Below, one piece after another: positions 1-64,000 of a stretch of DNA of 64,000 nucleotides. This DNA is from a bacterium (GTDB lineage: Bacteria > Patescibacteriota > Minisyncoccia > UBA6257 > Colwellbacteraceae). The stretch is taken from assembly GCA_029548485.1 (NCBI GenBank), contig JAKPNH010000002.1, positions 7,747-71,746 on the forward strand, read 5' to 3'. Every line of letters starts with the position of its first letter. Within the stretch, counting starts at the first letter, position 1. The position numbers and the translations under genes were made by a program. Below the pieces are notes generated by a model. It did no database searches. It was not told the DNA's origin and was given only the letters and a program-made list of their open reading frames with translations.

Positions 1-193
1 GATCGCTTGCCACTCTACCATTTGTGGATTCCGATTGCTCTCTTAACGCTTTTGCTTTGCGAGTTTTGGCTGCCTTCGGTCTGGCCGTTTTGGTCCAAGC
101 TTTTGCTTTGAGTTTTTCGTGGCGGGTTTGTTTCCAATTTGTTATACTAATGACGTATATTTTCGCGTTTTTCTCGCGCGAACAAACATCTAA

Positions 194-1900
194 ATGCTTC
201 AGATCCCCGATGAAACTTTAAAGAGCCTTCTTCTCAAAGAAGGCTTGATCGACGCGGAAAAATTCGACGAGACAGCCAAAGAAACCAAGCGTCTCGGCCA
301 GAACATGGCTGATGTTTTGATTTCCCAGGGCGTCATCACCAAGGATTACTGGATCAACATCCTTTCGGATTACTTCAAGGTGCCGCTCGCGGGTCTGAAC
401 GCGAAGCAGATCAACGAAAATCTCTTGAGACTGCTTCCCGAAGACGTGGCTCGGCAGCGCCGGGTGATCCTTTTCGACCAAGAACCCGACGGAACCATTT
501 CCGCGGCCATGGAAGACCCGTCTAACCTGGAAACGATCGAATTCATCGAGCGCTACATCAAGGCCAAAATAAAGCCTTATCTCGCGGTCGACGCCGACTT
601 GAACAAAGGCTTCATGCTTTACAGCCAGCGTCAGTCGGAAGATTTCCGGAAGCTTATCGAAACGAACATCGCCGAGTCGTTAAGGCTCGGAAAGCGCGGA
701 GAAGAAGCGGCGGCGGACGTGCCGATCGTCGCCATCGTCGACAATCTGATCGCCTACGCCTTTTCCCTGCGGGCTTCGGATATCCATTTCGAGATTTTCG
801 AAGACGGCATCCTTGTCCGTTACCGCATCGACGGCGTTTTGCGGGAAATCCTCCGGATTTCCAAAGACGTCCATCCGGCGATCGTCGCCCGCATCAAGCT
901 TTTGGCGGCTTTGAAGATCGACGAGCACTACAAGCCCCAGGACGGAAGATTCCGCCACAAAATAGGCACCGACATCTTGGATATCCGTGTTTCCATCATT
1001 CCCACTTATTACGGGGAAAAAGTGGAAATGAGGCTTTTACCTTCGACCCAGCGGCCGCTTTCCCTTCAGGAACTCGGCATGTTCGACGATATGGCCGAAT
1101 TGGTGGGCGATAATATCAAAAAAAGCTACGGCATGCTCCTTGTCTGCGGACCGACCGGTTCCGGAAAAACGACCACCCTCTATTCTATCCTCGGGATGCT
1201 CAACCGTTCGGAAGTGAACATCGTGACGATCGAGGACCCGATCGAATACGACATCAAATACATTAACCAGACGCAGATAAATCCGGTTGCGGGCATCACT
1301 TTCGCCACGGGTTTAAGATCAATTCTCCGTCAGGATCCGAACGTCATCATGGTCGGCGAGATCCGCGACGAAGAAACGGCCTCCATTTCCGTCCAGTCGG
1401 CTTTGACCGGGCACCTGGTGCTTTCTTCTTTGCACACGAACGACGCGCCGACGGTCGTGCCGAGGCTGATCGACATGAAAGTGCCGCCGTTTCTGGCGGC
1501 CGCGGTTTTGAACGCCATCGTCGCCCAAAGGCTGGTCCGAAAAATCTGCACCAACTGCATTTATTCCCTTTCTCCTTCTTCGGAACTCGTCGAGTCGCTC
1601 CGGAGGCAAATGAAAGAGTTGGATCTTGAAGAACAATTCGTTCCCCCGAAAGTGGTTTACGCCGGCCGCGGGTGTCCGGTTTGCGGAGGCTCGGGTTACC
1701 GGGGCCGCATGGCCATTTTCGAGGTTTTGAACATAACCGAACAAGTCCGAAAAATCATCGTCGATCCGAATTTTTCCCTCGACGTACTCAAGGCCGAAGC
1801 CCGCAAAGAAGGAATGATCTCCATGTTCGAGGACGGGCTCCGCAAAGCCGAAAGGGGTCTCACCACCATCGAAGAAATATTAAGGGTCATCAGAGAATAA
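194..1900 (+). CDS. pilB: Type IV pilus / type II secretion assembly ATPase PilB/GspE
   Basis: 568 aa. Walker A 'GPTGSGKTT', GspE-type N-terminal domain, and C-terminal tetracysteine (CTNC...CPVCGG) typical of PilB. Confidence 0.9.
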   Translation: MLQIPDETLKSLLLKEGLIDAEKFDETAKETKRLGQNMADVLISQGVITKDYWINILSDYFKVPLAGLNAKQINENLLRLLPEDVARQRRVILFDQEPDGTISAAMEDPSNLETIEFIERYIKAKIKPYLAVDADLNKGFMLYSQRQSEDFRKLIETNIAESLRLGKRGEEAAADVPIVAIVDNLIAYAFSLRASDIHFEIFEDGILVRYRIDGVLREILRISKDVHPAIVARIKLLAALKIDEHYKPQDGRFRHKIGTDILDIRVSIIPTYYGEKVEMRLLPSTQRPLSLQELGMFDDMAELVGDNIKKSYGMLLVCGPTGSGKTTTLYSILGMLNRSEVNIVTIEDPIEYDIKYINQTQINPVAGITFATGLRSILRQDPNVIMVGEIRDEETASISVQSALTGHLVLSSLHTNDAPTVVPRLIDMKVPPFLAAAVLNAIVAQRLVRKICTNCIYSLSPSSELVESLRRQMKELDLEEQFVPPKVVYAGRGCPVCGGSGYRGRMAIFEVLNITEQVRKIIVDPNFSLDVLKAEARKEGMISMFEDGLRKAERGLTTIEEILRVIRE

Positions 1901-3115
1901 ATGAAATTCCGCTACATAGCTTCCCAGCCGAACGGCAAAGTGACCGAAGGAACGGTCGAGGCCAATTCTCCGGCCCAGGTTTTGGAGTGGATGGCCACCC
2001 AGAATCTCCGGCCGATTTCCTTGAAGGCGGTGGAAGCCAAAAAAACCGGCCAGGGCCTGAAAGGGCTTTTCAGTCCGGCGGTGACCGTCGACGACCAGGT
2101 GTTTTTGACCAAATACCTGAGTTTGATGCTCAAGGTGGGAACGGATCTGTTCCACGCGATCGACATCCTGATCGCCGACTTTGACAAGCCGGTGGTCAAA
2201 TCCCTGCTCATCGAGATCAGGGACAATCTCGGCCAAGGCAAGCCGTTTTATTCGACTTTCGCCAAGTATCCCCAGTATTTTTCTTCGGTTTTCATCAACC
2301 TGGTGAGGGCCGGAGAGGCTTCCGGAAACCTTGACCGGGTTTTCGACGATTTGAGCGTCACCCTGGAAAAGGAGAAGGATCTGCGGAGCCGCATCAGATC
2401 GGCCGTCACTTATCCGATCCTGCTTTTGGTTTTCGCCTTTGTCATTCTCTTCGCCCTGGTCGCTTTCGCCCTTCCTAAAATCTCCGATTCCTTCACCCAG
2501 GGAGGAGCCGAACCGCCGGCTTTCTCGAGGATCGTCTTCGCTTTCGGAAATTTCATCGGCAGCCATATCGGCCCCATCATCTTCGTCATGGTCGCCGGCA
2601 TTGCCGGAACGTGGTTTTTCCTCGCGAAAACCCTGCCCGGGAAAAAATTCGGCATCAAGCTCATCAACCGCTTGCCCGTTGTCGGCGCGGTTTTGAAACA
2701 ATTGGCTTTGCAGCGCTTCGCTTCGACTTTCGCTTCGCTTCTCAAGGCGGGTCTTCCTATGCTCGAAGCCTTGGAAATCACCGCCAACGCCGTCGGTTCG
2801 GAAGAGCTCAAAGAGATACTTTTCCGTATTTCCCGCCAGGGCGTGGCCAAAGGCGTGACCGTCGGCGAAGCTTTCCGGCGCGAGCCTTATTTCCCGAGGG
2901 TAGTGGTCAATCTGATCGCCATTTCGGAAAAAGCCGGGCACATGGAGACGATTCTCGAGACCCTCGCCGATTTTTACGCTTCGGACGTCGACACCAGGAT
3001 CAAGGTACTGGTTTCCCTGCTTGAGCCGGCGCTTCTCGTGATGATCGGCTTGGTCGTGGCGGTCATCGCCCTCGCGGTCATCGTCCCGATCTACCAATTG
3101 GTCTCTTCGATCTAA
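1901..3115 (+). CDS. pilC: Type IV pilus inner-membrane platform protein PilC/GspF
   Basis: 404 aa. Duplicated GspF-type domains with three TM segments. Start codon immediately follows the pilB stop. Confidence 0.85.
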   Translation: MKFRYIASQPNGKVTEGTVEANSPAQVLEWMATQNLRPISLKAVEAKKTGQGLKGLFSPAVTVDDQVFLTKYLSLMLKVGTDLFHAIDILIADFDKPVVKSLLIEIRDNLGQGKPFYSTFAKYPQYFSSVFINLVRAGEASGNLDRVFDDLSVTLEKEKDLRSRIRSAVTYPILLLVFAFVILFALVAFALPKISDSFTQGGAEPPAFSRIVFAFGNFIGSHIGPIIFVMVAGIAGTWFFLAKTLPGKKFGIKLINRLPVVGAVLKQLALQRFASTFASLLKAGLPMLEALEITANAVGSEELKEILFRISRQGVAKGVTVGEAFRREPYFPRVVVNLIAISEKAGHMETILETLADFYASDVDTRIKVLVSLLEPALLVMIGLVVAVIALAVIVPIYQLVSSI

Positions 3116-3134
3116 CGCCTATCAAAAAACGAAC

Positions 3135-3614
3135 ATGCCTTCCTCTAAAAATAGTCGGCCGTCGGGATTCTCGCTTGTGGAAATCGTACTCGTTTTCGCC
3201 ATGATGGCGATCATCGTGACGGCTTCAGTCAGCAATCTCTTGGGCGTGAGGAACAAATACGCCCTGGACACCACGGCCGAAAAAATAGTTTTCGATCTGC
3301 GTCTGGCCCGGGAAAACGCCCGGGGCCAGAAAGACGGAACCGCCTGGGGCGTCAGGTTGAACAACGACTCCAACGGAAAATTCTTCGAAGTTTTTTCCGG
3401 GGACAATTACGCGAGCGGCGTAAGATCTTTGCGGACGGCTCTTTCTTCGGGAGTAAAGTTCTTGACGCCGGCGGAAGGAACGAACGCCGATGTCGTTTTC
3501 GCCAAGGTCACCGGTTTGCCCGCGTCTTCTTATTCCATTACAATTGGATCAGAGAATCTTGCTTCGATCACCAAAATAATCACCATCAATGCGAACGGCA
3601 CGATCACATATTAG
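3135..3614 (+). CDS. Prepilin-type (class III signal peptide) pilin
   Basis: 11-aa leader 'MPSSKNSRPSG', then 'FSLVEIVLVFAMMAIIV' (G|FxLxE prepilin cleavage motif plus hydrophobic helix). Confidence 0.75.
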   Translation: MPSSKNSRPSGFSLVEIVLVFAMMAIIVTASVSNLLGVRNKYALDTTAEKIVFDLRLARENARGQKDGTAWGVRLNNDSNGKFFEVFSGDNYASGVRSLRTALSSGVKFLTPAEGTNADVVFAKVTGLPASSYSITIGSENLASITKIITINANGTITY

Positions 3615-4251
3615 GGGCCAATCGCTTATCGAGGCGCTGGTGGCCCTGATGGTCGGCGTTATCATGATCGGCGGCGTATCCACCGTCCTCATCCTGTCGG
3701 TGCGTTCGAGCGCGGACGCGGATCAGTTCAACAGCGCCAGCCGTTTGGCGAGCCAAGAGCTCGACAATATCAGGGTTTTCGCCGAAGCCGATTGGAACGC
3801 CATTTATCTCGCCACCAAATACGTCGATCCGGGAAATACCAACCCGCATTATCTTTCCGTGGTGAACGTCGGCGGCAAAACGAGCTTCGTCATCAACAAC
3901 GGAACGACGGCGGTGACCGTCGACAGCATCGAATACACCAAATCCTTCTATATAGAAAACGTGGAGCGCGACGAAGACGACAACATCGTCGCGAGCGGGG
4001 GAACGGACGACCCCTCGACGCAAAAAATCACCGTCAACGTCACTTGGCTCGACGACAAATCCTTGAGCGTGGTCGGTTATCTTGTCCGGTCGCGGAACGT
4101 TTCGGCTCTGTTTTCGAGCTGGGGAGCCGGTCCGGGATTCGAGGGGCCGTATACCATCCTTTCCGACGCTCCCCAAGGATTTTCTTCCTCTTCCGAAGAC
4201 ATCGATTTCGCTCCCGAGGTCGGAGGAATCACGCTTATCATCGAACAATGA
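3589..4251 (+). CDS. Prepilin-type pseudopilin / minor pilin
   Basis: 10-aa leader 'MRTARSHIRG', then 'QSLIEALVALMVGVIMIGG' (G|QSLIE motif). Overlaps the previous gene by 26 nt. Confidence 0.7.
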   Translation: MRTARSHIRGQSLIEALVALMVGVIMIGGVSTVLILSVRSSADADQFNSASRLASQELDNIRVFAEADWNAIYLATKYVDPGNTNPHYLSVVNVGGKTSFVINNGTTAVTVDSIEYTKSFYIENVERDEDDNIVASGGTDDPSTQKITVNVTWLDDKSLSVVGYLVRSRNVSALFSSWGAGPGFEGPYTILSDAPQGFSSSSEDIDFAPEVGGITLIIEQ

Positions 4252-5261
4252 GCATGACGACGAGCAAAAACAGGATTCTCTGCGGATTGGCGATATTCAT
4301 CGCGGCCGCGTTTCTTACTTTGAATGCGGCCGAAGCCGCGACCAATATCGCCGCCGACAATCCGCCGGCTTATCTTCATTGGGCTTGGAGCGACGTCGTC
4401 GGTTGGATCGATTTTTATTCGACGGACAGCGTCAACGTGACGACGACCGAGCTTCAGGGATATTCGAGATACAGCGCCGAAGGCGACGGAGCGGCTCCCT
4501 GGCAATACATATCTTTGAATTGCGCGAGCGGTCCCTCGGGATCGAGCTGCACACCCATAAGCTACAAGGTTTCCAACACCGGATCCGGAGAATTGTCCGG
4601 CTGGGCCTGGAGCGACGCCGTCGGCTGGATCAGTTTCAACTGCGAGAACGAAGGCACGAGCGGCTGCGCCGGACGCGACTATGGAGTGTCCGTCGTGAAC
4701 AGCTCCGATTACCCGGGCCAGGCGGAGCTGCAGGGATTCGCCTGGAACGACATCGCCGGCTGGATCAGTTTCAACTGCAGCAATCCCCACGTCGGCAACC
4801 CCGACGGCATTTGCGGCACAGTCGATTACAAAGTGGTGACCGGATGGAGCATCGAACCGATGGAGGGAGAAGTGATCTCGAGCACTTTCGACACCGGCGA
4901 GGCCGACGGCGCGGCCTACAACTACATTTTGTGGAAGGGCGTCACCAATTCCGGAGACGTCAGATTCCAATTCGCCACCTCGAATTGCGGCAACGGCGCC
5001 ACCAACCCCCCGGCCTGCGACCAAAACGTCGGCTGGGGCGGAGACAAGACTTCGGGCGACGGCGCTTTCCTGGGGCCGTCCGGCACCTCGGCTCCGGACG
5101 ATCTTTATTCGGGTTCGGGCCCGGACGTGCCCATACCTCTCAAAAACAGGGCGACGCACACCAATAAAAGGTACTTCCGCTACCGGGTCGTTCTTTACAG
5201 CGACATCACCCGGGCGCTTTCTCCGCGAATCGACGGAGTGATCGTCAATTGGAGCCCATAA
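4248..5261 (+). CDS. Secreted Trp/Gly-rich repeat protein inside the pilus operon (function unknown)
   Basis: ATG at 4248 gives MSMTTSKNRILCGLAIFIAAAFLTLNAAEA (signal peptide). Three copies of the motif WAWSD(V/A)VGWI(D/S)F. The track ORF 3792..5261 has an Arg-rich N-terminal extension that is not protein-like. Confidence 0.6.
   Translation: MSMTTSKNRILCGLAIFIAAAFLTLNAAEAATNIAADNPPAYLHWAWSDVVGWIDFYSTDSVNVTTTELQGYSRYSAEGDGAAPWQYISLNCASGPSGSSCTPISYKVSNTGSGELSGWAWSDAVGWISFNCENEGTSGCAGRDYGVSVVNSSDYPGQAELQGFAWNDIAGWISFNCSNPHVGNPDGICGTVDYKVVTGWSIEPMEGEVISSTFDTGEADGAAYNYILWKGVTNSGDVRFQFATSNCGNGATNPPACDQNVGWGGDKTSGDGAFLGPSGTSAPDDLYSGSGPDVPIPLKNRATHTNKRYFRYRVVLYSDITRALSPRIDGVIVNWSP
4380..4788 (+). 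repeat. Three intragenic DNA/protein repeats (GWAWSDxVGWISFNC units)
   Basis: Units at about 4380-4418, 4602-4644 and 4747-4788. The 21-mer ggctggatcagtttcaactgc occurs exactly twice (4623-4643 and 4768-4788). Confidence 0.8.
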
Positions 5262-5732
5262 ATGAAGAAGATCAATCAAAAAAATCGTAAAGGAGTGGCC
5301 ACTCTGCCGACGGTCATCATGATCGGCGGCATTATCATCGAGCTCGCCATCGCCGGAGTCGTCGTCGGCTACGCTTTCACCGAGAGCGGATCGGGCATGA
5401 GGCTTTCGGCCGAAGCGCTCTTTACCGCGCGCGCCGGTGCCGACGACGCCATATATAAGGTGATCAGGGGAGGTTATCAATCTTCGTATAACCTAATCGT
5501 TTCCGGAACGCCCGAAACTCCGAGCGAACGCAAAGCCGAAATCACCATCGAAAAGGATCCGGTTGATCTGGAAGGCCGGTTCGGCACCTGCAACGTCATC
5601 TGGGGATGCTATTTCCGGGTGCGGTCGCTCGGATCCGCCGCCAGCCGAAGAAGGAAAATAGAATCCGTGCTTTCGGTCGATCCGGCGACGCGGGAAATCA
5701 GGACCAGCTATATTAAAGAAATACCGGTTTAA
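5262..5732 (+). CDS. PilX-N-like pilus assembly / minor pilin-like protein
   Basis: Leader 'MKKINQKNRKG', then a hydrophobic helix VATLPTVIMIGGIIIELAIAGVVVG resembling the PilX N-terminal domain. No Glu at +5. Confidence 0.45.
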   Translation: MKKINQKNRKGVATLPTVIMIGGIIIELAIAGVVVGYAFTESGSGMRLSAEALFTARAGADDAIYKVIRGGYQSSYNLIVSGTPETPSERKAEITIEKDPVDLEGRFGTCNVIWGCYFRVRSLGSAASRRRKIESVLSVDPATREIRTSYIKEIPV

Positions 5733-5736
5733 CATC

Positions 5737-7272
5737 ATGGCCGAAACAACCATCAAATCGCGAAGCAAACTGGGGGCTCTCTGGAGACTGATCAACCCGT
5801 TCAAACCGGTGGGCGGCTTGAGTATCAACGATTCTTCTTTGAAATACGTCCGCATAGACGAGAACAACCGCCTGGTCAAAGCCTCTTTGAGGCTGCCGCC
5901 GGGATTGATCGAAGACGGAAAGATCAAGAACCGGGACTTGGCGAAGCAGGCGCTCGAGACTTTGAAATCCTACATCGCTCCTCCCCGCGGCGACCGGCGG
6001 ACGAACGTCATCGTTTCCCTCCAGGACAATCTGATCTATTCGAGAATTTTCAACGTTCCCAACTTGGAGGAAAAAGCTTTGGAAGAAGCGGCCGTGCTCA
6101 ATCTGCAGATGATTTCCCCGATAGATTTGAAGCAGTCCTATTACAGCTACCAGTCCGTCGGAATCACCGCGAACGGCGTCCGCCAGCTCGAGCTTCTCGG
6201 GGCTTTTATTCCGAACGGCATCGTCGACGACTGGCTTTCCCTTTTGAGGGAATCGGGATTCAGCCCGATCGCCGTGGAGTTCCAAAGCCTGAGCATGGTG
6301 AGGGCAATGGACTATCTGAAAATCACCGATCCGAAATCGACCTACGTGGCCTTGGTCGTCGCCGCCGACGGGCTTAATTTCGCCATCATCAAGAACAACA
6401 ACCTTTATTTCAATTATTTTTATTCCTGGAAATCCGTCGGTTCCGGCGGCCGGCAGATCGCTTTTACGGATCTGGAGCAAACCATTTTCACGGAAATAGA
6501 GCGCGTTCTGAATTTTGTCGGAGCGCGATTCGGCACGTCCATTTCCAGAATCTTCGTCGTGGCCGAAGGGCTCGGCGCCAAAATCGCCGCTTCGATCAAA
6601 ACACGGTTTCCCCGGCTCGACAGCCAGGAGTTTTCTTTGATGTCTTCCGCCGGATTGCCGGCGGATTGGGCGCCGGCTTTGGGATCGGCCATCAGAGGCG
6701 CCTTGCCCCGTTCGAAAGACCAATTCATCAGCTTGAACTCCATTACCGTCAGAGAAGAGTACTTTCAGGAACAGTCTTTGAGCCTGGCTTCCGCCTGGCG
6801 GAGCGCCTTTCTCGTTGTTTTGGCTTTCTTGGCGGTCCTTTACGGCGGAAGCGATTTGCTTTTGCGCCGGGTGAAAGAAGACCTTGTCGCCAGCCAAACG
6901 ATCAATTTCCCGGTGAACGAGAACCAGGAATACGCCGAACTGAAAGCCCAAGCCGACGGCTTCAACGCTTTGGTCAATTTGGTGGCGAGCGCCAAAGTCC
7001 GGGAAACGGTCATTTCGCCGTTCTTCCGGAAGATCAGGGAGCTCGCCGGAACCGACGCCACCATTTTGAGGATTTCCACCCAGCCGGTCAGCGGCACTGT
7101 CATTTTGAACGCTTCTTCTCCGTCCCTCGATATGTCGAGGAGATTTGTCGACAGACTGAAGGCCACCCCCCAGCTTCAAAGCGTCGAACAGCCGCTCGCC
7201 AATCTGGTGGTCGATCCGGACGGATCAGTGACTTTCATCGTCAGCTTCAAAGTGACGAGCCAGAATTTCTAG
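5737..7272 (+). CDS. pilM: Type IV pilus assembly protein PilM fused to PilN/PilO-like membrane segment
   Basis: 511 aa. N-terminal ~340 aa is an actin-like PilM fold. A TM helix (AFLVVLAFLAVLYGG) and a coiled periplasmic tail follow, as in PilN/PilO. Confidence 0.7.
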   Translation: MAETTIKSRSKLGALWRLINPFKPVGGLSINDSSLKYVRIDENNRLVKASLRLPPGLIEDGKIKNRDLAKQALETLKSYIAPPRGDRRTNVIVSLQDNLIYSRIFNVPNLEEKALEEAAVLNLQMISPIDLKQSYYSYQSVGITANGVRQLELLGAFIPNGIVDDWLSLLRESGFSPIAVEFQSLSMVRAMDYLKITDPKSTYVALVVAADGLNFAIIKNNNLYFNYFYSWKSVGSGGRQIAFTDLEQTIFTEIERVLNFVGARFGTSISRIFVVAEGLGAKIAASIKTRFPRLDSQEFSLMSSAGLPADWAPALGSAIRGALPRSKDQFISLNSITVREEYFQEQSLSLASAWRSAFLVVLAFLAVLYGGSDLLLRRVKEDLVASQTINFPVNENQEYAELKAQADGFNALVNLVASAKVRETVISPFFRKIRELAGTDATILRISTQPVSGTVILNASSPSLDMSRRFVDRLKATPQLQSVEQPLANLVVDPDGSVTFIVSFKVTSQNF

Positions 7273-7764
7273 GAAGACTTTGTTGAGGATCGACGCGTCG
7301 CGCTTGGAAATCGGTTTCAAAATAAAGTCCCCAGCTTGTTTTTTCTGGTTTTCTGGCCTCGCGCCGATGCGGATCCTCGCGAAGGCTCTGGTTTTGAGGC
7401 GATCGATGATCGATTGCACTCCTTTGTGTCCGGCCGAACCCCGGCCCGCGGAAAACTTGTAAGAACCGAGGACAATATCCGAATCGTCGTGGACGACAAT
7501 CAAATTTTCCGCCGGTATCCGGAAATATTTGACGGCCGCGGCCACGGCGATGCCCGAGTCGTTCATGAATCCGAGCGATTTCACGAGAATCATTCCCGGA
7601 GTTTTAATGAATTCGAACCCCTCTTTTTTGGAGGCTTGCCAATCGTTTTCTAGTTTTTCTTTTTTTGCCAGGAGATCCAAAAAAATCCTTCCCACGCTGT
7701 GATAAGTGTTCGCGTATTCTTCTCCCGGATTACCCAATCCGAAAACGATCTTTTGCTTGCCCAT
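7225..7764 (-). CDS. pth: Peptidyl-tRNA hydrolase
   Basis: Internal start MGKQKIVFGLGNPGEEY... (Pth signature GLGNPG...Y..TRHN-like, HDD). The upstream 34 codons of the track ORF overlap the lepB promoter region. Confidence 0.8.
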   Translation of the reverse strand: MGKQKIVFGLGNPGEEYANTYHSVGRIFLDLLAKKEKLENDWQASKKEGFEFIKTPGMILVKSLGFMNDSGIAVAAAVKYFRIPAENLIVVHDDSDIVLGSYKFSAGRGSAGHKGVQSIIDRLKTRAFARIRIGARPENQKKQAGDFILKPISKRDASILNKVFLEILARHFEADDESH

Positions 7765-7783
7765 CAGCGTCAATTGTATTAAA

Positions 7784-8341
7784 ATGCGACGGATGAAGCA
7801 ATTATTGGCCGTTTGGGAGTTCCTCGAAGTGGCGGCGATCGCCATTATCATCGCCTGCGCTTTCAAATTCTTGGCCCAGCCTTTTTTGGTTCAGGGCGCC
7901 AGCATGGAACCGAATTTCGACGACGGCGATTTCCTGCTCGTCGACGAAATTTCCTACCGCTTCAAAGAGCCGGAAAGGGGAGACGTGATCGTTTTCCACG
8001 CTCCGACCGAAGAGAAACAATATTACATCAAGCGGATCATCGGCCTGCCCGGAGAAACGATAGTCGTCGAAGATGGAGAGGTTTTTATAAACGGCGTCGA
8101 ACTCGAAGAGGAATACCTTCCTCAGGGAATGTCGACGAGGACTCTTCAGCAGAACGAATTCACGCTCGGCGCGAACCAATTCTTCGTTTTGGGAGACAAC
8201 CGGATCATGAGTTTCGATTCCCGGAACTGGGGCCCGCTCGATAGGGAAGAAATAGTGGGGGTGGTCCAGCTTCGGCTTTGGCCGCTTCAATTCCTGGATT
8301 CGTTGAAAGAACAAAGTTTTTACAGTGGCTACCTCCGCTAA
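7784..8341 (+). CDS. lepB: Signal peptidase I (S26)
   Basis: TM anchor, catalytic 'GASMEPN' Ser box, 'YIKRIIGLPGE' and 'GDNRIMSFDSRNWGP' boxes. Start chosen at MRRMKQ. Confidence 0.8.
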   Translation: MRRMKQLLAVWEFLEVAAIAIIIACAFKFLAQPFLVQGASMEPNFDDGDFLLVDEISYRFKEPERGDVIVFHAPTEEKQYYIKRIIGLPGETIVVEDGEVFINGVELEEEYLPQGMSTRTLQQNEFTLGANQFFVLGDNRIMSFDSRNWGPLDREEIVGVVQLRLWPLQFLDSLKEQSFYSGYLR

Positions 8342-9659
8342 AAAAACAGCCAAATCCGCGAAAACCGCCAAATTGACGGCTATTCAGGCTCCGAAAGGAA
8401 TGCACGATATTTTGCCGGAAGACGCCTGGTATTGGGAAAAGGTGGAGCAGGCGGTGAAAGACACGGCTTCGTTTTACGGATTCGACCGCATCCAAACCCC
8501 GATCCTCGAGAACGTCGATCTTTTCATAAGGAGCGTCGGCGAAGCGACCGACATCGTCGAAAAGGAAATGTATGTTTTGAAGACCCGCGGCGGCGATCAT
8601 CTGGCTTTGCGGCCGGAAATGACGGCGCCGGTGATGCGGGCTTATATCGAACGCGGATTGAGCCGCGTCAGCCAGCCGCTCAAAGTCTATTATTTCGGGC
8701 CGGCTTTCAGGCACGAAAATCCACAGGCCGGACGCTACCGCGAATTTTATCAAATGGGATTCGAGACGATCGGCGGGGAATCCGATCCGATCTATGACGC
8801 CGAAGTGATCGTCGCCGGATCGAGGTTTTTGGAATCGTTGAAGATCAAAAACCTGGCCATCCAGGTGAACAGCATCGGCTGCAAGGTCTGCCGGCCGAAT
8901 TACCGCAAAAAGCTCCAGGAATTCTACCGGAAAGAAACCGCCGTCGCCAAGAAAACCAAAGTCGTCTGCAAAGACTGCGAACGCCGCTTGGAAACGAATC
9001 CCTTGCGCCTGCTCGATTGCAAAAACGATCTTTGCGTTTCTTTGAAAGCCCAGGCGCCGAGCATTCTCGACAATCTTTGTTTCGCCTGCAGGCAGCATCT
9101 GAAAGGCGTTTTGGAATATCTGGACGAGGTTAACCTGCCTTACAGCCTGAATCCGTATCTGGTTCGCGGACTCGATTATTACAGCCGCACGGTTTTCGAG
9201 ATTTTCTCGGATCAAAGCGATTTAGCCTTGATGGGCGGCGGCCGCTACGATTATCTCGGCGAAGTCCTTTCGGGCAAGCCGATTCCGGCGGTCGGAGTGG
9301 CCGCGGGCATAGAGCGGATCATCGAGGTCGTCAAGACCAACAATCTTTTGCCTTCGCGCAAGCCTACGGACAAGGTTTTCGTCATCCACGTCGGCGATCT
9401 GGCCAAGAAAAAGGCTTTTGCCTTGATCGAGCAGTTCCGACGGGAAAACATCAGGGTTTCCGCGGCCCTCGGCAAGGATTCGCTTCAGGCCCAGCTCAAG
9501 GCGGCGGACAAAGAGGCCGCGCCTTTGAGCGTCATCATCGGCCAAAAAGAAGTCTACGAAGAAAGCGTCATCATCCGGGACATGAAAACCGGCAGCCAAG
9601 AAACCGTTCCCTTGAAGAAGATCAACGATACTCTCAAGGAAAAATTGAAAAAGCAGTAA
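8325..9659 (+). CDS. hisS: Histidyl-tRNA synthetase
   Basis: Class II aaRS motifs, 'PKGMHDILPED' N-terminal HisRS signature, and an anticodon-binding C-terminus. The true start may be a downstream TTG. Confidence 0.9.
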   Translation: MATSAKKTAKSAKTAKLTAIQAPKGMHDILPEDAWYWEKVEQAVKDTASFYGFDRIQTPILENVDLFIRSVGEATDIVEKEMYVLKTRGGDHLALRPEMTAPVMRAYIERGLSRVSQPLKVYYFGPAFRHENPQAGRYREFYQMGFETIGGESDPIYDAEVIVAGSRFLESLKIKNLAIQVNSIGCKVCRPNYRKKLQEFYRKETAVAKKTKVVCKDCERRLETNPLRLLDCKNDLCVSLKAQAPSILDNLCFACRQHLKGVLEYLDEVNLPYSLNPYLVRGLDYYSRTVFEIFSDQSDLALMGGGRYDYLGEVLSGKPIPAVGVAAGIERIIEVVKTNNLLPSRKPTDKVFVIHVGDLAKKKAFALIEQFRRENIRVSAALGKDSLQAQLKAADKEAAPLSVIIGQKEVYEESVIIRDMKTGSQETVPLKKINDTLKEKLKKQ

Positions 9660-9662
9660 TCC

Positions 9663-10070
9663 ATGGATTGCCTTTTTTGCAAGATCGCGGCCAAGGAAAT
9701 TCCGTCCGAAATCATCTATGAAGACGAGTGGGTAACGGCTTTTTTGGACGTCAATCCCCTGACCGAAGGCCATACCCTGATCGTTCCGAAAAAACACGCC
9801 GAAAACATCCTGGATTTGTCCGAAGCCGACATCGAACCGGTTTTTTTGGCGGTCAAAAAAGTGACCGCCATGCTCGAGAAAGCTCTGCGTCCCCGGGGGT
9901 TTACAATAGGCATAAATCACGGTAAAATCAGCGGGCAATCGATTGATCATCTGCATATCCACGTCATCCCGAGATACGCTTCGGACGGCGGAGGATCGCT
10001 CCATTCGGTGGTTCATTTTCCGCCGACCGCGAGCCTTAAAGAAACAAAGAAAAAGATTTTGAACGCATAA
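9663..10070 (+). CDS. HIT-family (histidine triad) nucleotide hydrolase
   Basis: 'HLHIHVIPR' HxHxHxx motif. 135 aa. Confidence 0.85.
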   Translation: MDCLFCKIAAKEIPSEIIYEDEWVTAFLDVNPLTEGHTLIVPKKHAENILDLSEADIEPVFLAVKKVTAMLEKALRPRGFTIGINHGKISGQSIDHLHIHVIPRYASDGGGSLHSVVHFPPTASLKETKKKILNA

Positions 10071-10286
10071 ATGGCTATCATCGTCAGAAAAAAAGAAGGA
10101 GAATCGGCCGGATCGCTGATTTTCCGTTTCGGAAAGAAAATCCAGCAATCGGGCGTTATTCAGGAGACGAAAAAAAGAAGATTCAAGAAAAGAGACGCCA
10201 ACAAGCGGTCCAAGCGGGTGGCCGCGCTCTACAAGGCGCGCAAGCGGAAAGACATCGAAAAAAAGAAGAAGCTCGGCTTGATGTAA
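10071..10286 (+). CDS. rpsU: 30S ribosomal protein S21
   Basis: 71 aa, very basic. The pattern MxxIxVRxxEsxxxxLxRFxK...RRxFxK...RKR matches S21. Confidence 0.6.
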   Translation: MAIIVRKKEGESAGSLIFRFGKKIQQSGVIQETKKRRFKKRDANKRSKRVAALYKARKRKDIEKKKKLGLM

Positions 10287-10290
10287 CTCC

Positions 10291-10743
10291 ATGGCCATTC
10301 TGCCGACCATCGAAGAGGATTTGAAATCAAGTATGAAGAATGCTGACTCGGAAAGAGTCGGCATTTTGCGTTTGCTCTTGTCGGCGATCCACAATGAGGA
10401 AATCGCCAAGCGGGGCAGGGGAGGAGAAGGCCCGCTCGATCCCGACGAGGAAATCGTCGTTTTGAAAAGGGAAGCCAAAAAAAGAAAAGAATCGATCGAA
10501 CTCTATCGCCAAGGAGGCCGGAACGATCTGGCCGAAAAAGAAGAGCGCGAATTCAGAGTCATCAGCCAGTATCTGCCTCCGGAAATGAGCCGCGAAGCCG
10601 TCGAAGAAACCGTGAGAAAAGTCATCGCTTCTGGACAAAAGGATTTCGGATCGGTCATGAAAGAAGCGATGAAAGAACTGAAGGGTAAAGCCGACGGAAA
10701 ACTTGTCGCCGAAGTCATCAAATCGGCGCTCGGAAGCGAATAA
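10291..10743 (+). CDS. GatB/YqeY-domain protein
   Basis: 150 aa with YqeY-family signature segments LRLLLSAIHNEEI and ...KGKADGKLV.... Confidence 0.75.
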   Translation: MAILPTIEEDLKSSMKNADSERVGILRLLLSAIHNEEIAKRGRGGEGPLDPDEEIVVLKREAKKRKESIELYRQGGRNDLAEKEEREFRVISQYLPPEMSREAVEETVRKVIASGQKDFGSVMKEAMKELKGKADGKLVAEVIKSALGSE

Positions 10744-11120
10744 TGGCTTTGGAGAAAAGGCTGGAATCTTTGGCCGAGAAAGCGCTTGTCGCGCTGCGCC
10801 GGCCGGATTCGTCGGTCTCTGTTTATCTTCTTCCCGACAGCCTGATGCGGAAGCTCAATTTCAAATACCGGCGGAAAGACAAGCCGACGACAGTCTTGTC
10901 GTTTGTCGAACCAAAAGTGCCCCATCCGGAAACCGATAGAAAAGTCCTCGGCGAAATATACCTCGCGCCGCGGTATATCTATAAAAACAAAGGAGACATC
11001 GACCGTTTGCTGCTCCACGGGCTGCTTCATCTTTTGGGGTATGACCATGCGCGAAAAAATGATAAAATAAGAATGGAAAACAAGGAGCGGGATTTGGCCC
11101 GCCGATTGTTGAAACAATAA
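10743..11120 (+). CDS. ybeY: rRNA maturation endoribonuclease YbeY
   Basis: 'HGLLHLLGYDH' zinc-binding motif. Confidence 0.85.
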   Translation: MALEKRLESLAEKALVALRRPDSSVSVYLLPDSLMRKLNFKYRRKDKPTTVLSFVEPKVPHPETDRKVLGEIYLAPRYIYKNKGDIDRLLLHGLLHLLGYDHARKNDKIRMENKERDLARRLLKQ

Positions 11121-11134
11121 TGTAATCCCGAAAT

Positions 11135-12358
11135 ATGGCTCAAAACACGGTTTTAGGATTGGATATCGGGTCGGCCAACATCAAAGCGATAGTGGCCGAA
11201 GCCCGCGGCGACAAAATGAAAGTCATCGCCGGATTCACCAGGGTTTCTTCCGGACTGCGCCGGGGATCGGTCGTGGAGATGGACGAAGTCTGCAAATCGG
11301 TGGCCGAAGTCTTGAACGAGGTTAAAGTCATTTCCCGATCGAGCGTCAAAAACATTTTTCTAAACATCGGCAGCGTCGACGTGAAATCCCAGATCTCCCG
11401 CGGCATCGTCGCCGTCGCCCGGGCCAATTCGGAAATCCACGAAGACGACATCGAACGCGTGGTCAAGGCTTCTCAGGCGATCAATATTCCCCAGAACCGG
11501 ACCATCCTCCATACGATCACCAAAGAATACGTGGTCGACGGCGTGAACGACATCCGCGATCCCGAGGGCATGATCGGCGCCAGGCTCGAAGTCTCGAGCA
11601 TGATCATCGACGCTTTCGCGCCGGCCTTGAAAAATCTCCAAAAATGCGTGGAAATCTCCGGAGGGAGTATCAGCGGATTGGTTTTCAATCCTTTGGCGGC
11701 GGCGAGATCGGTTCTCACCAAGAATCAAAAAGAGCTCGGCGTGGTTTTGATCGACATCGGTTTTGGAACGACGAGCCTCGTCATTTACGAGGAAGACAAA
11801 ATCTTGCATACGGCCATTTTCCCCGTAGGAGCGGGGCATATCACGAACGATTTGGCGATCGCTTTGAAAATTCCGGTTGAAACCGCCGAAAAACTGAAGC
11901 TCGCCTACGGCTACGCCCTTTCCAAGGAGGTTTCGAGCCGCGACACCATCGACCTCAAGAAAATAGATCTGACCGTCACCGGATCGCCCTCCAGGAAATT
12001 CATCGCCGAGGTCATCGAATCGCGAATCCAGGAAATATTCGAATTGGTTAACAACGAACTTCGGCTTATCGGCAAATCCGGCCGTTTGCCCGCCGGCGCG
12101 GTCCTTTGCGGCGGCGGAGCAAAAATGCCGGGGATCGTCGATTTGTCCCGCCAGGAACTCAAGCTTTCGACCCAGATCGGATTGCCGCAGGCCTCGTACT
12201 TCGAGCTCTCGACGAACGAACTCGCCGAATACCTCGAGCTTCCGGAGTGGGCCGTGCCTTTGGGCCTCGTCCTTTGCAGCAAAGACCAAGGCAGGGTAAA
12301 ATCCAAGCCAAGCGGCAGCCTGATCGTCAAAATATTCCAGAATCTCTTACCGGAATGA
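11135..12358 (+). CDS. ftsA: Cell division protein FtsA
   Basis: Actin-like ATPase with 'LGLDIGSANIKAIV' N-terminus. It lies directly upstream of ftsZ. Confidence 0.85.
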   Translation: MAQNTVLGLDIGSANIKAIVAEARGDKMKVIAGFTRVSSGLRRGSVVEMDEVCKSVAEVLNEVKVISRSSVKNIFLNIGSVDVKSQISRGIVAVARANSEIHEDDIERVVKASQAINIPQNRTILHTITKEYVVDGVNDIRDPEGMIGARLEVSSMIIDAFAPALKNLQKCVEISGGSISGLVFNPLAAARSVLTKNQKELGVVLIDIGFGTTSLVIYEEDKILHTAIFPVGAGHITNDLAIALKIPVETAEKLKLAYGYALSKEVSSRDTIDLKKIDLTVTGSPSRKFIAEVIESRIQEIFELVNNELRLIGKSGRLPAGAVLCGGGAKMPGIVDLSRQELKLSTQIGLPQASYFELSTNELAEYLELPEWAVPLGLVLCSKDQGRVKSKPSGSLIVKIFQNLLPE

Positions 12359-13545
12359 AAAAGAAAACTCAGAAGCGGAAAGCAACGACCAGACAGAGGA
12401 AATCGAGAACAGTTCCGGTGTTCGTCCACATCAAAGTAGTCGGCATCGGCGGCGGCGGCGGAAACGCCGTGACGAGAATGAGCGAAGACTTCATCAAGGG
12501 AGTCGAATTCGTGGCCATCAACACCGACACCCAGGATCTGGAATATTGCGAGGCCAAGCAGAAAATCAACATCGGCCGGAGCCTCACCAAGGGAATGGGC
12601 ACGGGCATGAATCCGGATCTGGGCAGGCAGGCGGCCGAGGAAAACCGTTCGGACATCGCCGAGGCCCTCCAAAACACGGATCTGGTGTTTTTGACCGCCG
12701 GCATGGGCGGAGGCACGGGCACCGGTGCCACGCCGGTCGTCGCCGAAATCGCCAGGGAAATGGGTATATTGACCGTGGCCGTAGTCACCAAACCTTTCGC
12801 TTTCGAAGGATCGCAAAGGATCAGGATCGCCGAAGAGGGAATCGCCAAACTGAAAGACAAAGTCGATTCTCTGATCATTATCCCGAACGACCGGGTTTTC
12901 AGCATCATCGGCAACGACACCTCGATCACCAAGGCTTTCATCAAAATCGACGAGATATTGAGGAATACGGTCAAAGGCATTTCCGAGATCGTTTCCATTC
13001 CGGGAATAGTGAACGTCGATTTCGCCGACGTCAAAATGATCATGGGAGGTGGTGGTCTGGCTTTTGTCGGCGTCGGCCAGGCGGCCGGCAACGACCGGGC
13101 CATCAAGGCGGCCACCCAAGCCATCAATTCCCCGCTTTTGGAGTTTTCGATCGATGGCGCCAAGGGCGTGCTTTTCGGGGTTTCTGGCGGCGCCGACCTA
13201 AAGATGGCCGAAATCAACGAAGCAGCCAAGCTGGTGACGGAAAACGTCGATTCCGGAGCGAAAATCATCTTCGGCGCCTATCACGACCGCAAGGTAAAGC
13301 AAGGGCAATTGAAAATTATCCTTATCGCCACCGGCTTCAACGGCCTGGTAAGCCGCGAAAGGGAGACTTTCAGCCTGTTCAGCCCGCTTCGGGAGGAGCC
13401 GTTAATGAAATCCGACGCCAAAAAGCCGGAAAAAGAGGCACTGGAGGAGAAAACGAGCGAAGAAAAGCCGGAAATCGGCAAAGCCGCCAAAGCGGACGAA
13501 GAAATCTGGGACATTCCGACATTTTTGAGAAAAAAACGCAAATAG
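12355..13545 (+). CDS. ftsZ: Cell division GTPase FtsZ
   Basis: ATG overlaps the ftsA stop (ATGA). Tubulin signature 'GMGGGTGTGATPVVAEIA'. The track ORF from 12106 is an N-terminal over-extension. Confidence 0.9.
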   Translation: MKKKTQKRKATTRQRKSRTVPVFVHIKVVGIGGGGGNAVTRMSEDFIKGVEFVAINTDTQDLEYCEAKQKINIGRSLTKGMGTGMNPDLGRQAAEENRSDIAEALQNTDLVFLTAGMGGGTGTGATPVVAEIAREMGILTVAVVTKPFAFEGSQRIRIAEEGIAKLKDKVDSLIIIPNDRVFSIIGNDTSITKAFIKIDEILRNTVKGISEIVSIPGIVNVDFADVKMIMGGGGLAFVGVGQAAGNDRAIKAATQAINSPLLEFSIDGAKGVLFGVSGGADLKMAEINEAAKLVTENVDSGAKIIFGAYHDRKVKQGQLKIILIATGFNGLVSRERETFSLFSPLREEPLMKSDAKKPEKEALEEKTSEEKPEIGKAAKADEEIWDIPTFLRKKRK

Positions 13546-13567
13546 AGTTTCACTTATCCACACGGAA

Positions 13568-13598
13568 ACCGGTTTTCGGGCGATAGACCGGTTTTTTG
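13568..13598 (+). terminator. Rho-independent terminator after ftsZ
   Basis: ACCGGT...ACCGGT hairpin followed by TTTTTTG. Confidence 0.5.
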
Positions 13599-13667
13599 TT
13601 TGAGGTAAAATTAAAAGACATTCTTAAAAAGTCCTCGAAAAAATAAATATAAAAAACAAAGCAAAAT

Positions 13668-15791
13668 ATGCCGCCAAAAAAGTTTCGGAATCATCTGACC
13701 AGCGTGACGAAAAGAGACGGGGAAACAACTCCTTTCGATAAAGCCAGAATCGAGCAAGCCATTTACAAAGCTTTGACCGCGACCGACCAGGGAGGAATCA
13801 AGCTGGCGAAACAATTGGCGGACAAGGTGGTGAGGATTTTGAACCGGCGCTTCAAAAAGAACGAAGCTCCGCACGTCGAGCAGATCCAGGACATCGTCGA
13901 GGAGATCCTGATGCTCGAAGACCTGACGGAAACCGCCAAGGCTTATATCCTTTACCGCGAACAGAGGAGGGCGATCAGGGAAGCGAAGACCGCCACCGAC
14001 GAAGCTTCGGAGTTGATCGACAGCTATCTCAAGGAAGTCGATTGGGAAGTGAAGGAAAACAGCAACATGGCTTTTTCCCTCCAGGGACTGAACCATTATG
14101 TCGCTTCGCACGTCACCAAGAAATATTGGTTGAACAAGATTTATCCGGTTGAAGTGAGGAAAGCCGTGGCCGACGGCGAGATCCACGTGCACGATCTCGA
14201 CATCCTCGGGCCCTATTGCTGCGGCTGGGACGTCGGAGACGTTTTGCTTCGCGGATTCGGAGGGGTTTTCGGAAAGATCCAGTCGCGTCCGGCCAAGCAC
14301 TTGCGTACGGCCTTGGGCCAGCTCGTCAATTTCTTTTACACGCTCCAAGGAGAATCCGCCGGCGCCCAGGCGTTTTCCAATTTCGATACTTATCTCGCGC
14401 CTTTCATCCGTTACGACGGCCTGACGTTCAAAGAGGTGAAGCAATGCCTTCAGGAATTCCTGTTTAATTGCAACGTGCCGACGCGCGTCGGATTCCAGAC
14501 TCCGTTTTCCAATATCTCCCTTGATCTGGTCGTGCCGAGTCACATGAAAGGCCTGCCGATAATCATCGGCGGCCAGCACAAAGAAGATGTCTACGGTTCG
14601 TTCCAGCCGGAAATGGATATCTTCAACAAAGCTCTTTGCGAGGTTTACGTCGAAGGCGACGCCACCGGCCGGGTTTTCACTTTCCCGATTCCGACTTACA
14701 ACATCACCAAGGATTTCGATTGGGACAATCCGAATTACGAAGGCGTTTGGCAGATGACCGCCAAATACGGCATTCCTTATTTCTCGAATTTCATCAATTC
14801 CGACATGAAGCCCGAAGATGCGCGCTCGATGTGCTGCCGACTCCGGCTCGACAACCGCGAACTCTACAAGCGGGGCGGAGGACTTTTCGGGGCCAATCCT
14901 TTGACCGGATCGATCGGCGTCGTCACCATCAATATGCCGCGGATCGGCTATCTCTCGAAGACCAAAAAAGAGTTTTTTGAAAGGCTTGATCGGATCATGG
15001 ATATCTCGAAAACCAGCCTGGAAATAAAAAGAAAGGCTCTGGAGGATCTAATAGAAAAAGGGCTTTATCCGTATTCGCGCTATTATCTCAGTGAAGCGAA
15101 AAAATTGAGGAATTCCTATTGGGCCAACCACTTTTCGACGATCGGGCTGATCGGAATGAACGAGGCGCTTTTGAATTTCCTGGGTGTCAGCATTTCCGAC
15201 AAGAAGGGCATCAAGTTCGCCGAGGAAGTGCTCGATTTCATGCGCGATCGATTGAGCTCTTACCAGGAAGAAACGGGGAACCTTTACAATCTCGAAGCCA
15301 CTCCGGGAGAAGGAACTTCTTACAGGCTTCCCTTGAAAGACAGGAAAGAATATCCGGATATCATCACCGCCGGAGAAAAGGATCCGTATTACACCAATTC
15401 CACCCAGCTTCCGGTCAATTACACCGACGACATTTTCGAGGCCATCGGGCTTCAAGACGGCCTGCAAACCAAGTATACCGGCGGCACGGTTTTCCACGCC
15501 TTCCTCGGGGAAGCTTTGCCGGACAGCGAGGCGGTGAAATCGACCATTAAGACCGTTTTCGGAAAATTCCGGCTGCCGTATTTCACCCTGACGCCGACTT
15601 TTTCCATTTGTCCGTCCCACGGATATATCGCCGGAAACCATCAATTTTGCCCGTATTGCGAAACCGAACAGACCTGCGAAATCTACTCGCGGGTGGTCGG
15701 CTTCCTCCGTCCGATCCAGCAATGGAACAAGGGCAAGCGCGAGGAATTCAACCAGCGGAAGATGTTCAAGGTGGCGGCCAAACAGGATTAG
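13668..15791 (+). CDS. nrdD: Anaerobic ribonucleoside-triphosphate reductase (class III)
   Basis: ATP-cone N-terminus, C-terminal zinc ribbon CxxC...CPYC, and a glycyl-radical segment. 707 aa. Confidence 0.9.
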   Translation: MPPKKFRNHLTSVTKRDGETTPFDKARIEQAIYKALTATDQGGIKLAKQLADKVVRILNRRFKKNEAPHVEQIQDIVEEILMLEDLTETAKAYILYREQRRAIREAKTATDEASELIDSYLKEVDWEVKENSNMAFSLQGLNHYVASHVTKKYWLNKIYPVEVRKAVADGEIHVHDLDILGPYCCGWDVGDVLLRGFGGVFGKIQSRPAKHLRTALGQLVNFFYTLQGESAGAQAFSNFDTYLAPFIRYDGLTFKEVKQCLQEFLFNCNVPTRVGFQTPFSNISLDLVVPSHMKGLPIIIGGQHKEDVYGSFQPEMDIFNKALCEVYVEGDATGRVFTFPIPTYNITKDFDWDNPNYEGVWQMTAKYGIPYFSNFINSDMKPEDARSMCCRLRLDNRELYKRGGGLFGANPLTGSIGVVTINMPRIGYLSKTKKEFFERLDRIMDISKTSLEIKRKALEDLIEKGLYPYSRYYLSEAKKLRNSYWANHFSTIGLIGMNEALLNFLGVSISDKKGIKFAEEVLDFMRDRLSSYQEETGNLYNLEATPGEGTSYRLPLKDRKEYPDIITAGEKDPYYTNSTQLPVNYTDDIFEAIGLQDGLQTKYTGGTVFHAFLGEALPDSEAVKSTIKTVFGKFRLPYFTLTPTFSICPSHGYIAGNHQFCPYCETEQTCEIYSRVVGFLRPIQQWNKGKREEFNQRKMFKVAAKQD

Positions 15792-15848
15792 TTTTTTCAT
15801 TTCCGAGACCGGTTTTTGATTTCTGAAGGCTTTTGTTAAGCTTTAGCT

Positions 15849-16544
15849 ATGATTTTCGGCGGCATCCAAAAAACGACCCTGGTGGATTATCCGGGCAAGG
15901 TGGCCTGCGTTTTGTTCACTTTGGGGTGCGATTTCAAATGCCCTTGGTGCCATAATCCGGAGCTTTCTTCGGCGAATCTGATCTCGGCACAGCCGGTTAT
16001 CGATCAGTCGGAGGTATTGAGTTTTTTGGAATCTAGAAAAGGCCTGCTCCAGGGAATCTGCATAACCGGCGGAGAACCGACTATCCAGCCGGACTTGATC
16101 GATTTTGTCCGCCGGGCAAAGAAAATGGAATTTTTATTGAAGCTCGATTCGAACGGTTCGCATCCGGAAGTCTTGGAAAAACTGATCGCCGAGAAGCTAG
16201 TGGATTACGTCGCCATGGATGTCAAAAACCGGCCGGAGAAATACGAAGAAACGATCGGTATAGCGGTGGCTCCCGAGAGGATCTTGGAGAGTATCAATAT
16301 CGTGAAAACATTGTCCGATTACGAGTTCCGGACAACCGTCGTCCCCGGATTGGTTTTGGAAGAAGACATTTTGGAAATCTCCGAGCTTATCAAAGGAGCC
16401 AGGCGCTATTATCTCCAGCCTTTCCAAGGACAGAAAACGGCCGGCTTTAATTATGACAAAAAAGCCGTTTTAAAGAAGCCGGAGCTGGAAAAAATTAGGG
16501 ATAAAATCAAGGATAAATTCGATATTTGCGAAGTCAGGGGATAG
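15849..16544 (+). CDS. nrdG: Anaerobic RNR activating protein (radical SAM)
   Basis: 'CDFKCPWCHN' CxxxCxxC motif. It follows nrdD directly. Confidence 0.85.
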   Translation: MIFGGIQKTTLVDYPGKVACVLFTLGCDFKCPWCHNPELSSANLISAQPVIDQSEVLSFLESRKGLLQGICITGGEPTIQPDLIDFVRRAKKMEFLLKLDSNGSHPEVLEKLIAEKLVDYVAMDVKNRPEKYEETIGIAVAPERILESINIVKTLSDYEFRTTVVPGLVLEEDILEISELIKGARRYYLQPFQGQKTAGFNYDKKAVLKKPELEKIRDKIKDKFDICEVRG

Positions 16545-16593
16545 TTTCAAGTAGGAGCTTCTATTGAAAAAAACAGTCAAATTTACTATCATA

Positions 16594-16623
16594 AAGCCGC
16601 TACCTTTTTGAAGATAGCGGCTT
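16594..16623. terminator. Hairpin terminator after nrdG
   Basis: AAGCCGCTA-12 nt-TAGCGGCTT perfect 9-bp stem. Confidence 0.4.
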
Positions 16624-16636
16624 AAAAATTGAATAT

Positions 16637-17047
16637 TCCGACATAGCTCAACGGTAGAGCGTCTCCCTGTGAACCGTCTTGTCCGATTGCTATAATTCAA
16701 AACAGTGGCGGGCAAGAGAATCTATGCCGACAGGCGCGAAGAATTGATCAGAACCGTCGGCATCACGCAGCCTTCTCGAGTAATCGAGATTGAATAATGG
16801 GGTGAATTCGGGGAAGTCCAATAATAGGATAATCCCGAGCCAATTCCCGCACATTGCGGGACAGGTGTAGAGACTATCTCGAAAGAGAGTAGTTCCCGCA
16901 GTTTTATATAAAACTGCGGAGGACGAAGCGCCTCATTCCGCACTCCGCAAAAACAGCGGAACGGAAATGATATAGTCCACCCTCGGTGGCAACATCGAGA
17001 TAAGTGTAAGGAGCGGGTTCCTGGTTCGAATCCAGGTGTCGGAGCCA
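16637..17047 (+). tRNA. tRNA-Asn(GUU) interrupted by a group I intron in the anticodon loop
   Basis: 5' exon 16637-16670 = TCCGACA-TA-GCTC-AACGGTA-GAGC-G-TCTCC-CTGT. 3' exon 17007-17047 = TAA-GGAGC-GGGTT-CCTGG-TTCGAAT-CCAGG-TGTCGGA-G-CCA. Spliced, the anticodon loop is CUGUUAA, discriminator is G73, and acceptor and T-arm closely resemble bacterial tRNA-Asn. A junction two nt earlier would instead give a UGU (Thr) anticodon. Confidence 0.7.
16671..17006 (+). ncRNA. Group I self-splicing intron (about 336 nt, no ORF)
   Basis: 5' splice after U, last intron nt is G. Core elements resemble the Tetrahymena/IC-type core: 'ATTGCGGGA' (P4-like), 'AGAGACTA' and 'GATATAGTCC' (P7 strands). Confidence 0.65.
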
Positions 17048-17102
17048 GATTGAGATAGCTCAAATATAGCTTCTGCTATAAAGAACTCTTAAGCTTTTTA
17101 CT

Positions 17103-18152
17103 TTATTCATTGAGCCAAAACCATAATTGATTTTTAAGCTCTTGATTCAGAATGTGTGTATCAGCGTGGGATAAAACACCAAGGTATGATTGTAGTGATT
17201 GTTCAACAGTTTTATAAGGAATTCGTCCATCTTTATATTCTTTGACACGCATTTTTAGTTTTTTAAATACTCGGTTTTTAGTCTTGGTGCGAAGCTGAAG
17301 ATGGTATGGCAAAACAACGTAACCGAGAAAATCTATACCCTGCCTTAATTTGCGGATGGAAACTTTATTGGGATGGAGTTCAAGACAAAGCCTTTGTCTA
17401 AGAAATGATTTTATCGGAGAGATTATCTTTTCAAGATAATACGGGTTATCAGCCAAGATTACAAAATCGTCAGTATAGCGAAGATAATGCTTTATTTTAA
17501 GACCATGTTTTATAAATTGGTCGAATTCATTCAGATAAACGTTTGCGAAAAGCTGGGAAGTAAGATTACCAATGGGCACACCCTTCTGCTCAAAGAGGTT
17601 GGAGTATCGGGAGGAGAAACTTTCTATAACTTCCCGCAGCAGCCACATTGTGTCGGGATCCTTAATTTTTTTAGCAAGAATATTAAACAAGATATAGTGG
17701 TCAATCGTTTCAAAGAACTTCTTAATATCGCACTTCAAAGCAAAACATGGCTTTCGTACGTTACCACTTACTTTTCGAGTAAGGTCCCGCAGTGTTATTA
17801 TGCCCTTGTGGGTTCCTTTGTTAATGCGACAAGAAAAGGAATTGGAGATAAACGATTTTTCAAAGAGAGGATTAATAATTGCGAAAATCGCGTGATGCAA
17901 TACGCGATCTCGTACGGCGGCTTTGTGTATATGACGTTGTTTTGGGTCTTGAATCCAAAATGATGTATAGAGACCGTGTTTATAGCGTCTTGCCTTCAGG
18001 TCGCGGTGCAATTGAAAGATATTTTGCTCAAGCTGCCATTCGAATAATTGGACGTCATCCTTGCCCTGTTTATCACTTTTAAATTTCTCCCAGGCAGCAA
18101 AGAGGTTTTCTAATGAAATGATTTGGTCAAAAAGGTTCCTATAAGTTTTCAT
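17103..18152 (-). CDS. Diversity-generating retroelement (DGR)-type reverse transcriptase
   Basis: About 350 aa. N-terminus 'MKTYRNLFDQIISLENLFAAWEKFKSDKQGK'. Motif 4 'IGNLTSQLFANVYLNEFD' is the [I/L]GxxxSQ DGR hallmark. Motif 5 is 'YLRYTDDFVIL'. No maturase or endonuclease domains. Confidence 0.8.
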   Translation of the reverse strand: MKTYRNLFDQIISLENLFAAWEKFKSDKQGKDDVQLFEWQLEQNIFQLHRDLKARRYKHGLYTSFWIQDPKQRHIHKAAVRDRVLHHAIFAIINPLFEKSFISNSFSCRINKGTHKGIITLRDLTRKVSGNVRKPCFALKCDIKKFFETIDHYILFNILAKKIKDPDTMWLLREVIESFSSRYSNLFEQKGVPIGNLTSQLFANVYLNEFDQFIKHGLKIKHYLRYTDDFVILADNPYYLEKIISPIKSFLRQRLCLELHPNKVSIRKLRQGIDFLGYVVLPYHLQLRTKTKNRVFKKLKMRVKEYKDGRIPYKTVEQSLQSYLGVLSHADTHILNQELKNQLWFWLNE

Positions 18153-18157
18153 AATAC

Positions 18158-18508
18158 ATGGAAGAATTAGACATACCAATTTTAAAAAAGGCTTATAATC
18201 TGTATAAAGACTTTTACGGTTTCCGCAATAATGTTCCCAGGCAGGATAGATTTACTATCTGGCAACGGTGTGAAAATATAATTTTGGAGATGCTAGAAAA
18301 TATCATCTACGCAAGTCAACTGTCAAAGTCGGAAAAATTACCAGTTTTACAGAAAGCCAGTCTCGAATTAAGCTTTCTCCGTGTTTTCCTTCGTCTTTGC
18401 AAAGAAACAAAAGTATTAGATACGAGAAAGTACATCTATTTAGAGGAAGCAGTAGACGAAATAGGTAGAATGCTTGGCGGATGGATAAAATCAACTAAAG
18501 ACCATTAA
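18158..18508 (+). CDS. Avd-like four-helix-bundle protein (23S rRNA IVS protein family), DGR accessory
   Basis: 116 aa. Helical pattern 'AYNLYKDFYGF...RQDRFTIWQ...' and C-terminus '...EEAVDEIGRMLGGWIKS', typical of the Avd/IVS family. Divergent from the RT with starts 5 nt apart. Confidence 0.6.
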   Translation: MEELDIPILKKAYNLYKDFYGFRNNVPRQDRFTIWQRCENIILEMLENIIYASQLSKSEKLPVLQKASLELSFLRVFLRLCKETKVLDTRKYIYLEEAVDEIGRMLGGWIKSTKDH

Positions 18509-18870
18509 ATAAAACGCCCTCCGTGAAAGAGGGCGTTTATTAAACAGCAATAGAGAGTGAACTGCCGCGAGGCGGCGACACCGATGATGTCATTGCGGTT
18601 ATCATTCCAGTAGTTGTTGACATTCAGCCCGTCAGCGTCAAAGTTGCCGACGTTGCCTTCATTGGTTACGATCTGTGTATCTGAAAGAGTGGTTGTGCAG
18701 TTTGATGAGTTTAACGCAAGTATACCGTAGTCTACTGTGCCGTCAGAAACGCTGACTGATACATTTTCTAATAAAACTGTGGCAGCTACCGTTGCGCTGT
18801 CCGAAGCATGGGCCGAGGGGATTAAGACCATCGCGAGTGTCAGAAGAGAAAACAAAATATTTTTCTTCAT
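18505..18870 (-). CDS. Small secreted protein, Asn-rich C-terminus (candidate DGR target)
   Basis: Signal peptide MKKNILFSLLTLAMVLIPSAHA. C-terminus 'NVGNFDADGLNVNNYWNDNRNDIIG'. The last codons are encoded by a 10-bp-stem hairpin. Confidence 0.4.
   Translation of the reverse strand: MKKNILFSLLTLAMVLIPSAHASDSATVAATVLLENVSVSVSDGTVDYGILALNSSNCTTTLSDTQIVTNEGNVGNFDADGLNVNNYWNDNRNDIIGVAASRQFTLYCCLINALFHGGRFI
18512..18538. terminator. Perfect GC-rich hairpin at the avd stop / 3' end of the small secreted gene
   Basis: AAACGCCCTC-cgtgaaa-GAGGGCGTTT. Could act as a bidirectional terminator or as a DGR target-recognition hairpin. Confidence 0.5.
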
Positions 18871-19047
18871 AACAAATTTATTTAATTTTTAATGTTAAAA
18901 AACAAATATCTTTAATATCATACAAAAAGAAAAGACGGATGACAACGATTTTTTAAGCTTGGATGTGGATAACTGCGGAAAAATCCGTTTTTTAAGGAAG
19001 TTGTTACGAGATAAATTATCGCTTATATAGCTTGGTTGAGTCTCTTT

Positions 19048-19518
19048 TTAATTCAAAACTACAATCGCCGCATTCAATATAGAGGCGAAGCTTACCCACA
19101 ATAGATAAGGGATAAGTAGGTAGGATGCTAATTTCGACAGAGGATAAAGCTTTTTTATTGTCATAACGATCAGTATCCACATGGAGATAATCACCAATAA
19201 AGCCAGCGCCGGAGATTTTAAGCCGAAGAAAATCGGTGACCAAAGGAAATTAAGACTCAATTGCGCGAGAAAATATTTCCCTGCGATTTTGACATTTTTA
19301 TTGTTCCAACCCTTTCGCCAGATTAAGTAAAAAGATAATCCCATCAGGAAGTACAATAGCGTCCAAACCGGCCCGAATATCCAATTAGGCGGAGAAAAGG
19401 TCGGTTTATTCAAACCTACATACCACGTGGGAATAGAAGGAATGGTAAACGCGCTTCCGATTATGCCCGCCAATTCGCAACCGACGATGGATATGACGAG
19501 TTTATATGAGTCTTTCAT
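19048..19518 (-). CDS. tspO: TspO/MBR family tryptophan-rich sensory protein
   Basis: Five TM helices. 'FGPVWTLLYFLMG' and 'YLLIPYLLWVSFA' signatures. Confidence 0.8.
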   Translation of the reverse strand: MKDSYKLVISIVGCELAGIIGSAFTIPSIPTWYVGLNKPTFSPPNWIFGPVWTLLYFLMGLSFYLIWRKGWNNKNVKIAGKYFLAQLSLNFLWSPIFFGLKSPALALLVIISMWILIVMTIKKLYPLSKLASYLLIPYLLWVSFASILNAAIVVLN

Positions 19519-19617
19519 GATATTTACATTATGAACTCATTTTAAAAACAGGACAATTGATCGAATGATATGGATAAGTCTGTTGCCGAAAACTAAGAGA
19601 AAAAGTAATATTGATAT

Positions 19618-20097
19618 ATGACAAACAACGCAAAGAATATAAAAATTCTGGCAGTCGCCGTCTTGCTTGTCGGCATCGCCTGGTATTTCGGAGCCTTTAA
19701 AAAATCAAACCAAGTGACTGAGCTCGTTTCTTTCGTGGATAACGCCGTTAGCTTAGTCGAAACAAAAGGCAGGGATGCTTTTGCTGATTTCAGGCAGAAA
19801 GGCGGAGATTGGTGGAAAGGGGACAAGTATATTTTTGTTTACGATATGGAAGCGAATACTTTGGTTTTGCCTCCGACTCCGGAAATCGAGGGAACAAACC
19901 GCTGGTCAACGGAAGACGCTAACGGCGTTTTCTATGTCCGCGAAATGGTCAATGCGCTGGAGAACAAGGATTATGTTTGGATAATGTATTCTTACCCCAA
20001 ACCCGGAGCGGAAAACGCATTGCCCAAAGTCGCCTACGTCAGAAAAGCGATGATAGACGGCAATTATGTGATTGTCGGCTCGGGAATATATTACTAA
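19618..20097 (+). CDS. Membrane-anchored single Cache-like sensor domain protein
   Basis: N-terminal TM, then 'GDWWKGDKYIFVYDMEANTLVLPP' and 'YVWIMYSYPKPGAENALPKVAYV' Cache-type segments. No output domain. Confidence 0.5.
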   Translation: MTNNAKNIKILAVAVLLVGIAWYFGAFKKSNQVTELVSFVDNAVSLVETKGRDAFADFRQKGGDWWKGDKYIFVYDMEANTLVLPPTPEIEGTNRWSTEDANGVFYVREMVNALENKDYVWIMYSYPKPGAENALPKVAYVRKAMIDGNYVIVGSGIYY

Positions 20098-20116
20098 GCG
20101 AACGCAATAACTAATA

Positions 20117-20143
20117 AAACCCCCGGATATCGGGGGTTTTATT
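20117..20143 (+). terminator. Rho-independent terminator
   Basis: AAAACCCCCGG-atat-CGGGGGTTTT plus a T-run. Confidence 0.7.
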
Positions 20144-20167
20144 ATTGAGTTGTTGACAGCCTAAGAC

Positions 20168-20187
20168 ATATCGATCATGATCTATAT
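20168..20187. promoter_or_regulatory. 18/20 palindrome ATATCGATCATGATCTATAT abutting the regulator start codon (putative operator); TTGACA -35-like box at 20153-20158
   Basis: Perfect inner 10-bp palindrome GATCATGATC flanked by ATAT, ending 1 nt before the ATG of the ArsR-type gene. Confidence 0.5.
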
Positions 20188-20469
20188 ATGGCCGATCAAT
20201 CGCCTTGCGTCAAATGTTTCGGATCCTTGGGCATCGACTCGAGGATGAAAATCTACAAATTCTTGAAAGAAAACGGAAAAAGCACGGTTTCCTCGATCGT
20301 CGATATATTAGAATTGACCCAGCCGACGGTTTCTTACCACTTGAAAGAGATGAAAGACGCCGGGCTTTTGAACAGCTCGAAGTCGGGCAAAGAAGTATTC
20401 TACAGCGTCAACCAAAAATGTCCGTCAAACAATATTCCAGACTGTTTCCTGGCTAAGACGAAGTTTTGA
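20188..20469 (+). CDS. ArsR/SmtB-family transcriptional regulator with 4 Cys (SufR-like)
   Basis: Winged HTH 'SSIVDILELTQPTVSYHLKEMKDAGLL'. Cys at CVKC (N-terminus) and C...C (C-terminus). Sits first in the suf operon. Confidence 0.7.
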   Translation: MADQSPCVKCFGSLGIDSRMKIYKFLKENGKSTVSSIVDILELTQPTVSYHLKEMKDAGLLNSSKSGKEVFYSVNQKCPSNNIPDCFLAKTKF

Positions 20470-20472
20470 TCC

Positions 20473-21201
20473 ATGCTCAAAGTAGAAAACCTCCAAGTGT
20501 CTATCGAAAGCAAACAAATCCTCAATGGAGTGGATTTGTCCGTTTCCAAAAATAGCGTCCATGCATTGATGGGCCAGAACGGGTCTGGGAAAAGCACTTT
20601 GGCCCAGACGATTATGGGCAATCCCTTTTATGAGGCCGTCGCCGGAAGAATAGAATTTGAAGGCGTCGATATTTCGGGTTTGAAACCCGACGAGCGTTCC
20701 AAAAGGGGAATATTTTTGTCGTTCCAGTATCCGAGCGAGGTGGCGGGAATGGGAATCCAAAGTTTCTTGAGGCTTCTTTACAACAATTCACACGGAGAAA
20801 AACTGTCGCCCGTGAAATTCAGGGAATTTCTTTCCGACAAAGCAGACATGCTCGGAATAAGCCGGGAAATCCTGGAAAGATCGTTGAACGACGGATTTTC
20901 CGGAGGAGAAAAAAAGAAAATGGAAATGCTCCAGATGCTGATTTTGGAGCCTAAACTGGCGATCTTGGACGAGGTCGACAGCGGCTTGGACATCGACAGC
21001 CTCAAAACAGTGGCCATGGCCGTCGATTGTCTCCGCAGAAAAAACAGCATGGCGGTTTTGATAATCACCCATTACGCGAGAATCCTGAAATATCTGGAGC
21101 CGGATTTCGTCCATATCATGAAAGACGGCCGGATCGCGAAAAGCGGAGACAGAAGTTTGGCCTGCGAACTGGAGGAAAGAGGTTATAAATTCGATGCCTG
21201 A
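20473..21201 (+). CDS. sufC: Fe-S cluster assembly ATPase SufC
   Basis: ABC ATPase with 'GQNGSGKST' and 'SGGEKKK' signatures. Confidence 0.9.
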
Positions 21202-22612
21202 AAAAACTTCCCGCAAAAACATTGATATCCGTCAGAATTACCGCGAGAAATTCGGGTTCAATATGCCCGAAGAATTCTTGCTGAAGATCGAAAAAGGATT
21301 GAACGAGGAAACGGTGAAGCTGATCTCCAAAGCCAAAGACGAACCCGCTTGGATGCTGGAACTCCGGCTGAACGCCTTCGAGTTCTTCAAGAAAAAAAGC
21401 TTGCCGAGTTGGGGTCCGGATCTATCGAAAATCGACTTCGACGACATTTATTATTATCTGAAACCGGTAGATAAAACCAAAAAAACGTGGGACGAGGTTC
21501 CGGAAGCCATCAAAAACACGTTTGAGAAATTGGGCGTGCCGCAGGCCGAGAAAGAGTTTCTGGCCGGCGTGAAGGCGCAATACGATTCCGAAGTCGCCTA
21601 TTCGTCTTTAATGGAGGAACTGGAAAGCGAGGGAATCGTTTTTTTGTCCACGGACGAAGGATTGAGAAAATATCCGGAAATCTTCGAGGAATATTTCGGC
21701 AAACTAGTTCCTTTTTCCGACAACAAGTTCGCCGCCTTAAACAGCGCCGTCTGGTCCGGAGGCTCTTTCGTCTATATTCCCAAAGGCGCCCGGGTCAAAA
21801 GGCCTCTGCAGGCGTATTTCCGTATCAACGCGGAAAAAATGGGACAGTTCGAAAGGACGCTCATCATCGCCGACGAAGGAAGCTTCGCCCAGTACGTCGA
21901 AGGTTGCACGGCTCCGGTCTATTCGACCGATTCCTTGCACGCGGCAGTCGTGGAGGTTTTCGTCAAAAAGGGGGCCAGATTCAGGTATACCACCATCCAG
22001 AACTGGTCGAACGACGTTTACAATCTGGTGACCAAAAAAGCGAGAGTCGAGGAGAACGCCGTCATGGAATGGATTGACGGCAATCTGGGCTCGAAAACGA
22101 CCATGAAATACCCGTCTTGCTATCTCGTCGGCAAAGGCTCTCGAGGCGAGATGCTCTCCATCGCTTACGCGAGCGAAGGCCAGCACCAGGACGCCGGGGC
22201 GAAAATGATCCATCTGGCTCCGGATACTTCCTCGAAAATCGTTTCCAAGTCGATAAGCCTGAAAGGCGGAAGATCGAGTTATCGGGGAACGGTGGAAGTC
22301 TCTCCCGAAGCCAAAAACGCCAGGTGTCGGGTTGAATGCGACGCGCTCATCCTGGACGAGGATTCCGCCTCCGACACTTTTCCTCTCATGAAAATAAACG
22401 AGGGCTCCGCCAACATAGAGCACGAAGCGACCGTGAGCAAAATCGGCGAAGAAAAACTTTTCTATCTGACGAGCCGGGGGCTTACCGAAGACCAGGCGAT
22501 GAGCTTGATCGTTTCCGGATTCATCGAGCCTATTGTCAAAGAACTGCCGATGGAATACGCCATAGAATTGAACAGGCTTATCGAGCTGGAAATGGAAGGG
22601 AGCGTCGGCTAA
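21194..22612 (+). CDS. sufB: Fe-S cluster assembly protein SufB
   Basis: 472 aa SufB/SufD-fold beta-helix. Position and size fit SufB. Confidence 0.85.
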
Positions 22613-22613
22613 C

Positions 22614-23216
22614 ATGAAAACGATCCTTCTCGACACCAAAAAAAACCAGGAAATAAGCGTCAGCGAAGACACGCAATTCGTCTTGGCGGAAAACCGCGGA
22701 TCCGAAGACGAATTTTCTCTGAATCTCATTTTCCAAAAGCCCGGCGTGGCTTCCGAGATATTGGGGGTCTTCCACCTGCCTGAAGGCGGGAAAATCCATC
22801 TGACCACTTCTTCCAACCATCTGGTTCCGGGAACTTCGTGCCAGACGTACATCAAGGCCGTTTTGAACGAGAAATCGGACTTCGATTACCGAGGAGAAAT
22901 CCTAATCGCAAAAGAAGCCCAGCAAACGACCGCTTATCTCTGCGACAACGTCCTGGCCGTCGGAGACGACGTCAAAAGAAACTCCCGGCCGACTCTCCGA
23001 ATCGAGGCGAACGACGTCAAAGCGTCGCACGGCTCCACCACCGGAAGAATAGATCAATCCGAGCTTTATTATCTGGAAAGCCGAGGCATCGGAAAAAGAG
23101 AATCCGAAGAGATTATTATCGAAGGATTCTTGGCTGGTCTGATAAGAAAAATCAAAGACGAGGACGTCAGAAAGTTGGTACTGGATAAGATGGGATTAAA
23201 AAACGAACCGCTATGA
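22614..23216 (+). CDS. sufD: Short SufD-like protein
   Basis: 200 aa C-terminal SufBD-type beta-helix segment between sufB and sufS. Confidence 0.55.
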   Translation: MKTILLDTKKNQEISVSEDTQFVLAENRGSEDEFSLNLIFQKPGVASEILGVFHLPEGGKIHLTTSSNHLVPGTSCQTYIKAVLNEKSDFDYRGEILIAKEAQQTTAYLCDNVLAVGDDVKRNSRPTLRIEANDVKASHGSTTGRIDQSELYYLESRGIGKRESEEIIIEGFLAGLIRKIKDEDVRKLVLDKMGLKNEPL

Positions 23217-24427
23217 AAAACGTGAGGAAAGATTTTCCGATTTTGGAAAGAAAAATCAACGGCCGCCGATTGGTTTATTTGGACAACGCCGCGACTTCGC
23301 AGAAGCCGAAGCAGGTTTTGGAGGCGATCGCCGGATATTATTCGAATCACAACGCCAATATCCACCGGGGATTGCATCTTTTAAGCGAAGAGGCGACCGC
23401 TATGTACGAAGAATCCAGGAAAAAGATCGCCGGCTTCATCGGCGCGAACTGTCCAGAAGAATTGATTTTTACCAAAGGAGCCACCGAATCTTTAAATATG
23501 GTGGCAACAACGTGGGGCGCCGCCAATTTGAAAAAAGGCGACACAATCCTCTTGGGGGACTTCGAGCACCACAGCAACATGGTTCCGTGGTTGGAAATAG
23601 CCGAGAAGACTGGAGCTGAGATCGAATATCTGGAATCGGACGAAAACGGCGAGATTCATCTGGAAGAAGTCGAGAAAAAAATGACCGGCCGGGTGAAATT
23701 GATCTCTCTTACCCACGCTTCGAATGTCTTGGGAACGATCGTACCGATAAAAGAGATCTGCGGCCTCGCGACCGAAAAAGGGATTCTCGTATCCGTCGAC
23801 GGCGCGCAAGCGGCGCCGCATCTTGAAATAAACATGGCCGATCTGGGATGCGATTTTTATTCTTTTTCGGCGCACAAGATGCTCGGGCCTATGGGCGTGG
23901 GCGCGCTCTGGGTGAAGAGAGAGATCTTGGAAAGGCTCAATCCATACGAATTCGGAGGCGGCATGATCGACGAGGTTTCTTACCAAAAAGCCACTTATGC
24001 GGCTATTCCCGCGAGATTCGAGGCGGGCACGCCGAACGTCGCCGGAACGGTCGGATTCGCCGCAGCCGCGGATTACCTCGAAAAAATAGGAATGGATGAT
24101 ATCAGGCAGCACGAAATCGGATTGAACAAATACCTGTCGGAGAAAATAAAAGAGATCGATGGATTGAAAGTCGTCGGTCCGAAGGAACCGGAAAAAAGGA
24201 CCGGTTTGGCTTCTTTCTCGATCGCCGGGATCCACGCGCACGACGTCGCTTCCGTTTTGAACGATTACGGTATCGCCGTCAGGGCCGGGCACCATTGCGT
24301 GATGCCGTATCACGCCAAAATCGGCCTGACAGGCACGACCAGGGCGAGTTTTTATCTTTACAATACCGAAGAAGAGATCGATCGATTGGTCGAGGGAATA
24401 AAAAAAGCCGTGGAGATATTGAGTTGA
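23213..24427 (+). CDS. sufS: Cysteine desulfurase SufS (PLP-dependent, class V)
   Basis: 'SFSAHKMLGPMGVGALWV' PLP-lysine region and 'RAGHHC' active-site Cys loop. Confidence 0.9.
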   Translation: MKNVRKDFPILERKINGRRLVYLDNAATSQKPKQVLEAIAGYYSNHNANIHRGLHLLSEEATAMYEESRKKIAGFIGANCPEELIFTKGATESLNMVATTWGAANLKKGDTILLGDFEHHSNMVPWLEIAEKTGAEIEYLESDENGEIHLEEVEKKMTGRVKLISLTHASNVLGTIVPIKEICGLATEKGILVSVDGAQAAPHLEINMADLGCDFYSFSAHKMLGPMGVGALWVKREILERLNPYEFGGGMIDEVSYQKATYAAIPARFEAGTPNVAGTVGFAAAADYLEKIGMDDIRQHEIGLNKYLSEKIKEIDGLKVVGPKEPEKRTGLASFSIAGIHAHDVASVLNDYGIAVRAGHHCVMPYHAKIGLTGTTRASFYLYNTEEEIDRLVEGIKKAVEILS

Positions 24428-24428
24428 A

Positions 24429-24809
24429 ATGCAAGACCTTTATCGCGAAGAATTCATGGAGATTTTCCGACACCCCCAGAACAAGGGAAATTTGGAAAAC
24501 CCGTCGGCCTTTGCCCATAAGAAAAATCCCATGTGCGGAGACTCCTTGGTTCTTCGTTTGAAGATCAGCGGCGGCATTATCGAAGACGCCAAATTCGAAA
24601 GCGAAGCGTGCGCGGTCAGCGTTATTTCTTCGTCTATCCTTACGGACTATCTGATCGGAAAAAGCGTCGACGAGGCGAAAAAGATAAACAAAGACCGATT
24701 GCTCGAAATGATCGGTTTGAATTTGACCACCAGCCGCGTTTCCTGCGCCACCCTGGTTCTTTACGCCCTGGAAGAGGCGTTGAAAAACTATGAAAAAGAA
24801 TCCGAATAA
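24429..24809 (+). CDS. sufU: SufU/IscU-like Fe-S scaffold (zinc-dependent sulfur acceptor)
   Basis: 'NPMCGDSL', 'ACAVS' and 'SCATL' conserved Cys. Confidence 0.8.
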   Translation: MQDLYREEFMEIFRHPQNKGNLENPSAFAHKKNPMCGDSLVLRLKISGGIIEDAKFESEACAVSVISSSILTDYLIGKSVDEAKKINKDRLLEMIGLNLTTSRVSCATLVLYALEEALKNYEKESE

Positions 24810-25017
24810 AATCACCAAAGATTCGAATCTCGCCCAGGTAGTGTACGAGCATCCGGAAGCGGTGGAGGTATTGCTGGATTACGGGCTTCACTGCATCGGC
24901 TGCATGGCGAGCCACTACGATTCGATCGGAATGGGAGCGAAGATCCACGGGCTTTCCGACAAGGAAATCGACGAAATGATCGGAAAAATAAACAAATCGA
25001 TCCGGTCCGGGAAGTAA
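24790..25017 (+). CDS. DUF1858 redox-disulfide domain protein
   Basis: 75 aa, 'GLHCIGCMAS' CxxC. Confidence 0.55.
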   Translation: MKKNPNKITKDSNLAQVVYEHPEAVEVLLDYGLHCIGCMASHYDSIGMGAKIHGLSDKEIDEMIGKINKSIRSGK

Positions 25018-25054
25018 AACCAGGGCTTAATCGGTTATCGCCGTCGCGGTTTTG

Positions 25055-25063
25055 TGCTACAAT
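25055..25063 (+). promoter_or_regulatory. Extended -10 element TGcTACAAT, 7 nt upstream of the hemerythrin ATG (leaderless transcript likely)
   Basis: TGnTAnAAT consensus. No SD between it and the ATG at 25070. Confidence 0.4.
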
Positions 25064-25069
25064 AGAATC

Positions 25070-25486
25070 ATGGCAAAATTCGTGTGGACAGAAGAATATA
25101 GCGTCGGCATTCCGTCGATCGACGAACAGCACCGGCATTTCTTCGATATCGCCAACCGAGTCGTGGAACTGGCGGAAAAAGAGGATATTGGCCGGGAAGA
25201 ATTGACGACGAGCCTCGGAGAACTCGGAAATTACGCTTTCTACCACTTCAGCACCGAAGAAGGATACTTCTCAAAATTCAATTACGAAGGGGCGGCCATC
25301 CATATAAGCGCCCACAACAATTATCGGCGGCAAATGGAAGATTATCTCGGCAGAGTCAGGGAAGAAAACGATCTGAAATCTTTGGCCGTCGTCGTCGCCA
25401 ACTTCTCGGGCAACTGGCTTCTCGGACATATCCTGGAAATGGACAAGAAATACACCGTGTTCTTCAAAGAAAGCGGAATCATTTGA
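25070..25486 (+). CDS. Hemerythrin-like (bacteriohemerythrin) protein
   Basis: 'FVWTEEYSVGIPSIDEQHRHFF' H/D iron ligand pattern, plus further His at ...HISAHNNY... and ...HILEMD.... Confidence 0.8.
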   Translation: MAKFVWTEEYSVGIPSIDEQHRHFFDIANRVVELAEKEDIGREELTTSLGELGNYAFYHFSTEEGYFSKFNYEGAAIHISAHNNYRRQMEDYLGRVREENDLKSLAVVVANFSGNWLLGHILEMDKKYTVFFKESGII

Positions 25487-25601
25487 TCCGTCCGATATCG
25501 GAAAAATCAGCGGAGCCGAAAACTCCGCTTTTTTGTCGGACATTCCGGAAAAAATGTTATACTTACAATACAGGTCGTCGTTAATCAATAAATCAGAATC
25601 C

Positions 25602-26345
25602 ATGAATAAGAAGACTTTAAGGTCGATCATCATTCTCGTTGTGGCGATCGTCGCCTATTTCGGGGCGGTTCTTTGGCTCAGCCGGAATAACTCGGAGCTC
25701 AAGGGAACGGTTTCTTACCGCGAACGCATCGCTTTGCCTTCGGGCAGCCAGGTGAAAGTGCAAATCCGCGACGTCTCAAAAGGAGAGATCTTCGCGGAAA
25801 CGAGCATCACCACGAAAGGAGAAAACGTGCCGATCCCGTTCACGGTTATCTACGACGCTTCCAAAATAGACCCGAGCACCGCTTACGACGTAGTGGCCCA
25901 AATCATCGTCGACGGCAAAGAGCGCTGGACCGTCGGCGCGCCGGAGCCGTTCATGGGCGAAGATTCGCAGCCGATCGCGGAGATCGATTTCATGCTGGTG
26001 GCTTCGGATCAGGAGCTTTCCATTTTCGACCTCGACGGAAAGAGACTGAAAATGGTCTCTTTCAACGGAAACGCCGCGCCTGCGGAACCGGCTTACACTT
26101 TGGAGTTCAACAATACCTTGGTCTCGGCCGTGATCTGCAACAATATCGCCGGAGATTTCACCCTTTCCGACAATACGATTCAAGCATTGCTTACGACCAC
26201 GGAAAAGATCTGCACGATCCCGGACGGCATCATGGAAGCGGAAGAAGCGTTTAAAGCCATGCTGAGCTCTGGGGCGACGTTGTTTCTCGCCGGCGACACG
26301 CTGACGATATCCGACAGCGAAAATATAATGGTTTTTGCCCAATAA
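25602..26345 (+). CDS. Membrane-anchored YbaY-like / META (HslJ-like) domain protein
   Basis: Start at MNKKTLRSIIILVVAIVAYFG (TM anchor). C-terminal META-like segment 'LEFNNTLVSAVICNNIAGDFTLSDNTIQAL'. Confidence 0.45.
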   Translation: MNKKTLRSIIILVVAIVAYFGAVLWLSRNNSELKGTVSYRERIALPSGSQVKVQIRDVSKGEIFAETSITTKGENVPIPFTVIYDASKIDPSTAYDVVAQIIVDGKERWTVGAPEPFMGEDSQPIAEIDFMLVASDQELSIFDLDGKRLKMVSFNGNAAPAEPAYTLEFNNTLVSAVICNNIAGDFTLSDNTIQALLTTTEKICTIPDGIMEAEEAFKAMLSSGATLFLAGDTLTISDSENIMVFAQ

Positions 26346-26406
26346 TTTTTCCGCCGACTCAAAAGGAAGATAAAACCTCCGGCTATGCGGGAGGTTTTGC
26401 TTTCTT

Positions 26407-26415
26407 GGTATAATA
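26407..26415 (+). promoter_or_regulatory. Extended -10 TGgTATAAT upstream of the lactate permease
   Basis: Follows the terminator-like hairpin at about 26380-26400. Confidence 0.35.
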
Positions 26416-26422
26416 AAAATCA

Positions 26423-27916
26423 ATGGATCTTCCCTTTATTTTATCGATAAGTCCGCTCGTTCTTTTTTTGATTCTTCTTCTCGGACTCCGCAAGCCGCTT
26501 TCCGAGGTTTCTCTGTGGACCTTGGGCTTGATGATCGTTCTCGCTCTTTTGTACTGGCAGATAGCGCCTGTTTTGTTTTGGGCGTCTTTCGCCAAAGGGA
26601 TCTTCGTGGCCCTCGATATTTTCTTGATCATCTTCGGCGCCATCTTCTTTCTTGAAGTTTTGAGAAGCCTCGGGGTTATCGGAAGCATCTCTTATTATCT
26701 CGAATCCTTTTCCAAGGATTACCGGATACAAACGATCATTCTCGCCTGGTTTTTCGAAAACTTCCTGGAAGGCGCGGCCGGTTTCGGGACCGCCGCCGTC
26801 ATCGTCGCTCCTTTGCTCATCGGCTTGGGATTGACGCCGATCAAGGCGGTCATTGTTTCGCTTTTGGGGAACAGCACCTCGGTCGCCTTCGGCGCCGCCG
26901 GAACGCCGATCAGGATCGGATTCAGCGGGCTCGAGTATCCGGCCATCCCCTAGCTCGCCGCTTGGATCAACTGCATCGGGTTCTTGGTCCCGATTTTCAT
27001 GCTTTTTACCATCACTGCCGGCAAACCGGACAGAAAAAAACAGATCAAAGAGGCTTTGCCTTTCGCCGTTTGGTCGGGAATCGCCTTTGTCATCCCTTCG
27101 GCCCTTGTCGTGCCTTTTGGCCAGGAATTCCCGTCGATTATCGGCGCCGTCATCGGATTGGTGCTCGTGCTGCTGACCACCAAGCTCGGAATTCTAATTC
27201 CGAAAAACATCCGATCCGGCGGGTCAGAGGAAAAACCGCAAAGGACGCTTTCTTCTTTCAAAACTTTCTTCCCTTACGCTTTGCTCATCGCGGTTCTGAT
27301 TCTGGGCAAGATCTTTTTCGGAGAGACCAACATAGGCATTCCTTTCGCCCTTGACCACCAGTTCAATCTTTTCAATCCGGGATTCGCGTTCTTTCTGGCC
27401 GGACTACCGATCGCTTTCGCCTGGAGATCGAAAAACAAGAAAATCATTCGGGAACCATTGGGAAAATCCGTCAAAGGATCGATTAACTCCTTTTTGATCA
27501 TTTCTTGTATTTCCATAGTCGTCCAATTGATGGTTAATTCCGGGATGAACGCAAACGGCATTCCTTCGGCCGTATCTTTGATCGCCAAGAGCTTCGAAAC
27601 CTCGTTTCTTCCTTTTTGGACGCCGTTTATCAGCGCTTTCGGATGTTTTTTGACCGGAAGCGCCACGGTTTCGAATATCATGTTCGGGAAGTTTCTGGAG
27701 ATTTCGAGCAAGGCGATCGGTATGGATAGCGCGAAGATACTGGCCCTGGCTCTAGTTGGCGCTTCCGCGGGCAACATGATCGCCTTGGCGGACATGCTCG
27801 CGGCCGAAGCCGTTGTCGGGCTAAAAAACCGGGAAAGAGACATCCTTAAAGGAGTGATCGTGCCGTGTCTTGTCTACCTTGTTTTCGTCGGGACTATCGG
27901 AATATTGATTATCTGA
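26423..27916 (+). pseudogene. lctP: L-lactate permease (LctP family) interrupted by an in-frame TAG at 26951-26953
   Basis: Two track ORFs (26423-26953 and 26984-27916) are in the same frame and together form a continuous LctP-like 12-TM protein: ...EYPAIP*LAAWINCIGFLVPIFMLF.... Confidence 0.6.
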
Positions 27917-27952
27917 AAGATTTCACATAAAAAGTTATAATTCAGTCGACTC

Positions 27953-29185
27953 ATGAAAATCTCTGAAGAAAAAAGAGGAGACGAAGGATCGATGGTTAGC
28001 GTCAATTTGGGAGCCTTTTGCAACCAGAATTGCGTTTTTTGCCTGGCCGCCGACGGCAAAGAGGTTTATCCGAGATTATCCCGCGACGAAGCCGTCAAAG
28101 TTATCGAAAGCTATCTTGACCAGAAAGGCAAAAATTTGCTTCTCACGGGCGGAGAGTCGACCATCCATCCGGATTTCGTGGAAATCATCGGAAAAGTGCT
28201 TAAAGACGACCGCGTTCGTTCTTTGAATATCATGACGAACGGAGTCAGGTTGGGAGATAAAAGCTTTTTCGACGCCGTGATCGCGGCCGACTCCAAGAAA
28301 AAGATTTCTTTTTCTTTCTCTCTTCACGGCCACAATCCGAAGTTGTCGGAAAGCATCACTCGAGGGCAAAAGGGAGATTTCAAGAAAACTTGCACCGCCA
28401 TGCATTACGCCATCCAAGGCGGCTATAATGCGGACGTGGCCATCATCATGGTCGAACAGAATTATCGTTATCTTCCCGATTTCGCGAGGTTTATCGTCAA
28501 TGAGTTTCCGGGAATCGGAGGAGTTTCTTTCGGCTATCCGCTCCTCTTCGGAAACGCGGAAATCAACAAAGATTTCATTTACGCCAAATTCAGCGACATC
28601 GCGCCTTATCTTAAAGAAGCCTTGAGTATCCTTCTCGCTAAAGGAATCAGGGCCGTCACCGCGGCCGGAGCGCCGGTACCGCTTTGCGCCATTCCCGGAG
28701 TGGAGGAAGTGTCGGTGAGGCCGCTTATCGAATGGCGAAGGCGGTATATCGGAACGGCCACCAGCGGCCTTTTGAATTCTTTGAAAGACGAAGACACCAT
28801 TATTCCAAAAATCAAACCCGAGCAGTGCGCCGAATGCGTTTTAAACGACGCCTGCGTCGGGGTGCTCAAGTGCTATGCCGATATCTTCGGATCGGACGGC
28901 GTCATACCCGTGACGATCGGTAGTTTCCAGGGGCCGATCGTGAAGGGCGACAGCTTGTCCGAATGCCTGCCGAAGCTGGACAAAACCAAGCTGAATCTTA
29001 TTGTTTTGAGCGGAGGGGGCGATAACACCGGCCTTTATGGGTTTCCCGATGGAAGAATAGGAGTGGTTGTGAGAGAAAATAAAGATCAATCCAAACCGAA
29101 GTCGAAAGACCGTCAAAAATCCGTCAAACCGACGAAACCAAAGTCGGTAAAAAAGATCAAAAATAATCGGAAGAAATCCAGCTGA
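27953..29185 (+). CDS. Radical SAM protein with partial SPASM/twitch Cys cluster and Lys-rich C-terminal tail
   Basis: 'CNQNCVFC' CxxxCxxC. Downstream 'CAECVLNDACVGVLKC'. Tail KPKSKDRQKSVKPTKPKSVKKIKNNRKKSS. Confidence 0.75.
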   Translation: MKISEEKRGDEGSMVSVNLGAFCNQNCVFCLAADGKEVYPRLSRDEAVKVIESYLDQKGKNLLLTGGESTIHPDFVEIIGKVLKDDRVRSLNIMTNGVRLGDKSFFDAVIAADSKKKISFSFSLHGHNPKLSESITRGQKGDFKKTCTAMHYAIQGGYNADVAIIMVEQNYRYLPDFARFIVNEFPGIGGVSFGYPLLFGNAEINKDFIYAKFSDIAPYLKEALSILLAKGIRAVTAAGAPVPLCAIPGVEEVSVRPLIEWRRRYIGTATSGLLNSLKDEDTIIPKIKPEQCAECVLNDACVGVLKCYADIFGSDGVIPVTIGSFQGPIVKGDSLSECLPKLDKTKLNLIVLSGGGDNTGLYGFPDGRIGVVVRENKDQSKPKSKDRQKSVKPTKPKSVKKIKNNRKKSS

Positions 29186-29205
29186 TTTTATGCTAATCTA
29201 ATATC

Positions 29206-30102
29206 ATGCAAAGGAAAACAATCATCGCCGTTCTCCTTATTGTCGTGATCGCGGCTTTGGCCGCATCGATATTCTTAGAAAGACCGCAAGACCGCCAAGC
29301 GGCGCAAGACGTCGTAGAAACTTTCGGGGAGCGCTTGCGGAACGTTTCTCTGCTCGAGCCGCAAGATATTTTTGTCGAGAGCGTTCAAGAAAACTACGGG
29401 GAGCTGGTTTCGGCTAGATTGATCGGCCGATGGATTAGCGATCCGAAGAACGCGCCGGGCAGGCTGCTTTCGAATCCCTGGCCGCGTCATATCGAAATAA
29501 CTTCGATCAAAAAGTCTTTGATCAACTCTTACAGAATAAGCGGAGACATCATCGAAGTTGCGGAAGTCGAATTAGGCGAAACCGTTTTGCTTATCAAGCA
29601 ACCGGTGGAGATCACCGTTGGAAAAACGAACAATGGTTGGAAGATCAATGACTTCAAGGCGTCCGCCTATAAAACGGTACTTCCGAGGAACATATCCGGT
29701 AACGTTGCCAGTACTTTCAGCTTTGACTATCCCGCGATTTTGGCCGCCAAATTCATCTATCCAGAAGTATGGCCGCCGACATTGACTTTAAGCGACGAAG
29801 ATTTCTTTTGTATAGAAACCGCCGCCGCGCCCGACATACCGGAGCGCGTCGCGGAAAAAGTGATCGATGCCAGGGCTTATTGCGTCAAGACTTTGGACGA
29901 ATTTGACGACGAATCGATCCACACCACCTATACTTATTCCACTTTTCGGGATAATAGAGTCGCCAATCTTCAGTTTGCCTTGCGGTATCCGCGTTGCGAA
30001 AATTACGATGATCCGGAAAGAACCGAGTGTTCGCGCGAAAGGCTCGGTTTCGATCTGAATGCGATAATCGCCTCGATCATGACGAGTTTGAGGAATCAAT
30101 AG
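29206..30102 (+). CDS. Membrane-anchored or secreted hypothetical protein
   Basis: N-terminal TM IIAVLLIVVIAALAASIFL. Six Cys in the C-terminal third. Confidence 0.45.
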   Translation: MQRKTIIAVLLIVVIAALAASIFLERPQDRQAAQDVVETFGERLRNVSLLEPQDIFVESVQENYGELVSARLIGRWISDPKNAPGRLLSNPWPRHIEITSIKKSLINSYRISGDIIEVAEVELGETVLLIKQPVEITVGKTNNGWKINDFKASAYKTVLPRNISGNVASTFSFDYPAILAAKFIYPEVWPPTLTLSDEDFFCIETAAAPDIPERVAEKVIDARAYCVKTLDEFDDESIHTTYTYSTFRDNRVANLQFALRYPRCENYDDPERTECSRERLGFDLNAIIASIMTSLRNQ

Positions 30103-30265
30103 GTTAAGCCTCAAGAAGTTATCCACAAGGGAGGTATTGAAGGATTTCGGGGGCTTAATACTATTTAAATAGCTGATGAAGTTGGCGTTAATCAGCTTAT
30201 ACTTGCAGATCATGGTTCGCCCAGATAAAACTTGAGCCTAAAAAACTTGGGGCTGTAAGCGAAGA

Positions 30266-30314
30266 ATACGACGGTGCCAACAACTAATTTAATTTAGAAC
30301 CGTCGTATTTTTTG
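30266..30314 (+). terminator. Strong hairpin terminator
   Basis: ATACGACGGT-22 nt-ACCGTCGTAT perfect 10-bp inverted repeat plus TTTTTTG. Confidence 0.55.
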
Positions 30315-30376
30315 TTTTCTCTTTTTTAAGAGCGATGAAGGCTGACTGCGGAACGCAACCATGCTATAATTTATTT

Positions 30377-31150
30377 ATGAAGAAAAAATATTCAAAAATA
30401 ACGTTTCTCGCCTTGGCGTTTCTGGCGGTCGGTCTGATAGCCTGTTTTTTATATAAAGGGTTCTTGCCCGGAAAAGCCTTGACTCTTGAGAATCACAATA
30501 TTTCCGAGAACAACGATTTTTTCCGCGTCCGGGCGGAATACCCGCAGTTTCCCAGAGCGAGCCGCGATTTCAATGACAAGATCAAAGAGCTCGTCACCGG
30601 GAAAATAGCCGAGTTCAAAAAATCTTCTAACGAATATTGGCAGGCGAGGCGAGAGACCGCTTCGCCCGGAGAAACCGTACCGACCGCTCCGGAAGTGCCT
30701 TTCGATTTTATCGCCCATTGGGAACACGATCGGCTTGACGAGAAATACATCAGCGTCGTTTTGAAGATTTATTATTTCTCTGGCGGTGCCCACGGCAATG
30801 AAGAGATCCATACTTTCAATTACGATCTGAAGAACCGCCGGGAGATCGGCATCATGGATTTTATCGGTTCCGAAGAAAATCTGCGAGCGATCTCCAACCT
30901 GGCCAAAACGCAATTGGCGGCAAGCTTGGAATCAATGGGTTGGAGGAGCACCAGCGACACTTGGTCTATGCTTGACGAAGGCGCGGCTCCGACCTTGGAA
31001 AACTACAAAGACTTCACTTTCAACCAGGATGTTCTGACCGTATATTTCCAGAAATACCAAGTGGCTGCCGGAGCGGCCGGAAGCCAGCAGGCGTTCTTCT
31101 ACAAAGACAATCTCGAAGCGGAGGGAATCAATTTGAATTGGCCGAAATAA
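30377..31150 (+). CDS. Membrane-anchored hypothetical protein (possibly DUF3298/DUF4163-like)
   Basis: Start at MKKKYSKITFLALAFLAVGLIACF (TM). Domain assignment is tentative. Confidence 0.3.
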   Translation: MKKKYSKITFLALAFLAVGLIACFLYKGFLPGKALTLENHNISENNDFFRVRAEYPQFPRASRDFNDKIKELVTGKIAEFKKSSNEYWQARRETASPGETVPTAPEVPFDFIAHWEHDRLDEKYISVVLKIYYFSGGAHGNEEIHTFNYDLKNRREIGIMDFIGSEENLRAISNLAKTQLAASLESMGWRSTSDTWSMLDEGAAPTLENYKDFTFNQDVLTVYFQKYQVAAGAAGSQQAFFYKDNLEAEGINLNWPK

Positions 31151-31187
31151 ATCATCTGGCACAAAGGTCGAAACTACCATCATTCAT

Positions 31188-31421
31188 ATGAGTCTTTCCA
31201 ATCTCGGATTATTCATGATCCTCGTTGCCTGGCTGTGGCAGTTCGTGTCTTTCACGAAAGGCCAGCAGAGGATGCAGTTGGGATTTTTGCTTTTGTACGC
31301 TATCGGCGTATTGATGCTTATCTGGAACAACTTGATGACCGGATCGCTCAGCGTGAGCGACTGGCAGGAATTGGCCGTCATCGTCTTGGTTGTTGTTCTG
31401 ATGTTCAAGCTTAAAAAATAA
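31188..31421 (+). CDS. Small two-TM membrane protein
   Basis: 77 aa, hydrophobic. Confidence 0.3.
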   Translation: MSLSNLGLFMILVAWLWQFVSFTKGQQRMQLGFLLLYAIGVLMLIWNNLMTGSLSVSDWQELAVIVLVVVLMFKLKK

Positions 31422-31470
31422 CATTAACCTAAAGCAGCCGGCTCGGCCGGCTGCTTCTTTATCAGATACA

Positions 31471-31911
31471 ATGGATCAATTCATGGAGGCCGCCGTCGAA
31501 GAAGCGATTCGAGGGCTTGGCGAAAGGGGAATCCCCATCGGATCGGTTCTCGTGAAAGACGGCAAGATCATCGGCCGAGGGCACAATCGCCGCGTTCAGA
31601 AAGGGTCGTCCATCCTTCACGCGGAAATGGACTGCCTCGAATCCGCCGGACGGCTGAAACCCGAAGATTACGCGAAAAGCGTTCTCTACTCGACTCTTTC
31701 TCCTTGCGACATGTGCGCGGGAGCGGTCCTCCTTTACAAGATCCCCAAAGTCGTCATCGGCGAGAACGAGAACTTCAAAGGGCCGGAGGAATACCTGCGT
31801 TCCCGCGGAGTCGAGGTGACGAATCTTCGCCTCGAAGAATGCAAAAGAATGATGCGGGATTTCATAGACAAGAATCCCGAGTTGTGGAACGAAGACATTA
31901 GCGAAGAATAA
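31471..31911 (+). CDS. Cytosine deaminase (FCY1-type CMP/dCMP-deaminase fold)
   Basis: 'GRGHNRRVQKGSSILHAEMDCLE', 'TLSPCDMCAGAV', 'VIGENENFKG' and C-terminal 'LWNEDISEE' closely parallel yeast FCY1. Confidence 0.75.
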   Translation: MDQFMEAAVEEAIRGLGERGIPIGSVLVKDGKIIGRGHNRRVQKGSSILHAEMDCLESAGRLKPEDYAKSVLYSTLSPCDMCAGAVLLYKIPKVVIGENENFKGPEEYLRSRGVEVTNLRLEECKRMMRDFIDKNPELWNEDISEE

Positions 31912-31924
31912 TCGTCTATAAAAA

Positions 31925-32125
31925 ATGAACAAAAAACAATCGAAGATAATTTTGATCGTCTTGGCCGTGGTTCTCGTTGTCGCCGCGGTTTTCGTCTATT
32001 ATTCCTGCCGCCGGAAAAACGAAGCGGTTTTCTGCACCTTGGATGCCAAACTTTGTCCGGACGGCAGCTATGTCGGCCGGGTGGCGCCGGATTGCGAATT
32101 CGCGGCTTGCCCCGGAGAAGAATAG
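31925..32125 (+). CDS. Small membrane-anchored Cys-rich protein
   Basis: 66 aa, TM then 5 Cys. Confidence 0.3.
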   Translation: MNKKQSKIILIVLAVVLVVAAVFVYYSCRRKNEAVFCTLDAKLCPDGSYVGRVAPDCEFAACPGEE

Positions 32126-32182
32126 ATCCGCTCTTTACCACGACGAGGAGCTGTTTGAAGAGAAAAATGATATAATGGAAAC

Positions 32183-32398
32183 ATGAATAACTTAATGATT
32201 ATCCAGTTTGCCGTTCTTACCGTCGGAACGATTTTCGCCTGGAGCAATTTTTTCAAGGAATTCATTGCTTGGCGCAATAAAAAGATGTGCACGGACGGCT
32301 GCGGCGGAGGAGTCAACCCTTTCAAAACTCCTTGTTTCTACGGAGCTTTGTTTTTCGCCACCGCTCTGGTTTTACACTATTTGATCACCCAAGGTTAA
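32183..32398 (+). CDS. Small membrane protein with CTDGCGGG motif
   Basis: 71 aa, two TM helices. Confidence 0.3.
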   Translation: MNNLMIIQFAVLTVGTIFAWSNFFKEFIAWRNKKMCTDGCGGGVNPFKTPCFYGALFFATALVLHYLITQG

Positions 32399-32428
32399 TC
32401 GTCTGACAGATATCTCTTTTGAGAATCT

Positions 32429-32689
32429 TTGAAGGAAAGTTTTCGATCAAAAGTTTTTGAAATCGTCAAAGCCATCCCGCAAGGAGAAACTTTAAGCTAC
32501 AAGCGGGTGGCGGAACTCGCCGGCAGGCCGAAAGCTTTTCGGGCGGTCGGTAATATCCTGCATCGTAATTATGACCCTTCGATCCCTTGCCACCGGGTGA
32601 TAAGAAGCGACGGGACTCCCGGAGGATACAACCGGGGATCTGCGGCCAAAATAAGAAAACTGCGCGAAGAGAAAGACGATCAATTTTGA
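32429..32689 (+). CDS. MGMT-family protein (methylated-DNA-protein-cysteine methyltransferase DNA-binding/active-site domain)
   Basis: 'GETLSYKRVAELAGRPKAFRAVGNIL...PCHRVIRSDG' with the PCHRV active-site Cys. Confidence 0.6.
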   Translation: MKESFRSKVFEIVKAIPQGETLSYKRVAELAGRPKAFRAVGNILHRNYDPSIPCHRVIRSDGTPGGYNRGSAAKIRKLREEKDDQF

Positions 32690-33231
32690 TTGCTGAATTC
32701 GCAGCCGCAGTATTTTTGGCGGTAGAATCCGGCTTCGCGGCTGATTTCCGATGCCTTTTTCCAAGAATCTTTTTTGTCCGGACAGATTTCGGCAAAAGCG
32801 ATGAATTCCGTCTCGGTTTCTTCGGCGATCGTTTTGCCCAGTTGATCGATGTAATGTTCGTTTTTATGAAGGCTGGCGCTCAAGGTGGTGGTAAAAAATC
32901 GGATATTCAGGCGTTTGGCCTCGGCCGCGGTTCTCCCGAGCCGTAAGGCGAAGCAAACCGGACATCTTTTGCCTCCTTCGGGCTCTTTTTCTAGTCCGGA
33001 GACGGCCTCGTACCAGGCCGCTGGATCGTATCGGTCTTCGATAAACTCCGCTTCATTCTCCAAAGCGAGCTTTTTGGCCGCTTCAAGGCGTTTCCGATAT
33101 TCCTCTTCCGGATGGATGTTGGAATTGGAATAAAAGACGATCGGCTCGAATCGTTCGCGGAGGATCTTGAGCATCAAAGCTCCGCAAACGGCGCAGCAAA
33201 CATGGAGCAGGATTTTTGGTTTGGGGACCAT
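32680..33231 (-). CDS. queH: Epoxyqueuosine reductase QueH (DUF208)
   Basis: Internal start MVPKPKILLHVCCAVCG.... Cys motifs LLHVCC, CPVC and CGC. Confidence 0.8.
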   Translation of the reverse strand: MVPKPKILLHVCCAVCGALMLKILRERFEPIVFYSNSNIHPEEEYRKRLEAAKKLALENEAEFIEDRYDPAAWYEAVSGLEKEPEGGKRCPVCFALRLGRTAAEAKRLNIRFFTTTLSASLHKNEHYIDQLGKTIAEETETEFIAFAEICPDKKDSWKKASEISREAGFYRQKYCGCEFSNQN

Positions 33232-33283
33232 GTTATTAACGCTTACTCTATTCTTTATGATAAGATTAAGCAATTATCCATCG

Positions 33284-34075
33284 ATGGATTTTCGGCAAAC
33301 GCGATTTTTAAGTGTAGTTTCTGTTTTTATGATGGCGGCGACCGCCTTTTTTTTGGTTTCGGAGAACAACCGACAGGCTTCGAAAATCAAATTCAATCTT
33401 TCCGGATTCAAGGAAACGATTCCGCCGGAAATGGTTCTCTCCGAAGAAAAAACAGCGGTCGCCATGCCTTTGGCCGTTCCCCAATATATACAAAGATACA
33501 GGGCTTCTTGCGAAGTGGCGGCCGCTCGGGCGGCCCTGCTTTATTTCGGGGTTTCGTTTTCGGAAGACGATATGATCGAAGAGATCGGCTGGGAGATCAC
33601 CCCTCGATATTACGATAAAAACGGAGATCTGGTTTGGGGGAATCCGCAGTCGAAGTACGTGGGATATTACGATCCCGAAAGGATTTATATCGACGGCTAC
33701 GGAGTCTACAATCAGCCGATTTACGGATTTCTTTCCGAACACGGATTCGGAAAAAGCGTTTCCAAAACAAACTGGAGCATAGACGAGCTCATTTCCTACG
33801 TTCGCCAGGGCTATCCGGCGATCGCCTGGGTCTCCGGGGATTTCAAGAAAAAAGCCGTGGGCGTGATGGTTGGCCTGGACGGCGTTAAAAACCCGTGGAT
33901 TTTCTCGGAACACGCCGTGGTGGTGAGGGGATTCGACGAAAAAAGAGTTTACCTCATGGATCCGGCTCCGGGAGCGGGCTATCGCCAGGTTACCTGGAAA
34001 GAGTTCGAAGACGGATTCGGCAACTTGAACAATATGGCGATCGCGATCATTCCCGGAGAAATGGCGGAATTGTAG
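33284..34075 (+). CDS. Peptidase C39-like domain protein
   Basis: Start chosen at MDFRQTRFLSVVSVFMMAATAFFLV (TM) to avoid the divergent queH start. 'PQYIQRYRASCEVAAARAALLYFG' is the papain-like catalytic Cys region. Confidence 0.5.
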   Translation: MDFRQTRFLSVVSVFMMAATAFFLVSENNRQASKIKFNLSGFKETIPPEMVLSEEKTAVAMPLAVPQYIQRYRASCEVAAARAALLYFGVSFSEDDMIEEIGWEITPRYYDKNGDLVWGNPQSKYVGYYDPERIYIDGYGVYNQPIYGFLSEHGFGKSVSKTNWSIDELISYVRQGYPAIAWVSGDFKKKAVGVMVGLDGVKNPWIFSEHAVVVRGFDEKRVYLMDPAPGAGYRQVTWKEFEDGFGNLNNMAIAIIPGEMAEL

Positions 34076-34162
34076 TCTTTTTTATCCACAATACCTTTGT
34101 TGCAAATCCGGTTTCAGGGCGTAAACTGAAAGTCCAAAGTCCTTTGAAAATCTCGAAAGGAG

Positions 34163-34762
34163 ATGAGTTCCGTGGGTCTCGATGCTTTGTGCGAGGGCGC
34201 TGTCAATCATTATTTCTGGTGCGCCGGGTGCAAGGAGAAGCATGCGTTTGCGGCAATCCGTTTTACGGGGTCTCGCGCCGAGTTCGTTTTTAGCTTCCCC
34301 TCCGGCAGCCGTGAAGGCGATTTGTTCGCGATCGAGCCATACGATGCGAAGAAACACGAAAGCTTGCGGGTTGGTTTTACCCCTCTTCAAATCTATCCGG
34401 GAGACGCGTTGCCGGCCCGTTTGCTTCGTAACGACCTGACCGGATTGGCCGGAGGAGTTATCTATCTTTGCCCCGACTGCGTCGCCAAAGGAAGCCTGTC
34501 AAAACTGGAAGAGGAATTCATAGAACAAGCGAGATCTCTTCTTATGAAGGAGATCTGCATGTTAGTCTGGATCGGTGTTTTAACGCCCATGGGTATTCCG
34601 AAGTCTTTGAGGCTTTCCAAGAAACAAAAGCGGCTTCGGATCGAGAGCATCAAGGCGGTCATCGATAATTTCCGGGCCATCAAGCCGACAGACGCCCCTT
34701 ATGACCCTAAGTTCATACCCATTTTAGAGAAGTGTCTCAAGCTCTTGGAGCACATTTCTTGA
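34163..34762 (+). CDS. Hypothetical protein with two CxxC pairs
   Basis: WCAGCKEKH ... YLCPDCVAKG. No recognisable family. Confidence 0.35.
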   Translation: MSSVGLDALCEGAVNHYFWCAGCKEKHAFAAIRFTGSRAEFVFSFPSGSREGDLFAIEPYDAKKHESLRVGFTPLQIYPGDALPARLLRNDLTGLAGGVIYLCPDCVAKGSLSKLEEEFIEQARSLLMKEICMLVWIGVLTPMGIPKSLRLSKKQKRLRIESIKAVIDNFRAIKPTDAPYDPKFIPILEKCLKLLEHIS

Positions 34763-34842
34763 AAACGGTTATAACGAGCGGCCGAGCAATCTCGGCCGTT
34801 TTTGTTCTTGTCCCCGAGCTTGCCAGAAACTATAATGAGCTT

Positions 34843-35844
34843 ATGGCGAAAAAAGTGATTCTGACCGGAGACAGGCCGACCGGAAAGCTGCACCTGGGGC
34901 ACTATATCGGTTCTTTGACGAACCGTTTAAAACTTCAAGACGAAGCCGAAGAATACGTGATGATCGCCGATGCCCAGGCCTTGACCGATAACGCCGATAA
35001 TCCGGAAAAAGTCAGGCAGAATGTCTTGGAATTGATGCTCGATTATCTGGCGATCGGACTCGACCCGGAGAAAACCGTTTTCTTCGTCCAATCGGCTTTG
35101 CCCGAGCTTCCGGAACTCACGGTTTATTTTTTGAACCTGGTCACCTTGGCCAGGCTCCAGCGGAACCCGACGGTCAAAAACGAGATGAAGCAAAAAGGAT
35201 ACGGCGCGAACGTTCCGGCCGGTTTTCTGACTTATCCGATAAGCCAGGCGGCCGACATCTTGGCCTTCAAGGCCGATCTGGTCCCGGTCGGGGAAGACCA
35301 GCTGCCGATGATCGAACAGGCGAACGAGATCGCCGACACTTTCAACAGATTCTACGGGCCGGTATTCAAACGCGCCAAGGCTTTGGTTTCTTCGACCGGC
35401 CGGCTTCCGGGGATCGACGGCAAAGCGAAAATGTCGAAGTCCCTCGGGAACGCCATTTATCTTTCCGATGCGGAGAAAACCATCAAAGAACAGGTGATGA
35501 AGATGTACACCGATCCGCGGCATATCCACGTCGAAGACAAAGGGAAAGTCGAGGGCAACGTCGTTTTTACCTATCTTGACGCTTTCGATCCGGACAAGTC
35601 AGCTGTCGGGGCCCTGAAGAGACAATACCGGAAAGGCGGATTGGGAGACGTGGAGATAAAAAAGCGGCTGATCGAGGTTTTGGAAAGCCTGATAAGCCCG
35701 ATCAGGCAAAAAAGGGAGAAGCTGGCCAAAGATCCAGAGAGAGTGATGTCTATTTTGGAAAAAGGCACCAAAAAAGCCGGGGAAACGACCAGGAAGACCC
35801 TGGCCGAGGCCAAAAAGGCGATGAAAATAGACTATTTCCGATAA
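34843..35844 (+). CDS. trpS: Tryptophanyl-tRNA synthetase
   Basis: Start MAKKVILTGDRPTGKLHLGHY (HIGH-type). 'KMSKSLGN' present. Confidence 0.9.
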   Translation: MAKKVILTGDRPTGKLHLGHYIGSLTNRLKLQDEAEEYVMIADAQALTDNADNPEKVRQNVLELMLDYLAIGLDPEKTVFFVQSALPELPELTVYFLNLVTLARLQRNPTVKNEMKQKGYGANVPAGFLTYPISQAADILAFKADLVPVGEDQLPMIEQANEIADTFNRFYGPVFKRAKALVSSTGRLPGIDGKAKMSKSLGNAIYLSDAEKTIKEQVMKMYTDPRHIHVEDKGKVEGNVVFTYLDAFDPDKSAVGALKRQYRKGGLGDVEIKKRLIEVLESLISPIRQKREKLAKDPERVMSILEKGTKKAGETTRKTLAEAKKAMKIDYFR

Positions 35845-35868
35845 GCCGGCCGCCTGTTTATTCCGGCG

Positions 35869-35877
35869 TGCTATAAT
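35869..35877 (+). promoter_or_regulatory. Extended -10 gTGcTATAAT promoter for the Cys-rich micro-ORF
   Basis: TGnTATAAT at 35869-35877, about 30 nt before the ATG at 35908. Confidence 0.45.
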
Positions 35878-35907
35878 GCGGGAAAGGTCGTCAACGTCAA
35901 TTTCGAC

Positions 35908-36024
35908 ATGTGCCAGACTTGCGGATGTTCTCCCTGCAAAAAGTGCGGCAGGGAAATAAAAAACGGCGTCTGCAGCGGTTGCGGCAAGAGATCTGACGAA
36001 TGCGAATGTAAGAGGGAGGGATAA
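35908..36024 (+). CDS. 38-aa Cys-rich peptide (10 Cys)
   Basis: MCQTCGCSPCKKCGREIKNGVCSGCGKRSDECECKREG. Too short for the ORF track. Bracketed by its own promoter and terminator. Confidence 0.4.
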   Translation: MCQTCGCSPCKKCGREIKNGVCSGCGKRSDECECKREG

Positions 36025-36051
36025 GGTTGTTTTCAGATAGCTGCTTTCCAT

Positions 36052-36077
36052 CCCGCGGTTAAGCCGCGGGATTTTTG
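36052..36077 (+). terminator. Rho-independent terminator
   Basis: CCCGCGG-ttaag-CCGCGGG plus TTTTTG. Confidence 0.7.
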
Positions 36078-36098
36078 TTTCCCGAAGATTTTCGTGTT

Positions 36099-37250
36099 AT
36101 GACTTATGGCGAAATGATCGATTTTCGAGTCTTGAAAGAGTCTCCGAAAAGTCGAGCCAGGCTCGGCTTTTTGAAAACGCCGCACGGCGAAATCGAGACC
36201 CCGGCCCTGGTCGGAGTGGCCACCCAGGCGACGGTGAAAACCCTGACTTCCGAAGAAGCGAATGAGGCGAAGCTGAAGCTTCTGATTTGCAATACTTATC
36301 ATCTTCATCTCCGGCCGGGAGAGAAAATCGTTAAAGCGAATGGCGGACTTCACGAGTTCATGAACTGGAATTCCGGCCTGATGACCGATTCCGGCGGTTT
36401 CCAGGTGTTCAGCCTCGGGTTCGGACGGGATTTCGGATTGAGCAAGGTTTCGAAATCCGCTTCGAAAGAAACGCTCGAAGAGGGCAGTCAGCCGAGGAAT
36501 TTGAAAATTACCGGTGACGGCGTATTTTTCAAATCCCATCTCGACGGACGAGAAATATTCTTGGGGCCGAAAGAATCGATCAAGATCCAGGAAGACCTGG
36601 GAGCCGACATCATTCTCGCTTTCGACGAATGCCCTCCGCCCATCGCCGGCCGCGAATACGTCTTAAAGTCCCTGGAGCGCACTCATCGCTGGGCCAAGGA
36701 ATGCCTGCGCGCCAAAAAATCCCAACAAGCCCTTTACGGAATCGTTCAGGGAGGCCGGTTCAAGGATCTGCGGTCGGAATCAGCGCGATTCATCGATTCT
36801 CTGGGGTTCGACGGCTACGCCATCGGCGGAGAATTCGGAAGCGATAAGTCGTCCATGATGAAAATGCTCGAAACGGTGAACGCCGAACTCGACGCTTCGA
36901 GGCCGAGGCATCTTTTGGGAATCGGATACCTCGAAGACATTCCGAAGATCGTCAAATCCGGCGTGGATACTTTCGACTGCACCGCGCCGACGCATTACGG
37001 CCGCCGGGGCATCGCTTTCGTCTCTTCGGGAAAATTGGATCTGAATAAGGCGGCGTTTTTGAAAGACCGAAAACCACTTGACCGGACTTGCGGTTGTCCG
37101 GTCTGCGGAGCCTATTCCCGAAGCTATATCAGCCATTTGATCCGCGCCAAAGAAATTTCCGGCTTGAAGCTTCTCACTGTGCATAACCTGTTTTTCTTCA
37201 ATACTTATATCGAGAAAATAAGGCAGGATATCAAAAAAGGAAGGCTTTGA
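36099..37250 (+). CDS. tgt: Queuine/preQ1 tRNA-ribosyltransferase
   Basis: 'LMTDSGGFQVFSLG' catalytic Asp region. Zinc site 'CGCPVCGAY...H'. Confidence 0.85.
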   Translation: MTYGEMIDFRVLKESPKSRARLGFLKTPHGEIETPALVGVATQATVKTLTSEEANEAKLKLLICNTYHLHLRPGEKIVKANGGLHEFMNWNSGLMTDSGGFQVFSLGFGRDFGLSKVSKSASKETLEEGSQPRNLKITGDGVFFKSHLDGREIFLGPKESIKIQEDLGADIILAFDECPPPIAGREYVLKSLERTHRWAKECLRAKKSQQALYGIVQGGRFKDLRSESARFIDSLGFDGYAIGGEFGSDKSSMMKMLETVNAELDASRPRHLLGIGYLEDIPKIVKSGVDTFDCTAPTHYGRRGIAFVSSGKLDLNKAAFLKDRKPLDRTCGCPVCGAYSRSYISHLIRAKEISGLKLLTVHNLFFFNTYIEKIRQDIKKGRL

Positions 37251-37283
37251 TCGATACGGCCGAACGCTTATAATGAGAACGCT

Positions 37284-37844
37284 ATGGGCTTGATCATGAT
37301 TTTGGGTCCGATGAAAAGCGGCAAATCATTCGAGATGATCAGTCGCTTTATTCATCTGAAATACACAGCCCTTCCTTATGGTCTCTTCCAGTCGTCGAGA
37401 AACGTCCGCAATGAAAATGTTTGGTCCCGGAACGGTCTGTCTCTGGAGGCGATTAAAGTCGACAATCTCGATGCATCTTTAAGGAGAAATTATCGGATTG
37501 TCGGCGTTGACGAAATACATATGTTTGCGGAAGAAGAAGTAAAAACTGTCGAGGAGTTGTTGAATCGGGGCACGGACGTCATTGTTTCCGGATTGGACAG
37601 CGATTATCGCGGTCGGATGTTTCCGATTATCCGCGGGCTTTTGGAACTCGGTCCGACGGAAGTTCATTATAAAAAAGCGGTTTGCGAAATATGCAAAAGT
37701 CCGGATGCGATTTACACGCAAATTTTCAGCGGTGAACAACCGGTTGTCGAAGGACTGCCTCCGGTGGTGCCCGATGACGGGGGATATGTTTACAAATCGG
37801 TCTGCCGTAAATGTTTTGTGCGAAAACTCGATCGGATTAGATGA
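37284..37844 (+). CDS. tdk: Thymidine kinase
   Basis: 'GPMKSGKS' P-loop. C-terminal zinc ribbon CEICK...CRKC. Confidence 0.85.
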   Translation: MGLIMILGPMKSGKSFEMISRFIHLKYTALPYGLFQSSRNVRNENVWSRNGLSLEAIKVDNLDASLRRNYRIVGVDEIHMFAEEEVKTVEELLNRGTDVIVSGLDSDYRGRMFPIIRGLLELGPTEVHYKKAVCEICKSPDAIYTQIFSGEQPVVEGLPPVVPDDGGYVYKSVCRKCFVRKLDRIR

Positions 37845-38875
37845 AATTCGAAAAAATTCTGGAACTTTACGATTACCGGTTTCCCGAAAAAGCCGTGGCC
37901 CAGTGTCCGGCGAGCCCCAGGGACAGCGCCAAGCTTTTGGTTTACGACCGGAAAACTAAAAAAACCTTTTTCGATGTTTTCCGGAATCTCGGCGATCATC
38001 TCCCTTTGAAAGCGGTTCTGGTTTTCAACGAAACCAAGGTGGTTCCGGCGCGGATCTGGGCCAAGAAATCGACCGGCGGAAAGATCCAGCTGCTTTACGT
38101 GGGAGAGGAAAAAGGAAAGCTTCGATTCATGGTCGACCGCAAAATCCGTCCGGGAGAGAAAATATTTCTGGATAGCCGGAACTTTTTGACTTTTGCGGGC
38201 CAGAAAGAAGGAGTTTGGCTTTTCGAACCGTCTTTTCCGGCGCGAAACATTTTCGGCGTTCTGGAGAAATTCGGAGAAACGCCGATCCCCCCGTATATCA
38301 AGCATTCGCCTTTGAAAGAGTCCGAGCTCAAGGAAAAGTACCAGGCGGTTTTCGCGAAAATCCGGGGTTCGGTGGCCGCCCCCACTGCTTCGCTCCATTT
38401 TACGAAGAGATTGATGTCGAAACTAGAAAAATCCGGCTTTGACCTGAAATTCATCGTTCTCCACGTCAACCTTGGAACTTTCGCCAAGCTGACGCCGAAG
38501 CAAATAGAACACTCGAAACTCCACGAAGAGTTTTACGAGATAGATCCGGAAACGGCGGAATTCCTGAATAAAGCCAAAAAAGAAGGCCGGCCGATCGTCA
38601 GCGTCGGTACGACCGTCGCCCGTACGCTCGAATCGGCGAGCGACGCCAAGGGAAGCCTCGTCAAGTTGTCCGGGAAAACGAGTCTTTTCATCAAAGAAGG
38701 ATATCGGTTCAGATTCGTCGACGGCCTCGTCACCAATTTCCACGTGCCGCAATCGAGCCTTTTGATGCTCGTTTCCGCTTTCGCCGGAAGAAAACGGATC
38801 CTCGATTTGTACCGGAAAGCGATCGCCAAAGGATTCAAGATATTCTCTTTCGGAGACGGAATGCTTTTGAAATAA
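37841..38875 (+). CDS. queA: S-adenosylmethionine:tRNA ribosyltransferase-isomerase
   Basis: 'LELYDYRFPEKAVAQCPASPRDSAKLLV' N-terminal QueA signature. Confidence 0.9.
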   Translation: MKFEKILELYDYRFPEKAVAQCPASPRDSAKLLVYDRKTKKTFFDVFRNLGDHLPLKAVLVFNETKVVPARIWAKKSTGGKIQLLYVGEEKGKLRFMVDRKIRPGEKIFLDSRNFLTFAGQKEGVWLFEPSFPARNIFGVLEKFGETPIPPYIKHSPLKESELKEKYQAVFAKIRGSVAAPTASLHFTKRLMSKLEKSGFDLKFIVLHVNLGTFAKLTPKQIEHSKLHEEFYEIDPETAEFLNKAKKEGRPIVSVGTTVARTLESASDAKGSLVKLSGKTSLFIKEGYRFRFVDGLVTNFHVPQSSLLMLVSAFAGRKRILDLYRKAIAKGFKIFSFGDGMLLK

Positions 38876-38917
38876 CTTGATTCCAGCCGGTTTTGATGAT
38901 AATGATTCGTTTAGTTC

Positions 38918-39271
38918 TTGATAAAGGAGGCGAAATCCTTGAAGTTGTTCTTCCTTTTGATGTTATTGACGGGAACGATCGCCGGCCTCGCGGAAAAATG
39001 CGCGGAGCTCAAAAACAGGGAGCCCTTGAGAACGATCGCTCCCGTGATCGTCGTTTTTCCGCTCGTGATAGCGATAGTGAAAATGTTTCCGGAGGCGACA
39101 ACCGATATGGCCGCACCCGACACTTGGCCGGGTTGGATCGCTTCTCTCGCAGTCAGCCTCGCGGGCAATTTCTGGGCGAGCCGCGTTTGCCCCGAATGGC
39201 ATTTCGATCCGATCGGTTGGGCGAGAGAGCTCGCGAAACGCGTCAAATCGAAAATATCCCGCAAGCGTTGA
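38918..39271 (+). CDS. Hypothetical membrane or secreted protein
   Basis: Only protein-like frame between queA and rsmE. The overlapping track ORF 38893.. is Arg-rich junk upstream of the rsmE start. Confidence 0.3.
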   Translation: MIKEAKSLKLFFLLMLLTGTIAGLAEKCAELKNREPLRTIAPVIVVFPLVIAIVKMFPEATTDMAAPDTWPGWIASLAVSLAGNFWASRVCPEWHFDPIGWARELAKRVKSKISRKR

Positions 39272-39357
39272 TACGGACGGAGCCAAAAACTCCGTCTTTT
39301 TTACGACGATTGCCGGTTCAAATAAGACGCGTTAAGCTTAAAATAATTCAAACTTAT

Positions 39358-40065
39358 ATGAAACAGCATCGATTCATCGGCGATTTCGCGCCCGAAGGAA
39401 ATTACCTGGAGATCCGGGACGAAGAACTCATAAATCAGATGAGAAGCGTCCTCAAGTTAAAGCCCGGAGAAGAAGTGATCTTGGCCGACGGCCGAGGCTC
39501 GGAACTCACGGCGACGATCAAGTCTTTCCATCCGAAATTCATCGCTTTGACAGTCGGAGAAAAAAGACAAAACTCGAATGATCCGGCCGCGGCCGTTATT
39601 TTGTACTGCTCTTTGCTCAAAAAAGAGAATTTCGAATGGGTGGCGGAAAAAGCGACCGAAACCGGGGCGCGGGGAATCGTTCCCGTGATTTCCGACCGGA
39701 CGGTCAAGCTAAATCTGAACATCGGCCGTTTGCGGAAAATAGTCAAAGAGGCGGCCGAGCAGTCCGGCCGCGGATTCTTGCCCGAAGTTTCGGAAATCAT
39801 CGGTTTCGACGAAGCGGTGGAACAGTCCAAAGACAACGAGCTCAATATTTTTTTCGATCCCAAAGGAAAAGCGTTCGAGAAACCCCAGTGGTTTTCGATG
39901 TACGGAGAAAAACGGATAGGCGTTTTCATCGGTCCGGAAGGAGGCTGGACCGATAGGGAAATCGCGGCCGCCGCAGCCAACGATTTCCAAATCGTTTCTT
40001 TGGGAAAACTTGTTCTGCGGGCGGAAACAGCGGCCATCGTCGCCGTTTATCTCGCGGCTCACTGA
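39358..40065 (+). CDS. rsmE: 16S rRNA m3U1498 methyltransferase RsmE
   Basis: Start MKQHRFIGDF. SPOUT fold with 'GPEGGWTDREI' motif. Confidence 0.85.
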   Translation: MKQHRFIGDFAPEGNYLEIRDEELINQMRSVLKLKPGEEVILADGRGSELTATIKSFHPKFIALTVGEKRQNSNDPAAAVILYCSLLKKENFEWVAEKATETGARGIVPVISDRTVKLNLNIGRLRKIVKEAAEQSGRGFLPEVSEIIGFDEAVEQSKDNELNIFFDPKGKAFEKPQWFSMYGEKRIGVFIGPEGGWTDREIAAAAANDFQIVSLGKLVLRAETAAIVAVYLAAH

Positions 40066-40104
40066 TTTTACAAAAAAAAGAGAGCGGCCAAAGCCGCCCT
40101 TTAA

Positions 40105-40467
40105 TCAACCATCTCCCGCTGCCACCAAGACATCTATCCGGAAAGATCTTTGGTAGCACGATCTATCGATGGTGTAGCCGTTTTTCTCGATCCAGGCAAG
40201 GACGCGTTTCTGTTCTTCGGGAGAATTGCCCCAGATATAACCGGGGCTCTTGTGCGCTTTTGTTTCGCATTCCCGGCATCGGAGCCGGCAGAAATCTATG
40301 AGGTCGAGCGCTTTTTCTCCTTTGAGGCTCCTGAACATCTGGATTCTTTTCAGGGCGCCGCGCGGAAGAACGTGGTGACCGATGAGTTCTTTGTCGGTCG
40401 CTCCGCAATCTTCGCAGCGATGCCCTTTTAGAGAAGTCCTCCTGTCGACTACCAAGCTCCAGTACAA
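40105..40467 (-). CDS. Free-standing HNH endonuclease
   Basis: 'HRCEDCG...ELIGHHVLPRG...CRLRCRECETKAH' HNH/zinc-finger pattern. Confidence 0.6.
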   Translation of the reverse strand: MYWSLVVDRRTSLKGHRCEDCGATDKELIGHHVLPRGALKRIQMFRSLKGEKALDLIDFCRLRCRECETKAHKSPGYIWGNSPEEQKRVLAWIEKNGYTIDRSCYQRSFRIDVLVAAGDG

Positions 40468-40628
40468 TCTTTGGATTCTCCATGAGCTGTCTTTGGTAAT
40501 CGCCTCCCTGCGGGACGATTAAGGTTCTGTTTCCATTATAGCCCGATTACCGCTTTAGCTGCACAAGTGGATAACTCCGGCGTTTGCCGTATCGGAAAAC
40601 AAAAGGTAAAATGAATCAAACCACATAT

Positions 40629-40760
40629 TTATCAAGAGAACGGCGAGAGTCCTGGCTCTACGACCCGTCGACAACTTGCCGGAGTTCGGCAAAGTGCCAA
40701 ATCCAGCCCTTCGAGGGAAGATAAACTTTAGCCAAAAGCCTTCTCGCGAGGCTGTTTATT
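40629..40760 (+). promoter_or_regulatory. SAM-I (S-box) riboswitch in the metK leader
   Basis: 'TTATCAAGAGAACGGCGAGAGTCCTGGCTC...AGTGCCAAATCCAGCCC...GGGAAGATAAAC' matches S-box conserved blocks. Terminator-like hairpin AGCCT-tctcgcg-AGGCT plus a T-run sits just before the ATG. Confidence 0.7.
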
Positions 40761-40766
40761 TTTATC

Positions 40767-41828
40767 ATGCCAAAAGAATTTTCCGTTTATTCGGTAGAAA
40801 GCGTCACCTCCGGCCATCCGGACAAAATTTGCGACCAGATATCCGACGCCATTCTTGACGAATGCCTCAGAGAAGACCCCGAAAGCCGCGTGGCCGTCGA
40901 ATCTTTCGGCGGACACGGTTTGATCGTCGTCGGCGGAGAAGTGACGAGCAAAGCGAAAGTCGATTACAAAAAAATCGCGCTCGAAGTATATCGCGGCATA
41001 GGTTACGAGGATGATCCGGAAGTGATCGTGAATATCGTCACCCAGTCTTCGGACATCGCCTTGGGCGTGGACACGGGCGGCGCCGGAGACCAGGGAATAA
41101 TGTACGGCTATGCCACCGACGAAACCCCGGAATTCTTGCCGAAAGGAGTGGTCCTGGCCCACAAACTTACCTTTGGCCTGGAAAGAATGAGGAAATCCGC
41201 GGAAGTCGGATGGCTCTTGCCGGACGGCAAAGCCCAGGTGACGATTTCTTCCGGCGAGACCACGGCCGTTTTGGTGAGCGCGAGCCACCAGGAAAGCGTT
41301 TCTCACGAAGAAATCCGGCAAACGCTTAAAAACAAACTGATCATTCCGATTGTCGGCGACATTCCCGACGAGCGCATACTGGTCAATCCGACCGGGAAAT
41401 TCGTCAAAGCCGGATTCGAGGCCGACACCGGGCTGACCGGCCGGAAAATCATGGTCGATACCTACGGCGGCGTCATGCCGCACGGCGGAGGATGCTTTTC
41501 CGGAAAAGACGCCACCAAAGTCGACAGGTCGGCCGCGTACATGTGCCGTTTTGCGGCCAAGAACATCGTCGCCGCCGGGCTTTCCCGGAATTGCGTCGTT
41601 TCCGTGGCTTACGCCATCGGCCGGGCCGAACCCTTGATGCTCGAAGCGACCGGAGACGACGATAAAGACCTGACGGAGGTTTTGAAGCGTCATTTCGATT
41701 TCCGTCCGAGGGCGATCATCGAGAGGCTTGGCCTTAAAAAGCCGATTTACCGCGAGACGTCCGTCTACGGGCATTTCGGAAAAGAAAATCTGCCGTGGGA
41801 GCGGATTATCGATTTGGATCGATTGTGA
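40767..41828 (+). CDS. metK: S-adenosylmethionine synthetase
   Basis: 'ESVTSGHPDKICDQISDAILD', 'GAGDQGIMYGYA' and 'GGGCFSGKDATKVDRSAAY' signatures. Confidence 0.9.
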   Translation: MPKEFSVYSVESVTSGHPDKICDQISDAILDECLREDPESRVAVESFGGHGLIVVGGEVTSKAKVDYKKIALEVYRGIGYEDDPEVIVNIVTQSSDIALGVDTGGAGDQGIMYGYATDETPEFLPKGVVLAHKLTFGLERMRKSAEVGWLLPDGKAQVTISSGETTAVLVSASHQESVSHEEIRQTLKNKLIIPIVGDIPDERILVNPTGKFVKAGFEADTGLTGRKIMVDTYGGVMPHGGGCFSGKDATKVDRSAAYMCRFAAKNIVAAGLSRNCVVSVAYAIGRAEPLMLEATGDDDKDLTEVLKRHFDFRPRAIIERLGLKKPIYRETSVYGHFGKENLPWERIIDLDRL

Positions 41829-41933
41829 TATAATTATTTCATAGAGCCTTGCTTATTTTCTGCGATGATTTTCTCGAGCGGCGATTGGTTCACCGGCTCG
41901 CTTTATAAAAGGTCGCAATAAAAAAATCAATCA

Positions 41934-42194
41934 ATGGCAGTCGTCAAAAAGAAAATCTGGCCGCAGTATTTCGAACTGGTCAATTCCGGCAAGAAAAGAT
42001 TCGAACTCCGCTTGGCTGATTTCAAGATCAAAGAAGGCGATACCCTGGTGCTCGAGGAATGGGATCCCCAGCAAAAGAGGTTGACCGGCCGGAAAATCAC
42101 CAAGAAGGTCACTTATGTTTTGAAGTTCGATTTGGACGATTTCGGGCAGAAAAAGGAAATTTTGAAAGACGGGCTGTACGCGATCCAGTTTTGA
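41934..42194 (+). CDS. DUF3850/ASCH-like small protein
   Basis: 'KIWPQYFELVNSGKKRFELRLADFKIKEGDTLVLEEWD...TGRKI'. Confidence 0.5.
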   Translation: MAVVKKKIWPQYFELVNSGKKRFELRLADFKIKEGDTLVLEEWDPQQKRLTGRKITKKVTYVLKFDLDDFGQKKEILKDGLYAIQF

Positions 42195-42238
42195 CGCCTG
42201 CCGGCCGCAAGCGAAGTTCGCTTTCGGCTTTGCAATCC

Positions 42239-42619
42239 ATGCAAAAAAACATCATTTGGGTAATCGTCGTCATTGTCGCGGTTGTCGTAATCTATTACGC
42301 TTACGGCTTCCTGAAGAACGGTTCGTTGCCGGAGACGCCGGCGGGGACGCCTTTGACCACCGGCTCCGGAAACGCTTCCGAAGTGCTCATATCGAATTTC
42401 TCCTTCGAACCGAAGGAGCTGACGATCAGCCGGGGAACGACCGTTAGGTGGACGAATAGGGACAACGTGAATCATCCGATCGTAAGCGACGAGGGCGTGT
42501 TCCAGAGCGGCGCCCTTATGCCGGGAGGAACGTTCGAATTCGCTTTCGATTCGGCCGGAGAGTTCTCTTATTATTGCTCCGTTCATCCGTGGATGACCGG
42601 GAAAATCATCGTCGAATAA
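42239..42619 (+). CDS. Membrane-anchored cupredoxin (type-1 blue copper protein)
   Basis: Start MQKNIIWVIVVIVAVVVIYY (TM). Copper ligands H (NHPIV), C-x2-H-x2-M in 'YYCSVHPWMTGKIIV'. Confidence 0.75.
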   Translation: MQKNIIWVIVVIVAVVVIYYAYGFLKNGSLPETPAGTPLTTGSGNASEVLISNFSFEPKELTISRGTTVRWTNRDNVNHPIVSDEGVFQSGALMPGGTFEFAFDSAGEFSYYCSVHPWMTGKIIVE

Positions 42620-42634
42620 CCAGCTTCAAAAAAG

Positions 42635-43831
42635 ATGGGAAAAAACATCACCGCCGTCGCCATCATCGTTCTCGCGATCGTCCTGGTGTTAATGATCGGT
42701 TCTTATTATCGGAGCAGATTGGGTCTCGAGACTCCGTCCGGAAGCGTTTCCACGACTCCGGAGGGAATCAATCTGCCGGAAGGATTCAAGATGTCGGTTT
42801 TCGCCGAGGATCTCATTGCTCCGCGGGTCCTCGCCTTTGACCCGAATGGCGTTCTTTTGACGAGCATCACTTCGACCGGAGAAATCGTCGCCTTGCCGTC
42901 AGAAAATCCGGACGATCCGGTGGCGGAAAAAACCGTTATTCTGGCTTCGGGCCTGAACAAACCCCACGGCCTGGCGTTTTATTGCAAAGATTCCTGCAAG
43001 CTTTACGTCGCCGAGACGGACAGCGTTTCCGTCTTCGATTACGACGCCGTTAATCTTAAGCTGTCCAACAAGCAAAAGATCATCGATCTTCCGGGAGGAG
43101 GCCAGCACTTCACGAGGACCCTGCTTGTTCTGCCTTCGGATTCCGGAGACAGACTGCTCGTCGCTTTGGGTTCGGATTGCAACGTTTGTGACGAATCCGA
43201 CTGGCGGCGGGCGAGCATTTTGTCGGCCGACATGGACGGCAAAGACCTGAAGACTTTCGCTTCGGGGCTCCGCAATTCCGTTTTTATGGCTTTGGAGCCG
43301 CAAAGCGGCAAGGTTTTCGCCACCGAAAACGGACGCGACCTCTTGGGAGACGATATTCCGCCCGATGAAATCAACATCATCGAAGAAGGGAAGAATTACG
43401 GTTGGCCGATCTGCTACGGAAAGAACATCCATGACACGGACTTCGACAAGAACGTCTATATTGCCGATCCCTGTCGTGACAAAATAGCGAGCCACATCGA
43501 TATCCAGGCGCATTCCGCTCCTTTGGGGCTCGCTTTCATTCCGGACAATTGGCCGAGCGAATATCGGAACGATCTGTTCGTTTCTCTCCACGGGTCGTGG
43601 AACAGGTCGGTTCCGACCGGCTATAAAGTTACGAGATTTTCTTTGGATGCCGGCGGCCTTTATTCGGGAAGCAAGCCGGAACAAGTCGATTTTATCACCG
43701 GTTGGCTTGATGCTGACGGAAAAGTTTCGGGCAGGCCCACGGGTATCGCCTTCGATCCTTACGGCAACATGTTCGTCGCCGACGACCGGGCCGGAGTGAT
43801 TTACAAAATCGTTCCCCATTCTGACCGATGA
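42635..43831 (+). CDS. PQQ-dependent soluble sugar (glucose/sorbosone) dehydrogenase-like beta-propeller
   Basis: TM anchor, 'NKPHGLAF', 'NYGWPICYG' and 'PTGIAFDPYGNMFVADD' blades. Confidence 0.7.
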   Translation: MGKNITAVAIIVLAIVLVLMIGSYYRSRLGLETPSGSVSTTPEGINLPEGFKMSVFAEDLIAPRVLAFDPNGVLLTSITSTGEIVALPSENPDDPVAEKTVILASGLNKPHGLAFYCKDSCKLYVAETDSVSVFDYDAVNLKLSNKQKIIDLPGGGQHFTRTLLVLPSDSGDRLLVALGSDCNVCDESDWRRASILSADMDGKDLKTFASGLRNSVFMALEPQSGKVFATENGRDLLGDDIPPDEINIIEEGKNYGWPICYGKNIHDTDFDKNVYIADPCRDKIASHIDIQAHSAPLGLAFIPDNWPSEYRNDLFVSLHGSWNRSVPTGYKVTRFSLDAGGLYSGSKPEQVDFITGWLDADGKVSGRPTGIAFDPYGNMFVADDRAGVIYKIVPHSDR

Positions 43832-43856
43832 TCCGGCGCCGTTTTGAACCCTCTTA

Positions 43857-43865
43857 TGCTATAAT
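43857..43865 (+). promoter_or_regulatory. Extended -10 TGcTATAAT
   Basis: Upstream of the DUF378 gene. Confidence 0.35.
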
Positions 43866-43900
43866 TTGATCAATAAAGGTCGCTTAATAAACTTTATGTA

Positions 43901-44092
43901 ATGAAAACTTTAAGTTGGATTGCCTGGATTCTAGTGGTTATAGGCGCTATCAACTGGGGATTGTACGGTCTGTTCGGAATGAATCTGGTTATGGCGATTT
44001 TCGGTTCCATGCCGATAGTGGAAAAGGTTGTCTATATCTTGGTCGGAATCTCCGGTATCTGGATGATTTTCGACAAGATGCAAAAGTCGTAG
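43901..44092 (+). CDS. DUF378 small membrane protein
   Basis: 'INWGLYGLFGMNLV' signature. 63 aa. Confidence 0.6.
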   Translation: MKTLSWIAWILVVIGAINWGLYGLFGMNLVMAIFGSMPIVEKVVYILVGISGIWMIFDKMQKS

Positions 44093-44157
44093 TTCTGCGG
44101 CTTTTTCGAAATCCCTCGCTTCGGCGGGGGATTTTTTGGCGTTATAATGAAAAAAAC

Positions 44158-44379
44158 ATGATCGTCAAATCGAAAGTCCTAGCCGGTTCTTCCAAGGCCG
44201 GAGTCGAGCGCCGATCCGACGTTCTGATCGTCAAAACGAGATCCAAAGCCGAAGCGGGCCAAGCCAACGCCGAAGCCTTGAAGCTCCTGGCCCGGCATTT
44301 CCGGGTTCCGGTTTCGGATCTGAAGATCCTCAAAGGATCGAGGTCCAAAAACAAGATTATCAAGATCAGAGAAAGCTGA
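44158..44379 (+). CDS. DUF167 (YggU-like) protein
   Basis: Start MIVKSKVLAG.... TATAAT at 44143-44148. The track ORF 43915.. is an upstream extension through a terminator-like hairpin. Confidence 0.55.
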   Translation: MIVKSKVLAGSSKAGVERRSDVLIVKTRSKAEAGQANAEALKLLARHFRVPVSDLKILKGSRSKNKIIKIRES

Positions 44380-44476
44380 GCTGTCAGGTTGGGCCGCGGA
44401 TTTTGACTCCGCGGGCTTTTGACCCTATAAATAACTGTCGCCAGGTTTTTGAAAACCGAAGAAAGGAGGCGGTAAT

Positions 44477-45418
44477 ATGGCGCGGGATCTCGCGGCCACG
44501 GTCGCGGCCGACGTGACTAAGGTCAAAAAAGCGGCCACTGTCTTGATCGAAGAGGATGGTGGGATATTCGGCTATCGAATAACCAACGAGGCCAATATGC
44601 TTTCTTCGGCACAGGGTTTGATCGCGGTGATCGGTCCGACACCGGATTTCGACAAGGCGGTTCTTGCGGAGATAGGGATTGGGCATACAAAGCCGTACGG
44701 AGAGATGCATCATATTCGTCTCGAAGACGGCTCCGAAGCCAGGGTTTTGCGTCGGCAGACTCGTTTCCAAATGAGTCTTGAGCAGTATAACGAGGCAGCC
44801 GCTCTTATCTTTGTCGGTATGGGTCAAGTGGCGTATGAGCGAACTAAAAAATGGCGTTTTACCACTTGGACCAATGAAAAGATGTCCCATGTCCGCTCGA
44901 GCAAATCGGGACGCAAAGTGATCCGTTTCAGGAAAGATTATGAGATGGTCAAGGGCATCCGTTTCAGCGTCTTAATCGGATTTGCACCGCTCATCGCTGA
45001 TCTGCTCTGGGCCGAGAAGAGATCGTTTCGGGATTACTATGTCGGTCTCGGACAGGTGATCGATATGAGATTGGCGCCGTACCGGCGGAACGGATACAGC
45101 CGTCTCTTCAATACGCTGCTTGGAGCAAAGGATCTGATAGATATCGTCGAATCCCGCGATTTCCTTAAACCGGCTTATCGTCGCTCACAAGCGCTCGAAT
45201 TCTTGCCGAAGGGCGATCAGCATCCGCTTTATTACGAAATCGCCAAAGATGTCTTCGGTCATGATTTTTCCAAGGTCCCGGAGGAAATCCAGATCATGAA
45301 AGCCGGTCTTCCGGACCCCGAACAGAGAATCTCTCCGGAGATCTATTGCCGCGGTATAAGCACCTTTGCCGAGGCAAAGGATAATATGGTCTTTGAGGTT
45401 TCGTGGCGGCGTTCTTGA
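44477..45418 (+). CDS. Hypothetical 313-aa protein, no recognisable family
   Basis: Strong SD GAAAGGAGG 7 nt before the ATG. Soluble and charged. No motifs I can assign. Confidence 0.5.
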   Translation: MARDLAATVAADVTKVKKAATVLIEEDGGIFGYRITNEANMLSSAQGLIAVIGPTPDFDKAVLAEIGIGHTKPYGEMHHIRLEDGSEARVLRRQTRFQMSLEQYNEAAALIFVGMGQVAYERTKKWRFTTWTNEKMSHVRSSKSGRKVIRFRKDYEMVKGIRFSVLIGFAPLIADLLWAEKRSFRDYYVGLGQVIDMRLAPYRRNGYSRLFNTLLGAKDLIDIVESRDFLKPAYRRSQALEFLPKGDQHPLYYEIAKDVFGHDFSKVPEEIQIMKAGLPDPEQRISPEIYCRGISTFAEAKDNMVFEVSWRRS

Positions 45419-45467
45419 GCGCTCGACAACATTGTTGTCGGGCGCTTATTCTATCTATAATCATTCC

Positions 45468-46046
45468 ATGGAAGTTTATAAGACTTTGAACGATAAAATC
45501 GCCGCGGCCGTAAAGGCCGGCCGGATCGCCGTCATTCCGACGGACACGATTTACGGTATCGTCGGTTCGGCGCTTCGGCCGGAGACCGTGGAAAAGATCT
45601 ATCGCCTGCGGAAAAGGAACAGGACAAAGCCGATGATCATTTTGATCGGCGAGCTGAAACAGCTTTCTCTTTTCGGAATAAAACTTGATTTAGAAACAAA
45701 GAAAAAACTCGATTGTTTCTGGCCGGGAAAAACGAGCATTATTCTTCCTTGTCCCTCTGCGAAGTTCCGGTATCTCCATCGAGGCAAGCGAACTCTGGCT
45801 TTCCGTTTACCCGCTTTGAAGTCCCTGTCGAAGTTTTTACAGAAAACCGGACCGTTGGTCGCTCCGAGCGCCAATATCGAAGGAATGCCTCCGGCTCAAA
45901 ACATCGACGAAGCCAAAAAATATTTCGGCGACAAGGTCGATTTTTACGTCGACCAAGGCCGAAGGCAAGGCAAACCTTCGGCTTTGATAGATTTGTCCGG
46001 AAAAACAATTAAAGTTTTGAGGCCCGGACCGAAGAAAACATCATGA
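45468..46046 (+). CDS. tsaC: L-threonylcarbamoyladenylate synthase TsaC/YrdC
   Basis: Start MEVYKTL.... 'PTDTIYGIVGSA' and 'SANIEG' signatures. Confidence 0.8.
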   Translation: MEVYKTLNDKIAAAVKAGRIAVIPTDTIYGIVGSALRPETVEKIYRLRKRNRTKPMIILIGELKQLSLFGIKLDLETKKKLDCFWPGKTSIILPCPSAKFRYLHRGKRTLAFRLPALKSLSKFLQKTGPLVAPSANIEGMPPAQNIDEAKKYFGDKVDFYVDQGRRQGKPSALIDLSGKTIKVLRPGPKKTS

Positions 46047-46726
46047 TCGAAGGCATTTTTCCGATTTACAAAGAAAAAGGCCCGACTTCCAACAGGACGA
46101 TCCAGGAATTGAAAAAGATCGTCGGAAAAAGCAAGATCGGCCACGCCGGCACCCTGGACCCGCTGGCCGAAGGCGTGCTCGTGGTCGCGATCGGCCGCAA
46201 ATTCACCAAGGAGATCCACAAAGAAGAGGCCAAAGAAAAAGAATACTTGGCCGTTGTCCGGCTCGGCGCGACGAGCGATACCGACGACGAAGAAGGAGCG
46301 AAGACTCTTTGCGAAATAAAGCGAAGGCCGTCGATTCTCGGAATCCGCCGGGCCATCGGGAAATTCGTCGGCGAGATCGAGCAAAAGCCGCCGGTATTTT
46401 CCGCGGTCAAAATCAAAGGTGAAGAAGCTTACAAGCGAGCGAGGCGGGGAGAGCGTCCGGAAATGAAAGCCCGTAAAGCTGAAATCAAGAAAATCAAAAT
46501 CGTTTCTTATCGTTGGCCTGATCTGAAAATCCGGGTTATTACCGGACCGGGAGTCTATATTCGTTCGCTCGCGAGGGACTTGGGCGAGACGCTCGGCACG
46601 GGCGGTTATCTCCGAGCCCTTGTCCGGACAAGGGTCGGTAATTTTTCCGCCAAGAAATCGTTCACCGTTTCCGAATTCAAAGAAAAACTGGAAAATGGTA
46701 AGATCAAACAAAGAAACCTTTCCTAA
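46043..46726 (+). CDS. truB: tRNA pseudouridine(55) synthase
   Basis: 'GHAGTLDPLAEGVLVVAIG' catalytic Asp motif. Confidence 0.9.
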   Translation: MIEGIFPIYKEKGPTSNRTIQELKKIVGKSKIGHAGTLDPLAEGVLVVAIGRKFTKEIHKEEAKEKEYLAVVRLGATSDTDDEEGAKTLCEIKRRPSILGIRRAIGKFVGEIEQKPPVFSAVKIKGEEAYKRARRGERPEMKARKAEIKKIKIVSYRWPDLKIRVITGPGVYIRSLARDLGETLGTGGYLRALVRTRVGNFSAKKSFTVSEFKEKLENGKIKQRNLS

Positions 46727-46750
46727 AGGCCGTCAATAAAAAACATTTTT

Positions 46751-47659
46751 ATGGAACAAATCACCATCGTCGGCGCCGGCCAGATCGGCCAAGCAGTCGG
46801 CAAAATATTGATCGATAAAGAATACCACGTCGAATTCTGGGACAGCGCTCCCGGAAAAGTGAAAAACCAGTCCAAGCTCGAGGATATCATCCCGGATTCG
46901 GAGCTGATCTTCCTCTGCGTGCCTTCGCGGGCCTTGCGGCAGGCGATCGCCTCTGTCAAGCCCTATTTCTCTTCGAAAAACATCTTGGTTTGCTTTTCCA
47001 AGGGCATGGAGGCGGACACTTCCAATTTTTCTCACGAAACAATCGAGGAAACGGCAAGCGTGACGCCTTACGCTCTTTTCGGAGGCCCGATGATCGCCGA
47101 AACATTGCGTCGGGGAGGCGCCGGCTGCGTCGCTTCGAAATCCGAGGACGTTTTCAAGAAAATAAGCATGGCTTTCGACAGGTCGCCGGTCTACGTCGAT
47201 TATTCGAGGGACGTTTTGGGCGTCGCCGCCTGCGGAGTTTTGAAAAACATCTACGCCTTGGGCTTGGGCGTTGCCGACGGATTGGGCTTGGGAGAAAACA
47301 TCAGGGGCTGGCTCGCCTCGGCGGCCATCAAGGAAATGGCGGAAATCGTGACTCTTTTGGGAGGAGAAAAGAAAACAAGCCAAGGCGTCGCCGGTGTCGG
47401 AGACTTTATGGCCACGGCCTATTCTCCGAATTCGGACAACCGCCAAACCGGCGAAGCGCTCGTCAAAACCGGAAAATTGAACGCCGCTTCGGAAAGCGTG
47501 TCTTCGATCGGGCCGATGACGAGAAGGATCGGCAACAAAGTGGGGGATTTCAAGTTTTTCCACAAGATCAGCGAAATCGTCTTGGCCGGAGAAAAACCGA
47601 AAATCGGGATCAAGGAATTCTTGGCCACGGCCTCGGAATATTCGATCGACAATGATTAG
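46751..47659 (+). CDS. gpsA: NAD(P)H-dependent glycerol-3-phosphate dehydrogenase
   Basis: 'IVGAGQIG' Rossmann fold. 'GVLKNIYALGLG' parallels GpsA 'GAVKNVIAIGAG'. Confidence 0.8.
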   Translation: MEQITIVGAGQIGQAVGKILIDKEYHVEFWDSAPGKVKNQSKLEDIIPDSELIFLCVPSRALRQAIASVKPYFSSKNILVCFSKGMEADTSNFSHETIEETASVTPYALFGGPMIAETLRRGGAGCVASKSEDVFKKISMAFDRSPVYVDYSRDVLGVAACGVLKNIYALGLGVADGLGLGENIRGWLASAAIKEMAEIVTLLGGEKKTSQGVAGVGDFMATAYSPNSDNRQTGEALVKTGKLNAASESVSSIGPMTRRIGNKVGDFKFFHKISEIVLAGEKPKIGIKEFLATASEYSIDND

Positions 47660-47978
47660 CATCGACGACTTCAAAAAAATCGAATTGAAAACGGCGAAAA
47701 TAATCCGGGCCGAACGCGTGGAAGGATCGGAAAAACTATTGAAGCTCCGGGTGACGCTCGGCGACGAAGAAAGGCAGATAGTCGCCGGCATCGGAAAATA
47801 TTACGAACCCGATGATCTGGTTTCCAAAAATATCGTCATCGTCGCCAATCTCGAGCCTAAAACCCTGGCCGGCGAGGAAAGCCAGGGAATGCTTTTGGCG
47901 GCCACGGACAGCGTAAGCGGAGAACCGGTGATCATCTCTCCGGTCAAAGAAACGGCAACCGGATCGATCATCAAATAA
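47652..47978 (+). CDS. tRNA-binding domain protein (CsaA/Trbp111-like)
   Basis: 'KIELKTAKIIRAERVEGSEKLLKLRV...GEESQGMLLAA'. Confidence 0.75.
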   Translation: MISIDDFKKIELKTAKIIRAERVEGSEKLLKLRVTLGDEERQIVAGIGKYYEPDDLVSKNIVIVANLEPKTLAGEESQGMLLAATDSVSGEPVIISPVKETATGSIIK

Positions 47979-47980
47979 CC

Positions 47981-48508
47981 ATGGTTCTTCTGTCCCATGC
48001 CGTTGTCGGAGCCGCCATCGGCGTCGCCGTAAAGAATTCTCTTTGGAGTTTTTTGATCGGCATCTTGAGCCACCACTTGATGGATTCTTTTCCGCATATC
48101 GATTACGGCAGCCAGCTGATCAAGGAGTCCGGCCCGAGATTCCTGGGACAGAAGCCGAAACTCAAACCCGATTCTCCGCGGAAATTCGACGAAACCTTTT
48201 GGAAGATCCTTTTCGTCGATTTTTCCGTGGCCTGGACGGTTTTTCTGTGGATTTTCTACCGTTTGCCGGAAAATTTGTGGCTGTCGGTTTTCTTCGGCGC
48301 TTTGGGAGCGTTGCTTCCGGATGTCATCGCTTTTTATCCGCCGTTCGTCAAAGCCGCGACGCGGAAATACAAATGGGCGGCTTTTATCGCGGAAATACAT
48401 TCGGTCTTCCACTGGGCTTTGCCGATCAAATCGCTTTTCTGGGGATTTTTCTGGCAGATCGCTTTCACGGCATCGGCTTTGGGTTATATAGCGCGGTTCA
48501 TCCGTTGA
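47981..48508 (+). CDS. Membrane-bound metal-dependent hydrolase (YdjM/DUF457-like)
   Basis: 'LSHHLMDSFPH' plus multiple TM helices. Confidence 0.55.
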   Translation: MVLLSHAVVGAAIGVAVKNSLWSFLIGILSHHLMDSFPHIDYGSQLIKESGPRFLGQKPKLKPDSPRKFDETFWKILFVDFSVAWTVFLWIFYRLPENLWLSVFFGALGALLPDVIAFYPPFVKAATRKYKWAAFIAEIHSVFHWALPIKSLFWGFFWQIAFTASALGYIARFIR

Positions 48509-48550
48509 TCGGTCGCCCGTCGAAGCGATAAATGGTAGAATAAAAGCATC

Positions 48551-49384
48551 ATGAAAAGAATTCTATCCATTGTCATCAAGATCGTCATCGCCGTCGCTGT
48601 TTTTAGTTTGGCGGTCATTTACATTCCCAAGCTGTTCGGCCAAGGCGGATTGAGCATCTTCACTCCGAGAAAAAGCGAAAGCGGGAATGTCGTCGTGCGC
48701 GAGCCCGCGGCCAATAGCTTGAAATCTTTGCCTTTTTCCGTAAAGGGAGAAGCTCGGGTTTTCGAGAACATGATCGCTTATGAGCTTCGCGACGCGGCCG
48801 ACGGCTTTGTCTTAAACGAGGGTAACGCTTACGCGAACGCGCCTGATGTCGGCCAATTCGGCCCGTTTTCCATCGAAATCAAAAGCCTGCGCCGTTTGCC
48901 GATGGACGGCGGCGTCATCCTCGAAGTTTTCAATTATTCGGCCAAGGACGGTTCGCGGGAAAATCAGGTAGTTATTCCTCTTAAATTGGCCAAGCAGGAT
49001 TTTCAGACGCTCCAGGTGTTTTTCGGAAAGCAGGGGGTTTCCGAAGCGGACTGCATGACCATGGCGGCGGTCCCAAGGATCGTCCCGAGAACTTCGGCTC
49101 CGGCGCGGGAAAGTTTGGAATTCCTATTGGAGGGGCCGACGAGGACCGAATACGACGAAGGCTATTACACCAATCTGAATCCGGACGTCAAAATCCAGCG
49201 CCTCGCGATCGAGAACGGCTTGGCCGAAGTCGATTTTGACGAGACGCTCGAAGGAAGCGTCGGCGGTTCTTGCCGGGTAACGGCCATCAGGTCGCAAATC
49301 ATCCAAACTTTGAAACAGTTTCCGACCGTCGAAAACGTGATCATTTCCATCGACGGCCGGACCGAAGACATTCTCCAGCCGTAA
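48551..49384 (+). CDS. Gmad2/GerMN-domain lipoprotein-like protein
   Basis: N-terminal anchor. C-terminal 'ARESLEFLLEGPT...GYYTNL...LAIENGLAEVDF' GerMN-like segment. Confidence 0.45.
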   Translation: MKRILSIVIKIVIAVAVFSLAVIYIPKLFGQGGLSIFTPRKSESGNVVVREPAANSLKSLPFSVKGEARVFENMIAYELRDAADGFVLNEGNAYANAPDVGQFGPFSIEIKSLRRLPMDGGVILEVFNYSAKDGSRENQVVIPLKLAKQDFQTLQVFFGKQGVSEADCMTMAAVPRIVPRTSAPARESLEFLLEGPTRTEYDEGYYTNLNPDVKIQRLAIENGLAEVDFDETLEGSVGGSCRVTAIRSQIIQTLKQFPTVENVIISIDGRTEDILQP

Positions 49385-49449
49385 TCAAACCGGTCGAAAC
49401 CGGCTTGGACGAATGTCGATATGATATAATAGAAAAAAACAAAATAAAC

Positions 49450-49992
49450 ATGGCCAAAAAAGAAAAAGTCGTTGTTTTAAACAAACCGGAAACAAGGCGG
49501 AAGATCCTCGTCGGAGTCTTGGTCGCGCTTGTCGTCATTATTCCGTTCGTATATTGGAAAGGATGGAGTAAGCTTCAGACGGCTTTCGACTCAATCATGG
49601 TGGAGCGGACGGTCAAGAACTTCTATCGGGATTTCGCCGAACAGATAAACACGAACGAGGCTTGGGAGGATTTTATCGAGCAATACCTTTCTAAAACCGC
49701 CGAAATCCTGATGACCGGACGGGCTTCGAGATTGATTTACGACGCCGAACACGGCAGCCAGCACGTCTTCAAGTTCACTTCGCCGGTGGGAACCAAAATC
49801 TATAAGCTCGAGGATCTGATGGCTTATGTCTTGGCCGACGCCACTTACGAAGAGAGTTTGATCGGCGGCGAGCCGCAGGATTTTGTCATGGAAAAGTTCC
49901 TTACCCTCGAAAAAATCAACAACGAGTGGAGAATAACCGCCGATGCGGATCGAACGGCGAGTTTCAACGAATATCTCGGAAACTTAAATTAA
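49450..49992 (+). CDS. Membrane-anchored hypothetical protein
   Basis: Start MAKKEKVVVLNK.... TM helix ILVGVLVALVVIIPFVYW. Confidence 0.4.
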   Translation: MAKKEKVVVLNKPETRRKILVGVLVALVVIIPFVYWKGWSKLQTAFDSIMVERTVKNFYRDFAEQINTNEAWEDFIEQYLSKTAEILMTGRASRLIYDAEHGSQHVFKFTSPVGTKIYKLEDLMAYVLADATYEESLIGGEPQDFVMEKFLTLEKINNEWRITADADRTASFNEYLGNLN

Positions 49993-49993
49993 C

Positions 49994-50980
49994 ATGACCA
50001 AGTACAATAAAATTTGTCTCTCGCTCGGCCTTTTGTTCGTTTTAGCTTTTGCCGGTGCGGACTTGAAAACTGCCAAGGCCGATTATGTAGATTACGTGAA
50101 TGGTAGAGAAGTTTTAGTGCAATACGATTGGGATACTGGAAAATTGGACCTTATCGATGTTAGTACTGGTTCGACCATCGCAAATGATTTAGATTTTACG
50201 CAGGATGATAATGGCCGAGGAGTGCCGGTCGGTGGATACGATATTGAGCCACCAGAAAGAGAAGAAACACTTGGCATTACAGATTCTTCGGAAAGAGCTG
50301 AAGAATATTCTTGCTCGCAAGTCGGAGTCTGCGGCACTACGGTCATCGGTTATAATTCTAATCCCCAAAATCCGAATTACGCGTTATATAGCGCTACGAA
50401 TACTCGAGAAATAGTAACCGTTTTTCTTAGGCATTCCGGTCAATCCCAAGGCAATCAAGCTTGGGACGACGCAGAGGATGACGCAGCTTCATTGATCGAG
50501 AAATATGGCATTAATGAAAATTCTGTTCTAGATTCTAAGACTGTGAATGATATATTAAGGGACCTTGGAGCTAATTTTAAAGTGGATGATAATATCGATT
50601 CTGTATCCCGAAAAGAATTACTTGAGGCTCTCGCGCAAGCCGGCCAAAACGGCAGTGAACCGGGGGGGTCACCAGACGAAGAGGAAGAAGAATGGACTCC
50701 ACCGGAAACCGGGCCTTTTGTCTCGATTTTGGAATGTTCGTTCACGGCCACGCCTGCGGAAATCCTCTACAGTAAATCAAGCCGGTTGAGATGGAATTGC
50801 AATCGAGCCGATACTTGCTCGATCAGTGATGAAACGGGCGTAGTTGTAAGGTCGTCGATCACGACCATGTCTGGAGAAGTCCAGGTTTCTCCGCTCAAAA
50901 CCACGCGCTATTATCTGAATTGTTCCGATAACAAATCTTGGGAAACTCTGGTAAGAGTTTTCAGCAGCGGAATACAGTAA
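49994..50980 (+). CDS. Secreted hypothetical protein (AT-rich gene)
   Basis: Signal peptide MTKYNKICLSLGLLFVLAFAGA. Acidic linker EEEEEW. Markedly lower GC than its neighbours. Confidence 0.5.
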   Translation: MTKYNKICLSLGLLFVLAFAGADLKTAKADYVDYVNGREVLVQYDWDTGKLDLIDVSTGSTIANDLDFTQDDNGRGVPVGGYDIEPPEREETLGITDSSERAEEYSCSQVGVCGTTVIGYNSNPQNPNYALYSATNTREIVTVFLRHSGQSQGNQAWDDAEDDAASLIEKYGINENSVLDSKTVNDILRDLGANFKVDDNIDSVSRKELLEALAQAGQNGSEPGGSPDEEEEEWTPPETGPFVSILECSFTATPAEILYSKSSRLRWNCNRADTCSISDETGVVVRSSITTMSGEVQVSPLKTTRYYLNCSDNKSWETLVRVFSSGIQ

Positions 50981-50994
50981 GGTAAGCTGAAGGT

Positions 50995-51025
50995 AAAAAC
51001 CCCGTGCATCGGTACGGGGTTTTTG
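50995..51025 (+). terminator. Rho-independent terminator
   Basis: CCCCGT-gcatcggt-ACGGGG plus TTTTTG. Confidence 0.65.
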
Positions 51026-51037
51026 TATAAAAAAATA

Positions 51038-51057
51038 GAACGCTCCAGGAGCGTTCT
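51038..51057 (-). terminator. Palindromic hairpin terminator for the minus-strand small gene
   Basis: AGAACGCTCC-a-GGAGCGTTCT. Preceded on plus by A-run, which is a T-run on minus. Confidence 0.55.
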
Positions 51058-51286
51058 AAAAGTGCTTATCGATGAATTCCTGGATCTCCGGGCGTGTCTT
51101 CCTCCAGGTTAATAGGAGAAGAATGGGCCCAGAAACCATCATCGCTGGCGTCGGCATAAAGCGACCGACGCCGATGTAACGGGTTTGGAACATCACCAGG
51201 CCTAAAGCATTGAAGAATAACCAGGATATCAATTCGACGCTCAAACAAACCCCAACGATAAATACGATTCTTCTTATTACTTTCAA
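51056..51286 (-). CDS. Small membrane protein
   Basis: 76 aa, two TM helices. Confidence 0.3.
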   Translation of the reverse strand: MKVIRRIVFIVGVCLSVELISWLFFNALGLVMFQTRYIGVGRFMPTPAMMVSGPILLLLTWRKTRPEIQEFIDKHF

Positions 51287-51387
51287 GGTTCTACCTCCTT
51301 TTAGTCTTATAAATTAATTATAACACATTATAACATTTATGTCAAACACAAAAAACATAGGAATTATGCTATTATTTAGCGTAAGAA

Positions 51388-52692
51388 ATGCCTCAAAAAT
51401 TCATTATCAAAGGCGGAAATCGGCTTGAAGGAGAGGTTAGGGTCCGCGGCGCCAAAAACTCCGTGAGCAAGCTTTTGATCGCCAGTCTTTTGACCGAAGA
51501 CGAAGTTAAATTGACAAACGTCCCCCTGAACCAGGAAACGGAAATCTCTTTGGAGCTTTGCGAAAGCATCGGTTCGATCGTAAAGCGCGAAGCGGACACG
51601 ATCACTATCAAAACCCCGGATATCAAGAATTACCGCGTCAAAGAGTTGTCGAGAAAAAACCGCATTCCCATTCTGGCGCTCGGACCGCTTCTCGTAAGGG
51701 CCGGAGAAGCCGAAGTGCCGATGGTGGGCGGAGACAAGATCGGCCCCCGGCCCATAGATTTCCACATCGCTTCTTTGGAAAAGCTCGGAGCGAAAATAGA
51801 AATGAACGAATCGACCATCGTCGCCAAAGCCAGAACCTGTCTCTGCGGAGCGGACATTGTTTTGCCGTATCCGAGCGTAGGCGCCACGGAAAACTCCATT
51901 TTGGCCGCGGTTCTCGCCAAAGGCAGGACGACGATCGTGAACGCCGCCACCGAGCCGGAAATCATCGACATGATAAAAATGCTCCAGAACATGGGAGCGA
52001 TCATCGAACTCGGAGCGAACCGGACGGTCTATATCGACGGCGTCGAACGCCTCCACGGCGTGGAACATCGGCTCATACCCGACAGGCTCGAAGCGGTTTC
52101 TTTCGCGGTCATGGCTCTCGCGACAAACGGAAACATTTTGGTTCGCGATGCGGTCCAGGAGCATCTGATCGCTTTTTTGAACGCGGTGAGAAGAATGGGC
52201 GCAAAGTACGAAGTCGAACCCGAAGACGGCATCAGGTTTTACCGGAATGGAGAACTGAAAGCGACGAATATCGAAACCGACACCTATCCCGGATTCGCCA
52301 CCGATTGGCAGCAGCCGACGGCCGTGCTTTTGACGCAGGCGAGAGGGACGTCGGTGATCCACGAAACCGTCTACGAAGACCGGTTCGGCTACGCCGAAGA
52401 TTTGAACAAAATGGGCGCGAAAATCAGCGTTGAAACAAAATGCCTCGGGATATTGCCTTGCCGTTTCCAGGGCAAGGACTACAAGCACAGCGCCGTGATC
52501 CAGGGGCCGACTTTGCTCAAGGCGGCCGACATTTCCATGCGGGACATCAGGGCCGGCATGGCCCAGGTGATCGCCGCCTTGATCGCTCGTGGCGTGTCCG
52601 AAGTTTCCGGAGTGGAGCACATCGACCGGGGTTACGAAAAAATAGACGAAAGGATAAAAGAGCTCGGCGGCGACATCAAAAGAATCGGTTAA
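51388..52692 (+). CDS. murA: UDP-N-acetylglucosamine 1-carboxyvinyltransferase
   Basis: EPSP-synthase fold, 'KFIIKGGNRLEGEVRVRGAKNS' N-terminus. Confidence 0.9.
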   Translation: MPQKFIIKGGNRLEGEVRVRGAKNSVSKLLIASLLTEDEVKLTNVPLNQETEISLELCESIGSIVKREADTITIKTPDIKNYRVKELSRKNRIPILALGPLLVRAGEAEVPMVGGDKIGPRPIDFHIASLEKLGAKIEMNESTIVAKARTCLCGADIVLPYPSVGATENSILAAVLAKGRTTIVNAATEPEIIDMIKMLQNMGAIIELGANRTVYIDGVERLHGVEHRLIPDRLEAVSFAVMALATNGNILVRDAVQEHLIAFLNAVRRMGAKYEVEPEDGIRFYRNGELKATNIETDTYPGFATDWQQPTAVLLTQARGTSVIHETVYEDRFGYAEDLNKMGAKISVETKCLGILPCRFQGKDYKHSAVIQGPTLLKAADISMRDIRAGMAQVIAALIARGVSEVSGVEHIDRGYEKIDERIKELGGDIKRIG

Positions 52693-52699
52693 GCGCAAG

Positions 52700-54721
52700 A
52701 TGACGAAGCAAGAAGCCAAAGAGCGCATCGAAAAGCTCAAAAAAGAAATCAATCGGGACCGCTACGCTTACCACGTCCTCGACAAATCCCTGATTCCGGA
52801 CGAGGTTTTGGATTCCTTGAAAAAAGAGCTTTTCGACCTGGAGCTCCAATATCCGGAATTCGTCACGCCGGATTCGCCGACGCAAAGAGTGGCCGGAGAA
52901 CCCCTCAAGGAGTTCCGGAAAGTTCCGCACGAGCGGCCGATGATTTCTTTCAACGACGCTTTTTCCGAGAAAGACATGGAAGATTGGCTCGACAGGCTCG
53001 AGAATTATTTGAAAAAGAAAATCGACAGGGAATTCTTCTGCGAACTGAAGCTCGACGGATTGTCGGTGGAGCTCGTCTACGACAACGGAGTTTTTGTTCG
53101 GGGTTCGACGAGGGGCGACGGCCTGGTCGGCGAAGACGTCACCCAGAACTTGAGAACCATCGAAGACATTCCCTTGAAGCTCGAAGGCGATTACCCGAAA
53201 CATTTGGTGGTCCGCGGAGAAGTGATTCTGAGCAAAAAAGAATTCGAACGGATCAACAAGGAGCAGAAAAAGAAAGGCGAGAAGCTTTACGCCAATCCGC
53301 GGAACATCGCCTCGGGTTCGGTCCGTCAGCTCGATCCGAAAATCACCGCTTCGAGAAACATGGATTCTTTCCAATACGACATCGTGGTGGGCCGGGAAAC
53401 CAAAACCCACGCCGAAGAGCACGCGCTTTTGAAAAAATGGGGGTTCAACGTCAATCCGGAAAGCAAACTTACCCGTTCGCTCGAAGAAGTTTTCGATTTC
53501 CACCGGCGCTGGGGCGATCCGATCGCCCGGGAAAAACTGGATTACGAGATCGACGGCATCGTCGTCATCGTGAACCAGAACAAGGTTTTCGAAGAAGCCG
53601 GAGTCATCGGCAAGGCTTCGCGGGCGACCATCGCCTACAAGTTTTCTCCGAAAGAGGCGACGACCATCGTCGAAGACATCAGAGTCCAGGTCGGCCGCAC
53701 CGGGAACCTGACGCCGGTCGCGGTGATGAAACCGGTCTCGGTCGGCGGAACGACCATCACCCACGCCACGCTCCATAACATGGACCAGATCGAAAAACTC
53801 GACCTGAAGATCGGGGATACGGTGGTGGTTAGCCGGGCCGGAGACGTCATTCCCCAGATCACCAAGGTTTTCAAGGAATTGCGGACCGGAAAGGAAAGAT
53901 CCTTCAAAATGCCTGAAACGTGTCCGGTGGACGGCTCGCCCGTAATCAAAACCGGAGTCTTTTACCGTTGCTCCAACCCCAAATGCGGCGCTAGGAACAG
54001 GCGGGAAATAAGGCATTTCGTTTCCAAGGCGGCTTTCAACATCGAAGGCCTTGGCCCGAAAATCATCGACCGGTTCATGGACGAAGGCTTGATCTCGGAC
54101 GCGGCCGACATTTGGAGCCTCCAAAAAGGCGACATCGCCTCGCTCGAGAAGTTCGGGGAAAAATCCGCCGATAATCTGATCAATGAAATTGAAGCCAGAA
54201 AAAAAGTGGGGCTGGCGAGATTCATTTATTCTTTGGGAATCTTGCATGTAGGCGAGGAAACGGCGAACACCCTGGCCAAAGACATGGCGAAAAAGAGCGG
54301 AAAAAAGACTTTCAAGCCCGGAGAAGCGACCGGAATCTTGGAGTCCTTGTCCAAAGAAGAACTCGAGGAACTGCCGGATATCGGCCCCAAGGTGGCGGAA
54401 AGCTTTTATTCCTGGTTCAAGGATAAAAGAAACATCCACTTGTTGGAAAAATTGGACAAGTCGGGAATAGAAATCCGGTTGGAAACTCCGGCTTCGGGGA
54501 AATTGAGCGGCAAGACTTTTGTCTTGACCGGAACGCTCGAGACGATGTCCCGGGAACAGGCCAAAGAAAAGATCCGCGCTTTGGGAGGGGATATATCGGA
54601 ATCTGTCGGCTCGAAAACGGATTATCTTGTCGCGGGTATCGATCCGGGATCGAAATATAACAGAGCGAAAGAAATCGGCGTGAAAATCTTAGACGAGAAA
54701 GAGTTCTTGAGGCTGATATAA
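52700..54721 (+). CDS. ligA: NAD-dependent DNA ligase
   Basis: Adenylation 'ELKLDG', OB fold, Zn finger (CPVDGSPV...C..C), HhH motifs, C-terminal BRCT. Confidence 0.9.
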   Translation: MTKQEAKERIEKLKKEINRDRYAYHVLDKSLIPDEVLDSLKKELFDLELQYPEFVTPDSPTQRVAGEPLKEFRKVPHERPMISFNDAFSEKDMEDWLDRLENYLKKKIDREFFCELKLDGLSVELVYDNGVFVRGSTRGDGLVGEDVTQNLRTIEDIPLKLEGDYPKHLVVRGEVILSKKEFERINKEQKKKGEKLYANPRNIASGSVRQLDPKITASRNMDSFQYDIVVGRETKTHAEEHALLKKWGFNVNPESKLTRSLEEVFDFHRRWGDPIAREKLDYEIDGIVVIVNQNKVFEEAGVIGKASRATIAYKFSPKEATTIVEDIRVQVGRTGNLTPVAVMKPVSVGGTTITHATLHNMDQIEKLDLKIGDTVVVSRAGDVIPQITKVFKELRTGKERSFKMPETCPVDGSPVIKTGVFYRCSNPKCGARNRREIRHFVSKAAFNIEGLGPKIIDRFMDEGLISDAADIWSLQKGDIASLEKFGEKSADNLINEIEARKKVGLARFIYSLGILHVGEETANTLAKDMAKKSGKKTFKPGEATGILESLSKEELEELPDIGPKVAESFYSWFKDKRNIHLLEKLDKSGIEIRLETPASGKLSGKTFVLTGTLETMSREQAKEKIRALGGDISESVGSKTDYLVAGIDPGSKYNRAKEIGVKILDEKEFLRLI

Positions 54722-54748
54722 AACTTAAGAATAGTTGTCTTTTGGTGT

Positions 54749-56521
54749 ATGATAAAATCTAACGCTTTATTTTCTATGATTTTCAAAGATCCCCATATCC
54801 AAAAAACGATCGAACTTCTGAAAGAGCCGAAAAAGCTTTATTGGGGCATGCTCGCCGCCGTTGTTTCCGCCGGAATGACCGCTCTCATTCCTTTGATTTA
54901 CGGCCGTTCGATCGACATCGCCGTTCAGCCGGAATCCGATCTTCTCTTTATCATCGGACTGCTCGTTTTGTGGTTTATTCTGTCTTTGGTCGCCGACGGG
55001 CTTTCGAGGTACAGCGTCAGGCAATCTTACGAGGTGGCGATGGATTTGACGAACAGGCTCCTCGTGAAGATTTTCCGCCACCTGAACGATCTGCCGATCA
55101 AGTTCCACAAGGAAATGAAAATGGGAAAGATCATGCGCCGGGTGGACCGGGGAGTGGAAGATCTTTCCAATATGATAGAAAAATCTCTTTTCGCTTTTTT
55201 CCCGTCGGTCATCTCATGCGTCGTCGCCATCGCCATTCTCTTTTTCGTGGAATGGCGGCTGGCTTCGATTCTCACGGTTTCGAGCCTGGTCTACGTCTGG
55301 ATCACTTTCGTCTACACGAAAAACATCGTCAAGAAGCAGAAGGAAATGCACCGCGGTTGGGAAAAAGCCTACGGGGACCTGTGGGATTCGGTTTTGAACG
55401 TCCAAGCGGTCAAGGCGGCCGTGGCCGAGGAGTTCGAAGAAAAAAGGAATTTGAAGAATTTCATTGCCGCCGGAGGAGTTTATATCAAATGGCGGAATAT
55501 ATGGCAGGAAATGGCCATGTGGCAAAAGATAGTTTTTTCCTTGGGATTCGTTTCGGTGTTCGGGTTGGGAATAATCATGCTCCGGTCCGGAGAGCTTTCC
55601 GCGGGCAATTTGGTGATGTTCTTCGGATACATCAACCTTTTGACCGTTCCCTTGACCCAGCTCGCCGACCAGTACCGGATGATAAAAAGCGGCATGTTTT
55701 CTTTCCGCCGGGCCATGAAATATTACGATTATCCGGAAGAGAAAGACGTGAGCCGTCCGGTCGTCATCGAAAGCCTTGGTGGATCGGTGGAGTTCGAGAA
55801 CGTCGATTTCGGCTACAAGAAAAACAAGCTTGTTTTGCGTGACATCAGCTTCAAAGTCGAACCCGGAGAGTCCGTGGCCTTTGTCGGAGAGTCCGGCGTT
55901 GGCAAAAGTACGGTCGTCGACATGATCGGCCGGTATTATTTGCCGGTCAAAGGACGGATCCTCATCGACGGCGTGGACATCAAGAGGCTCCAATTGAAAG
56001 CGCTCCGCGAGCAGATGGCGGTCGTGCCCCAGGAAATATTGCTTTTCAACGACACCATTAAAAACAACATCCGCTACGGGAAGCCGAAAGCGACCGACGA
56101 GGAGATCGAGGCGGCGGCCAAGGCGGCGAGCGCCGACGAATTCATCGAGACGTTTCCCCGGAAATATAACCAGATGGTGGGTGAGCGGGGAATCAAGCTT
56201 TCCGGAGGCCAGAAACAGCGGCTTGCCATCGCCCGGGCGATTTTGAGGAATCCGAAGATTTTGATCCTGGACGAAGCCACTTCGGCGCTCGATTCGGCCT
56301 CGGAAAAAATGGTCCAGGCCGCTTTGGCCGATTTGATCAGGGGTCGGACGACTTTCATCATCGCCCACCGCTTGAGCACCATCCAGAAAGCGGATAAAAT
56401 CATCGTTTTGGAAAAAGGCAAGATCGCCGAAATGGGAACGCACGAAGAATTGATGCGGGATCCGGACGGCATTTACCGCAATTTCTGGGAGCTCCAAACC
56501 GCCATCGGCAAAGTGAGCTGA
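54749..56521 (+). CDS. ABC exporter, fused permease-ATPase (MsbA-like)
   Basis: Six TM helices, Walker A 'GESGVGKST' and 'LSGGQKQRLAIARA'. Confidence 0.85.
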   Translation: MIKSNALFSMIFKDPHIQKTIELLKEPKKLYWGMLAAVVSAGMTALIPLIYGRSIDIAVQPESDLLFIIGLLVLWFILSLVADGLSRYSVRQSYEVAMDLTNRLLVKIFRHLNDLPIKFHKEMKMGKIMRRVDRGVEDLSNMIEKSLFAFFPSVISCVVAIAILFFVEWRLASILTVSSLVYVWITFVYTKNIVKKQKEMHRGWEKAYGDLWDSVLNVQAVKAAVAEEFEEKRNLKNFIAAGGVYIKWRNIWQEMAMWQKIVFSLGFVSVFGLGIIMLRSGELSAGNLVMFFGYINLLTVPLTQLADQYRMIKSGMFSFRRAMKYYDYPEEKDVSRPVVIESLGGSVEFENVDFGYKKNKLVLRDISFKVEPGESVAFVGESGVGKSTVVDMIGRYYLPVKGRILIDGVDIKRLQLKALREQMAVVPQEILLFNDTIKNNIRYGKPKATDEEIEAAAKAASADEFIETFPRKYNQMVGERGIKLSGGQKQRLAIARAILRNPKILILDEATSALDSASEKMVQAALADLIRGRTTFIIAHRLSTIQKADKIIVLEKGKIAEMGTHEELMRDPDGIYRNFWELQTAIGKVS

Positions 56522-56563
56522 TTTGTGGAGAGCGGAGGTTTTGTTTAAGATGAGTGAAGAATC

Positions 56564-56863
56564 ATGGCGATCAACGAAGAGACAATCGAACATCTGGCCG
56601 AACTCTGCCGAATAAAAATAAGCGACAAGCAGAAAGAGAAGCTTTCCTCCGATCTCGAGGGAATACTCGGCCATTTCAAGGAGCTGACCGAGCTCGACAC
56701 CGCTGATGTTTCGCCCGTAACCGGCGGCACGGATTTGATGAACGTCTTGATGGACGACGAAGAAAACGACGAATTGCTTTCCAAAGGTAAGGAGGCTTTC
56801 CCCGAGGAAGAAAAGGGATTCTTGAAAGTCCCGGCCGTGTTCGATAAAAGCGACCATGAATGA
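56564..56863 (+). CDS. gatC: Glu/Asp-tRNA amidotransferase subunit C
   Basis: 99 aa, 'LAELCRIKISDKQKEKL...' GatC pattern. Overlaps the gatA start. Confidence 0.8.
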   Translation: MAINEETIEHLAELCRIKISDKQKEKLSSDLEGILGHFKELTELDTADVSPVTGGTDLMNVLMDDEENDELLSKGKEAFPEEEKGFLKVPAVFDKSDHE

Positions 56864-58286
56864 TAGGGAGAATTTAAGCGTTTCCGAAATCAGGGACGGA
56901 TTGCGGTCCGGAAAGTTTTCGGCCGCGGAAATCACCGAGGATTATTTCGGAAGAATCGAAAAAAGAGACAAAGACATCCACGCCTTTTTGAATCTCAACA
57001 AAAAGTCCGGCCTCGAGGCGGCCGCCTGGGTTGACAGCCGTTTGGCCTCGGGAGAAAATCTGCCGGACTTGGCCGGCGTGCCGATCGCCTTGAAAGACGT
57101 CATCATGTCCGAAGGTTTGCCTTGCACCGCTTCTTCGAAGATTTTGGAGGATTACGTCGCTTCTTACGACGCGACCGTTGTCAAAAAACTGAAAGAACAG
57201 GGGGCGATAATCCTCGGGAAGACCAATACCGACGAATTCGCCATGGGATCGTCCACCGAGACTTCGGCCTACGGCCCGACCAAGAACCCCCATGATTTGG
57301 AACGGGTTCCCGGAGGTTCTTCGGGAGGTTCGGCCGCGGCGGTCGCGGCCAATATGGCCGTTGTCTCCTTGGGATCGGACACCGGAGGCTCGATCAGGCA
57401 GCCGGCCGGATTCTGCGGCACGGTCGGATTCAAGCCGACCTACGGCGCGGTTTCGCGCTTCGGGCTTTTGGCCCTGTGTTCGAGCCTGGACCAGATCGGG
57501 CCGTTCGCCAATTCCGTGGCCGACGCCGAAATAGTCTTCGAAGCGATCAAGGGCGAAGATCGCTACGATGCCACTTCTTTCAATTTGCCAGACAGGAAAA
57601 TTTGGGAAAAAGAGGATTTAAAGGATATCGTCATCGGGCTTCCCAAAGAATATCTGGAAGGAGGATTGTCGAAAGAAGTCGAAGCGACCATGAAAAACGT
57701 CATCCGCGAATTCACGGAAATGGGAGCGGTTTTCAAGGACATCGGCTTGCCCCACACCAAATACGCCCTGCCTTGCTATTACATCATCATGCCGGCCGAG
57801 GCTTCGACCAATCTGGCCCGTTACGACGGCATCCGCTACGGCCGGTCGAAAGACGCGAAAAGCCTTCTCGAGATTTACGAGAAAACCAAGGGCGAAGGGT
57901 TCGGCGAGGAAGTCAAGCGTCGGATTCTGCTCGGAACATTCGTGCTTTCTTCCGGCTATTACGACGCCTATTACGCCAAAGCCCAAAGGGTGAGGAGATT
58001 GATCCGGGAAGACTTCGAAAAAGTTTTTGAAAAAGAAAGAGTGGACGCGATTCTCGCTCCGGTTTCGCCGTCTCCGGCTTTCAAGATCGGAGAGAAGACG
58101 CAAAGCCCGATGGAAATGTATCTTTCCGACATTTTCACCATTCCGGCGAATTTGGCCGGCATTCCGGGACTGGCCATTCCGGCCAAAAACAAAGAAGGCG
58201 ATCTACCGATCGGGTTCCAATTGATGGGCAAATGGGGAGACGACAAGAATCTTTTCGCCCTGGGAAAACTTTACGAGGAGGCGTAG
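56856..58286 (+). CDS. gatA: Glu/Asp-tRNA amidotransferase subunit A
   Basis: Amidase signature 'GGSSGGSAAAVAA'. Confidence 0.9.
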   Translation: MNDRENLSVSEIRDGLRSGKFSAAEITEDYFGRIEKRDKDIHAFLNLNKKSGLEAAAWVDSRLASGENLPDLAGVPIALKDVIMSEGLPCTASSKILEDYVASYDATVVKKLKEQGAIILGKTNTDEFAMGSSTETSAYGPTKNPHDLERVPGGSSGGSAAAVAANMAVVSLGSDTGGSIRQPAGFCGTVGFKPTYGAVSRFGLLALCSSLDQIGPFANSVADAEIVFEAIKGEDRYDATSFNLPDRKIWEKEDLKDIVIGLPKEYLEGGLSKEVEATMKNVIREFTEMGAVFKDIGLPHTKYALPCYYIIMPAEASTNLARYDGIRYGRSKDAKSLLEIYEKTKGEGFGEEVKRRILLGTFVLSSGYYDAYYAKAQRVRRLIREDFEKVFEKERVDAILAPVSPSPAFKIGEKTQSPMEMYLSDIFTIPANLAGIPGLAIPAKNKEGDLPIGFQLMGKWGDDKNLFALGKLYEEA

Positions 58287-58302
58287 GTTTATTGATTAAA
58301 AA

Positions 58303-58327
58303 AGCCGCCCTGTTATCGGGCGGCTTT
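58303..58327. terminator. Hairpin terminator shared by gatA (+) and the minus-strand tRNA
   Basis: AAGCCGCCC-tgttatc-GGGCGGCTT. T-run on the minus side. Confidence 0.6.
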
Positions 58328-58340
58328 CATATAAAGTTGC

Positions 58341-58412
58341 GGGGGCGGGAATTGAACCCGCTATCTAGAGCTTATGAGGCTCCCGACTTACCGTCCGTCT
58401 CCCCCGCGATAA
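58341..58412 (-). tRNA. tRNA-Met(CAU) (initiator-like C1.A72, or Ile2)
   Basis: Reverse complement is CGCGGGG...anticodon loop CTCATAA...T-arm GCGGG-TTCAATT-CCCGC...CCCCGCA-A. No CCA encoded. Overlaps the spurious N-terminal extension of the murD track ORF. Confidence 0.65.
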
Positions 58413-58450
58413 CGCTTAATAAAACTTGCCATATATATTACTATGAAATC

Positions 58451-59713
58451 ATGAAATTGGCAATTTTGGGATTCGGCCGCGAGGGAAAAGCCTTGAAGGC
58501 TTATCTTCGGAAAAAATATCCCAAAGAGAAAATAGCGATTCTCGACAGGAAAACCGATCCGGATTATCTCCGTCGCCTCGGCGATTTCGATATCGTTTTC
58601 CGTTCTCCCGGAGTTCCTTACAACTTCCCTGAAATCCAAAAAGCCTTGAAAAAAGGAACCGAGTTTTCTAGCGCCACCAAAGTCTTTTTCGAGGAAGTAA
58701 GAAAGAATAAAAAAGGATCGATAATCGGCATCACCGGCACCAAAGGCAAAGGCACGACTTCGAGTTTGCTTTACGATATCCTCAAAGCCGCCAAAAAAGA
58801 CGCTTATCTCGCCGGAAACATCGGCACTCCGGCCTTGTCCATTCTTCCGAAGTTGAAAAAAAACTCCATTTCCGTGATCGAACTTTCAAGCTTCCAGCTT
58901 CAGGGGCTCGGGCTTTCGCCCGATATCTCCGTAGTGCTCAATGTTTTTCCGGACCATTTGGACGCTCATCGGTCGGTCAAAGAGTATTTGGAAGCCAAAT
59001 CGGAAATCGCCAAAAACCAGAATAAATCCGACGTTATTTTTTACAACAAAGACAACAGGAATTCTTTTTTGATCGCCCAAAAAAGCAAAGGAAAAAAGAT
59101 TCCAATTTCGGAAAAGGAATTCAAGCTGTTTTCTCCGGCCGACCTCAAAATCGTCGGTCCGCACAATTTTAAAAACGCGGTCATGGCCGCGGAAATCGGC
59201 CTTTATCTAGGGATTAAGCCCGAGATCGTCAAAGCGACGGTCAAAAGATACAAAGGCCTGCCTTACCGCCTGGAATTGGTGAAAAAAATAAAAGCGGACG
59301 GAAAATCGATAGAAATCTACAACGATTCCGCCTCCACCAACCCGGATACGACCGCGGCGGCGGTCAAATCGTTCAAAGAACCGATTTTTCTGATTGCCGG
59401 AGGCAAAGACAAGAATTTGGACTACGCGCCGCTTGGCGCGACTCTCAAAAAGTCCTCGGTCCGGGAAGCAATTCTTTTTGGAGAAAATAAGGCGAAAATA
59501 GAAAAAGCCGTTGGCGGAATCGAAATCGTTTTGGCCGGCAATCTGGAAGAAGCCCTAGCCGCGGCAGCAAAGGACGCCAAAAACTACCTGCGGTTTTATC
59601 CGGACGAAAAAGCGATCGTCGTCTTTTCCCCGGGAGCGACCAGCTTCGATATGTTTAAAGATTACGCTGACCGGGGGAAAAAGTTCAGCAAACTCGCGAA
59701 AAGCTTGGATTGA
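58451..59713 (+). CDS. murD: UDP-N-acetylmuramoylalanine--D-glutamate ligase
   Basis: Start MKLAILGFGREG. Mur ligase 'GITGTKGKGTTSSL'. Confidence 0.8.
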   Translation: MKLAILGFGREGKALKAYLRKKYPKEKIAILDRKTDPDYLRRLGDFDIVFRSPGVPYNFPEIQKALKKGTEFSSATKVFFEEVRKNKKGSIIGITGTKGKGTTSSLLYDILKAAKKDAYLAGNIGTPALSILPKLKKNSISVIELSSFQLQGLGLSPDISVVLNVFPDHLDAHRSVKEYLEAKSEIAKNQNKSDVIFYNKDNRNSFLIAQKSKGKKIPISEKEFKLFSPADLKIVGPHNFKNAVMAAEIGLYLGIKPEIVKATVKRYKGLPYRLELVKKIKADGKSIEIYNDSASTNPDTTAAAVKSFKEPIFLIAGGKDKNLDYAPLGATLKKSSVREAILFGENKAKIEKAVGGIEIVLAGNLEEALAAAAKDAKNYLRFYPDEKAIVVFSPGATSFDMFKDYADRGKKFSKLAKSLD

Positions 59714-59756
59714 TTTATTTGAAAATCGGCTTTAAAATACGTCAGTAATCGGATCT

Positions 59757-59831
59757 GCAGCGGTAGCTTAGTTGGCTTAAAGCGCTGCCCTGTCACGGCA
59801 GAGATCGCGGGTTCGAATCCCGTCCGCTGCG
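59757..59831 (+). tRNA. tRNA-Asp(GUC)
   Basis: GCAGCGG-TA-GCTT...anticodon loop CTGTCAC...GCGGG-TTCGAAT-CCCGT-CCGCTGC-G. Close to bacterial tRNA-Asp. Confidence 0.85.
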
Positions 59832-59911
59832 CATTTATCAAAAGGCATTTTTTCTTGCCTTCTAATTTCGGTTATATTAGCCTAATATAATAAAGTAGGC
59901 AGACATTCGCT

Positions 59912-59984
59912 GCCGGCGTAGCTCAGTGGTTAGAGCGAAGCACTCATAACGCTTAGGTCGGTGGTCCGATTCCACCCGCCGGCA
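59912..59984 (+). tRNA. tRNA(CAU) Met or Ile2
   Basis: GCCGGCG-TA-GCTC-AGTGGTTA-GAGC...loop CTCATAA...GGTGG-TCCGATT-CCACC-CGCCGGC-A. A31.C39 mismatch in the anticodon stem. Confidence 0.7.
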
Positions 59985-59989
59985 CCTAT

Positions 59990-60991
59990 ATGAACAAAGA
60001 CATAGACACAATCAAATCCGAAGCCGCAGAAGCAATCGATCGCGCACAAACCTCCGCAGAAGTCGAGGCGATCAGGGTGCGCTATCTGGGCAGGAAAGAG
60101 GGTTTGTTGAACAATGTGTTGAAATCGTTGAAAGATCTTCCGCTCGAGGAAAAGCGGAGTATCGGCCCTATGGCTCAGCAGGCGAGGAAAGAAATCGAGA
60201 AAGCGATCGATTTCAAGCTCAAATCTTTGGCCGAATTCGAGATTCCGGAAGAAGATATCACTTTGCCCGGCAAGCGCTCCGAAACCGGGCATCTCCATCC
60301 TTTGACGAAAACGGAAAACGAGATTTTAAAGATCTTCGCTTCACTCAATTTTTCCGTGATCGACGGGCCGGAACTAGAAACCGAATATTATAATTTCGAC
60401 GTCTTGAACATTCCGGCCGACCATCCGGCGCGGGAAATGTGGGACACTTTTTGGATCAAACAGGACAAGAAGCCCAAAAGCTCCAAAGATCATTATCTGC
60501 TCCGCACCCACACTTCGCCGATGCAGGTGCGGTACATGGAGACGCACGAGCCGCCGTTCCAGATCGTCGTCCCCGGACGGACTTTCCGCTACGAGGCGCT
60601 CGACGCTTCGCACGAAGCCAATTTCTCGCAAGTCGAAGGATTGATGGTCGGCAAAGATGTTTCTTTCGCCAATTTCAAATTTGTCATCGAGCAGTTTCTG
60701 AAGAGCTTCTTCAGAGGTAAAAAAATAGAATTCCGGTTCCGTTCCAGCTATTTTCCGTTTGTCGAACCCGGAGTCGAAGTGGACATCAAGTTCAAAAACT
60801 CCAGGTGGCTCGAGGTGATGGGCGCCGGCATGGTGCATCCGCGGGTTTTCGAGTTCGCCGGATACAATCCCCGCGACTGGCAGGGATTCGCCTTCGGCGT
60901 GGGCATCGAAAGGCTCGCGATGATCAAATACAACATTCCGGATATCCGCATGTTCTACAACGGAGACTTGAGATTCATTAAACAATTCTAG
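59990..60991 (+). CDS. pheS: Phenylalanyl-tRNA synthetase alpha subunit
   Basis: Class II motifs 'FRYEALDASHEANFSQVEG' and 'GAGMVHP'. Confidence 0.9.
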   Translation: MNKDIDTIKSEAAEAIDRAQTSAEVEAIRVRYLGRKEGLLNNVLKSLKDLPLEEKRSIGPMAQQARKEIEKAIDFKLKSLAEFEIPEEDITLPGKRSETGHLHPLTKTENEILKIFASLNFSVIDGPELETEYYNFDVLNIPADHPAREMWDTFWIKQDKKPKSSKDHYLLRTHTSPMQVRYMETHEPPFQIVVPGRTFRYEALDASHEANFSQVEGLMVGKDVSFANFKFVIEQFLKSFFRGKKIEFRFRSSYFPFVEPGVEVDIKFKNSRWLEVMGAGMVHPRVFEFAGYNPRDWQGFAFGVGIERLAMIKYNIPDIRMFYNGDLRFIKQF

Positions 60992-60994
60992 TCT

Positions 60995-62893
60995 ATGAAA
61001 TTTTCCTATTCTTTGCTCAAAAAAATGGTCCCGGGGATTCCGGAGAAAAAGAGGCTGGCCGATGTTTTGAGCGTCAAATCCTTCGAGGTGGAAGAGGTCA
61101 AAGCCGACGCCATGGAGATCAAGATCATGCCGAACCGCTGGTCGGACGCCGCTTCCCACTGGGGAATGGCGAGAGAAGCCGCGGCCGCGACCGGACAAAA
61201 GCTTTCTTTTGGCCCCAAAATTATCATCAACCAGCCGCAGAACAAAGGATTTTTGGAAAAGATCAGAGTCGAAGATCCGAGGCTTTGCCCGAGATACATG
61301 GCTTATTATCTGGAGATTCCGAAAATCGGTGAGTCTCCGGTCTGGATGCGGAAAATGCTTCAAACTTGCGGTTTGCGGCCGGTGAACGCCGTTGTCGACA
61401 TTTTGAATTACGTCATGCTTGAAACCGGTCAGCCCTTACACGCTTTCGATGCTTCGAAAATCAAGGGCGGAATCCGGGTCCGCCTGGCCAAAGCGAACGA
61501 AACGATGGAGACGATCGACAACCAGAGAATCAAGCTCGACAAATCGGTTTTGATCATCGCCGACCGCGAAAAGCCTCTGGCCATCGCCGGCATCAAAGGA
61601 GGGGAAAGCTCGAAAGTGGGTTCCGGAACCAAGGCGATCATCGTCGAGTCCGCCAATTTCGACCCGGTTTCGATTTACAAGGCTTCCAAAACGATCAAAC
61701 TCGCGACCGATGCCTCCCAGAGATTCGGCCACGGCCTGTCTCCGGAACTTTGCAAGATCGGCGTTGACCGGGCGGCCGTGCTGCTCAAAGAAATCTGCAA
61801 AGCGACGTTCCTCGATTCCAAAGACGTTTATCCGAAACGCCAGCCGAAGAAGATCTTGAAACTCGATCAGGAAAAGCTTCGAAGCGTTCTCGGAATAAAT
61901 ATCGATTCCAAGACCGTTTCGTCTATTTTGAAATCTTTGGGATTCCGCCTTATTCATAAAAACATGGTCGAGGTCCCGGCCTTGAGGCTCGACATCAACA
62001 TTGTCGAGGATCTGATCGAGGAAGTCGGCCGGATGTACGATTTGAACAAGATTCCCGGGAAAAATCCGGCCGTTCTCCTCGCGCCGCCGGAAATAGACGA
62101 TTATTTCTCGGCCGCGGAAAAAGCCAAAAACAGCCTGGTGGAAATGGGATTTTCCGAAGTCCGCAATTCCAGTTTTGTTCCGGGCGATGCGGCCGGAGAC
62201 GTCGAAATAGAAAATCCTTTATCCGACGACAAGCGGTTCCTTAGGAGTAACCTCATCTACCATCTTCGCGGGAACATCAAAACCAATCATCGGTTTTTGG
62301 AAAACGTGAGAATATTCGAAATCGGAAAAGTTTTTCTCAAAGGATTCAAGGAAGAATACCGTCTGGCCATGGCCGTCGGCCTCAAATCCGGCGGCCATGT
62401 TTTCCGCGAACTCCGCGGTCCGGCCGAGAATTTGCTGCGGAGCCTCGGACTTACGGATTACGCCTTTGTTCCGGAAGGCGACAAATTGCGGCTGGAATCC
62501 GATCACGAAGTTTTGGGATATCTCTTTCCCGAGCCGAAGAGCAAAGCCGCTTTTCTCGAAATCGATTTCGACAAAGCGCGGCGGCTGATGGAGGGGGAAA
62601 GGGAGTATCTCGAGATTTCTCCGTATCCTTCGATCATCCGCGACATTTCTTTCACCGTTCCCGTTTCCGCGAGAATGAATCTTATCCTCGAGGCGATCGC
62701 CGATTTGAGAATCGAGAATCTCGAAGACGTCGATTTGATCGACTACCTGGCGCTTGATTCCGGCCGGATCAGCCTCACTTTGCGTCTGGTTTTCCAATCC
62801 ATGAAAAAGACGCTTTCGGATGAGGAAGCCAACCGTTCGACAGCCAAGATCGCCGGTATTTTGGCCTCTGATTTCGAGGCCGAAATCCGCTAA
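60995..62893 (+). CDS. pheT: Phenylalanyl-tRNA synthetase beta subunit (short form)
   Basis: 632 aa, B3/B4 and B5 domains. Follows pheS. Confidence 0.85.
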   Translation: MKFSYSLLKKMVPGIPEKKRLADVLSVKSFEVEEVKADAMEIKIMPNRWSDAASHWGMAREAAAATGQKLSFGPKIIINQPQNKGFLEKIRVEDPRLCPRYMAYYLEIPKIGESPVWMRKMLQTCGLRPVNAVVDILNYVMLETGQPLHAFDASKIKGGIRVRLAKANETMETIDNQRIKLDKSVLIIADREKPLAIAGIKGGESSKVGSGTKAIIVESANFDPVSIYKASKTIKLATDASQRFGHGLSPELCKIGVDRAAVLLKEICKATFLDSKDVYPKRQPKKILKLDQEKLRSVLGINIDSKTVSSILKSLGFRLIHKNMVEVPALRLDINIVEDLIEEVGRMYDLNKIPGKNPAVLLAPPEIDDYFSAAEKAKNSLVEMGFSEVRNSSFVPGDAAGDVEIENPLSDDKRFLRSNLIYHLRGNIKTNHRFLENVRIFEIGKVFLKGFKEEYRLAMAVGLKSGGHVFRELRGPAENLLRSLGLTDYAFVPEGDKLRLESDHEVLGYLFPEPKSKAAFLEIDFDKARRLMEGEREYLEISPYPSIIRDISFTVPVSARMNLILEAIADLRIENLEDVDLIDYLALDSGRISLTLRLVFQSMKKTLSDEEANRSTAKIAGILASDFEAEIR

Positions 62894-62975
62894 AACCAAA
62901 GGCCCGGCGGGTTGTCTTTGAGCCGGATTTTTGTTAGAATAAATAAGACTTTTTGAAGTTTTAAACATCTGGAAA

Positions 62976-64000
62976 ATGGCCAAAAAAAGCGAGGAAAAAT
63001 CCGTTAAAAAAGAGCAGTCGTACAGCGCCAAAGACATCGAAGTCCTGGAGGGTTTGGAGCCGGTCAGAAAAAGGCCGGGAATGTACATCGGTTCGACCGG
63101 CGTCGACGGCTTGCACCATTTGATTTGGGAGATCGTCGACAACTCGGTCGACGAAGCCATGGGTGGATACGCCAATAATATCCGCGTGGAATTGAACAAA
63201 GACGGCAGCGTGGCGGTAGAAGACGACGGACGCGGCATTCCGGTCGATGTCCACGCCGTGACCAAAAAGTCCGCGCTCGAGACCGTGATGACCACGCTCC
63301 ACGCCGGCGGCAAGTTCGGCGGAGCCGGATACAAAGTTTCCGGAGGGCTTCACGGAGTCGGCGCTTCGGTGGTGAACGCTTTGTCCGAACGGATGAGAGT
63401 CGAAGTCCGGCAGAACGGAAACCTTTACAGTCAGGAATACGAACGGGGCAAGCCTAAATCAGCCGTCAAAAAAGTGGGCAAATCCGAAGGCCACGGTACC
63501 ACTTCCATTTTTTATCCGGACAAGACGGTCTTTTCCGAAACGGTTTTCGATCGGAAAAGAATCCTGGACCATCTGCGAGAGCAGGCTTATCTCACCAAAG
63601 GATTGAGGATCATTTTTATCGACCGCCGGGAAGAGACTCCGTTTTATTACACCTTCCGGTTCGCCGGCGGTTTGAGATCGTTCATCGATTATCTGAACGA
63701 AGACGGCGATCCGATCATCCAGCAGGAAGTTTTTTACGTCAACAAGGAATATAACGGCATAGATATCGAAGCGGCTTTGGCTTACACCGAAGGCTTCGAA
63801 GTCGAAGAATACAGCTTCGCCAACAACATCCATACTTCGGACGGCGGCATGCATCTGACCGGGCTCCGGACGGCCATCACGAGGACTTTGAACGATTTCA
63901 GCCGTTCGTCCGGATATCTGAAAGAAACGGACGACAATCTGACCGGAGAAGACGTGCGCGAGGGATTGATCGCCGTCGTGTCGGTCAAGCTCAAAAACCC
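62976..64000 (+). CDS. gyrB: DNA gyrase subunit B (3' truncated by window end)
   Basis: ATG at 62976 gives MAKKSEEKSVKKEQSYSAKDIEVLEGLEPVRKRPGMYIGSTG...HHLIWEIVDNSVDEAMGGY. Not in the ORF track because no stop occurs before the window end. Confidence 0.9.
   Translation, partial: MAKKSEEKSVKKEQSYSAKDIEVLEGLEPVRKRPGMYIGSTGVDGLHHLIWEIVDNSVDEAMGGYANNIRVELNKDGSVAVEDDGRGIPVDVHAVTKKSALETVMTTLHAGGKFGGAGYKVSGGLHGVGASVVNALSERMRVEVRQNGNLYSQEYERGKPKSAVKKVGKSEGHGTTSIFYPDKTVFSETVFDRKRILDHLREQAYLTKGLRIIFIDRREETPFYYTFRFAGGLRSFIDYLNEDGDPIIQQEVFYVNKEYNGIDIEAALAYTEGFEVEEYSFANNIHTSDGGMHLTGLRTAITRTLNDFSRSSGYLKETDDNLTGEDVREGLIAVVSVKLKN

Follow-up and report, generated by a model that had tools for sequence, protein, structure and literature searches.

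Between trpS and tgt in a 64-kb stretch of bacterial DNA (the window, meaning the whole stretch that was analyzed) lies a short, cysteine-rich open reading frame whose product has never been called as a gene, and the locus raises the question of whether this frame encodes a protein and, if it does, what so small a protein might do. The reading that we favor, with a probability of roughly 45%, is that of a stress- or redox-linked metal-thiolate microprotein, specified by an independently transcribed gene and belonging to a widespread unannotated family.

The host of the window is a Patescibacteria bacterium close to the MAG UR.bin13. The reading frame begins with an ATG at position 35908 and occupies positions 35908-36024 of the forward strand, stop codon included; its 38 codons translate to MCQTCGCSPCKKCGREIKNGVCSGCGKRSDECECKREG. 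It is placed between the stop codon of trpS (35842-35844) and the start of tgt at about 36099. On the same strand an extended -10 element, gTGcTATAAT, was read from the sequence at 35868-35877, with its TATAAT at 35872-35877, and is a putative promoter; a transcription start about 7 nt past this element would give a predicted 5' untranslated region of about 24 nt (35884-35907, forward strand) that lacks a Shine-Dalgarno (SD) sequence. No recognizable -35 hexamer accompanies the element, which is therefore missing from a promoter scan that looks for two hexamers. Downstream, a terminator scan and RNAfold predict an intrinsic terminator on the forward strand at 36050-36081, in which the stem ATCCCGCGG(T)/(G)CCGCGGGAT forms a hairpin of 10 pairs (36050-36072; -18.3 kcal/mol by RNAfold) followed by TTTTTGTTT. 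A strong SD is found in only one of the 58 window ORFs of at least 200 aa, and several window genes carry TATAAT 6-8 nt 5' of the ATG. As judged from the window, SD sequences are rare genome-wide, and the missing SD at the micro-gene is therefore no argument against its translation.

Two close relatives, L005 and L006, keep both the arrangement and the intact frame. Proteins encoded around the micro-gene in L005 are 87-92% identical to those of the window, and the order trpS-micro-gene-tgt-queA is retained there without tdk; L006 retains the same order, but with a DUF5667 gene inserted between the micro-gene and tgt. Alignment of the three loci reveals a conserved block that runs from GGCGTGCTATAATGCGGGAAAGGTCGT through the stop codon, with flanks that diverge on both sides. 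GGCGTGCTATAATGCGGGAAAGGTCGT itself, which includes the -10 element, is identical in all three, the sequence farther 5' diverges, and the leader is almost identical in L005 and L006. The same terminator hairpin is kept in L005, while L006 has a hairpin of different sequence (-17.3 kcal/mol) and a T-run in the same relative place. A GTCG...CGAC pairing in the 5' untranslated region of the window is not kept in L006. Judged by this pattern, the unit of putative promoter, leader, ORF and terminator is a cassette that behaves as self-contained. The preliminary description of the locus had proposed a stand-alone 38-aa ORF between the two genes, an extended -10, a strong terminator and a self-contained unit, and all of these are borne out.

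Its count of ten cysteines needs correction, as the translation holds nine in 38 residues (24%), at positions 2, 5, 7, 10, 13, 22, 25, 32 and 34, with no F, W, Y or H. Three CxxCG knuckles (CQTCG, CKKCG and CSGCG) are joined by a CxC motif. This is the sole Cys-rich small ORF among 606 ORFs of the window; one of 30 block shuffles of the window also gave nine Cys in an ORF of at most 60 aa. The Cys count alone is thus only modestly unusual against chance, and the case for a gene consequently rests on conservation. Methionine aminopeptidase removes the initiator Met when residue 2 is Cys; residue 2 is Cys here, so that removal of the Met is expected and the protein is predicted to be left with an N-terminal cysteine. 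A candidate tryptic peptide is EIKNGVCSGCGK.

Relatives of the peptide proved to be numerous. A word-indexed search with a 40-aa extension returned four 41-aa relatives of about 80% identity, HMMER, run exhaustively against 1.84 billion cluster representatives, matched 27 clusters, and a profile search gave 158 clusters at 90% identity, all of them unnamed or "hypothetical" and none with a Pfam domain. Scans with a back-translated pattern placed relatives in at least 263 species-level genomes (of 185,579) and in at least 570 metagenome stretches. The exact peptide of the window is absent from a collection of 15 billion proteins, though L005 encodes an identical one. Host phyla include Patescibacteria, Omnitrophota, Planctomycetota, Nitrospirota and Desulfobacterota, among others, and the carriers are mostly uncultivated and mostly anaerobic lineages, with a GC content of 33-67% at the host loci. 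Two sets of loci were fetched, 84 derived from genomes or MAGs and 80 from metagenomes; an intact ORF of 34-44 aa with a Met-Cys start and all nine Cys is present in 84/84 of the former and 80/80 of the latter, and among 124 database proteins 97 have their annotated start at MC. The micro-gene carriers L049 and L051 are Brocadiaceae/Jettenia.

Twelve columns of the family alignment are invariant (M1, C2, C5, G6, C7, C10, C13, G14, C22, C25, C32 and C34) and P9 is nearly so. Synonymous sites are essentially saturated, with a mean pairwise pS of 0.83 against a pN of 0.18, and column entropy at codon positions 1, 2 and 3 is 0.53, 0.44 and 1.34. Synonymous variation within a conserved frame, which the preliminary description had named as a check in related genomes, was found in both close relatives: the window differs from L005 at two nucleotides, both synonymous, leaving an identical peptide, and from L006 at nine, with about one non-synonymous change within the first 34 codons. 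At the level of sequence comparison, these data show the micro-gene to be a genuine protein-coding gene under strong purifying selection. An RNA element was considered and is excluded because variation concentrates at third codon positions and a Rfam scan of 35700-36200 returned chance-level matches only, a Trp_leader match (20 bits against a gathering score of 41) being the terminator itself. An origin from a mobile element was likewise rejected, as phage, plasmid and IMG/VR collections gave no match to the micro-gene.

Expression signals recur in the wider family. Outside Patescibacteria, a strong SD (typically AAGGAGGTG) precedes the ATG by 5-9 nt in 70 of 82 loci; a near-consensus TTGACA/TAnAAT promoter lies within 130 nt in 29 of 81 loci, and a simple scan found a terminator-like hairpin just 3' of the gene in 35 of 85. 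These signals suggest high abundance of the product. Compared by eye across phyla, the upstream sequences showed no common box resembling those of Fur, PerR or Zur. In the first step of the mechanism that we propose, which the sequence comparison shows, the ORF is translated and strongly constrained; with signals of its own the micro-gene would be independently transcribed, and its product would be a cytoplasmic protein of 38 aa.

The peptide was compared with family models, structures and the literature. A Pfam scan of the window peptide returned nothing even at E<=10 and an NCBIfam scan was likewise empty, while for 26 family members scanned against Pfam the only matches were sub-threshold ones, to Zn_Ribbon_1 (best E 0.004, in 2/26) and to Metallothio_Euk (E 0.66, in 3/26). 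A profile search of the PDB gave no significant match (best E 0.05-0.07, range 0.05-0.3); the sub-threshold similarities, over residues 8-31, are to C4 zinc ribbons of equal spacing (eL37, 9qtr_i, RecR and a miniaturized rubredoxin). AlphaFold2 with the family alignment produced a model of pLDDT 84 with a turn at each end, the C-terminal one short, and between them a hairpin at residues 17-22 (strands at 17-18 and 21-22). Foldseek with this predicted model found nothing significant (E>1), the top non-significant matches being to rubredoxin (E>=4.9), the rubrerythrin C-terminal domain, the adenylate-kinase lid and NZF knuckles. A full-text literature search with the exact sequence retrieved no paper, and keyword searches retrieved no description of the family.

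The family core can be written C2-x2-C5-G-C7-x-P-C10-x2-C13-G-x2-I-x-N-G-V-C22-x-G-C25-G-x6-C32-x-C34. Within it, the invariant knuckles C10xxC13G-x7-C22xxC25G enclose the predicted beta-hairpin in the manner of a zinc ribbon, while no profile-HMM score exceeds a gathering threshold; the window peptide also falls in the class of C(P)XCG zinc-finger microproteins, by motif and not by homology. The zinc-ribbon or metallothionein likeness suggested in the preliminary description is accordingly upheld as to composition (three CxxCG and a CxC, 24% Cys, neither aromatic residues nor His) and not as to family membership: it stays a resemblance because no family model matches. By motif and composition, the family is an unannotated group within the broad class of Cys-rich, putatively metal-binding microproteins.

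As the second step of the mechanism, suggested by the motif and the model, the nine invariant Cys would fold the chain around metal ions. An inner site would be formed by C10/C13 and C22/C25, as a short knuckle pair of the C4 zinc-ribbon or rubredoxin type around the IxNGV hairpin, and an outer site by the N-terminal C2-x2-C5-G-C7 together with the C-terminal C32-x-C34, so as to nest the inner one; a single M3Cys9 cluster would be an alternative to this layout of two nested sites. Zn(II) would be the default metal, with Fe possible. On the predicted model and the spacing of the motifs, it is likely that the Cys hold metal within a compact fold of nested sites, the central one being of the zinc-ribbon or rubredoxin type.

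A rival reading is a structural zinc microprotein of the manner of other small zinc-ribbon proteins: it would dock onto a highly conserved cellular machine (the ribosome, RNA polymerase or a chaperone, for example) and modulate it, and would take no part in redox chemistry or metal buffering. Between-phyla identity is 70-86% over about 35 residues, and many non-Cys positions are conserved, including Q3, P9, K11, I17, N19, G20, V21, S23 and G24; a buffer would account for this strong conservation outside the Cys no better than a specific macromolecular partner would. The window copy belongs to a subfamily in which the core is basic and the tail either short or rich in Lys, the expression signals are strong, the best of the weak similarities is to the zinc ribbon of ribosomal eL37, and the micro-gene has been retained in a small Patescibacteria genome, all of which would suit a partner of this sort. 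Against it stands a second large subfamily, likewise of stand-alone genes, with an acidic core and 30-55 residues of poly-D/E tail (ending ...KDW), features that are incompatible with simple RNA binding. The distribution is patchy as well: with 263 of 185,579 species by the pattern used, the microprotein is no universal component, and no ribosomal or transcription gene recurs as its neighbor. We consider a purely structural role of this type unlikely, although it is the alternative that survives best.

The neighborhoods in other phyla provide the context from which a function may be proposed. Genome loci reached as far as about 4 kb to either side of the micro-gene, and their content varies widely: 108 different Pfam families were counted in 150 flanking ORFs. 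Of 82 genome loci, 12 have a gene for a WrbA-type FMN quinone reductase next to the micro-gene, on one side or the other depending on the locus, and the adjacent WrbA orthologues share 60-94% identity. Strings of micro-gene, wrbA and rubredoxin occur in L010, L018 and L024; a rubredoxin gene lies 30 nt upstream in L049 (Brocadiaceae) and a desulforedoxin gene 34 nt upstream in L019 (Omnitrophota). An Fe/Mn superoxide dismutase (SOD) is found near the micro-gene in seven loci, a CsbD/YjbJ general-stress gene about 57 nt upstream in L013, L021, L031 and L057, and an SthA-like flavoprotein with a dienelactone hydrolase flanks the micro-gene in a clade of eight loci. In the genome loci, 22 of 24 matches to WrbA, rubredoxin, desulforedoxin or SOD are less than 1 kb from the micro-gene. 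The same pattern returned in the independent set of 80 metagenome loci, which contributed CsbD 21 times, WrbA 10, rubredoxin 7, SOD 4 and a Dfx-like protein once. These stress-gene neighbors collapse to about eight independent arrangements in a limited number of lineages, and the association with WrbA, rubredoxin, SOD and CsbD is therefore suggestive, not strong; a tblastn search of the 64-kb window itself yielded neither WrbA nor SOD nor rubredoxin. Thioredoxin and peroxiredoxin do not recur in the 164 loci. From these neighborhoods, the third step of the mechanism would place the microprotein in the general-stress and oxygen/quinone-defense repertoire of mostly anaerobic lineages, where it could act as an abundant, redox-sensitive metal-thiolate buffer or switch or as a small redox partner. 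Membership in this repertoire, as an abundant redox-sensitive metal-thiolate protein, is advanced tentatively on the strength of gene context.

The same neighbors could be accounted for by a miniature Fe(Cys)4 carrier of the rubredoxin or desulforedoxin type, with one or two iron sites, that supplies electrons for the detoxification of O2 and reactive oxygen species in anaerobes. Such a carrier would explain why the gene adjoins those for rubredoxin (L049), desulforedoxin (L019), the wrbA-rubredoxin strings, a pyridine-nucleotide oxidoreductase and SOD; its three CxxCG knuckles are as in rubredoxin, the carriers of the family are mostly anaerobic, and the weak Foldseek neighbors include rubredoxin and the rubrerythrin C-terminal domain. 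Against such a carrier, the Pfam scan gave no rubredoxin match (PF00301) at E<=10, the Foldseek values exceed 1, the residues of the rubredoxin aromatic core are missing, as are aromatic residues altogether, and one FeS4 site would leave five additional Cys unexplained. This alternative appears improbable.

A bacterial metallothionein that stores or detoxifies Zn, Cu or Cd in a cluster of the M3Cys9 type would draw on the composition of the peptide, which is small, has a Cys content above the 15% looked for in metallothioneins, lacks aromatic residues and His and carries CxC and CxxC motifs. The beta-domain of mammalian metallothionein is an M3Cys9 cluster with nine Cys ligands, and the nine Cys here equal that ligand count; the weak Metallothio_Euk matches (E 0.66, 3/26 members) point the same way. 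Neither the Pfam nor the NCBIfam search placed the peptide in a metallothionein family, however, and similarity to such families does not rise above noise, while the spacing and the non-Cys residues are far better conserved than is usual for metallothioneins. A metal-responsive context is also missing across the 164 loci: no Zur, Fur, ferritin or Dps gene is a neighbor, SmtB occurs once, 3.2 kb away, and metal-efflux families are missing from the 25 commonest families of flanking genes. We regard a metallothionein as very improbable.

The position of the micro-gene among genes of tRNA modification had suggested other functions. In the window, Pfam assigns QueH to 32680-33273 on the reverse strand and Peptidase_C39_2 to 33167-34075, upstream of the micro-gene, and the order after the peptidase is a 199-aa ORF with no assignment, TrpS, Tgt, thymidine kinase, QueA and RsmE. 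The preliminary description was right that Tgt, QueA and a C39-like peptidase flank the micro-gene, but a functional link with them is discounted because these neighbors are confined to the close relatives L005 and L006, none being found near the micro-gene in the other 160 loci; a distant trpS homologue lies about 3.5 kb away in L023, on the opposite strand. As far as gene order can indicate, the trpS/tgt position of the window copy is a lineage-specific accident. A RiPP precursor, for instance of the SCIFF-like, lanthipeptide or sactipeptide kind, a class also raised in the preliminary description, or a Cys-rich leader peptide acting as an attenuator of tgt-queA, either of which could have been read from a short Cys-rich ORF and a terminator just 5' of tgt with a C39-like peptidase gene about 2 kb upstream, is effectively refuted, as conservation begins at Met1 and leaves no division into leader and core, no radical-SAM or maturase-like cluster, protease or transporter/exporter recurs in three or more loci, the downstream gene is variable and in many loci convergent or unrelated, and the amino-acid sequence itself, beyond the Cys codons, is conserved across 33-67% GC.

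For the microprotein, a RiPP identity and roles in heavy-metal storage or tRNA modification are all improbable, and the stress- or redox-linked metal-thiolate microprotein is the reading that we retain. A more specific version of it would have a tiny multi-metal thiolate protein, with nested Cys4/Cys5 sites or an M3Cys9 cluster in 34 residues, as a dedicated component of stress and oxygen defense, for example as an electron or thiol partner of WrbA or rubredoxin or as a zinc-thiolate switch that responds to oxidants; this is conceivable but doubtful.

The existence of such a family is not surprising in itself, and its function is one that we infer. Microproteins of less than 50 aa are routinely dropped by annotation, and this family may be systematically missed by gene callers, although the ORF is among the most strongly constrained sequences of its neighborhood and relatives occur in hundreds of uncultivated lineages, from the ultra-small Patescibacteria to Desulfobacterota, Nitrospirota and Planctomycetota. 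The recurrence of WrbA, rubredoxin, SOD and CsbD beside the micro-gene leads to a testable idea on how stress and oxygen are tolerated by anaerobes and by CPR bacteria, a group with a poorly characterized stress physiology. The 34-residue core with its nine invariant Cys is also short enough to be synthesized chemically, titrated with metals and studied by NMR. Should the protein be a plain structural zinc knuckle, the family would still deserve a model for annotation.

Several known systems invite comparison. The C(P)XCG mu-proteins of Haloferax, for example HVO_0758 and HVO_2753, have functions that are mostly unknown or pleiotropic (PMC11241148, PMC10716476). Nine of 14 such microproteins of Haloferax volcanii bind zinc, and HVO_2753, with four CxxCG motifs and hence two predicted sites, fills one of the two; predicted CxxCG sites are therefore not always metal-loaded, and a zinc prediction of this type fails about one time in three (PMC11241148). 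Like the family described here, these mu-proteins are stand-alone, shorter than 70 aa and built on CxxCG knuckles, but they are archaeal and have no detectable sequence homology to it, whereas the family is conserved over many bacterial phyla and has nine invariant Cys in 34 core residues (three CxxCG, one extra Cys and a CxC). With the classical C4 zinc ribbon (Zn_Ribbon_1, eL37, RecR) the family shares, at residues 10-25, the CxxCG-x7-CxxCG spacing and the predicted beta-hairpin, yet its scores are sub-threshold (E 0.004-0.07) and five more invariant Cys flank the motif with no counterpart in the ribbon. Rubredoxin and desulforedoxin have the CxxCG knuckles and a very small size in common with it (desulforedoxin has 36 aa), and their genes adjoin family genes in several loci; in contrast to them, the family has nine Cys in place of four, no Pfam or PDB match to them and no aromatic core. 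Metallothioneins, both the bacterial SmtA/BmtA and the animal proteins with their M3Cys9 beta-domain, resemble it in Cys content and in their missing aromatic residues, but the family is non-homologous, strictly conserves its spacing and non-Cys residues and is found in no metal-regulatory context. In the cysteine-rich domain of DnaJ, four CxxCxGxG repeats within a larger chaperone are arranged so that one zinc site is built from the outer motifs and a second from the inner ones. This nested topology is the one proposed here for the family, although no sequence similarity between it and DnaJ was detected. As far as its motifs can tell, the microprotein most resembles a small zinc-ribbon or C(P)XCG microprotein in its likely mode of working, and a metallothionein in its composition.

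The queuosine salvage genes queH (on the minus strand), tgt and queA form a cluster at positions 32680-38875 of the window, with several unrelated genes lying among them: Peptidase_C39_2, an ORF of 199 aa, trpS, the micro-gene encoding the cysteine-rich microprotein, and tdk. The arrangement differs in detail in two close relatives, L005 and L006, with tdk absent from the corresponding region of L005 and a DUF5667 gene inserted 5' of tgt in L006. The L006 locus also carries ~230 nt of extra sequence between trpS and the promoter of the micro-gene; this stretch includes a 55-codon ORF with its own TATAAT upstream (L006 3738-3905). The 199-aa ORF (34163-34762, plus strand) has no Pfam match and contains two CxxC pairs, WCAGC and LCPDC. 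It shares ~64% identity with its L005 counterpart, whereas the neighbouring genes are 87-92% identical, indicating that it is fast-evolving. A second poorly conserved stretch (38893-39345, plus strand) lies at the N-terminal end of the ORF listed from TTG 38893, ahead of an RsmE (Methyltrans_RNA) match that is confined to residues ~152 onward. Identity to L005 is 50% over the first ~150 codons of this ORF and 91% over the remainder, and the poorly conserved stretch probably represents either a misassigned start of the RsmE ORF or a separate, poorly conserved ORF.

In four homologous loci (L013, L021, L031 and L057) a csbD/yjbJ-like general-stress gene is found ~57 nt directly upstream of the micro-gene, and the two apparently form one operon. 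Automatic gene callers have merged the pair into single products of 111-127 aa (P0135, P0016). The microprotein family also includes an acidic-core subfamily (P0022, P0088, P0102, P0109 and others; loci L085-L090), with a poly-Asp/Glu tail of 30-55 residues and a conserved end of ...KDW or NDW; its members are likewise encoded by stand-alone genes, in Planctomycete-like contexts. Rare variants affect the cysteines themselves. In the family members P0009 and P0026 the C10-x2-C13 pair is shortened to CxC, while in P0011 both C2 and C10 are replaced by Tyr, a joint change that may hint at a metal shared by these two residues or may reflect a sequencing artefact.

Directly 5' of the trpS promoter is a terminator-like hairpin (34776-34801), followed by the near-consensus promoter itself (34808-34836), with TATAAT at 34831-34836 and the trpS ATG at 34843; hairpin and promoter together (34776-34836) mark another compact, putative transcription-unit boundary. 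A TATAAT 6-8 nt 5' of the ATG is seen in several genes of the window (among them trpS and those with ATGs at 27953 and 48551), and a strong Shine-Dalgarno sequence precedes just one of the 58 window ORFs of at least 200 aa, so that Shine-Dalgarno use is almost absent in this genome. Taken together, these sequence features suggest that leaderless or very-short-leader mRNAs are widespread in the genome.
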